From positions 1 through 32,606 of IMG/VR virus record IMGVR_UViG_3300045988_166454: a stretch of DNA of 32,606 bases; one strand, 5' to 3'. This stretch comes from a virus. Numbering within the stretch: the stretch's first letter is position 1; each line of letters opens with the position of its first letter. The position numbers and the translations under genes are program-made. A model generated the notes under the pieces. That model saw only the letters and a program-made list of their open reading frames with translations. It ran no database searches and was not told the DNA's origin. Below, piece by piece: positions 1 through 32,606 of this stretch.

Positions 1-186
1 ATGCTCGAATACGACGGCCCGGACGTAGAGGGCGCAGTCGCTGCGCTTGTCGAGCACAAGCGAGTTAATCAAGATTGGATTGACCGTCTCGCTGCTTTTA
101 ATGACGAGTATGCCGGAGCTTTTGAGCTTGAACTCGAAGAACTCCGCGCGGGCTTTGCAGCTCAAAATGCCGCTGCTGCTGCATAG
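1..186 (+). CDS. 3' part of a small acidic protein (candidate immunity protein for the upstream MuF-toxin); the 5' part is 32456..32606
   Basis: The ORF runs to the window edge. The same 55 nt occur at the window end inside ORF 32456.., giving ~93 aa when the contig is circularised. It lies immediately downstream of the toxin-like C-terminus. Confidence 0.55.
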   Translation: MLEYDGPDVEGAVAALVEHKRVNQDWIDRLAAFNDEYAGAFELELEELRAGFAAQNAAAAA

Positions 187-208
187 CTAACTGAACCAAC
201 CCTATAAA

Positions 209-236
209 CCCCACCGCGACTTGCGAGTGGGGTTTT
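209..236 (+). terminator. Intrinsic terminator-like hairpin plus T-run
   Basis: ccccaccgcg-actt-gcgagtgggg (one bulge) followed by tttt, 23 nt after the stop at 186. Confidence 0.5.
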
Positions 237-244
237 CTCATGCC

Positions 245-272
245 ACCCGCACCTGCATAGGAGCGGGTTTTC
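245..272 (+). terminator. Second, weaker terminator-like hairpin in tandem
   Basis: acccgc / gcgggt 6-bp stem with a 12-nt loop, followed by ttttc. Confidence 0.35.
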
Positions 273-301
273 TTATACCCATCCGCATGGAAGGAAACAA
301 A

Positions 302-904
302 ATGTTCGTAGGAACCACAGCCCAAGGTCCTGCTGATGAAAAGACTGTCGAAGCTGCGCAGGCAGCTGCCGACGCTACTGAATCCACGCAGGCTACCGAC
401 TCTCAGGAAGCCGCGAAGCCGGAGGCCGAGGCAGAAGCACCGGCAGAAGGCGCCGAAGCTCCCGAAGACTGGAAGTCACACGCTCGCCAGTGGGAGCGCC
501 GAGCAAAGGCAGACCGGAAGCAGGTCGAAGCTTTGACCGACGCGATCAACGGCAAGGATGTAACGATCGAAGATCTACGCACTCAAGTCGCAGATCTCCA
601 GCGCGCTGCCGAGCGCACCGAGAAGATCGCATCAGCCGCTTCCGAATACGGAGTGCCCGCGGAGCTGATCCGCGGAGATACGGACGAGGAGATCGCTGAA
701 TACGCGAAGCGCCTCGCCGAGTGGCGCGGCGAAGCCGCGGCACCTGTGGTTCCGAAGCTCTCAGACTCCGGCGCGGGGGCTTTCCCCGCGCGCCCGGCAA
801 TTCTGTCGATCGATGATCAGATTCTTGCCGCGCAGCAGACCGGAGATTTCAAGCTGTCGTCCCGACTCAAAGCCATCAAGCTCACACAGTTGGCACGCGG
901 CTAA
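302..904 (+). CDS. Capsid scaffolding protein
   Basis: Lies directly upstream of the major capsid gene. The protein is Ala/Glu-rich, helical and charged (WKSHARQWERRAKADRKQVEAL...). The ATG at 302 is preceded by GGAAGGA; the 221 start lacks an SD and overlaps the terminator hairpins. Confidence 0.7.
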   Translation: MFVGTTAQGPADEKTVEAAQAAADATESTQATDSQEAAKPEAEAEAPAEGAEAPEDWKSHARQWERRAKADRKQVEALTDAINGKDVTIEDLRTQVADLQRAAERTEKIASAASEYGVPAELIRGDTDEEIAEYAKRLAEWRGEAAAPVVPKLSDSGAGAFPARPAILSIDDQILAAQQTGDFKLSSRLKAIKLTQLARG

Positions 905-949
905 CCATCCCATCAACACCTTTCTTCTCTCTTTTAAGGAGTTCCTTTC

Positions 950-1915
950 ATGGCATCTATTACCGGAATCGCGACAACCTACAATTGTCTGAACTATGTC
1001 GGCGAGCTTTTCGCAGCGTCTCCCGAAGACACGCCTCTGCTCTCGGCGATCGGCGGACTAACCGGCGGCGAATCCGTCGGCGCATCCGTCATCACGTGGG
1101 AAGGCTACGATCTGCGTGACGCCGATGATTCCCGTCAGCGCACCGAAGGAGCCGACGCCACCGCTCTCGAGGCCCGCGCTCGCTTCTCAGCATCCAACGT
1201 CCTCGAAATCCATCAGGAAGCCGTCGCAGTCTCCTACACCAAGCTCGGAGCAACTCGACAGATCGGCTCCGGCACTTCGGCAGCACAGGTCACCGCAGGC
1301 ACCGTGCCCGCAGACGAGCTGCAATGGCAGATTGACCAGAAGCTGAAGGAAATCGCTCGAGACATCGAGAAGTCTTTCCTCACCGGCGTCTTCTCCCAGC
1401 CCACCACCAACGCGACGCCTCGAAAGACTCGCGGCCTCATCAACGCGGCAACCACCAATACCGCAACCTCGACCCACAAGGCCTCTCAGCTGACCGAGGA
1501 CGAAGTCCTCGACCTCATGCAGAAGGTGTGGACCGCTGGAGGTATTCAGGAGTCCGAGACGCGAACCATCATTGTCAACGCGCCTCTCAAGCGTGCGCTG
1601 TCCCGCATCTTCCTCAAGGATGCAGGCTACCGTCACTCCGATCGCAACGTGGGCGGCGTCAACCTCCAGACTTTCGAGACTGACTTCGGCACCTGCAACA
1701 TCATGCTCAACCGCTACATGCCACTCGACAAGCTTGTCATTGCTTCGCTCGAGCAGCTCAAACCGGCCTTCCTCGAGGTCCCCGGTAAGGGCCATCTCTT
1801 CGCCGAGACTCTCTCAAAGACCGGTGCAGCCGAGAAGGTCCAGCTGTACTGCGAGACCGGCTTGATCTACGGCAACGAGAAGGCCCACGGCGTCCTCACC
1901 GTGGCTCAGGGCTGA
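950..1915 (+). CDS. Major capsid protein
   Basis: 321 aa with a strong SD (aaggag). The N-terminus YNCLNYVGELFAASPEDTPLLSAIGG is typical of an actinophage major capsid family. Position after the scaffold gene fits. Confidence 0.8.
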   Translation: MASITGIATTYNCLNYVGELFAASPEDTPLLSAIGGLTGGESVGASVITWEGYDLRDADDSRQRTEGADATALEARARFSASNVLEIHQEAVAVSYTKLGATRQIGSGTSAAQVTAGTVPADELQWQIDQKLKEIARDIEKSFLTGVFSQPTTNATPRKTRGLINAATTNTATSTHKASQLTEDEVLDLMQKVWTAGGIQESETRTIIVNAPLKRALSRIFLKDAGYRHSDRNVGGVNLQTFETDFGTCNIMLNRYMPLDKLVIASLEQLKPAFLEVPGKGHLFAETLSKTGAAEKVQLYCETGLIYGNEKAHGVLTVAQG

Positions 1916-1933
1916 GAAAGGAACCGCTGAAAA

Positions 1934-2167
1934 ATGGCTAAGAAGAAGACACCAATGGTCACACTCACCTGCCCGGAACACCCGGAACTGCTTGTCACTT
2001 TCCCGCGCGTGGAATTCCACGACGGCTACGCCGAAACCGACGAAGCAACAGCCCAAACCATCATCGACGAACTCGCAGACGACTACGGCATCGCGCTCGC
2101 GGCTCCGGTTCCCGTCGAGGAGGAGGCTCCTGCGGAGGAGGCTCCGGCTGAGGTTGTCGAAGGCTAG
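1934..2167 (+). CDS. Hypothetical small acidic head-module protein
   Basis: 77-aa ORF with SD gaaagga. Pro/Glu/Ala-rich tail. Call rests on position only. Confidence 0.5.
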   Translation: MAKKKTPMVTLTCPEHPELLVTFPRVEFHDGYAETDEATAQTIIDELADDYGIALAAPVPVEEEAPAEEAPAEVVEG

Positions 2168-2187
2168 TAGAAAGGAGAGGGAGGCAG

Positions 2188-2613
2188 ATGTCAAGCCCTG
2201 ATAACCAAGCGGAGGTATTTGCCTCCCTCGCCGACTACGAGGCCATGTACGGGCAGGTGCCTGCATCGGATCGGCAGACGATCACCGCGCAGCTCCAGCG
2301 AGCTTCGCGGATCGTCCGCGACGAGCTGGCATACGCGGGGATCAACGTTTACGCCGAGCGCGCAGCGGGCAAGATCCGCGCGGATACTTTGACCGACGTT
2401 GTTTGCGACATGGTCAATTACTCTGCGCGCCAGCAGGCTGGAGGCGTCCTCCCGGGCGTCACGCAAGCGACCATGACCGGCGGGCCTTACTCGCAGTCTT
2501 ACACGCTGTCCAGCCCTGCGGGGAGCCTGTCTTTCACCCGGCTCCACCGCAAGCGACTCGGCATCCATGCGAGTCGCTTTGTCTCGGTCGACACGATCGG
2601 CGGGAAGCGATGA
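2188..2613 (+). CDS. Head-tail connector/adaptor (gp6-like)
   Basis: 141 aa with SD ggagaggga. Synteny after the capsid gene. The N-terminal LADYEAMYG...ASRIVRDEL pattern is typical of gp6-like connectors. Confidence 0.6.
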   Translation: MSSPDNQAEVFASLADYEAMYGQVPASDRQTITAQLQRASRIVRDELAYAGINVYAERAAGKIRADTLTDVVCDMVNYSARQQAGGVLPGVTQATMTGGPYSQSYTLSSPAGSLSFTRLHRKRLGIHASRFVSVDTIGGKR

Positions 2614-2948
2614 TCCAGGGCGAAACGATCACTGTTCTGAAGCAGTTCCCCGGCCCGATCGACGCTTTCGGCTCATACGCGCCGCGCTGGGAGACCGAGA
2701 CGACGATCGAGAATGCTCTGATCGCTCCGGGTAATACAGCAGACCTTGATCCGGGCCTGCGCGCCGATGGAGACTCGACGACGATCACCGTACACGTCTT
2801 GAAGACGTATACGGGGAGCTTGCGCGGGAAGCGATTCCAGATCCGCGGCGAGCTTTACGACGTCATCGGCGATCCGATCCCTTATCAATCCGAAAACGTC
2901 CCGGGGCCGTGGAATCGTCCCGTGCAGGCTCGACGAGTAGAGGGGTGA
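2610..2948 (+). CDS. Head closure / head-tail joining protein
   Basis: The ATG at 2610 overlaps the upstream stop (ATGA). 112 aa, starting MIQGETITVLK.... Synteny supports the call. The upstream 2403 extension was rejected. Confidence 0.6.
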   Translation: MIQGETITVLKQFPGPIDAFGSYAPRWETETTIENALIAPGNTADLDPGLRADGDSTTITVHVLKTYTGSLRGKRFQIRGELYDVIGDPIPYQSENVPGPWNRPVQARRVEG

Positions 2949-2952
2949 CCGG

Positions 2953-3189
2953 ATGGGCGCGAAAGTAAAGATCCAGATCAATAACCACACTCTTCGCGCG
3001 CTGGCGACTCCCGCTGTCGTCGCAGCTGGCGAAGCGATCGCTTTGGCCGCAGGCGCGGGCTTCGCTTTTGACCTGCGTCAGGGCAAGACGCGCCCGCACG
3101 GCGTCGTCAAGGCTGTGAGCATCGAAGCGCGGCGACGAAACCTGAAGCACAACACTCTGCTGAAGAGCGTGGGGGCTGGCCGATCATGA
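2953..3189 (+). CDS. Hypothetical connector-module protein
   Basis: 78-aa ORF tightly packed between connector genes. Confidence 0.45.
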   Translation: MGAKVKIQINNHTLRALATPAVVAAGEAIALAAGAGFAFDLRQGKTRPHGVVKAVSIEARRRNLKHNTLLKSVGAGRS

Positions 3190-3599
3190 TCGTCGATCCT
3201 CAAGCAATGCTCATGGGCTACCTGCGCGTGCACCTCTCTTGTGAGGTTGTCGCGCAGGTTCCGTCTAAACGGCCTGATTCTTTCGTCCTTGTCGAGAGGA
3301 CTGGAGGCCGTTACACGCGCTTCGCTGATTATCCAGACTTCGCTGTGCAGGCGTGGGGCTTGTCGAAGGCCGAGGCGTCGGCCCTCGCTCAGACGGTCGC
3401 GAAGCTTATCGACGATTGGCCTGCTGCCGTCAGCGCTGTCGCCGAAGCGAGTGTCGAGTCGATCTACGACTTCACAGACCCCGACAGCCGGAGCCCTCGA
3501 TTCCAGCTCACCGCGCACGCGGTGCTTTTCGCGACGGAAGCTCCGTCGTCTGAATCCGATCTCCCCGACTGGGATCTCACCGGGTGGGATCACTTGTAA
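3186..3599 (+). CDS. Tail terminator / tail completion protein (DUF3168-like)
   Basis: ATGA overlap with the upstream gene. 137 aa. Lies immediately upstream of the major tail gene. Confidence 0.55.
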   Translation: MIVDPQAMLMGYLRVHLSCEVVAQVPSKRPDSFVLVERTGGRYTRFADYPDFAVQAWGLSKAEASALAQTVAKLIDDWPAAVSAVAEASVESIYDFTDPDSRSPRFQLTAHAVLFATEAPSSESDLPDWDLTGWDHL

Positions 3600-3633
3600 T
3601 CCTCATCAACCGTCCAGAAAGGGCAACATCAAC

Positions 3634-4209
3634 ATGGGAAAGCCGAACACCGGATTAGTAACTACCGCAAAGCCCCAGAAGGGCGGAGCGATCGCATCAG
3701 CAGCAATGGGCACAACGCTTCCCACTGACTGCGCAACTCCCCTCGACCCTGCTTTCGTCCGTCTCGGATACGTATCTGAGGACGGTCTGACGGACTCCGT
3801 CGAGAAGGATACCGAAGACATCAAGGACTGGGGAGGCGAAACGGTTGCCACCGTGACGACTTCACGCAAGGAAAGCTTCCAGCTGACCTTCATCCAGTCA
3901 CTCGACATCGACGTGCTCAAGGAAGTCTACGGCCAAGACAACGTCAAGCAGGAAGCCGGTAAGGGCAAGCCGATCATCGTCGCCCACAACGGCAAGGAAA
4001 TGCCTCACCGCACATTCGTCGTGGAGATGATCATGGCCGGAGGTTACATCAAGCGAATCGTAATCCCCGACGGTCAGGTCACCGCGGTCGGCGACGTCGT
4101 CTACAAGGCAGGCGAGGCCGTCGGCTACGAAACCACTATCACGACTTTCCCGTCGGAAAAGATCGAAGGCTCGACAGCAATGGAATACATCGCTGTCGTC
4201 GGTGCCTGA
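3634..4209 (+). CDS. Major tail protein
   Basis: 191 aa from the internal ATG at 3634. The sequence LGYVSEDGLTDSVEKDTEDIKDWGGE...FQLTFIQSLD is typical of siphovirus major tail proteins. Followed by the chaperone frameshift pair and the tape measure gene. Confidence 0.8.
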   Translation: MGKPNTGLVTTAKPQKGGAIASAAMGTTLPTDCATPLDPAFVRLGYVSEDGLTDSVEKDTEDIKDWGGETVATVTTSRKESFQLTFIQSLDIDVLKEVYGQDNVKQEAGKGKPIIVAHNGKEMPHRTFVVEMIMAGGYIKRIVIPDGQVTAVGDVVYKAGEAVGYETTITTFPSEKIEGSTAMEYIAVVGA

Positions 4210-4228
4210 TACGAAAGGAACTACCCAG

Positions 4229-4507
4229 ATGGCTAAGCGAACAATCATGGGCGTCAAGCTCGACCTCAAGCCCAACATGTTTGACGACATGGAATACCTT
4301 GAGCAACTCGCGGGCATCCGCGACGGGGACGTCCTGCTCTTCCCCAAGCTCATCCTGCGTCTTGCAGGCGGGGATCCCGCAAAGAAGGCTGAGATCTATG
4401 ACGCGCTCCGAGACGAGTCGGGCCGTGTACCCGCTACGAAGGCCTCAGAGTTCTTCATGATGGCGATGGAGGCTGTTGCCCCAAAATCGCCTTCCTCGCA
4501 AAGCTGA
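4229..4507 (+). CDS. Tail assembly chaperone (short, G-like form)
   Basis: ATG at 4229 preceded by gaaagga. Located between the major tail and tape measure genes. Confidence 0.75.
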   Translation: MAKRTIMGVKLDLKPNMFDDMEYLEQLAGIRDGDVLLFPKLILRLAGGDPAKKAEIYDALRDESGRVPATKASEFFMMAMEAVAPKSPSSQS

Positions 4508-4881
4508 TCTTCGAGTATCCAGACGAGCTGGAAGCTGATTTCTTTCGCTTTTTCCAAGCGCCTTGGCAAGCCTTCGGGGTAGCTACAGCGGCCCGGCTGG
4601 CGAACGTGATCGCTCGTCAGCCGGAGTCGTGGATCTACCGAGCGGTCGATCCGGATTGGCGCTGGGGAATCGCAGAACACATCGCTGCAATCCAAGCTGA
4701 CAACCTGAACACGTTGGTTTGGGCGAAGACGAAAGACGCTGCGAGGGGCAAGAACGCTCCGAAACCGATCCCGCGGCCTCACGCTCCGTCTAAGAGCGTC
4801 TCTGAGGATCTAACTCCCGAGGAGATCGAGGAGATCCTCGCGCGGCCTCGCACAGAGGTCACCGATACGGAAACTATCTGA
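4229..4881 (+). CDS. Tail assembly chaperone, -1 frameshift-extended form (G-T analogue; join 4229..4486 with 4486..4881)
   Basis: The -1 frame is open from 4480 to 4881 by manual translation (PKIAFLAKLIFEYPDELEADFFRFF...). The slippery heptamer lies in the correct phase. Confidence 0.7.
4480..4486 (+). promoter_or_regulatory. -1 programmed ribosomal frameshift slippery site C CCA AAA
   Basis: X XXY YYZ heptamer in zero-frame phase (codons cca aaa at 4481..4486), 18 nt before the G-form stop. Confidence 0.7.
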
Positions 4882-4910
4882 CGAATTAAATAGAGAAGAG
4901 AGGTGGCCTC

Positions 4911-7900
4911 GTGGCTGAAGGCGCTGGCGCAGATCTCGGAACCGCATGGCTGAACGTCGTCCCAAGCTTCCAAGGCTTACAAAAGTCGATCGAGTCTGAG
5001 CTTGGCGCAGTCAACGTCAGCGGGGCTACCTCTTCGTGGGGCTCGCGTCTCGGCGCGAGCCTGACTCGCGGCATCGGTGGAGCGCTGGAGACGATCGGGA
5101 AGCTCGGCCTCGGTGCAACTGCTGCAGCCGTCGGCGGAATCGGCGCAGCCCTCGGAGCGTACATTCCGGAGGCGATCAAGGCCTCGGACGCCACAGACAA
5201 ATTCCAGAACACTCTGAAATTTGCTGGCGTTGATCCGGGGAAGATCAAGGATCTGACTGCTGCAGCGCAGACCTACGCTGACAAGACGATCTACGACCTG
5301 CAGGACATCCAGTCGATGACGTCGAAGTTGGCCGCGAATGGGGTCAAGGGCTTTGACAAGCTTGCCGAGGCTGCGGGCAACCTGACCGCGGCCGCGGGCG
5401 GCGGCAAGAATGAATTCGCGGCTTTCGGGTACGCGATGGTTCAGGTCAACGCGGCTGGCCGTTTGATGACTCAGGACTGGAATCAAATCGCAAACGCGAT
5501 CCCCGGTGGCGCGGGCAAGATCATGGCAGCGCTTAAGGACATGGGAGCCTACACCGGCGACTTCCGCGACGCGATGGCTAAAGGGAAGATCTCAGCCGAG
5601 GATTTCAACAAGGCGATCGCGCAGCTCGGCTTTGACGAGGTCGCTATCAAGGCAGCTCAATCGGCGACGACTTTCGAGGGCGCGTGGGGCAACCTCGAGG
5701 CCTCGCTGAATAAAGAGCTGACCGGCTCGCTGCGCGAGGTCAAGAAGCCGATGACCGAGCTGATCAACGCGGTCGCCGATGGTCTCGTCCCGCAGCTGGG
5801 GGAGAAGCTTGCTCCTGCAGCGCAGAGCGCTGCGGGCTGGATCCAGCGTCTCGCTGACTCGGTCAAGAGCGGCGAGACCAATATCAAGTCCCTTAAGGGG
5901 CAGCTTGAGGCCGTCACTGGCGGTTTCGGGGCGATGCTCGCGGCTGGCGCGGGGTTGAAGAACTTCCAGCAAATCGCGGGATTCTTCGGAGGCCTCGACG
6001 GGGAACTCGGCAAAAGCGCGGGATCGATCGGGGACTTCGCCAAGGGGATCCCTGACGCGGCCAAGACTCTTGGCTCTCTGAAGAATCTCCCCGGCGAAGT
6101 GACCGGCGCGTTCGGGCAGATGTCCAAGCGCGTCACCGCAGCTCGCTTTGAGCTGACCGGCGTCTCTGATGGCTTCTTCGACACGCTTTTTGGAGGCACG
6201 CGCCTCGGCTCCGCGCTCACAGCGGCTAATGGGAAACTGGCCTCCGGCATGGGAGTCTTGAAGACAACCGTGATGCGCTCAGCTGCGACGACAGGCTTGG
6301 CTTTCGACACAGTGGCCGCGCGGATGTCTCCGGCGGTCTCTCGTATCGGTGGCGTCGCCTCCTCGATCGGTGGGAAGATCATCGGCCCGATCGCGCCGAT
6401 CGGCGCTCGAGTGCGCGCGGCTTTCGCGCCTCTTGGCGCTGCTTTCGATGGTCTCGGCTCTAAGCTGTCGGGCCTCGCGCCGAAGGCGAGCCAGTCTCTC
6501 GGCAAGCTAGGCAGTCTCTTCGCGCCCGGTCGGATGCTGAAATTCCTCGCGTTTGGTGGTCTCGCTGCTGCTGCTTTCGCTGGTATCGGCGCGATCGTCC
6601 AGCAGGGCGGAGTGGAGCTGGTCGCCCAGATCGGTAAGACTCTGCAGGGCCTGCCAGGGCAGATCGCGCTTTATGGTGACAAGATCGCTCAGGCCCTTCC
6701 CGAGGCGCTTGCCACGGGCACGAATGTCATCACGATGGTCATTAATGCCATCACGCAGTCGATGCCGCAGCTGTCTAACGCTTTCGGGAAGATCGTCCCG
6801 GCCCTCGTCAAGGGCCTCTCTGACGCGCTCCCCGTGCTCCTGCCAGCGGTCGCTCAGATGATCACAGCGATCACGACAGCGCTTGTGGAGAATGCTCCGA
6901 TGTTGATCGAGTCGGGCCTCCAGCTCTTGCAGGGCCTCGTCGATGGGATCTTCGCAGCCCTCCCGGTGCTGATCGCAGCTCTCCCTCAGATCATCCAAAC
7001 CTTCATGGATGGATTTCTGCAGGCCCTGCCGCGAATTCTGGAGATGGGCACGCAGCTGCTCCAATCGATCATCGACGGGATCTTGCAGACTCTGCCTGCG
7101 CTGATCGCGATGCTTCCCCAGATCATCACGACAGTGATCAACGGTTTGGTGCAAGCGTTGCCGCAGATCATTCAGGCAGGCGTCGGCATGCTGAATGCGC
7201 TGATTAATGGTCTGATTCAGGCGATCCCGATGTTGATCGAGGCACTGCCGACGATCATTACGACGGTAGTGGACACTCTGCTCGCTAATCTTCCGATGAT
7301 TATTGAAGCTGGTATCCAGCTCCTGATCGGCGTTATCACCGGCCTCGTACAAGCGATCCCTCAATTGATCGCGATGCTCCCGCAGATCATCGTCACGATC
7401 GTCACGACCCTCGTGCAGAATATCCCGAAGATCATCACCGCGGGTATTCAGATCCTCGTCGGACTGGTCACGGGCATCGTGCAGGCGATTCCCCAGATCG
7501 GCAGCGCGATCGCCCAAGTCGGCTCGAGCATCCTCTCCGCTGTCGCGGGATTCCCTCGGATGCTTTTCGAGTCCGGAAAGAAGATCATCTCCGGCTTGAT
7601 CGACGGTATTAAATCGATGTTCTCAAGCGCGAAGAATGCAGTCTCCGGCCTCCTCTCCGGCATCCGTAACCTCTTCCCCTTCTCGCCCGCTAAGGAAGGC
7701 CCTTTCTCCGGAAAGCAATGGACACTCTATTCCGGCATGTCGATCGCAGAAGCGCTCGCGGACGGTATGCAGCGACGAGGCCACCTCTTCAAGGAAGCTG
7801 TCGCCGAGACCCTCGCTGAGGGGCAGGCACAGATTCGAGACCTCGAAGCCGGTCAGCTCAATGCCGTCGGTGCGTATCGTCGGGCTTCCATGATGTCGGA

Positions 7901-8063
7901 TTGGACTCTGGGTAAGACGCAGTCGGCTCGCGAGCTTGTCGTGCGCGATGTCAATGATCAGTTGGTCGGTCGGATGCGAGTTGAGGCATACGGAGTAACG
8001 GGCGATGCTCTCGGCAGCGTCTCTCGAGGGTCTCTTCGCGAACGCATCGGTATCAGCCGCTAA
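4911..8063 (+). CDS. Tape measure protein
   Basis: 1050 aa with a GTG start after gagaggtgg. Long Ala/Gly/Leu-rich helical protein with a periodic LPQII/GLVQAIP repeat block (about nt 6850..7520). Confidence 0.9.
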   Translation: MAEGAGADLGTAWLNVVPSFQGLQKSIESELGAVNVSGATSSWGSRLGASLTRGIGGALETIGKLGLGATAAAVGGIGAALGAYIPEAIKASDATDKFQNTLKFAGVDPGKIKDLTAAAQTYADKTIYDLQDIQSMTSKLAANGVKGFDKLAEAAGNLTAAAGGGKNEFAAFGYAMVQVNAAGRLMTQDWNQIANAIPGGAGKIMAALKDMGAYTGDFRDAMAKGKISAEDFNKAIAQLGFDEVAIKAAQSATTFEGAWGNLEASLNKELTGSLREVKKPMTELINAVADGLVPQLGEKLAPAAQSAAGWIQRLADSVKSGETNIKSLKGQLEAVTGGFGAMLAAGAGLKNFQQIAGFFGGLDGELGKSAGSIGDFAKGIPDAAKTLGSLKNLPGEVTGAFGQMSKRVTAARFELTGVSDGFFDTLFGGTRLGSALTAANGKLASGMGVLKTTVMRSAATTGLAFDTVAARMSPAVSRIGGVASSIGGKIIGPIAPIGARVRAAFAPLGAAFDGLGSKLSGLAPKASQSLGKLGSLFAPGRMLKFLAFGGLAAAAFAGIGAIVQQGGVELVAQIGKTLQGLPGQIALYGDKIAQALPEALATGTNVITMVINAITQSMPQLSNAFGKIVPALVKGLSDALPVLLPAVAQMITAITTALVENAPMLIESGLQLLQGLVDGIFAALPVLIAALPQIIQTFMDGFLQALPRILEMGTQLLQSIIDGILQTLPALIAMLPQIITTVINGLVQALPQIIQAGVGMLNALINGLIQAIPMLIEALPTIITTVVDTLLANLPMIIEAGIQLLIGVITGLVQAIPQLIAMLPQIIVTIVTTLVQNIPKIITAGIQILVGLVTGIVQAIPQIGSAIAQVGSSILSAVAGFPRMLFESGKKIISGLIDGIKSMFSSAKNAVSGLLSGIRNLFPFSPAKEGPFSGKQWTLYSGMSIAEALADGMQRRGHLFKEAVAETLAEGQAQIRDLEAGQLNAVGAYRRASMMSDWTLGKTQSARELVVRDVNDQLVGRMRVEAYGVTGDALGSVSRGSLRERIGISR

Positions 8064-8102
8064 TCCCTCAGTGGAAGTTATACCTATATATAAGGAGTAA
8101 AA

Positions 8103-10313
8103 ATGACGTGGTGGTCCGGATCCTCTGGCTATCTGATGGTCGGAATTGACATCTATCAGCACGGGGATCCGAACTCTGGCTCCATCGAGCTGGAAATCGT
8201 CTACCGCGTCAAGGCAGATGGATACGGCCACAATTGGAGCAACACGCTCCATCGCTGGGGCGAGGTCTCCGGCGACGTGAATTTCTCCTTCTCGTCGGCT
8301 CGCGGGGGATACGACGAGAAGGAGATTAGCCGTGAGCGCCGAACCTACCGCACCGAGTACGGCAGCGGGCGTCACGTTGAATTCTCCGCGTCGATCGGCC
8401 CGATCTGGAACGGCGGAGCACCGCAGCTCACTGTCGGCTGGGACATCCCGGCCAAGTCGTGGGGGAACCCACCGACCCCGAGTAATTTCACCGCGGCGTC
8501 CCGGTCGGATGGCACTGTCCTCGTCACGTGGGGCATGACAAACGATCCGAACGCTCCGGCGGATTGGCTCGGCGTCGACCGCTGGGATGCCTCAAGCGCT
8601 CAGTATCGTCGCCTCGCTAACCTCCCGGCATCGGCTCGCAGCTGGGTCGACAAGAATGTGCCCGCGAATGATCAGTATCGCTGGCGGATTCACGCTTGGC
8701 GAAATGATGGGGCGGAATCCGGCTGGGTCGAGAACAAGGCAGGCTCGTCTAACACGACCGCTCCTGGCGACCTGTACTCGACGCCCGGCGCCCCGAAGGA
8801 CGTCAAGGCCTCCAAGATCACCGGCGGAGCCATCCGCATCACGTGGACTAAGACCACTCCGTATCGTGATCAGTGGGGCGTCGAGATCTGGGACGGAGAA
8901 ACAAAAGTTGGCACCGCACCTGCTGGCGCGACCTCGTGGACTCACTCGTCTTTCAATCCATCGATTACCCATCAGTATCGCGTCCGTCAGCTCGGACCCG
9001 GAGGCCTCGTATCCCCATACAGCGAGACATCCAATAGCGTCTATGTCTTGTCCGTCCCGGGGACTCCCGGAGGCCTCAAGCCTCAAGGATCGACGATCCC
9101 GATGGGCGAGGGCCTGCTCGAATGGATCCACGCCACTCAAGACACAACAGCGCAAACTAAAGCTCAGATTCGTCTGCGCTCTCGAGGCGCGTCCGACTGG
9201 TCGACCTACACGGTCACCGGCGACTCCCAGCAGTACAGCGTCGCGGCTTTCAGCGAGGGCACCTACGAGTGGCAAGTCCGAACGTGGGGCATGTACAAGA
9301 GTGGGGAAGAAGCGGGTGCGTCGCCTTGGAGCGCGGTCTCAAGCTTCCTAATCGCTGCCCGACCGACCGCAGGCATCCTCTCTCCTGAGACGCGGATTGA
9401 CACAAGCCAGCTAGTCGTCCGTTGGTCTTACTACCAGCCTTCGGCTGCTCGGCAGACTCTCGCTCGCATCCAAGTCACGGATGTGACGGAGAATCGCGTC
9501 GTCGCCGACCAAGTCATCCAGGGCGCAGCGTCCTCCTACACGGTCACCGAGCGCGCAGTCAACGGCCACGAGTACACGACATCCGTCGTCGTGGTCTCTG
9601 ACGAAGGCCTCGAATCCAAACCGGCGACTCGCAAGAGCACAGTCCAATACGCACCACCGGAAGCGCCGAAAGTAACTGCTCAGTGGGATGACTCGACCGG
9701 CGTCGTCTCACTAGGCATCACCAATCCACCGCCCAAGGCCGGGAAGACAGTCGCAGCCGTCTCCAACCAAGTCGACCGATCCCAAGACGACGGGCAGACA
9801 TGGGAAACGATCGCAACTGACCTCCCGACCGACGTCACTGTCCAAGACCGCGAAGCTCCCTCCGGCGGCAAGACCCTTTACCGGGTCACGGCCTCAAGCG
9901 TCACTCCCTCATCCGAGTCGACGACAGTCACCATCACCGCGGCCAGTCGCCAAGTCTGGATCTCCGGAGGCCCGGGATACCGAACCTGCGTCGGCTTCAA
10001 GTACGAGCCAGAAGTAACCATTACTCCAAGCCTCCTACACCGCGAGGTCAAGCACTTCGCGGGCCGCGCTCGCGGCGTGGAAGTTACGGGGACTGCGGTG
10101 CAGCGCTCGATCGCAATCAGCGCGGTCCTCACCGACGCCGAGTACGCGACGCACGTGCAGAAGCTGGAGGAGCTTGCAATTCTCCCTGCTCCTTTCTTGT
10201 ATCGCGACCCTCTTGGTCGTCGGATTTACTGCAGCTTGTCGTCGATCTCGGCGCCTCGCAGCGTCGGCGGCATCTGGAAGATCTCGCTTGAGCTTGAGGA
10301 GGTCGAAGCGTGA
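8103..10313 (+). CDS. Distal tail protein (Dit-like C-terminus) with about five FN3-like modules
   Basis: 736 aa directly after the tape measure gene. Repeated ~90-aa units have FN3 hallmarks (P-x-P..., W...Y-R-V/W). The C-terminal ~130 aa resemble a siphovirus tail component. Confidence 0.65.
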   Translation: MTWWSGSSGYLMVGIDIYQHGDPNSGSIELEIVYRVKADGYGHNWSNTLHRWGEVSGDVNFSFSSARGGYDEKEISRERRTYRTEYGSGRHVEFSASIGPIWNGGAPQLTVGWDIPAKSWGNPPTPSNFTAASRSDGTVLVTWGMTNDPNAPADWLGVDRWDASSAQYRRLANLPASARSWVDKNVPANDQYRWRIHAWRNDGAESGWVENKAGSSNTTAPGDLYSTPGAPKDVKASKITGGAIRITWTKTTPYRDQWGVEIWDGETKVGTAPAGATSWTHSSFNPSITHQYRVRQLGPGGLVSPYSETSNSVYVLSVPGTPGGLKPQGSTIPMGEGLLEWIHATQDTTAQTKAQIRLRSRGASDWSTYTVTGDSQQYSVAAFSEGTYEWQVRTWGMYKSGEEAGASPWSAVSSFLIAARPTAGILSPETRIDTSQLVVRWSYYQPSAARQTLARIQVTDVTENRVVADQVIQGAASSYTVTERAVNGHEYTTSVVVVSDEGLESKPATRKSTVQYAPPEAPKVTAQWDDSTGVVSLGITNPPPKAGKTVAAVSNQVDRSQDDGQTWETIATDLPTDVTVQDREAPSGGKTLYRVTASSVTPSSESTTVTITAASRQVWISGGPGYRTCVGFKYEPEVTITPSLLHREVKHFAGRARGVEVTGTAVQRSIAISAVLTDAEYATHVQKLEELAILPAPFLYRDPLGRRIYCSLSSISAPRSVGGIWKISLELEEVEA

Positions 10314-11347
10314 GCCTGACAGGCCATCGGCAAGCGTCGATCGAGGTAATCCTTCTCGACTCGAGCGAACGCGGGAAAGGCCGTCTCGACGGAGTCGAAG
10401 GCGGAGAAGTGTCGATGAGCGCGGGCTCGCGCCTACGCACATCGGGGACGCTGAATCTTGTCGACCGGGGGCAGGAGATCGATTGGGCGAAAGACCGCGT
10501 CAAAATCGTCTACAAGCTCGCGAGCGGTGAGTCGTGGCCTCTTGGGGTCTTTCTCTTTGCCTCGCCGAAGATGTCTTACAGCGAGGGCGGATCGAGCCTC
10601 CAAGTCGAGCTGATCTCAAAGCTCTCACTCTTGGACGGGGATGCTTTCGTCGCGGCCTACCAGACAGTCCCGTCGAATCATCCTCTCGCGCATGTCCGTC
10701 ACCTGCTCACCGACGTGTCCCCAGTGAATATCAGTGATGGTGGTCCGATGCTCACGTCGTCGATGGTCTGGGATGCAGGGACTCCGAAACTCACTGCAAT
10801 TAATGACATCCTGCAGGCGATCGGCTTTTGGTCCCTGACTGTCGGCGCAGGCGGAGCCTTCGAGGCATCGCCTTACGTGGAGCCTTTGCGTCGTGCGAAA
10901 GTCTGGGACTTCGTGGAAGGCGAGAACGCGATTCACCTCGCGGATTTCACGCGCGAGCAAGACCTAGCGGCTATCCCAAATCGTTACATTTGCGTCAGCC
11001 AGGGCAGCGGAGAAAAAGCCGGATTCGTCGGATATGCCGAGAATCGTGATCCTGCGTCTCCCGCGTCCTATCAAGCTCGAGGCCGCTGGGTCTCGAAAGT
11101 AGAAACGGGCGTGGAGGCAGCTAACCAACAGGTGATCACTGACCTCGCGAAGCGACGCCTCGCAGCAGCGTCGGGAGCCGTCGGCAAAATCGAGATCCAG
11201 CATCTGCCTTTGCCGCTCGCTCCTAATGACCTCGTTGGCTATCGATCTGGAGGCGTAAGCGTCCTAGCGACGGTCCAAGAGACGCGGATCCAGCTCGAGC
11301 CGACAGCGCTGCAGACAACGACCTTGAAGGAGGTAGGCCGATGGTAG
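10310..11347 (+). CDS. Minor tail / tail-tip (Tal-like) protein
   Basis: 345 aa. GTGA overlap with the upstream gene. Synteny only. Confidence 0.5.
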   Translation: MSLTGHRQASIEVILLDSSERGKGRLDGVEGGEVSMSAGSRLRTSGTLNLVDRGQEIDWAKDRVKIVYKLASGESWPLGVFLFASPKMSYSEGGSSLQVELISKLSLLDGDAFVAAYQTVPSNHPLAHVRHLLTDVSPVNISDGGPMLTSSMVWDAGTPKLTAINDILQAIGFWSLTVGAGGAFEASPYVEPLRRAKVWDFVEGENAIHLADFTREQDLAAIPNRYICVSQGSGEKAGFVGYAENRDPASPASYQARGRWVSKVETGVEAANQQVITDLAKRRLAAASGAVGKIEIQHLPLPLAPNDLVGYRSGGVSVLATVQETRIQLEPTALQTTTLKEVGRW

Positions 11348-12090
11348 AAGACCTCACGACCTTCCTAGCCGAGCAGCTCGAGGCAGTCGCGGGAATCGCA
11401 GGCGAGAAAGTCTCCCTCCGATGGGGGACAATCTCAGCCCTCAATCCCGTCTCGGTCATCCTCGACGGCCAATCCGCAGCACTGACAAGTATCGACATTG
11501 TCGGCGCTCCAGTCCAAGGGCAGCGCGTCCCAGTCCTACTGGCCGCGCGCCGCGCGCTCGTCCTCGCATCCGGCAGCGCAGCGGCAGTACAGACGAGTCC
11601 AGCCGTCCCCGTGGGCACGGTCATCGACTATGCGGGTGCGTCTGCTCCGGAGGATTACCTGCTCTGCGATGGCTCGACCTATCCAGTTGTCCAGTATCCC
11701 CAGCTCGCACAAGTCCTCGGCGGGCGCTTCCGCTTCGGGGACATGTTCCGGGTCCCGGATCTACGAGGCCGCGTCTCAGTCATGGCAGACGGCTCCGGAG
11801 AATTCTCCTCCGTCGGGCAGACCGGCGGAGAAAAGCGGCATCAGATCACGATCGCGGAGATGCCAGCTCACCGTCACGCGGGCAACGATCGCACGTGGTT
11901 TGACCGGCAAAAACGCAACGGCAGGCAGTCTTTTATTTCCCTGAATCAGTCCAATGGATCGTGGATCGCGACTGCTGCGAATGATGGCCTCACCACTGGG
12001 GATACGGAGACCGGGCAGACCGGCGGCAATCAGTCTATGAGCCTTCTGCAGCCGTATTACACGGTACAGAAGATCATTCGAGCCAAATAA
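11341..12090 (+). CDS. Tail fibre / receptor-binding protein with phage tail-collar domain
   Basis: GTVIDYAGASAPEDYLLCDGSTYPVVQYPQLAQVLGGRFRFGDMFRVPDLRGRV matches the tail-collar motif (G.I..fag...P.GWL.CDG...Y..L...LG...F.lPDLRGR). Confidence 0.75.
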   Translation: MVEDLTTFLAEQLEAVAGIAGEKVSLRWGTISALNPVSVILDGQSAALTSIDIVGAPVQGQRVPVLLAARRALVLASGSAAAVQTSPAVPVGTVIDYAGASAPEDYLLCDGSTYPVVQYPQLAQVLGGRFRFGDMFRVPDLRGRVSVMADGSGEFSSVGQTGGEKRHQITIAEMPAHRHAGNDRTWFDRQKRNGRQSFISLNQSNGSWIATAANDGLTTGDTETGQTGGNQSMSLLQPYYTVQKIIRAK

Positions 12091-12104
12091 GGAGAAATGC
12101 CTAG

Positions 12105-12371
12105 ATGGCTATATTCACGGACTCAATCACCAAAGCTTCGATCGACCTCGCGACTCTTACGGATCGTGATCTCGCGGAGCTGCAGACGCTGGCCGAGTGG
12201 GAGATTCATCGTCGATCGGTGATCGCTGAGTCTCCCGAGAAGCTCAAGGCTCTTTTCGAGGAGTACGAGGCCGCGGGAGGCAATCGAGGCATCCTACTCG
12301 ACCGCGTCGATCCGTCCCTGCGCGCTCCCGATCCGTCGACGCTCCCTCCCGCGGTCGAAGAGCCTCTCTGA
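12105..12371 (+). CDS. Hypothetical protein (tail/lysis junction)
   Basis: 88-aa ORF with SD aaggag. Confidence 0.5.
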   Translation: MAIFTDSITKASIDLATLTDRDLAELQTLAEWEIHRRSVIAESPEKLKALFEEYEAAGGNRGILLDRVDPSLRAPDPSTLPPAVEEPL

Positions 12372-12430
12372 TCCCCGATCCGATCCAACCTCATCCCATC
12401 CCGTCCAATCCATATGGAAGAAGGAACACA

Positions 12431-12529
12431 GTGCAGCTAGATCACGACAACGAGGAAACGAAGGTCCGTCAGATGCCCGAATTCGGGGACGGACCTGCAG
12501 ACCCGAAGACTGGAAACGAGGAGGCGTAA
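12431..12529 (+). CDS. Possible 32-aa acidic micro-ORF
   Basis: GTG after gaaggaa. It ends 2 nt before the endolysin ATG. Below the ORF-track cutoff; found by manual translation. Confidence 0.2.
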   Translation: MQLDHDNEETKVRQMPEFGDGPADPKTGNEEA

Positions 12530-12531
12530 CG

Positions 12532-13380
12532 ATGACAGAAGCGACACAGGTACTGGATATCGCAGGATCTCAGGTAGGTTACACGCGCTGGGATGACCCG
12601 GAAGAAGGCAGTAAGTATGGCCGTTGGTACGCTGAAAAGACTGGCTCAGGTTACTTTGGCGCGTCTGGCGTTCCGTTCTGTGCGATGGGCGTCTCGTGGG
12701 TCCTCGATCAGGCAGGCACGAGCCTTCTCGGGGATGGACGCCTCTACGCTTATGTGCCTTGGATGGTGCGCGACGCTTCACAAGTCGGTCGTCTAGTAGG
12801 TTTCTACGACATTCAGCCCGGCGACGTACTTTGCTTCGACTGGGACGTCGACGGCCTCGCCGATCACACCGGCTTCGCCGACTACCGCGTCGGTGAATAC
12901 GTCCATACGGTCGAATTCAACACGTCCAGCGGCGCGGGCTCGCAATCCAATGGAGGCGGCGTCTACCGCCGCATCCGTGCCCATGACGACATCTGCGCTG
13001 TCATTCGACCGGCCTACGCTCCAGCGCCCGCAGGAGACGGCACGCTCACGGTAGATGGTTACTGGGGCGCAGACACGACCCGGAAGCTGCAGGAAATCCT
13101 CGGCACGACCGTCGACGGCATCGTATCCAGCCAAGACGAAGACTACGAGGACGATAATCCCGGCCTCACAACCGGCTGGGAATGGGTAGCCATGCCCGAA
13201 GGAAGCGCAGTGATCGAAGCGCTGCAGGCCACACTCGGCGTCGAGCAGGACGGAATCTTCGGACCCGAGACCGTCCACGCTCTCGAAGCTCACTACGGCT
13301 TCGAGCCGGATGAAGGTCTCGATGCTCCGTCAGACACCGTCCGCGCACTCCAGCGTGCACTCAACAACGATGCAATCTAA
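12532..13380 (+). CDS. Endolysin 1: CHAP-type peptidase plus C-terminal peptidoglycan-binding repeats
   Basis: The N-terminus (GVPFCAMGVSWV with catalytic Cys context, then DHTGF) is CHAP-like. The C-terminus has DGYWG..T...LQ..LG...DG repeats. Confidence 0.75.
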   Translation: MTEATQVLDIAGSQVGYTRWDDPEEGSKYGRWYAEKTGSGYFGASGVPFCAMGVSWVLDQAGTSLLGDGRLYAYVPWMVRDASQVGRLVGFYDIQPGDVLCFDWDVDGLADHTGFADYRVGEYVHTVEFNTSSGAGSQSNGGGVYRRIRAHDDICAVIRPAYAPAPAGDGTLTVDGYWGADTTRKLQEILGTTVDGIVSSQDEDYEDDNPGLTTGWEWVAMPEGSAVIEALQATLGVEQDGIFGPETVHALEAHYGFEPDEGLDAPSDTVRALQRALNNDAI

Positions 13381-13389
13381 GGAGCAACC

Positions 13390-13455
13390 ATGACACCCGA
13401 AATCATCACAATCGCATCAATCCCCGCAGCATTTTCGCTGTGGGTTTTCGTATAA
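13390..13455 (+). CDS. Possible 21-aa hydrophobic micro-ORF (MTPEIITIASIPAAFSLWVFV)
   Basis: ATG after ggag. A single TM-like peptide between the two lysin genes. Confidence 0.2.
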   Translation: MTPEIITIASIPAAFSLWVFV

Positions 13456-13465
13456 GGAGTGGAAA

Positions 13466-14305
13466 ATGACATTTCGAGTTATTTCTGGCGCGCCAATGGC
13501 CGCGCATTACACCGAGGGTAGAGAACTCGCGATTGACAGTATTGTTGTTCACCATTGGGGGGCGCCAGAACAGTACGCGGGGGTTGATGATTTAAGCGCG
13601 ATGTATAGTGTCGCGAATATGTTCGCTGGCGGCGGCCGGCGCACGTCAGCGCACTATATTCTTGCGGCAGGTATGGTGATGCCAATCGTCCGCGAAAGCG
13701 ACACAGCATGGCACGCGGGCGACTGGAAAATGAATTCGCGATCTATTGGGATCGAGTGTCACCCTCGGGCAAGCGACGATGACCTGCGAACCTTGGTCGA
13801 GCTGATTGACAAGCTACGACAGTTTTACGGCAAGCTCAAGGTCTACGCGCATAACGACATCATTGCGACCGCGTGTCCAGGGCGCTACGGCAGGCACATG
13901 CGGGCTTTTCAGCTGGCCGGGCAAGGCAATCCTCATGAGGGCGGACATACCGGGAGTGCAGGTCTTGACGTTGACGGCTATTGGGGGAGTACTACAACTC
14001 TTGCGCTTCAACGGGTCCTTGGGACGCATCAAGATGGCGTGGTTTCCAGTCAGGATGTTTATTGGAAGGGCTCAAACCCGGGGCTTGTTTCTGGTTGGGA
14101 GTGGGTTGCCTCCACTAGCGCGGTCGGTTCCTCGGTTATTGCCGCCATGCAGCGCCGTCTTGGTGTTAAGGCTGATGGTCTTGTCGGTCCGGGAACTTTC
14201 CGCGCGCTGCAAAGCTATCTTGGGACCCCTGTAGACGGGGTGGTAAGTGAAGGGTCGGCGATGGTTATGGCCTTGCAGAAGCGCCTCAACGAAGGCCGCT
14301 TCTGA
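13466..14305 (+). CDS. Endolysin 2: N-acetylmuramoyl-L-alanine amidase (Amidase_2/PGRP fold) plus the same C-terminal wall-binding module as endolysin 1
   Basis: IVVHHWG...SAHYIL...TAWHAG...IGIECH...HNDI..TACPG is the amidase_2 pattern. The C-terminal ~115 aa align with the tail of endolysin 1. Confidence 0.8.
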   Translation: MTFRVISGAPMAAHYTEGRELAIDSIVVHHWGAPEQYAGVDDLSAMYSVANMFAGGGRRTSAHYILAAGMVMPIVRESDTAWHAGDWKMNSRSIGIECHPRASDDDLRTLVELIDKLRQFYGKLKVYAHNDIIATACPGRYGRHMRAFQLAGQGNPHEGGHTGSAGLDVDGYWGSTTTLALQRVLGTHQDGVVSSQDVYWKGSNPGLVSGWEWVASTSAVGSSVIAAMQRRLGVKADGLVGPGTFRALQSYLGTPVDGVVSEGSAMVMALQKRLNEGRF

Positions 14306-14372
14306 AAGTCTTTAGTTTTCTGCCGCTCTAGGCTAGCCTTGTAGCATTTCCCGCTGCGGTTCGGAGGCTGGG

Positions 14373-14774
14373 GTGAAGAAGAAACTGTTCGCGTGTGTGC
14401 TTGTCCTCGTGTTGGGGGCCTCGTTTGTCGCGTGGCGCTATGGTTTTTTGTTTCCCACGCAGCGTGCGTGCCAGGAGGTCGGCAGCGCCTACGAAAAATA
14501 TGCGGCTGTCGTTTACCGCTCTCCGGCTTCTGGCCTGCCGAGCGAGGCGTATACGCGGGAATTGGAAGAGGCGCGCGATGAGTTGGGCCAGAAGGTTTCG
14601 TGGGCGCTTCGGCTGGATGTATCGTACGAGGCTAAAGATGCTTTGAACGATGTCCTCTCCGTGGTTGGCGCGGCGGAAAAATTAGACCGCGTTGAGGGCG
14701 CGGTTGCGCGCCTAGCGCAAACCTGCCGAGCCTCGGGCTATTCCGTCCGTATGCCCGCTCCCCCGCAAACATAA
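14373..14774 (+). CDS. N-terminally membrane-anchored or secreted protein of unknown function (moron-like)
   Basis: GTG after ggaggctgg. MKKKLFACVLVLVLGASFVAW hydrophobic N-terminus. Followed by its own terminator. Confidence 0.6.
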   Translation: MKKKLFACVLVLVLGASFVAWRYGFLFPTQRACQEVGSAYEKYAAVVYRSPASGLPSEAYTRELEEARDELGQKVSWALRLDVSYEAKDALNDVLSVVGAAEKLDRVEGAVARLAQTCRASGYSVRMPAPPQT

Positions 14775-14798
14775 CGAATATTTTTAACGCGCGCCCGA

Positions 14799-14829
14799 CC
14801 CGTCTGCCGCCTCCTGGCAGGCGGGTTTT
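14799..14829 (+). terminator. Intrinsic terminator
   Basis: cccgtctgcc-gcctcct-ggcaggcggg (one mismatch) followed by tttt. Confidence 0.6.
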
Positions 14830-14858
14830 GCGTGCCCAAAAATGAAAGGAAGACTCTG

Positions 14859-15197
14859 ATGTTTGGTTTAAATGTTGATCCGCTTGTTACGTGCGGTTTG
14901 GTGGGCTTCGCCTGGCCTCTCTTCCAGGCGGCCATGGATAAGCCCTACTGGACGCCTGCCCGCCGCCGCGTCTTGGCTCTCACGGCGGGTCTGGTGTTGT
15001 CTTTTGTCGTGTGGTGGGCTGGGGCGTATCCCTTGTCCTGGCAGCTGATCGCCTCCCAGGCCTCGGTCATCATCGCCGCAGCAGCAACAGCATTCACGGC
15101 GCTCAAGTCCTTAGGCGTGATCGACTGGGTAGGACGCGCCACGCCGGGCGGCGAGACTTACACAGCTCGACATTCCAACGAAGAAGGCGCTGAGTGA
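14859..15197 (+). CDS. Holin-like membrane protein (2-3 TM segments)
   Basis: ATG at 14859 after gaaaggaag. Hydrophobic segments (LVGFAWPLF, LALTAGLVLSFVVWWAGAY, VIIAAAATAFTAL) and a charged C-terminus. Adjacent to the lysins. Confidence 0.6.
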   Translation: MFGLNVDPLVTCGLVGFAWPLFQAAMDKPYWTPARRRVLALTAGLVLSFVVWWAGAYPLSWQLIASQASVIIAAAATAFTALKSLGVIDWVGRATPGGETYTARHSNEEGAE

Positions 15198-15682
15198 GCT
15201 TTGCACAGACATTTTTAAGCAGCACCTTACCTTTCCATGATCCGCTCTGGATCACCGCCATAGGCGGCCTTATCACCGCCTGCGGTGGTGTGATCGGCGG
15301 CATGTTCGGAGCGATTAGTGCTGTGTCTAAAAGCCACCGCGAGACCGAGAAGAAGCTCGACTCGATCCGCGAGCTGGCACATGAGGCGAAAGAACAGACC
15401 ACTAACAGTCACGGGACAAACATGCGCGACGACCTGGACGCATTGGGGGATAAACTCGATGCGCTGGGTGAGCGTCTTGGTGTGGTCGCAAAGCAGGTAG
15501 CAGCCGTCGCGCACACCCAGCAGCTGCAGGGGCAAGAGATCAATGCTCACGGCAAGGTGCTCGCTCAGCTTCAGGCAGCTCAGCAGCAGGACCGAGCCGA
15601 GCGAATCGCTCTCGACGCGCATGCCCATGATGAGCATGAGCGGATCTGGCAAGAGCTGGATCGAATCAAGAAAAAGCTCTGA
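15194..15682 (+). CDS. Single-TM coiled-coil protein (lysis accessory?)
   Basis: GTGA overlap with the holin gene. TM segment WITAIGGLITACGGVIGGMFGAISAV followed by a long heptad-like helical region. Confidence 0.5.
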   Translation: MSFAQTFLSSTLPFHDPLWITAIGGLITACGGVIGGMFGAISAVSKSHRETEKKLDSIRELAHEAKEQTTNSHGTNMRDDLDALGDKLDALGERLGVVAKQVAAVAHTQQLQGQEINAHGKVLAQLQAAQQQDRAERIALDAHAHDEHERIWQELDRIKKKL

Positions 15683-15693
15683 GCGGGAAAACA

Positions 15694-15733
15694 GCCCTCT
15701 ATCTCCGAGAAATCGGGGGTAGAGGGCGTTTTT
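15694..15733. terminator. Terminator hairpin at a convergent gene junction
   Basis: gccctcta ... tagagggc stem followed by gttttt. Lies between the + lysis operon and the - XRE gene. Confidence 0.6.
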
Positions 15734-15752
15734 CGCGTGCTAGGAGCCTATA

Positions 15753-15812
15753 TTTTCTCTGAGAGGTCGTTTTTCGATAAAAAATATTGATTTCGACACG
15801 CTCAGCAGTTCG
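15753..15812 (+). repeat. 60-bp direct repeat, copy A
   Basis: ttttctctgagaggtc...cgataaaaaatattgatttcgacacgctcagcagttcg. About 80% identical by eye to copy B. Confidence 0.75.
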
Positions 15813-16071
15813 CGTCATACGCGCGCAGGTTGAGACAAGCATTGACTGCCAGGGCGTAGCGGAGAATAGTGTCGAGGCGAGGGTTTGCGTCGTAGTGCTC
15901 AAACTCTGCGACAGCAGGTTGGGTGACGCCGATACGCTCGGCGACATCTTTTTGCGTAAGACCACTTTGTTTACGCAGATCGACAAGGGTGCGTAAAAAG
16001 TTCTCACGCTCGTCATGTAGCTGAAGCGCGAGGGCTTCAAGCGATTCGAGGTCTAGATTCTCGATCTTCAT
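15802..16071 (-). CDS. XRE-family HTH protein (antitoxin-like, orphan)
   Basis: 89 aa. GLTQKDVAERIGVTQPAVAEFEHYDANPRLDTILRYALAV is a classic XRE/HigA-like HTH followed by an 'NP.L.TL.RYA.A' segment. Confidence 0.7.
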   Translation of the reverse strand: MKIENLDLESLEALALQLHDERENFLRTLVDLRKQSGLTQKDVAERIGVTQPAVAEFEHYDANPRLDTILRYALAVNACLNLRAYDANC

Positions 16072-16110
16072 AGGGAATACCCTATATTGTTCGTCGAATA
16101 GATCAAGGTA

Positions 16111-16170
16111 GTTTCGCTGAGAGGTCTATTCGCGATAAAAATATGTGATTTCGAGCCGCTCAGCAGTTCG
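16111..16170 (+). repeat. 60-bp direct repeat, copy B
   Basis: gtttcgctgagaggtc...cgataaaaatatgtgatttcgagccgctcagcagttcg. A cctatatt box lies upstream of both copies (15746 and 16081). Confidence 0.75.
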
Positions 16171-16189
16171 GGGGATCCGCGAGCGTTGG

Positions 16190-16412
16190 AGCGCCCCCGA
16201 TGCGCCCCCAAGTTTTTCTCTGTGTGTATTTGTGCAGGTCAGAGAGCCTAGCGGTGCGTTTCCCCCATCCTCCGCGATACGTCCCCGAGATCCGTTGAGA
16301 TCCCGGGGTTTTTCCTTTGTTTGCAACGGTTTTGGGCTGTGGGTATTGAAACCGATATATACCGATTGGTACGCTTGGGGGCGGTAAAAACGCCCCCAAT
16401 ACGCCCCCACCA
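16190..16412. other. Candidate attP region (arm-type repeat field upstream of int)
   Basis: Five copies of CGCCCCC(A/G)A-like motifs at ~16193, 16203, 16377 (inverted), 16391 and 16402 flank a ~160-bp non-coding core next to the integrase gene. Confidence 0.4.
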
Positions 16413-16428
16413 TTTTTGAGGATCGGCC

Positions 16429-17574
16429 ATGCCAAAGAAACTGCCCCCCGGTATCGAATGGGATGAGACCCGCGCAAAGTATCGAGCGACCGTTCACGAG
16501 TCGGGGAAACGATACCGTCTTGGGCGCTTCGATACTTTGATGGATGCGAAAGCTGCTCTCGCGATCGCGCGCGCCGACGTCGCTAGGGGGATCTTCGTGC
16601 CTCCATCGGCGAGGCGTGCGGAAGCGAAGCGCGAGGCCGAGGAGGCGTCTCGCGCGCAGACCACCGTCGAAGAAGTTGCAGAAGACTGGCTCACCGATTT
16701 TGAGAGGCAGGTAGATTCTGGGCAGCGGAAGCCTGCGACGCTTCGGGAGTATAGGAGCGTGCTGTCGGTACATGTCCTACCTAGAATCGGCAGCATGCCA
16801 GTGCGCGAGGTCGCGTCTAGGGATATTCAGCGCGTGGCCGATCGCGCAGGCAGCACGAGGACGCGCGCCAAAATCGTCGCTTGCATGAGGCGTCTCTTTA
16901 ATTACGCAGTAGAGCGCGAAATCGTCGCTGCGTCTCCTGTGCGAGTCTCAGCTCCGAAAATCAAAGGCAGTAGCCTCGACGTCGGGAAAATAGCCTCGCC
17001 GCATCAGGTTGCTGCCCTGGCTGCAGCCATGCCCGGCCCTCTCCGGCTCTCGGTGCTCCTCGCGGCGTGGTGCTCGCTACGCCAGGGCGAAGCACTCGGC
17101 CTCCAGCGCAGAGACATCATTGGGCTAGAATCTGGATCCCCGCGTCTGCGCGTCGAGCGTCAGTGGAATCAGAAGGCGGTCCCTCCGGGCTATACGACAC
17201 CCAAAAGCGGTGCAGCCCGCGAGGTCACGATCCCCACAGCCCTAGTCCCTGTGATCCGTGACCATCTCGAAATCTACGTCGCAGCGGACCGGGACGCTCC
17301 TGTCTTCCCCTCGCCGATCGAGCCGGGAAAGCCGATCTCACAGACGAATCACAATAAAGCGTGGGCTGCAGCGCGCGTCGCTGCGGGCCTGCCGTCTTTT
17401 CGCTTCCACGATCTACGACATACCGGCCTCACTCTCTACGCACAGCAGGGAGCTACTCTCGCCGAGATCATGGAGCGCGGAGGCCACAGTGACGTTGAAG
17501 TGGCTATGAGGTACCAGCATGCAGCGGAAGACAGAGCGCGGCGCCTCGCCGACAGCCTGCCAGTCGAGGTCTAA
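16429..17574 (+). CDS. int: Tyrosine recombinase / phage integrase
   Basis: 381 aa. C-terminal catalytic motifs LRQGEALGL (Arg), HDLRHTG (H-x-x-R) and GHSDVEVAMRYQH (Tyr). Confidence 0.9.
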   Translation: MPKKLPPGIEWDETRAKYRATVHESGKRYRLGRFDTLMDAKAALAIARADVARGIFVPPSARRAEAKREAEEASRAQTTVEEVAEDWLTDFERQVDSGQRKPATLREYRSVLSVHVLPRIGSMPVREVASRDIQRVADRAGSTRTRAKIVACMRRLFNYAVEREIVAASPVRVSAPKIKGSSLDVGKIASPHQVAALAAAMPGPLRLSVLLAAWCSLRQGEALGLQRRDIIGLESGSPRLRVERQWNQKAVPPGYTTPKSGAAREVTIPTALVPVIRDHLEIYVAADRDAPVFPSPIEPGKPISQTNHNKAWAAARVAAGLPSFRFHDLRHTGLTLYAQQGATLAEIMERGGHSDVEVAMRYQHAAEDRARRLADSLPVEV

Positions 17575-17616
17575 AAGCTCACTTCATAGGTGTGTGGTGT
17601 AAATAACACCTAGAGA

Positions 17617-17655
17617 TGTACACCCTATAGACACATAGTGTCTATAGGGTGTACA
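17617..17655. repeat. Perfect 18-bp-arm inverted repeat with a 3-nt spacer
   Basis: tgtacaccctatagacac-ata-gtgtctatagggtgtaca, in an AT-rich gap. Further GGTGT/ACACC half-sites lie at 17589..17610. Confidence 0.9.
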
Positions 17656-17709
17656 CTTAGTGTCATGAGGGAGAGAAAAGCTCCCCTCCCACTCGAAGGA
17701 GACATCGAA

Positions 17710-18102
17710 ATGGCTGAGATCACCGCCTACCGCGTACAGGATCAGCGCTTCGGCATCGGCGATCTGCTCGACCCGGAGCGTATGAGCTTCGCGATGAGCG
17801 GAGACGATGAGCTGGCTCGCCACGGGGTCTCCTGCGTGGAAGACCTCTCCAGCCTCGCCGCGTACATTGCGGTCATGGGTATCGAAGCCACCGTCCCCGC
17901 TCTCGTCCGTGTGACCGGAGTCCTTTCGGAAGACACTCCCGTCGATGAGGAATACGGAGAGGTCCTCCTCATCGCTTCCGACGCCGAGATCGTCACCGAT
18001 GACGACGCTTTCTTCTCTCTCGTCGGCGACCTCGTCGACCTCCACTACGAGCAGGGAGTCGGTTTCGAGGACCTCCGTGAAATCGCCTCCGACCGCATCT
18101 GA
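17710..18102 (+). CDS. Acidic hypothetical protein (130 aa)
   Basis: ATG at 17710 after gaaggag. No motif recognised. The antisense 186-aa ORF looks like a shadow ORF. Confidence 0.6.
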   Translation: MAEITAYRVQDQRFGIGDLLDPERMSFAMSGDDELARHGVSCVEDLSSLAAYIAVMGIEATVPALVRVTGVLSEDTPVDEEYGEVLLIASDAEIVTDDDAFFSLVGDLVDLHYEQGVGFEDLREIASDRI

Positions 18103-18130
18103 CCAATAATCCCCAGAAAGGCCCCCTAAA

Positions 18131-18529
18131 ATGACCACCAACACCGCTTCTGATGTCCGCGCTTGGTACGGAGACTTCGCCGACGAGCTGACCGAAGAGC
18201 AGATCGCCGCGATCGCCTCCGCATGGGCGACGATCCGCGAGATTACCGAGGCTTTCTACGAGGACGGCGACGCTGACGACCTCAATTCTCTCGTCGAAGA
18301 GCCGGATATCGTCGCAGCGCAGATCATCGACGGCACCGCGACTCTCGAAGAGATGGTCGATCGCGAAAAGCGCGCGGCCCGCGCGCTCACCTCAGCGCGC
18401 ACCGCAACCGCGGCAGCGATGATCGCTTCTGCAGCGGCTGGCATGGACGTCGCGGAAATCGCGCGTCGCGCCGAGATGTCTCGCACGACGGTATACAAGC
18501 GGCTCGATACCCTCGCTCTCGAAGCGTAG
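18131..18529 (+). CDS. Hypothetical protein with C-terminal HTH
   Basis: 132 aa. The C-terminus MDVAEIARRAEMSRTTVYKRL resembles a resolvase/HTH_7-type helix-turn-helix. Confidence 0.6.
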   Translation: MTTNTASDVRAWYGDFADELTEEQIAAIASAWATIREITEAFYEDGDADDLNSLVEEPDIVAAQIIDGTATLEEMVDREKRAARALTSARTATAAAMIASAAAGMDVAEIARRAEMSRTTVYKRLDTLALEA

Positions 18530-18541
18530 GGCAGGCAGCAG

Positions 18542-18583
18542 GAAGGGCACCGACGGGAATCCCAGCCGGTGCCCTTCTTTTTG
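18542..18583. terminator. Bidirectional intrinsic terminator
   Basis: gaagggcaccg ... cggtgcccttc 11-bp stem followed by tttttg. Lies at a convergent junction. Confidence 0.75.
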
Positions 18584-18588
18584 TGTGT

Positions 18589-19050
18589 CTATTTGTTGGG
18601 CGTGCGGTTGTCGCGCCCGGGTCGCGATGTCATACACTCGTCGAGACCCCACGACGCCAAATCGACATCTGTGCCTAAAGCGTCGGCCAGCTCGCTCAAA
18701 GATGAGCAGTATGCGCGCTCGCGGCTAACAGTGTCAGGGTCAAGAAGCAGGCGTGCAGCCAGCCGGTTAGCTCGCAGCTCTCCGCGTGTGTCTTGACAGG
18801 ATGTATGGCCGAGCAGGACGTGAGCTAACTCGTGAGCGAGCGTCGATCGCTCGACCGAAGGCCTTAATCCGGCTCTAATCCATATATGTAGCCCGTCGGT
18901 CACTCCCAACGCGCCGGAAAGATCTTTCGTGTAGGACACGGGGGTTCCCATAGTTTCAGCAAGCAGATAAGGGTCTACAGGACCTTGTAGATTCTTCGCG
19001 CCCGCCTCTAGCGCGTTCCTCCACTCCTCTTCATTGATTCGTTTAAGCAC
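18589..19050 (-). CDS. ImmA/IrrE-family zinc metallopeptidase (anti-repressor protease)
   Basis: HELAHVLLGH (HExxH) in a ~150-aa protein encoded immediately downstream of an XRE repressor. GTG start. Confidence 0.8.
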   Translation of the reverse strand: MLKRINEEEWRNALEAGAKNLQGPVDPYLLAETMGTPVSYTKDLSGALGVTDGLHIWIRAGLRPSVERSTLAHELAHVLLGHTSCQDTRGELRANRLAARLLLDPDTVSRERAYCSSLSELADALGTDVDLASWGLDECMTSRPGRDNRTPNK

Positions 19051-19129
19051 ATATTGAGGATAAGCTCAGATAAGGTCGTTTCCAGAAAGTTTCCTGAACA
19101 ACAAACGTGGTGTCACCCACACGCTACAC

Positions 19130-19516
19130 CTACTCCTGAGACTCCTCACCAAGACTGTCAAGAAAAGCGTCTTCCCGCGACTCTGGCGAGTCATCCACGC
19201 GACGCGCTGCGAGGGAGACCTCCCAATCGTCAGGCAGCTGCAGGCTCACATCTGAGTCTAAAGAGGCTCGCGCCTCAGCCTCGGCGAGACGCGCCTCAGC
19301 CTCCGCAAACAGTCCGCTCGCGCTCTTTCCTAGCGCATGAGCAATTGAAAATAGCTGGCTGAGGCTGACATCCCTCTTGCCAGTAAAAATACGTGAGATC
19401 TGCCCCTGCGACACGCCGCTTTTCTTCGCGAGAGCATTCTGGCTCAAGCCGCGTTCAGAGGCGAGTTCCTCTACGACTTCCGCGATCTTCTGCGCGAGAT
19501 CTTCTGACTGGCTCAT
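19130..19516 (-). CDS. XRE/CI-like phage repressor
   Basis: LSQNALAKKSGVSQGQISRIFTGKRDVSLSQLFSIAHALG HTH. The ATG at 19516 lies 6 nt downstream of a -10-like box, so the transcript is probably leaderless. The 19564 start is the alternative. Confidence 0.8.
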   Translation of the reverse strand: MSQSEDLAQKIAEVVEELASERGLSQNALAKKSGVSQGQISRIFTGKRDVSLSQLFSIAHALGKSASGLFAEAEARLAEAEARASLDSDVSLQLPDDWEVSLAARRVDDSPESREDAFLDSLGEESQE

Positions 19517-19522
19517 GCAGAA

Positions 19523-19586
19523 AGTATGCCAGTTGGTATGCAAAGAGGCAATAGAGCTTGACAAGCTATACCAAGTGGCGTAACTT
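19523..19586. promoter_or_regulatory. Divergent back-to-back promoters and operator palindromes (genetic switch)
   Basis: + strand: TTGACA (19558..19563), 17 nt, TAACTT (19581..19586). - strand: TTGCCT (19546..19551), 17 nt, CATACT (19523..19528). There is a 13-bp palindrome agcttgacaagct (19555..19567), and 11-bp inverted arms at 19529..19539 and 19568..19578. Confidence 0.6.
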
Positions 19587-19593
19587 AATGCTC

Positions 19594-19845
19594 ATGACAA
19601 ATATCCCATTTGGCATAAGTGAAGAAATTCGCGCAGAACTCGGAAGACGAAAACTCTCACTCCGTGATCTTTCGAAGGCAAGCGGAATCTCCTACGACTC
19701 CATACTCCGAAAAATCAACCACCACAGTCGATCGCTATCGCTAGATGAATTCATTGCGATTGCTAACGCCCTCAATATCCAAGCCTCCGAACTTATCGCA
19801 AGAGCTGAACGAGCGCTCGCGGCTTCTGAGGGCGAGGTGGCGTGA
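19594..19845 (+). CDS. Cro-like XRE HTH protein
   Basis: LSLRDLSKASGISYDSILRKINHHSRSLSLDEFIAIANAL HTH. The ATG lies ~7 nt after the -10 box, so the transcript is probably leaderless. Confidence 0.7.
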   Translation: MTNIPFGISEEIRAELGRRKLSLRDLSKASGISYDSILRKINHHSRSLSLDEFIAIANALNIQASELIARAERALAASEGEVA

Positions 19846-19851
19846 TGGGCG
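19833..19851 (+). repeat. 19-bp perfect direct repeat, copy 1 (cgaggtggcgtgatgggcg)
   Basis: Identical to 20252..20270. Each copy contains a stop/start junction (...EVA* / MG...). Confidence 0.9.
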
Positions 19852-19859
19852 AGACGCGT

Positions 19860-20135
19860 TTAGTCATCCCAGACGGGGACGGTGTAACCGTCGTCGTCGC
19901 TAGTGTAAAAACCTCTAGCAACCTGTTGCTCATCGTGAGTGAGAGCGCGGTCAAAATTAGCCGAAATGGGGACGGAGGGGTTGACAACGAAGACCCTGTC
20001 ACCTCCCGAGAGGCTCATAGCGAAAATGGAGCTGATCGCCCCACGTCTTTGAGCTTTCGTGAGCGCCCCGAGGAGCGGGATCAAATCCGCATCTTCGACG
20101 GTGAAAACATCATTTCCAAAATGCAAAACACCCAT
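19860..20135 (-). CDS. Antisense-oriented small protein (91 aa) inside the early operon
   Basis: Strong SD (ggagaggaag, 5-7 nt upstream) and a globular-looking sequence. The N-terminal pattern MG.L.FG....V.D..L..L......RR resembles a small conserved actinobacterial family; this is from recollection only. The overlapping + ORF 19842..20264 is low-complexity. Confidence 0.5.
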   Translation of the reverse strand: MGVLHFGNDVFTVEDADLIPLLGALTKAQRRGAISSIFAMSLSGGDRVFVVNPSVPISANFDRALTHDEQQVARGFYTSDDDGYTVPVWDD

Positions 20136-20251
20136 GCGTCTTCCTCTCCGGTAGGTGACGGCGATTCAGCTACGCCGCCTGGTGACTGTGGTGGGTCTCA
20201 GCCTACCGGGGAAGAGCCTAACTCCGAAGAAGCCATGCTCACTGGCGAAAA

Positions 20252-20270
20252 CGAGGTGGCGTGATGGGCG
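20252..20270 (+). repeat. 19-bp perfect direct repeat, copy 2
   Basis: Identical to 19833..19851. Confidence 0.9.
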
Positions 20271-20581
20271 TGAACAAGGTGATCAATACGCATGCGTCAG
20301 ATCTTCGCGATGAAGTCCCCAAAATCATCGAGACCGACGGGCCCGGCGGGTTAATTGAGGATTCCCTCGCCGAGTGTATCGAGCAGACGGTTCTCTGTAT
20401 CGGCCTACTAGGATCCCCGGCCGCGGTGATGACACTGCCCTCCACTCTCATCCACTCCACACAGAAGCAGCTGCTCGAAGTTCAATCCGCACTCATCACA
20501 CGGCTACAAGACCTCACGACCATCGCAGCCAACAGTCTGACCGCACACAGCGACGACCCCAAGGGAGAGACCCAAAAATGA
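20264..20581 (+). CDS. Hypothetical early protein
   Basis: 105-aa ORF. Its stop overlaps the next start (ATGA). Confidence 0.5.
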   Translation: MGVNKVINTHASDLRDEVPKIIETDGPGGLIEDSLAECIEQTVLCIGLLGSPAAVMTLPSTLIHSTQKQLLEVQSALITRLQDLTTIAANSLTAHSDDPKGETQK

Positions 20582-20778
20582 TGAAGAAATTTGCAACCAT
20601 CAAAGAAGCAGCCGAAGCAACTGGCCTCAGCCCACGAGCACTGCGCGTCTACATCGCCTCCGGGCAGATCCGCGACTGCCGCAAGATCGGCAAGCACATC
20701 CTGATCCCAGTCGAGCAGATCGAGCGAATCGGCAAGCCTCTCTCCACAGCGCAGTCCCTGAGAGGGAGCGCAGCATGA
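20578..20778 (+). CDS. Excisionase-like / MerR-type (HTH_17) DNA-binding protein
   Basis: MMKKFATIKEAAEATGLSPRALRVYIASGQIRDCRKIGKHILIP is typical of Xis/AlpA-type HTH proteins. Confidence 0.6.
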   Translation: MMKKFATIKEAAEATGLSPRALRVYIASGQIRDCRKIGKHILIPVEQIERIGKPLSTAQSLRGSAA

Positions 20779-20906
20779 CTCTCCCAATCCCCAATTGCGA
20801 GGTTGTCGACCTCGACACGCCAGACCTTGGCGACGACTACGCGCTTCAAGACCCCGACAGCGGCGTCATCATCCTCATGGCCTCCCACGTAGATCTGGAG
20901 AAGTGA
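20775..20906 (+). CDS. Possible 43-aa acidic protein
   Basis: ATGA overlap with the upstream gene. Manual translation gives MTLPIPNCEVVDLDTPDLGDDYALQDPDSGVIILMASHVDLEK. Confidence 0.3.
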   Translation: MTLPIPNCEVVDLDTPDLGDDYALQDPDSGVIILMASHVDLEK

Positions 20907-20910
20907 CCTC

Positions 20911-21117
20911 ATGAAAAACCAACTTTCCCCACTCGCACAGTTCCTGAAATTGGCGACCGCAATCGCACTCCTTTCGATTTCTCTTCTTCTCGCGTTTGCG
21001 CTCTGGGCGCCAGATCACGAAGACGGAATCTCGCTGTGGTGGGGCTTCGCAGACGTCGCCTGCGCGGTGCAGGGCTGTCTCATGATCCGGGGCTTCCTCG
21101 ACGGTACAGATTTTTAG
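20911..21117 (+). CDS. Small membrane protein (2 TM)
   Basis: 68 aa with two hydrophobic segments. Confidence 0.45.
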   Translation: MKNQLSPLAQFLKLATAIALLSISLLLAFALWAPDHEDGISLWWGFADVACAVQGCLMIRGFLDGTDF

Positions 21118-21127
21118 GAGTTCAACG

Positions 21128-21361
21128 ATGAATCCGAATCAAGTTCTTTCTGTCCTCGTTCGCGACTGGATGAAGCGTCAGACGCTTTGCACGCGGGCCG
21201 CTGCGAAGCGTCTCGGGATGGCTGAGATGAGCCTTTGGCGTCGCCTCAACGGTCATCGCCAGTGGCGCGCAGATGAGCTGCTAAGGCTCAGCGACGAGGG
21301 GATCCACGTCTCTAGCGAGCTTTTCCACGCTCTCGTCGACGAGGAGGAGATCTCAGCATGA
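21128..21361 (+). CDS. Small putative HTH protein
   Basis: 77 aa. TRAAAKRLGMAEMSLWRRLNG is HTH-like. Confidence 0.45.
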   Translation: MNPNQVLSVLVRDWMKRQTLCTRAAAKRLGMAEMSLWRRLNGHRQWRADELLRLSDEGIHVSSELFHALVDEEEISA

Positions 21362-21651
21362 GCGAGAAGAAATCTATCGGCGAATGGATGGAAGACGCGC
21401 TTTGCAGGCGTCTCGGTATCCCGACGGACATTTTTTTCGAGGGGCCGATGTACGACCCCATAACTGCAATGCAGGCGTGCAGGAATTGCCCAGTGCGCAG
21501 CGAATGCCTTGAGTATCAGCTCCGGTATGAGGCGCGCGGCACCGCGCAGACTGCAGGGATTTTTGGAGGCCTCACAGCGCACCAGCGTGGTCCGCTGCGT
21601 AAAAAGCTTCGGGAAGCAATGAAAGAAACAAGGAAGGGGAAGCTCTCATGA
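21358..21651 (+). CDS. whiB: WhiB-family Fe-S transcription factor
   Basis: C-x(n)-C-x2-C-x5-C arrangement (ALC...ACRNCPVRSEC) followed by GIFGGLTAHQR. Confidence 0.8.
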   Translation: MSEKKSIGEWMEDALCRRLGIPTDIFFEGPMYDPITAMQACRNCPVRSECLEYQLRYEARGTAQTAGIFGGLTAHQRGPLRKKLREAMKETRKGKLS

Positions 21652-22088
21652 GCCGCGGAAAAGTTTACATCTCAGGACCTATCACAGGGATTGATTTCGG
21701 TAATCGATTTGCTTTCTCGTGCGCGCGCAACGCGCTGGAGCTGTGCGGATATGAGGTCGTCGATCCGAGCGAGGTCAAGCTCGACGACGAAGCCACGTGG
21801 ACCGATTACATGCGCGCAGATCTGAAGCTTCTGCTCGATTGCGATTTCATCTACATGCTCGAGGGCTGGGAAAAGTCGCGGGGCGCGCGCATCGAGCTCG
21901 CACTCGCAAAAAATCTCAGGATCAAGGAAATCGACCTCGACGAAGAGAGTGAGCGGGTCAAGAAGCGCGCGTCTGAGGAAATCGACGTCGATGCCTATTA
22001 CAACCTGCAGATCACGATGGGCTTCGCCGACGTCGGGAAGCGCCTAGCAACGGCGATCTCTCGTCTTGAGGAGGGGGAAGCCCGGTGA
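21648..22088 (+). CDS. DUF4406-like (nucleoside 2-deoxyribosyltransferase-like fold) protein
   Basis: [10 protein letters not shown]...VVDPSE...[37 protein letters not shown] matches the remembered DUF4406 pattern. Confidence 0.6.
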
Positions 22089-22573
22089 GCGGAGAAACTG
22101 TCATCACGATCGTTGGTAATTTGACCGCTGATCCGGAACTGCGTTGGACGCAAAGCGGAAGCCCGGTAGCTTCGTTCACGATCGCCTCTACACCTCGGTC
22201 TTTTGACCGGCAGTCGGGCGAATGGAAGGACGGGGAGACCCTATTCATGCGCTGCACCGCGTGGCGCGAAATGGCTGAAAACATCGCAGAGACGCTCCGT
22301 AAGGGTACTCGCGCTGTCGTCCGCGGGCGGCTCGTGCAGCGATCTTTCGAGACCCGTGAGGGCGATCGTCGCACTGTCGTCGAGCTTCAAGCCGACGAGG
22401 TCGGCGTCTCTTTGCGTCACGCGCGGGCACAGATCACGCGCACCGGAGGCCAAGGCCAGCAAAGCCAGCCTGCCGCGGCCTCGGCCTTCGCTCCCGCGTC
22501 TGCGGAGCAGGAAGCTTCTACCGGCTCGGATCCGTGGGCGGAAGCAATGCTGTCCTCTGATCCTCCTTTCTAA
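22085..22573 (+). CDS. ssb: Single-stranded DNA-binding protein
   Basis: OB-fold N-terminus ([26 protein letters not shown]), a Gly/Gln/Ala-rich linker, and an acidic tail ending DPPF. Confidence 0.9.
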
Positions 22574-22594
22574 GCGCGAAGGAGCGCAGGAAAA

Positions 22595-22984
22595 ATGATT
22601 GAGACCCTTTATCTAGTGATCCCTAAATCGCAGTGGATTACCGCGAATCTGCGTCTTCATCCGATGGCTCGTGCGAAGCGCGTGCGCGCACTGCGCAGGC
22701 GCACGGCGATTGAAGCACGCAAGGCCGCAGTCTTCTCTTTCGACGGGAAAGTCCGCATCACGGCGAAGATCTACGCGCGCTCCGCGCGTCGCTTCGACCC
22801 CAATAACGCAGCTGATTCCACGAAAGCGATGGTCGACGGCCTGCGCGACGCAGGCGTCCTCATCGACGACGACCACACTCACGTCATCGGCCCGGATCAC
22901 CGCTGGGCGGGAGTCGACAGGGATCTGCCTGTCGGCGCTCACGCTATCGAGCTGATTATCACCGAGGCAGGCACCGATGACTAG
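22595..22984 (+). CDS. rusA: RusA-like Holliday junction resolvase
   Basis: 129 aa. FDPNNAADSTKAMVDGLRDAGVLIDDDHTHV resembles the RusA catalytic Asp cluster. Confidence 0.6.
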   Translation: MIETLYLVIPKSQWITANLRLHPMARAKRVRALRRRTAIEARKAAVFSFDGKVRITAKIYARSARRFDPNNAADSTKAMVDGLRDAGVLIDDDHTHVIGPDHRWAGVDRDLPVGAHAIELIITEAGTDD

Positions 22985-23147
22985 GAAAAGCGATCGTGTT
23001 TGCCCGGAATGTGGGGAGGCCGTAGGCGCGGGGATCGTCAGACATCCCAAATGCTTCCAAGAAGCTTTGGAGAAGCGCCTCGGGCCGGTCCCCAAGGCAA
23101 AGCTCGTGCCAGGGCGGATGTACCTACTGAACGGGGGACGGAGGTGA
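22977..23147 (+). CDS. Possible 56-aa zinc-ribbon protein
   Basis: Manual translation gives MTRKSDRVCPECGEAVGAGIVRHPKCF.... Overlaps the rusA stop. Confidence 0.35.
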   Translation: MTRKSDRVCPECGEAVGAGIVRHPKCFQEALEKRLGPVPKAKLVPGRMYLLNGGRR

Positions 23148-23152
23148 GGCAG

Positions 23153-23248
23153 GTGGAAGTCAAGCGCGATCCCCGTGCTCCAAAGATTTGTGAATCGTGC
23201 GGGGGAGTCATCAATCCGATCACAGGCGAATGCCGATGCAGCGACTAG
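23153..23248 (+). CDS. Possible 31-aa zinc-ribbon peptide
   Basis: GTG after ggaggtga. Contains ...ICESCGGVINPITGECRCSD. Confidence 0.3.
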   Translation: MEVKRDPRAPKICESCGGVINPITGECRCSD

Positions 23249-23281
23249 CAGAAAGACCCAGAAAAGAGAGGAGGAAGCCAG

Positions 23282-24445
23282 ATGTCATGGGTACGAGTCA
23301 GCGACGACGCAATGTCTCATCCGCGTCTTATCGACGTGTATGAGGTAGAGGAAGCGTCGCAGACGAATCGACTCGAGATCTTCGGCTTCCTCATGGGCCT
23401 ATCGACGTACTCTGCGAAGCAGCTAACCGACGGGATCGTCGGCAGGGGCGTGGCATACAGCCTCGCTTCTCCCGATCGTGCCGAGCTGCTCCTGCGAGTC
23501 TGCGAGGCTCTCGGTCTGATCGAGTGGGTCGAGATCGGCGGACAGAAGAAGATCAAGATCTTCACCTCCGAAGATTTCATTCACCTCCTGTCTAAAGCAG
23601 AGGTCGAAGCGCGTCGCAATCGCAGCCGTGAGAATCGCGATCCGAAGCTCAAGAGCGCTGTGATCTACCGAGACGGCGACCTGTGCCGCTACTGCGGAGT
23701 CCCAGTCCGCTGGACAGGCCCGATCGGTTTTAGCTCTGGCACTCTCGATCACGTCGACCCGACGTCAGTCGGATCGGCCACCGTCGACGGCCTTGTCGTC
23801 GCCTGCCATCAGTGCAATAGCTCGAGGCAGGACGCGAGGGCTGAATTTGACGAGGCCCATCCGCTCCGCCCGGTCCCAGCAGATCCCTATTACAGTCAGT
23901 GGTCGGCAGAATTCCTCAATCGCAACGGCTATGAGGTCAAGTCTTCCTTGGAACCGCCGAAGCCTATCTCCTCAGACGCGCAGACGACCTGCGCTGTCCC
24001 GGGAGAAGCTTCAAGCGTTGATCCGGAAGACCGCGAGCGCGCGCAAGCGAGGCGCAGAGTTGATCCCGGCGAGACTGATCATCTCGCGTCCGCGGATCCT
24101 CACGCCACGCCGAGCAGCGCTCCCTCAGCCGTAGAGGTTGATCCCGGCGAGATCGATCATCTCGCGTCCGCGGATCCCTCACTCGAGTACAGGGAGTTTC
24201 TGCCGCCACCGACTGTGAGTTCGTACTTAATCCGGACTCGGTCCGAACTAAGTCCGAACTCTAGTCCGACCGTGAGGGGTATCAAGGCGAATTCTCTCGG
24301 GTCGGGTCGGGTCGGGTCGGATAGAGACAGGGCCGGGCAGGAACCGGGCAGGAACCGGGCAGGAACCGGGCAGGGCAGAGACAGGGTAGGGGAAGCGCCG
24401 TCTTCCCCACAGGGCAAGTCAAGACGCAGACGTAAGAGGAAGTGA
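23282..24445 (+). CDS. HNH-endonuclease-domain fusion protein with a repeat-rich, polybasic C-terminus (possible replication/initiator role)
   Basis: The central segment DLCRYCGVPV...GTLDHVDP...VVACHQCNSSR is an HNH motif. The C-terminal third is low-complexity and ends KSRRRRKRK. Confidence 0.65.
   Translation: MSWVRVSDDAMSHPRLIDVYEVEEASQTNRLEIFGFLMGLSTYSAKQLTDGIVGRGVAYSLASPDRAELLLRVCEALGLIEWVEIGGQKKIKIFTSEDFIHLLSKAEVEARRNRSRENRDPKLKSAVIYRDGDLCRYCGVPVRWTGPIGFSSGTLDHVDPTSVGSATVDGLVVACHQCNSSRQDARAEFDEAHPLRPVPADPYYSQWSAEFLNRNGYEVKSSLEPPKPISSDAQTTCAVPGEASSVDPEDRERAQARRRVDPGETDHLASADPHATPSSAPSAVEVDPGEIDHLASADPSLEYREFLPPPTVSSYLIRTRSELSPNSSPTVRGIKANSLGSGRVGSDRDRAGQEPGRNRAGTGQGRDRVGEAPSSPQGKSRRRRKRK
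24298..24385. repeat. Iteron-like array: (cgggt)x4, then agagacaggg-(ccgggcaggaa)x3-ccgggcagggc-agagacaggg
   Basis: Read directly from the sequence. The 11-bp unit is not a multiple of 3. Confidence 0.85.
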
Positions 24446-24449
24446 CCTC

Positions 24450-25211
24450 ATGGGTGAATTCTGTCCAATTACAGGAGAGCCTCTGCAGCCAGGGCAATCG
24501 GTGAGCAGGGGAGCAGTGCGGAAATTCCACACATACATCAAGACACTCCCTTCCCTTATGGCTGACGTGGATTACGCGATCGCGGCAGCTCGGGGAGAAG
24601 GCGGGTGCACTCAAGCCTGCATGCCCAAAGCGCCGATTAATCTCGCTCTTCTCGACGAAGCAGCAGAGATGACCGATGCGATCAACACGTGGGCAACCGA
24701 GTGGTTGACGCATCTGTCGGGAGAGGCTCCTCGGATCTTCGTCGCAGGGGATTGGACCTTCATCGCTCGGATCTTCGCCTGTCAGGAAGGGAAGTTTTCT
24801 CGCTGGGAAGACGCTCCTGCTTGCATCGACGAAATCATCTACGTCCTCGATCGCCTCGAGTATCTGATCTCGAAGCCATCACCGACAGAGAAGATCATGA
24901 TCCGATGCGGTGCATGCCAGCTCTTCTACTCCGTACCGGCATCGAAGCTCTCGAGCCGATGCCCATCCTGCGGGACGCAGGTCGACACAGAGGAAGGTCG
25001 CGATCGCTGCCTCGAGGCCCTCTACGACGTGCCCGTGTCTCTCGGCGAGGCAGTGCTCGCGTGCCGCTTGTACGGAGTCTTCCTAAAAATCGAGACCGTC
25101 CGGTCGTGGGTAAAACGAGGCCACCTGACCTCGAGCGCGGAGACGTCGACCGGGAAGGGTCTTTTTACTCCGCGGTCAGTTGTTGAAGCTTTTTCAGAGA
25201 GGAATTGTTGA
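24450..25211 (+). CDS. Zinc-ribbon plus C-terminal MerR-like HTH protein (possible late-gene regulator)
   Basis: 253 aa. Contains CGAC...CPSCG and a C-terminal VSLGEAVLACRLYGVFLKIETVRSWVKRGHL. Confidence 0.5.
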   Translation: MGEFCPITGEPLQPGQSVSRGAVRKFHTYIKTLPSLMADVDYAIAAARGEGGCTQACMPKAPINLALLDEAAEMTDAINTWATEWLTHLSGEAPRIFVAGDWTFIARIFACQEGKFSRWEDAPACIDEIIYVLDRLEYLISKPSPTEKIMIRCGACQLFYSVPASKLSSRCPSCGTQVDTEEGRDRCLEALYDVPVSLGEAVLACRLYGVFLKIETVRSWVKRGHLTSSAETSTGKGLFTPRSVVEAFSERNC

Positions 25212-25212
25212 G

Positions 25213-25416
25213 ATGGATTTTCAGTCGTGGGCTGAGCTGCGCGAGTCTTTGCGCGAGGCTTTGGATGCTTTGGAGACTGCGAAGGAATTGATTCCTTGGG
25301 AGGATTCGCACCTTTGCCCGGAGCGCGTGTCGCTGCGGTTGCGCAGTGCATCGGGGCAAGTCAGAGAGGCGTTCGCGCTTGTCGGCGATGTCCTTAAGGG
25401 AGGCGATGCAGCATGA
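25213..25416 (+). CDS. Hypothetical 67-aa helical protein
   Basis: ATG after gagaggaa. ATGA overlap with the methyltransferase start. Confidence 0.45.
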   Translation: MDFQSWAELRESLREALDALETAKELIPWEDSHLCPERVSLRLRSASGQVREAFALVGDVLKGGDAA

Positions 25417-27038
25417 TTCCAGTGGTCGATCTTTTCGCGGGCGCTGGCGGTCTGACTGAGGGATTTGCGTCGTTGGTTGACGCCGATGGCCTGCCGGTAT
25501 TCCAGCCGGTCATGTCGGTTGAAAAAGACCCGGATGCGTGTGAGACTCTGCGTCTGCGCGCGTTCCTCAGCCGAATCGCTTCTGCGGAGCCAGGGCTACC
25601 GTGGGAGTATGAGCAGTTTTTACGCGATCGCGATCCGCGAGCGCTGGATTGCTTGAAGAAGCGTTTCCCGAGTGCGTGGACTGGTGCTCGCTGCGAGGTC
25701 GTCGAAGCGGAGCTGGGGGATGCTGATCCGGTTTTGATTGAGATGGCTCGGATGCGGGTCGACGCCGCATCCCCGTCTGGGGTGTGGGTGTTGGCCGGTG
25801 GCCCTCCGTGTCAGGCGTATTCGACTGCTGGCCGGTCTCGTCGGAAGCATGATCCGTCGTATGCGGACGATCCTCGGCTTCGGTTGTACAAGTCGTTTAT
25901 GAAGTTTGTGCATATGCTTCGGCCTCCGGCTGTTGTCTTCGAGAATGTCGTGGGCATCTTGTCGGCGAAGGTCGACGGGGAGTCTGTGTTTTCGCGGATT
26001 GTTCATGATTTCAGGAGCGCTGGTTATAGCGTTCGTTCGGTTGTTGATCCGTGCCCGGCGACGTCGCGTGATTACATCGTCGAGTCGGAAAAGTATGGAA
26101 TCCCGCAGGCTCGTCATCGCGTGATTCTTCTTGCTGTTCGTCGTGGGCGTGGTTTGCATCCGGGGGTCTTGCGTGAACGCGAGAGTGCGACGGTGCGTGA
26201 TGCTTTGGTTGGTTTGCCGAAGCTCCATGGGGTTGTCAGTTATCCGCAGGGGACGTGTCTTCCTCGCTTCGAGGAGTGGAAGAAGCTTGCGCCTGAGCCG
26301 ATCGCGAAGATTGTCAGGGACGCGATGATCGCTCCGTATGCGATCTTGTCGGAAGCGAATGAGATTGTTCGCGGCCAGGGCAAGCTTTCCGGATGGTACC
26401 GAGGCAAGCTTGGTGGCTCGAAGGCCCTTGAGGGGCACGCGGCTCGTACAGTGCGCACGGTAGATATGGAGCGGTATATGTTTGCCGCTGCTTTCGCGCA
26501 GGTCAAGGGCAGGTCGCCTCGGCTCGAGGAAATGCCTCGGTGCTTGTGGCCGAATCACGCGAACCTCGATGACATCGACGGGGATTCGAGGCCAGCCTTC
26601 AATGACCGCTTTTACGTGCAGGCGTGGGGTAAACCATCGTCGACCGTGACTGCTCATATCGCTAAGAGCGGGCATCATTTTATCCATCCGGATCCTCGGC
26701 AGCGCAGGAGTCTGACGCTTCGGGAGGCTGCGCGCCTCCAGACCTTCCCTGATGATTTCGTATTTATGGGGACTAAGACTGCTCAGTTTCGGCAGGTCGG
26801 GAATGCTGTGCCTCCGCTGCTCGCGCAGCAGGTCGCGCAGGTCGTCGCGAAGACCCTCGGCGTTGACGCCTTCGGCTACTTCGACAGCCTCGAGGAAGAA
26901 GATGGCGGGGAGGATGAGGAAGCGCCGAAGCTCCTTGGAGATACATTCTTCGATGCAATCTTCGAGTTCGCAGACAGTATCAATGGCATGCTCGGGAAAG
27001 CGGCTGATGCTCTTGACAAACTGGGTGCACCGCGCTAG
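25413..27038 (+). CDS. DNA (cytosine-5)-methyltransferase, orphan
   Basis: Motif I DLFAGAGGL, motif IV GGPPCQAYS, motif VI FENV, and the C-terminal RSLTLREAARLQTFPDDF...QVGNAVPP. Confidence 0.9.
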   Translation: MIPVVDLFAGAGGLTEGFASLVDADGLPVFQPVMSVEKDPDACETLRLRAFLSRIASAEPGLPWEYEQFLRDRDPRALDCLKKRFPSAWTGARCEVVEAELGDADPVLIEMARMRVDAASPSGVWVLAGGPPCQAYSTAGRSRRKHDPSYADDPRLRLYKSFMKFVHMLRPPAVVFENVVGILSAKVDGESVFSRIVHDFRSAGYSVRSVVDPCPATSRDYIVESEKYGIPQARHRVILLAVRRGRGLHPGVLRERESATVRDALVGLPKLHGVVSYPQGTCLPRFEEWKKLAPEPIAKIVRDAMIAPYAILSEANEIVRGQGKLSGWYRGKLGGSKALEGHAARTVRTVDMERYMFAAAFAQVKGRSPRLEEMPRCLWPNHANLDDIDGDSRPAFNDRFYVQAWGKPSSTVTAHIAKSGHHFIHPDPRQRRSLTLREAARLQTFPDDFVFMGTKTAQFRQVGNAVPPLLAQQVAQVVAKTLGVDAFGYFDSLEEEDGGEDEEAPKLLGDTFFDAIFEFADSINGMLGKAADALDKLGAPR

Positions 27039-27069
27039 TTTGATATCGTAGCGTTACAGCTGTAGGAAG

Positions 27070-27103
27070 GGCCGTCTCGAGAGAAAACGAGACGGCCTTT
27101 TCT
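27070..27103 (+). terminator. Intrinsic terminator
   Basis: ggccgtctcg-agagaaaa-cgagacggcc followed by ttttctc. Confidence 0.8.
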
Positions 27104-27271
27104 CATACCCTCCGGGGGTCCCTCCATATATATGGGGGGAGGGTCTTTGGGTAGGGGTCTTAGAAACAATACCCCGGGGGGTAACGCTACGATTCCGCCC
27201 GCCGACGCGCGGGCTCGCAAGCCATGAAATCAGAAGCCAAGCCTTCCGACAGGAGACGGGAGGGCGTAGGG

Positions 27272-27562
27272 ATGTCACGCACGGGCACGGCTCAATACTT
27301 CCACTGGAGGAAGCGAGTCCTTACCGAGGCGAAGAATCGCGGCGTGACGCACTGCCCTTTCTGCCACTGCCTTCTCGACTACGAACGCACGCGGCTTCCA
27401 AATTCCGCAGAGCCGGATCATATTCTTCCCGTTCGCTGGGGCGGGAAGAATACGCTCGATAATGGTCGCGTGATCTGTCGACGATGCAACCAATCGCGCG
27501 GATCCAGCGTCGCGCCGAAGCTTTCTGCTCCTCGTCGATCGTCGGTTGACGTCGACTGGTAG
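27272..27562 (+). CDS. HNH endonuclease (packaging-associated)
   Basis: CPFCHC...DHILPVRWGGKNTLDNGRVICRRCNQSRG. Lies upstream of the terminase genes. ATG at 27272 after gggaggg. Confidence 0.85.
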   Translation: MSRTGTAQYFHWRKRVLTEAKNRGVTHCPFCHCLLDYERTRLPNSAEPDHILPVRWGGKNTLDNGRVICRRCNQSRGSSVAPKLSAPRRSSVDVDW

Positions 27563-27858
27563 TCGATTGATAGTCGATTCGAGCCGTTTTCGAGGCTTTT
27601 ACGGGCTTTTCGCCGAAAACGGCCTTGTCGGAAACGTTGGAATTCCGCGGTTTTGGGGGCACTACCCCCTCCCCCCACTCTGGACTAGCCCCCACGAGGT
27701 ATAGCGGGATACCCCCCCGTTATTTTGGGCCTTGACCTCGAAAACTGGTCGAAGGGCCTGAACGATCGATACGCGATCGCGTGGGGCGTCTGTGGGGTAT
27801 CTGGTACTAGCGCTCGCGGCCTTTTGGCTTAAATACAGGGGAATCGGGGTGTTTTGGG

Positions 27859-28149
27859 TTGGCGAAGAAGAAAAAGACAGACGATCCTAAGCCTGCTTTT
27901 GATCCTCAAGAAGCGCGCCTCCGTCTCCTCGAAACGACCCTCATGTCGATCGAATATGCCGACGCGGGTCAGCGCGCGTCTTTGGTGCGAGAGGCCAGGG
28001 CACTGATCACCGATATTGCGGGAGTGCAGAAACCACAGGTAGAAGCGGAATCGACGGAGGAGGGCAGCGCGGTTGTCAACTTCCAAGCTCGATTGGCGCA
28101 ACAGCGATCAGGATCCTCGGCTCCGCGTCGCCGCCGATCGTCGGGCTAA
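27859..28149 (+). CDS. Terminase small subunit (putative)
   Basis: 96 aa with a TTG start. Basic N- and C-termini. Position between HNH and the large terminase. Confidence 0.5.
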   Translation: MAKKKKTDDPKPAFDPQEARLRLLETTLMSIEYADAGQRASLVREARALITDIAGVQKPQVEAESTEEGSAVVNFQARLAQQRSGSSAPRRRRSSG

Positions 28150-29593
28150 AAGCTTCGGTCCTTTGGCCGGGGATTTCGCCTCGCAATTTGGGCTGACTCC
28201 CGATGCGTGGCAGGATCTAGTGCTCGAGGATTGGCTCGCTGCAAATGGCCGCGATGAATGGAAACACCCGATCGCAGGGCTTTCCCTGTCTCGTCAAAAT
28301 GGCAAGAACGCGCTCCTCGAGATGCGTGAGCTTTTCGGCCTCGTCCTCCTCGGTGAGAACATCTTGCACTCAGCCCATGAGGTTAAGACAGCTCAAGCCC
28401 ATTACCGACGCTTCAAGGAATTCTTCGGCGTCAAAGCCAATGATGAGAATGCTCGTTATCCGGAGCTTAATGCGATGGTCGAGCAGGTGCGAAACGTTAA
28501 CGGGCAAGAGGCAATCATCCTCAAGACCGATCCTGAGAAGGGCTGGCACGGGGGAAGCCTCCGAGTCATCGCGCGCTCCAAGTCCTCGGGCCGTGGTTTT
28601 ACTGCCGACCTCATCGTCTTAGACGAGGCGCAGGAACTCACCGAGGATGCGCTAGAAGCTTTGACGTCGACAGGCTCTGCCGGTCATCTCGGGAATTCGC
28701 AGGTCATCTACACGGGTACTGTGCCCGGGCCTAATGCTAATGGGGCGATCTTCGCTCGCATCCGAGACCAAGCACTCTCCGACCATCCCGGCGCGATGTG
28801 CTGGCACGAATGGAGTCCCGACCCAGACGCTCCGGTGAATCTCGACGACGTGGAGCTGTGGAAAGCCACTAATCCCGGCTTTGTCGCAGGCCGAATCAAA
28901 AAAGCTTTCATCGAACTCGAGCGGCAAACACTCTCAGACGAGGGCTTTGCTCGCGAGCGTTTGGGCATGTGGCCTGCGCACGCGGGCGCGTCGCGCGCGA
29001 TCGACCCGACCACATGGACAGTGTCCACTGCCGACGCTCCGACAGATGGCATCCGCAGTTTCGCGGTTGCTTTCAGCGCCGACGGCAAGCGGCAGGCCCT
29101 CGCGGGCGCGCTTAAGACTGGCAAGGGCTTGGATACGAAATTCCACATCAACGTCATCGATACCTATACAGGCGCAACCGATGACGGCGTCTCCGCTGTC
29201 GCCTCGTGGCTCGCCGAGCGTAAAGACCGAGCCGCGCAAATCAATCTTGTCGGCGGCTCTGGAGCGCTTGCGCTCGCGGATGCTCTCGAGGCCCGCGGCG
29301 TCTCCAAACGCCTTGTCCACATCATGACGACCAAAGAGTATTTCCAATCCTGCTCCTTGCTCTTTGAGGGCTTGCGGGATGGGCGGATTACTCATCCGGA
29401 GGGCGACCCAGAAGATGCGCTGAATTCCTCAGTGGCCGTTTGCGATAAGAAAATTCGTTCGCGCGATGGCTCGTGGGGCTGGGAATCTTCCACTCCAGAC
29501 GGCGACGATACGCCTCTCGAAGCGGCATCTGCAGCCGTCCTAGCAGCAAAGACAACGAAACGACGTCCCGGAAAGAAAGCGAGGGCACTTTGA
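28073..29593 (+). CDS. Terminase large subunit
   Basis: Walker-A-like SRQNGKNALLE, Walker-B LIVLDEAQEL, and a nuclease half. The TTG at 28073 has SD ggaggaggg, but the start is uncertain (a TTG at 28163 is the alternative). Confidence 0.85.
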   Translation: MSTSKLDWRNSDQDPRLRVAADRRAKSFGPLAGDFASQFGLTPDAWQDLVLEDWLAANGRDEWKHPIAGLSLSRQNGKNALLEMRELFGLVLLGENILHSAHEVKTAQAHYRRFKEFFGVKANDENARYPELNAMVEQVRNVNGQEAIILKTDPEKGWHGGSLRVIARSKSSGRGFTADLIVLDEAQELTEDALEALTSTGSAGHLGNSQVIYTGTVPGPNANGAIFARIRDQALSDHPGAMCWHEWSPDPDAPVNLDDVELWKATNPGFVAGRIKKAFIELERQTLSDEGFARERLGMWPAHAGASRAIDPTTWTVSTADAPTDGIRSFAVAFSADGKRQALAGALKTGKGLDTKFHINVIDTYTGATDDGVSAVASWLAERKDRAAQINLVGGSGALALADALEARGVSKRLVHIMTTKEYFQSCSLLFEGLRDGRITHPEGDPEDALNSSVAVCDKKIRSRDGSWGWESSTPDGDDTPLEAASAAVLAAKTTKRRPGKKARAL

Positions 29594-31224
29594 CCGCGAA
29601 GAAATTCATGATCGCGACGCCAGTCGCTTTCCCCACACCAAACGTCCTAGGGCTCACGGGTCCCGAGCTTGAGGCCCTCGGCCAGCTGATCGAGCTTTGG
29701 CGAGTCAAGCAACCACGGAACCGCTTGCGACAGGCCTATCTTGACGGGATTGTCCGTCCGGACAACTTGAATATTGCTGTGCCCGACGAGATGGTCGAGC
29801 AGCTCGGAGCCGTCATCGGATGGCCTCGGAAAGTTGTCTTTGGCCTCTCAGACCTCCTCATCTGGGACGGAGTCACCGCTGCAGGCGGAGAAGAAAATCC
29901 CTTCGGGATCAACGACCTGTTGGCCGAGACGTCTTTCGATCTGGAAATCGCGCAGACGATTCCTTCTAGCCTCACGCACAGCGTCGCTTTCCTGACCCTC
30001 CGTCAAGGCGTAGGACCCGGCGAACCTCCCGTGATCATCCAAGGTCACTCCGCAGACTGGGCGACAGGCCTGTGGGATCGGGTACGTCGTCGGCTTTCCT
30101 ATGGTCTGACGATTGATGATGTCGATGACGCTGGGCGACCAACACGCATGACCTTATATACCGTCGATTCGACCTACGTCCTCGTGCCCTTCCCTGCGGG
30201 GCATTGGGAGGTTGTGCATGCCGAGCTACACGGCATCGGCGCACCGATGATGGAGGCTCTGCCTTTCGAGCCGTCTCTCGATCGACCTCTGGGGCGCTCG
30301 CGGATTTCCCGCGACGTCATGAGCATCACCCAGCGGGCAATGCGTACCGTGCTGCGTGAGGAGCTGGCGACTGAGCTTTTCACTGCTCCGGGGATCCTCC
30401 TCTCCGGCGTTGACTCCGATCTCATCGATGATTTGCGATCGTGGGACTGGAAGCTGGGAACCGTCAAGACGATCTCCAACGGCGAGGAACCCGAGGGGCC
30501 GAAGGTGACTGTCCTTCCTCAGCAGTCGTCTCAGCCTTTCACTGAACAGATGCGCGCCTTGGCGACCGAACTGGCAGGCGTGTCTTGCCTCCCTGTCTCC
30601 TCCCTTGGTGTCGTGCAGGATAATCCATCCTCGGCTGAGGCTTTGTACGCGGCCAAAGAGGAATTGGTCATCAAGGCCAAGAATGCGCAGCGCGTCTACG
30701 ACGGCGCACTCAACCGCATCTATATGCATGCAGTGATGCTGCGTGATGGCCTAGACGAGGCACCCGATGGGATCCGCACTTTGGCAACGCGGTGGGGTGA
30801 TCCCGCGCATCCGTCGATCGTCTCCCAGTCAGACGCGATTGTGAAGCAAGTCGCTGCGATGCCCTGGCTCGCATCTTCCCCAGTGATCCTCGAGGAGCTT
30901 GGCTACAGCTCATCGCAAATCGCACGCCTCATGTCCGACAAGCGCCGAGCCGAGGCATCGGGCCTCCTCGAGCGCCTCCAAAGCTCGCGGCCAGCGCAGA
31001 CGAGTGAAGCGCCTGCGGTCGAGGCTCCTGCTCCCGTCTCGGGAGGACTGACAACCGAGCAAGCTAAATCAGCCTTCGACGCTCTCGGCGTCGCTGTGCG
31101 TGCAGGCGTCGATCCGAATTCGGCTCTTGAGGTCCTTGGGATCCCCGGCGTGAAGCTTACCGGCGCAGTGCCTGTCTCGCTTCGTCTTCCCGAGGCGGAC
31201 ACGAAGATGCTGGAAGAAAAGTAG
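29590..31224 (+). CDS. Portal protein (SPP1 gp6-like)
   Basis: ~545 aa directly after the large terminase gene. TTGA overlap; the start is uncertain (29590 TTG or 29608 ATG). Confidence 0.8.
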   Translation: MTAKKFMIATPVAFPTPNVLGLTGPELEALGQLIELWRVKQPRNRLRQAYLDGIVRPDNLNIAVPDEMVEQLGAVIGWPRKVVFGLSDLLIWDGVTAAGGEENPFGINDLLAETSFDLEIAQTIPSSLTHSVAFLTLRQGVGPGEPPVIIQGHSADWATGLWDRVRRRLSYGLTIDDVDDAGRPTRMTLYTVDSTYVLVPFPAGHWEVVHAELHGIGAPMMEALPFEPSLDRPLGRSRISRDVMSITQRAMRTVLREELATELFTAPGILLSGVDSDLIDDLRSWDWKLGTVKTISNGEEPEGPKVTVLPQQSSQPFTEQMRALATELAGVSCLPVSSLGVVQDNPSSAEALYAAKEELVIKAKNAQRVYDGALNRIYMHAVMLRDGLDEAPDGIRTLATRWGDPAHPSIVSQSDAIVKQVAAMPWLASSPVILEELGYSSSQIARLMSDKRRAEASGLLERLQSSRPAQTSEAPAVEAPAPVSGGLTTEQAKSAFDALGVAVRAGVDPNSALEVLGIPGVKLTGAVPVSLRLPEADTKMLEEK

Positions 31225-31247
31225 AAAAATTTTAGGGGTGGTGGCGG

Positions 31248-32441
31248 GTGGATATCGGGGATGTGAAAAAGCTGGCCGCTGCCAATCGTGAGGCTGCTAG
31301 GATCGCGTCCGATCGTGTGGGGCAGCTTTGGGAAAGTCTGGAGGCTCTCGATACAGATACTCTCGGCGAGACACTGCGAGAGCTTTATCCCCGTCTTGTC
31401 GAAGAACATGCGGAAATGGCTGCCTCGGCTGCTGTCGAGTGGTATGAGGACGCGCGTACGGCAGCTGGCATCACCGCGCAGTATTCTCCGGAGATCCCCG
31501 CGAACCTCATTGACTATCCCAAGACGACGCGCGTAATCGAAGAGGCGATCGCGGCGATCGACCAGCGAGGCCGAGCGATAGCGGTGAAGATCCTCCAGCA
31601 ACGCGCTAAGCAGCTCGTAACTAGCGCGGGTCGGGAGACAGGGGCTTCGCTTGCCCGTCGTGATCCATCTGAACCGCGATACGCTCGTGTGCCGACAGGT
31701 GCGACGACGTGCGCGTGGTGCATCATGTGGGCAGGCCGAGGATTCATCTACAAGAACGAGGAAACGGCACGATTTACACGGTCGCACAGCGATTGCGACT
31801 GCCAGATCGTGCCATCGTGGTCGAGCAACCCGCTGATTCGAGGATATAACCAGAGCGGCTACGAGGCGATGTACAAGGCTGCTAAAGAAGACCTCCTTTT
31901 GGAGGGTGCTCTTGGCGATGAAAAAAGCATCGCTGCGCGTATACGCATGCTCTTCGCGAAAGAAGCCAGCGACGGGCATCCTGTCCCTAACGCTTCTAGA
32001 GATGGAACTCTCCAACGGCATACTCTAGAAGCAGACCGTAAGAGCGCAATAGCAGCGCTTCAACGGAAACCGAAAGACAGGGAAAAGCGGCTCATCCCTC
32101 CGCGCGCTATGACCCAAGCACCGCAAGAGTGGCCGGAAGACTTACCTGAAATTCGGGCAATGACCTTGCGTCACATCCTTTATGGCACAAAGGGCGGCGG
32201 AGGGCACTTGCACGGATACGGGTGGAGGTTTGACGGAAGCGAATTCCCCAAGTCGTGGGACGAAACGCATATCCTGCAAGCGGCTGAAGAGCTGCTGCGA
32301 TCGGGAATAACACCAACCGGGCCGAAGGGCGCCAAACTCGTAGGAGAGCACGACGGAATCAAGATCGCAGTCGTCTACTCCTACGACGGAGTTAAGCGCG
32401 GCAAAATTAAGAGTATCTATCCAATCAGAGCGACTAGATAG
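31248..32441 (+). CDS. MuF/SPP1-gp7-like head morphogenesis protein fused to a C-terminal EndoU-like toxin domain
   Basis: MuF signature TGATTCAWCIMWAGRGFIY...HSDCDCQIVPSW (aa ~150-191). The C-terminal ~95 aa read HILYGTKGGGGHLHGYGW...SEFPKSWDETHIL...IKIAVVY...IKSIYPI. Confidence 0.75.
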   Translation: MDIGDVKKLAAANREAARIASDRVGQLWESLEALDTDTLGETLRELYPRLVEEHAEMAASAAVEWYEDARTAAGITAQYSPEIPANLIDYPKTTRVIEEAIAAIDQRGRAIAVKILQQRAKQLVTSAGRETGASLARRDPSEPRYARVPTGATTCAWCIMWAGRGFIYKNEETARFTRSHSDCDCQIVPSWSSNPLIRGYNQSGYEAMYKAAKEDLLLEGALGDEKSIAARIRMLFAKEASDGHPVPNASRDGTLQRHTLEADRKSAIAALQRKPKDREKRLIPPRAMTQAPQEWPEDLPEIRAMTLRHILYGTKGGGGHLHGYGWRFDGSEFPKSWDETHILQAAEELLRSGITPTGPKGAKLVGEHDGIKIAVVYSYDGVKRGKIKSIYPIRATR

Positions 32442-32455
32442 GGTATACTTCGTCT

Positions 32456-32606
32456 ATGGAATCGCGTGACACCCCAACAAAGTTTGTCCTCGACGTGGTC
32501 GCGCTTTTGGAAGCGTTAGACGACCGCGAATATATTCCTGTCTTCTTAGAGATGCTCGAATACGACGGCCCGGACGTAGAGGGCGCAGTCGCTGCGCTTG
32601 TCGAGC
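32456..32606 (+). CDS. 5' part of the candidate immunity gene (continues at 1..186)
   Basis: ATG 14 nt after the toxin stop. The ORF is open to the window end, and the sequence overlap with 1..55 proves continuity. Confidence 0.55.
   Translation, partial: MESRDTPTKFVLDVVALLEALDDREYIPVFLEMLEYDGPDVEGAVAALVE
32551..32606 (+). repeat. Terminal overlap identical to the window start (circular-assembly signature)
   Basis: atgctcgaatacgacggcccggacgtagagggcgcagtcgctgcgcttgtcgagc is present at both ends. Confidence 0.9.

What the first reader, a model, noticed from the sequence alone, without database searches (positions are those of the whole stretch)
31248..32606. Virion MuF protein carries an EndoU-like toxin warhead, with a candidate immunity gene that wraps the circular junction
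The 397-aa ORF after portal has the MuF/SPP1-gp7 core (…TGATTCAWCIMWAGRGFIYKNEE…HSDCDCQIVPSW). After a ~100-aa linker it ends in LRHILYGTKGGGGHLHGYGWRFDGSEFPKSWDETHILQAAEELL…GIKIAVVYSYDGVKRGKIKSIYPI. That pattern (HIL-x-G…GGGH, EFP-x-xW, terminal strands ending YP) is what I remember for the bacterial EndoU RNase toxin domain at CdiA, Rhs and MafB C-termini. Fourteen nt downstream a ~93-aa acidic ORF starts at 32456 and finishes at 186 after circularisation, which is the canonical immunity-gene position. The last ~300 nt of the toxin gene use rare codons (tta, ata, aga, agg, gga) that are uncommon in the neighbouring structural genes, as expected for a swapped CT/immunity cassette. MuF-toxin fusions are a described class. 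This particular payload/immunity pair is uncharacterised, as is its role (injected effector, kin discrimination or abortive infection).
Basis: partly seen in the sequence, partly recalled or inferred. Interest (0 to 1): 0.75.

Follow-up and report, generated by a model that had tools for sequence, protein, structure and literature searches.

The report
Phage head protein with RNase toxin
A temperate Actinomyces phage carries a head-associated (MuF-type) protein ending in an EndoU-family RNase toxin with a matching immunity gene; this class is already known, but many host genomes keep only the immunity gene in decayed prophages.

Summary
ORF 31248-32441 (397 aa), directly after the portal gene, has a VG15 domain (Pfam E 7e-47). 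This matches the "MuF4" family of Jamet 2017. The C-terminus matches Pfam EndoU_bacteria above its curated cut-off. H309 and H320 are invariant in 57 relatives. A 93-aa acidic ORF starts 14 nt downstream and wraps the junction of a circular 32,551-bp contig.

Comparative data support a toxin/immunity pair:
- Sister phages are 96% identical (nt) across the MuF domain and ~86% in the flanks.
- From aa ~258 to 12 nt past the small ORF's stop they carry a diverged cassette (toxin 46% aa identity, small ORF 41%).
- Six of six VG15-EndoU loci have a related 91-105-aa ORF at this position. Two phages with short MuF genes have none.
- Twenty-one Actinomyces/Pauljensenia species genomes keep only the immunity gene, in three alleles. 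It sits in prophage remnants at tRNA-Ser or next to the tmRNA gene. Pairwise dN/dS is about 0.2-0.4 (range to 0.86).

Limits: fold searches did not confirm an EndoU fold, only weak RNase-toxin-like hits. Toxicity, neutralisation and virion packaging are untested.

Verdict: a new member of a known class (MuF-EndoU was listed in 2017). The orphan-immunity pattern appears not to have been described.

The parts
31248..32441 (+). Gene for the 397-aa MuF4/VG15-EndoU fusion protein (GTG start, TAG stop), directly downstream of the portal gene
   Evidence: ORF list. Pfam VG15 E 6.8e-47 and EndoU_bacteria 27.1 bits. PHROG phrog_193. Full-length homologue in Bifidobacterium phage PMBT6, E 5e-54.
31260..31883 (+). 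VG15 / MuF4-type N-terminal domain (aa 5-212), with an invariant C155-x2-C158 ... H180-x2-C183-x-C185 motif
   Evidence: Pfam. Alignment A6 invariant columns. BLASTP against the N-terminal 250 aa of mycobacteriophage Angel gp4, the MuF4 seed, E 1e-5.
31884..32129 (+). Linker (aa 213-294). The left boundary of the swapped cassette lies inside it, at about nt 32017 (aa 257).
   Evidence: Domain limits. Identity drop.
32130..32438 (+). C-terminal EndoU_bacteria toxin domain (aa 295-397). Codons: H309 at 32172-32174, H320 at 32205-32207, S389 at 32412-32414.
   Evidence: Pfam PF14436 31.2 bits when scanned alone. H309 and H320 invariant, S/T389 conserved in 98% of 57 relatives. AlphaFold2 model pLDDT 88.9.
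32456..32606 (+). 5' part of the candidate immunity gene (93 aa, pI 4.08). The ORF continues at window position 56.
   Evidence: Homologues listed. AlphaFold2 five-helix bundle, pLDDT 91.
1..186 (+). 3' part of the candidate immunity gene. Positions 1-55 duplicate 32552-32606; the stop codon is at 184-186.
   Evidence: Terminal overlap and translation.
32018..32606 (+). Left part of the 731-nt C-terminal-domain-plus-immunity cassette that is replaced in sister phages L015-L017. It continues to window position 197.
   Evidence: blastn: 96% identity for 31243-32017, no match from 32018 to 197, homology resumes at 198. Amino-acid identity 96.9% / 58% / 46%, immunity protein 41%.
206..268 (+). Two tandem terminator-like hairpins (206-235 and 245-268, each followed by a U-run) directly after the immunity gene
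   Evidence: RNA fold -36.5 kcal/mol, z -4.5. Terminator scan.
29473..31224 (+). Portal gene (context; likely start near 29590)
   Evidence: phrog_104 E 2e-105.
28073..29593 (+). Terminase large subunit gene (context)
   Evidence: phrog_9 E 4e-47.
302..1915 (+). Scaffolding gene (302-904) and major capsid gene (950-1915), which follow the immunity gene
   Evidence: PHROGs.
16261..16275 (+). attP core TCCCCCATCCTCCGC, identical to the 3' end of host tRNA-Ser(GGA)
16429..17574 (+). Tyrosine integrase gene. Its 5' part is fused to the last 30 toxin codons in the chromosomal remnants.
   Evidence: phrog_1 E 3e-60. Chimeric proteins P0006-P0013.

Best explanation
This is a polymorphic toxin/immunity module inside the head-morphogenesis operon of a temperate siphovirus-type phage of oral Actinomyces/Pauljensenia. 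The phage integrates at tRNA-Ser(GGA).

The N-terminal VG15 (MuF4) domain is the portal-adjacent 'MuF' module. By analogy with SPP1 gp7, it would place one to a few copies of the protein inside the capsid so that they leave with the DNA. This step is inferred.

The C-terminal ~100 aa form a metal-independent EndoU_bacteria RNase. H309 and H320 would act as the general acid/base pair and S389 in the last strand would complete the site. Family membership is shown here; the chemistry is inferred from the family.

The 93-aa acidic five-helix protein encoded 14 nt downstream most likely binds the basic toxin domain (pI 9.3) and blocks it. That would protect the producing cell during assembly, and protect lysogens or any cell that expresses the gene. 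The genetic linkage and co-variation are shown; binding is inferred.

The toxin domain and immunity gene are exchanged together as a 731-nt cassette between otherwise near-identical phages (shown). Host chromosomes that have lost the phage and the toxin's catalytic part keep the immunity gene intact (shown). This fits continued exposure to the virion-borne toxin, which is an inference.
For: Toxin domain:
- Pfam VG15 E 6.8e-47 and EndoU_bacteria 27.1/31.2 bits against a cut-off of 25.3.
- 116 relatives at E<=1e-3 in 1.84 billion representative proteins. Of the 80 with a full-length domain, 79 have it at the C-terminus. Many are ~385-430-aa VG15 fusions; others carry WXG100 or long N-termini.
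- H309 and H320 are invariant and S/T389 is conserved in 98%. This matches the Tox-EndoU signature 'H, H, [SNT], [SNT]' of Zhang 2012.

Gene context:
- Gene order is terL-portal-MuF-small ORF-scaffold-MCP. The same order occurs in Bifidobacterium phage PMBT6 and in loci L026-L028.

Cassette swap:
- 96% nt identity up to 32017, no nucleotide match from 32018 to 197, and ~86% after that.
- Amino-acid identity is 97% in the N-domain, 46% in the toxin domain and 41% in the immunity protein.
- Deviant codon usage and GC3 in the cassette.

Immunity candidate:
- Homologous small ORFs sit downstream of distant VG15-EndoU genes (hhalign E 1.8e-4 against the PMBT6 ORF; alignment).
- No such ORF exists in the short-MuF phages B22 and Spartoi.

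Orphan immunity genes:
- At least three different toxin truncation points (nt 32269, 32352, 32396), all 3' of both His codons, each followed by an intact immunity ORF.
- All 21 species-representative genomes with an immunity relative lack the MuF N-domain, portal gene and major capsid gene within 6 kb.
- Four of those genomes carry two immunity alleles side by side.
- Pairwise dN/dS is mostly 0.2-0.4 (range up to 0.86); Fisher p 1e-3 and 3e-6 for two representative pairs.

Literature:
- The MuF-EndoU class is described in PMC5576092. PF14436 is cited as a demonstrated RNase in PMC9970974.
Against:
- Foldseek found no significant PDB or BFVD match for the confident toxin-domain model. The best hits (E 0.05-0.2) are other BECR-type RNase toxins (BrnT, HigB2, CdiA-CT EC3006). 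They do not include 5HKQ or XendoU.
- A profile search against PDB sequences found nothing.
- The Pfam alignment covers only profile positions 69-128. The His motif is placed through my own alignment with classical family members.
- The Lys before S/T-EFP in classical members (GKSEFP) is Gly in this subfamily.
- The immunity protein has no Pfam, PHROG or PADLOC hit and no fold match.
- Pfam Phage_Mu_F and an hhalign comparison with SPP1 gp7 do not link the N-domain to classical MuF. Packaging is therefore argued by gene position and by Jamet's HMM-HMM result only.
- dN/dS of about 0.3 indicates only moderate constraint.
Confidence: 0.73

Rival explanations
1. The C-terminal RNase is a phage-benefit enzyme rather than an interbacterial or kin-discrimination toxin. 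It would be injected to shut off the host, process RNA or counter a defence. The small protein would be its assembly-time inhibitor or chaperone.
For: - The GYGW-type subfamily is found almost only fused to VG15, in a fixed position of the head operon, across Actinobacteria phages.
- It is conserved together with a related small ORF.
- This pattern suggests a stable phage function rather than free shuffling among secretion systems.
Against: - Closely related phages carry sharply diverged toxin/immunity alleles.
- Hosts keep orphan immunity genes, sometimes two alleles together. This is the pattern of antagonistic toxin-immunity diversification.
- The two readings are not mutually exclusive.
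Confidence: 0.15
2. The 93-aa ORF is not an immunity gene. It would be an unrelated small head-assembly or moron gene that merely sits next to the toxin and hitch-hikes in recombination.
For: No family, fold or defence-database match for the protein. No complex model could be made.
Against: - The cassette boundaries enclose exactly the toxin domain plus this ORF.
- Its divergence tracks that of the toxin domain.
- Homologues follow 6/6 VG15-EndoU genes and are missing from 2/2 short-MuF phages.
- It is the one gene kept intact in at least four differently deleted prophage remnants and at the tmRNA site.
Confidence: 0.07
3. The C-terminal domain is a catalytically dead or structural remnant of an EndoU-like fold with no toxic activity.
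For: The fold search was inconclusive. The Lys of the classical GKSEFP motif is not conserved.
Against: - Both His and the Ser/Thr are conserved across 57 diverse relatives.
- Every chromosomal remnant of allele 1 has lost the His-containing part, as expected if an intact domain is harmful without control.
- A linked inhibitor-like gene is conserved alongside it.
Confidence: 0.05

Closest known systems
MuF polymorphic toxins of temperate phages (Zhang et al. 2012, PMC3482391; Jamet et al. 2017, PMC5576092). Specifically the MuF4-EndoU toxin reported from a Bifidobacterium bifidum prophage.
   Same: - The gene lies immediately after the portal gene.
- The N-domain is of the MuF4 type, homologous to mycobacteriophage Angel gp4.
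- The C-terminal extension of about 110 aa belongs to EndoU_bacteria.
- A small ORF follows it.
- The host phage is temperate and infects an actinobacterium.
   Different: - Host genus and sequence differ: 31% identity to the PMBT6 homologue.
- Shown here and not found in the papers searched: two or three co-diverged toxin/immunity alleles in one phage lineage, a conserved immunity family for this toxin subfamily, and orphan immunity genes in host chromosomes.
Bacterial EndoU toxins at the C-termini of MafB, CdiA (STECO31, PDB 5HKQ), Rhs and WXG100/LXG proteins (Pfam PF14436)
   Same: - Pfam family membership.
- The H...H...[ST] signature.
- C-terminal position in a multidomain carrier protein.
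- An immunity gene lies directly downstream.
   Different: - The carrier is a phage head protein, not a secretion-system substrate.
- This subfamily has GYGW in place of GTG-x-PGK and lacks the Lys before S/T-EFP.
- Neither sequence nor fold search linked it to 5HKQ.
Apk2 MuF toxins with IapK/Aph1 immunity proteins (Streptococcus pneumoniae, Mannheimia and Pasteurella prophages; PMC12226406)
   Same: MuF N-domain carrying a toxic C-terminal enzyme. An allele-specific, protein-binding immunity gene lies directly downstream.
   Different: The payload there is a (p)ppApp synthetase, not an RNase. The MuF subfamily differs. That system has experimental support, which this one lacks.
Orphan immunity genes and orphan CT/immunity cassettes of CDI, Rhs and T6SS systems (for example the acquired interbacterial defence clusters of Bacteroidales)
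   Same: - Immunity genes are retained without a functional toxin, sometimes as arrays of several alleles.
- A toxin-domain-only cassette with immunity occurs (L018).
- The genes are under purifying selection.
   Different: Here the cognate toxin is virion-borne. The orphans lie in decayed prophages at the phage's own attachment sites (tRNA-Ser, tmRNA), not next to a secretion locus.

Membership tests
Pfam PF14436 EndoU_bacteria (Tox-EndoU) | Profile HMM score above the curated gathering cut-off | tested here: met
   27.1 bits for the whole protein and 31.2 bits for the C-terminal domain alone, against a cut-off of 25.3. 48 of 57 aligned relatives also match, best E 1e-15. Only profile positions 69-128 are aligned.
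Pfam PF14436 EndoU_bacteria (Tox-EndoU) | Conserved catalytic signature: two N-proximal His plus Ser/Thr in the last strand (Zhang 2012: H, H, [SNT], [SNT]) | tested here: met
   H309 and H320 are invariant and S/T389 is conserved in 98% of 57 sequences. Signature taken from PMC3482391. The second [SNT], before EFP, is only partly conserved.
Pfam PF14436 EndoU_bacteria (Tox-EndoU) | EndoU / BECR alpha+beta fold | tested here: inconclusive
   The AlphaFold2 model is confident (pLDDT 88.9). Foldseek gave no hit at E<=1e-3. The top weak hits are the BECR RNase toxins BrnT, HigB2 and CdiA-CT EC3006/Kp342. 5HKQ and 2C1W were not recovered. The PDB sequence-profile search was empty.
Pfam PF14436 EndoU_bacteria (Tox-EndoU) | Metal-independent endoribonuclease activity and toxicity | not testable with these tools
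   Needs expression and RNA cleavage assays.
MuF superfamily (classical: Pfam Phage_Mu_F PF04233, SPP1 gp7, Mu GpF) | Match to the Phage_Mu_F profile, or detectable homology to SPP1 gp7 | tested here: not met
   No PF04233 hit at E<=1. hhalign of the N-domain alignment A6 against SPP1 gp7 gave probability 1.3%. Only a short shared H..DC.C-type motif is visible.
MuF4 family sensu Jamet 2017 (equivalent to Pfam VG15 PF25310) | Homology to the N-terminal 250 aa of mycobacteriophage Angel gp4, and a gene immediately downstream of the portal gene | tested here: met
   BLASTP E 1e-5 with the Cys/His motif aligned. VG15 E 6.8e-47. The portal gene ends at 31224 and this gene starts at 31248. Jamet's link of MuF4 to MuF1/2 by HMM-HMM comparison is taken from PMC5576092 and was not reproduced here.
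MuF4 family sensu Jamet 2017 | Incorporation into the capsid and release with the DNA | not testable with these tools
   Needs virion proteomics. Inferred from SPP1 gp7 as cited in PMC5576092.
Polymorphic toxin system | Conserved N-terminal carrier with a variable C-terminal toxin among close relatives | tested here: met
   Window against L015: 96.9% aa identity over aa 1-257 and 46% over aa 294-397. The nucleotide match ends at 32017.
Polymorphic toxin system | Small immunity gene directly downstream that co-varies with the toxin | tested here: met
   The immunity proteins are 41% identical between alleles and the cassette ends 12 nt after the immunity stop codon. Related ORFs follow 6/6 VG15-EndoU genes and 0/2 short-MuF genes.
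Polymorphic toxin system | Specific neutralisation of the toxin by the cognate immunity protein | not testable with these tools
Needs co-expression and binding assays.
Known immunity protein families (Pfam Imm*, SUKH, etc.) | Profile or fold match | tested here: not met
   No Pfam hit at E<=1, no PHROG hit and no PADLOC hit. The five-helix model (pLDDT 91) has no PDB match better than E 2.4.

The most novel reading that the evidence does not exclude
Host Actinomyces/Pauljensenia chromosomes keep orphan immunity genes against a virion-delivered MuF-EndoU toxin, and selection maintains them. There are three alleles, and two can sit side by side. They lie in stripped-down prophage remnants at the phage's own attachment sites.

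This would be the first population-genomic sign that MuF toxins really reach and harm recipient cells. The attB-adjacent remnants include a 4.66-kb att-flanked island carrying only the toxin domain plus immunity. They may also act as a reservoir from which integrating phages swap toxin/immunity cassettes.
Probability: 0.35. Interest if true: 0.7.

Novelty: new member of a known kind. Interest (0 to 1): 0.5.

Why it matters
MuF toxins were predicted in 2012 and 2017, but what they do for the phage or its lysogen is still unknown. Only ADP-ribosyltransferase and (p)ppApp-synthetase payloads have been tested experimentally.

This locus offers a compact, testable EndoU example with natural controls:
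- two or three co-diverged toxin/immunity alleles on near-identical phage backbones;
- host strains that carry zero, one or two orphan immunity genes.

If those orphans protect cells, that would show that virion-borne toxins act on recipient cells in the oral microbiome. It would also show that bacteria counter them the way they counter T6SS and CDI effectors. If not, this remains a well-annotated member of a known class.

Tried and rejected
- phmmer of the toxin domain, and hmmsearch of the 57-sequence profile, against PDB sequences: only chance hits or none.
- Foldseek of the toxin-domain model against PDB and BFVD, and of the immunity model against PDB: nothing at E<=1e-3.
- The search for related loci with the toxin-domain alignment A1: no stretch was conserved enough to search with.
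- hhalign of the N-domain against SPP1 gp7: no signal. I do not claim classical MuF membership.
- PADLOC scan of both proteins: no hit.
- The sigma-70-type promoter scan found no site upstream of the immunity gene; its single match (32507-32536) lies inside the immunity ORF. The consensus also suits Actinobacteria poorly. Whether the immunity gene is expressed in lysogens is left open.
- The second immunity profile search listed only the two close allele groups among its best 120 of 736 hits. More distant immunity relatives had to be found through synteny instead.
- The PHROG label 'head maturation protease' for the N-domain: no protease domain was detected in this 397-aa protein. The label probably comes from longer fusion proteins such as Angel gp4.
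Full report
**The sequence.** The window ends with an exact 55-nt copy of its start, so it is a circular 32,551-bp contig. ORF 31248-32441 (+, GTG start, 397 aa) begins 24 nt after the portal gene. Its stop codon is followed after 14 nt by an ATG at 32456. That reading frame runs across the junction to a stop at 184-186. It encodes a 93-aa protein with pI 4.08. The surrounding genes are terminase large subunit, portal, this gene, the small ORF, scaffolding protein and major capsid protein (PHROGs). The genome also carries a tyrosine integrase (16429-17574).

**Domain identification.** Pfam finds VG15 (PF25310) over aa 5-212 at E 6.8e-47. It finds EndoU_bacteria (PF14436) over aa 331-393 at 27.1 bits, above the curated cut-off of 25.3. 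The C-terminal domain scanned alone scores 31.2 bits.

An exhaustive HMMER search of 1.84 billion representative proteins with aa 285-397 gave 116 hits at E<=1e-3. Of the 80 that contain the full domain, 79 have it at the C-terminus. Many are 385-430-aa VG15 fusions with the same architecture. Others carry WXG100 or long unrelated N-termini and score up to 1e-13 against PF14436.

In an alignment of 57 domains, H309 (RHILYG) and H320 (GGGH) are invariant. S/T389 (KSIYP) is conserved in 98%. F333, P334, W337 and G370 are at least 89% conserved. This matches the Tox-EndoU signature 'H, H, [SNT], [SNT]' of Zhang et al. 2012. 48 of the 57 members hit PF14436 on their own.

**Limits of the family assignment.**
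- The Pfam alignment covers only the second half of the profile, both here and in classical members.
- The subfamily fused to VG15 has GYGW where classical members have GTG-x-PGK. It lacks the Lys before S/T-EFP.
- An AlphaFold2 model of the domain is confident (pLDDT 88.9, pTM 0.83). Foldseek nevertheless found nothing at E<=1e-3 in PDB or BFVD. The best weak hits are the BECR-type RNase toxins BrnT, HigB2 and CdiA-CT EC3006/Kp342. They do not include the EndoU structures 5HKQ or 2C1W.
- Sequence-profile searches against PDB were empty.
- Sequence-family membership is therefore met, and fold confirmation is inconclusive.

**The N-domain.** Pfam Phage_Mu_F is not hit at E<=1. hhalign against SPP1 gp7 gives no signal. 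The domain does align with the N-terminal 250 aa of mycobacteriophage Angel gp4 at E 1e-5, with the Cys/His motif in register. Angel gp4 is the seed of Jamet's MuF4 family. The gene also occupies the defining position after the portal gene. Jamet et al. linked MuF4 to MuF1/2 by HMM-HMM comparison. [quoted passage not shown] Bifidobacterium phage PMBT6 encodes a full-length homologue annotated as hypothetical (E 5e-54). The architecture is therefore already known.

**Evidence that the toxin domain and the small ORF form one functional cassette.** IMG/VR holds three near-identical phages (L012-L014) and three sister phages (L015-L017).

Against L015, nucleotide identity runs as follows:

| Window segment | nt identity |
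|---|---|
| Portal gene | 86% |
| 31243-32017 | 96% |
| 32018 to 197 | no blastn match |
| From 198 (12 nt after the small ORF's stop) | 86% |

At the protein level, aa 1-257 are 96.9% identical, aa 258-293 are 58%, the toxin domain is 46% and the small proteins are 41%. The cassette also has deviant codon usage. GC3 is 0.58 in the toxin domain and 0.51 in the small ORF, against 0.68 genome-wide.

Small ORFs of 95-105 aa directly follow the VG15-EndoU genes of PMBT6, L026, L027 and L028, overlapping them by 4 nt. The L026 protein is visibly homologous to the window protein. The PMBT6 protein matches the immunity profile by hhalign (E 1.8e-4, shared ML-D-DGP motif). Two phages with short VG15/MuF genes go straight from MuF to scaffold (Propionibacterium phage B22 and Rothia phage Spartoi). 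The immunity model is a confident five-helix bundle (pLDDT 91) with no PDB match. It has no Pfam, PHROG or PADLOC hit.

**Orphan immunity genes.** The 93-aa protein has 117 clusters of 71-99% identical relatives, named only as hypothetical proteins of Actinomyces spp.. The intact allele-1 toxin is almost absent from the same database.

The chromosomal copies lie between dnaX/recR and a xanthine permease gene, next to tRNA-Ser(GGA). The last 15 nt of that tRNA are identical to window 16261-16275, which is the attP core. These loci are decayed prophages of this family with different deletion end-points in the toxin gene: nt 32269, 32352 (fused in frame to integrase codon ~107) and 32396. All three lie 3' of both His codons, and all leave the immunity ORF intact.

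A scan of one genome per GTDB species found 21 species with an immunity relative. None has the MuF N-domain, a portal gene or a major capsid gene within 6 kb.
- Nine species carry allele 1.
- Five carry allele 2. Four of these also carry allele 1, as two intact convergent genes about 700 nt apart.
- Twelve carry a third allele (11 ORFs examined, 86 aa in nine of them) about 80 nt from the 3' end of the tmRNA gene. It is intact in 10 of 11.

Pairwise dN/dS is 0.22-0.43 between phage and orphan allele-1 copies. Its median is 0.32 (range 0.16-0.86) among allele-3 copies. Synonymous changes are significantly in excess (Fisher p 1e-3 and 3e-6 for two representative pairs).

In another set of contigs (L018-L021), a 4.66-kb island is bounded by two copies of the att core. 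It carries an intact integrase, ASCH and PIN_3 genes, and then a 149-aa ORF. The homology of that ORF to the allele-2 phage begins exactly at the toxin-domain boundary (WPQDLL), and it is followed by allele-2 immunity. This is a toxin-domain-plus-immunity cassette without the MuF carrier.

**Interpretation.** The best-supported reading is a MuF4-carried EndoU-family RNase toxin with a cognate, allele-specific protein inhibitor.

Shown here:
- family membership by sequence;
- conserved catalytic signature;
- synteny;
- cassette exchange;
- co-divergence of toxin domain and small ORF;
- correlation between the toxin domain and presence of the small ORF;
- retention of the immunity gene after toxin loss.

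Inferred:
- RNase chemistry, from the family (PF14436 is cited as a demonstrated RNase);
- capsid incorporation and ejection, from SPP1 gp7 as summarised by Jamet;
- direct binding by the immunity protein;
- the idea that orphan genes protect cells against incoming virions.

I found no paper linking MuF toxins with orphan immunity. The one paper in the search that holds both terms is a review I did not open. The 2017 paper does not use the word 'orphan'.

**Verdict.** The finding is a new member of a described class, so novelty is moderate. The population-level pattern of orphan immunity genes at the phage's attachment sites is the part worth following up.

Noticed in passing
window 16261-16275 (attP core) and 16429-17574 (integrase): The 15-nt sequence TCCCCCATCCTCCGC is identical to the 3' end of host tRNA-Ser(GGA). 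The phage is therefore temperate and targets that tRNA. Chromosomal remnants start their phage homology at window position 16253.
   Followed up: yes
L018 4405-9080 (also L019-L021): A 4.66-kb island is flanked by two copies of the att core. It carries an intact integrase (456 aa), an ASCH gene, a 501-aa PIN_3 gene, a 149-aa ORF holding only the EndoU toxin domain (both His present), allele-2 immunity (95 aa) and a 92-aa ORF. It could be a mobilisable mini-island, a satellite, a toxin-antitoxin-like module or a defence island.
   Followed up: partly
L030 5590-6910 (also L032, L033, L036): An immunity islet next to tRNA-Ser. It holds an integrase-N-terminus::last-30-aa-of-toxin chimeric ORF, then an intact allele-1 immunity gene (+) facing an intact allele-2 immunity gene (-). 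In the chimera the immunity gene sits behind the integrase upstream region, which might drive its expression.
   Followed up: partly
L039-L050, about 5990-6710 in each locus: A third immunity allele (86 aa, about 50% identical to alleles 1 and 2) lies alone about 80 nt from the 3' end of the tmRNA gene in 11-12 species representatives. It is intact in 10 of 11. Median pairwise dN/dS is 0.32.
   Followed up: partly
window 206-268: Two tandem terminator-like hairpins with U-runs sit directly after the immunity gene, in the middle of the head operon (fold z-score -4.5). They lie in the conserved right flank of the cassette and are also kept in the chromosomal remnants.
   Followed up: partly
window 31243-32017 versus L015: The MuF N-domain is 96% identical (nt) between the two phage lineages, while the portal, scaffold and capsid genes are about 86%. 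This suggests a recent recombination tract ending at the cassette boundary.
   Followed up: no
protein P0123 (metagenome contig, 92 aa): An immunity variant whose N-terminal half is allele 1 and whose C-terminal half resembles allele 3. It is an apparent recombinant between immunity alleles.
   Followed up: no
window 25413-27038: A 541-aa DNA methyltransferase gene (phrog_116, E 2e-59) lies upstream of the packaging genes.
   Followed up: no
window 1-55 and 32552-32606: An exact 55-nt terminal duplication, typical of a circular contig from a k=55 assembly graph. It says nothing about the physical ends of the virion DNA.
   Followed up: yes
A1 alignment, aa 282-300 of the toxin: A conserved proline-rich motif, (R/K)(L/I)PP-x6-P-x2-WP-x-DLP, precedes the catalytic helix in nearly all VG15-fused members and is missing in classical EndoU toxins. 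It might be a pre-toxin demarcation or processing motif. The L018 cassette begins just at WPQDLL.
   Followed up: no
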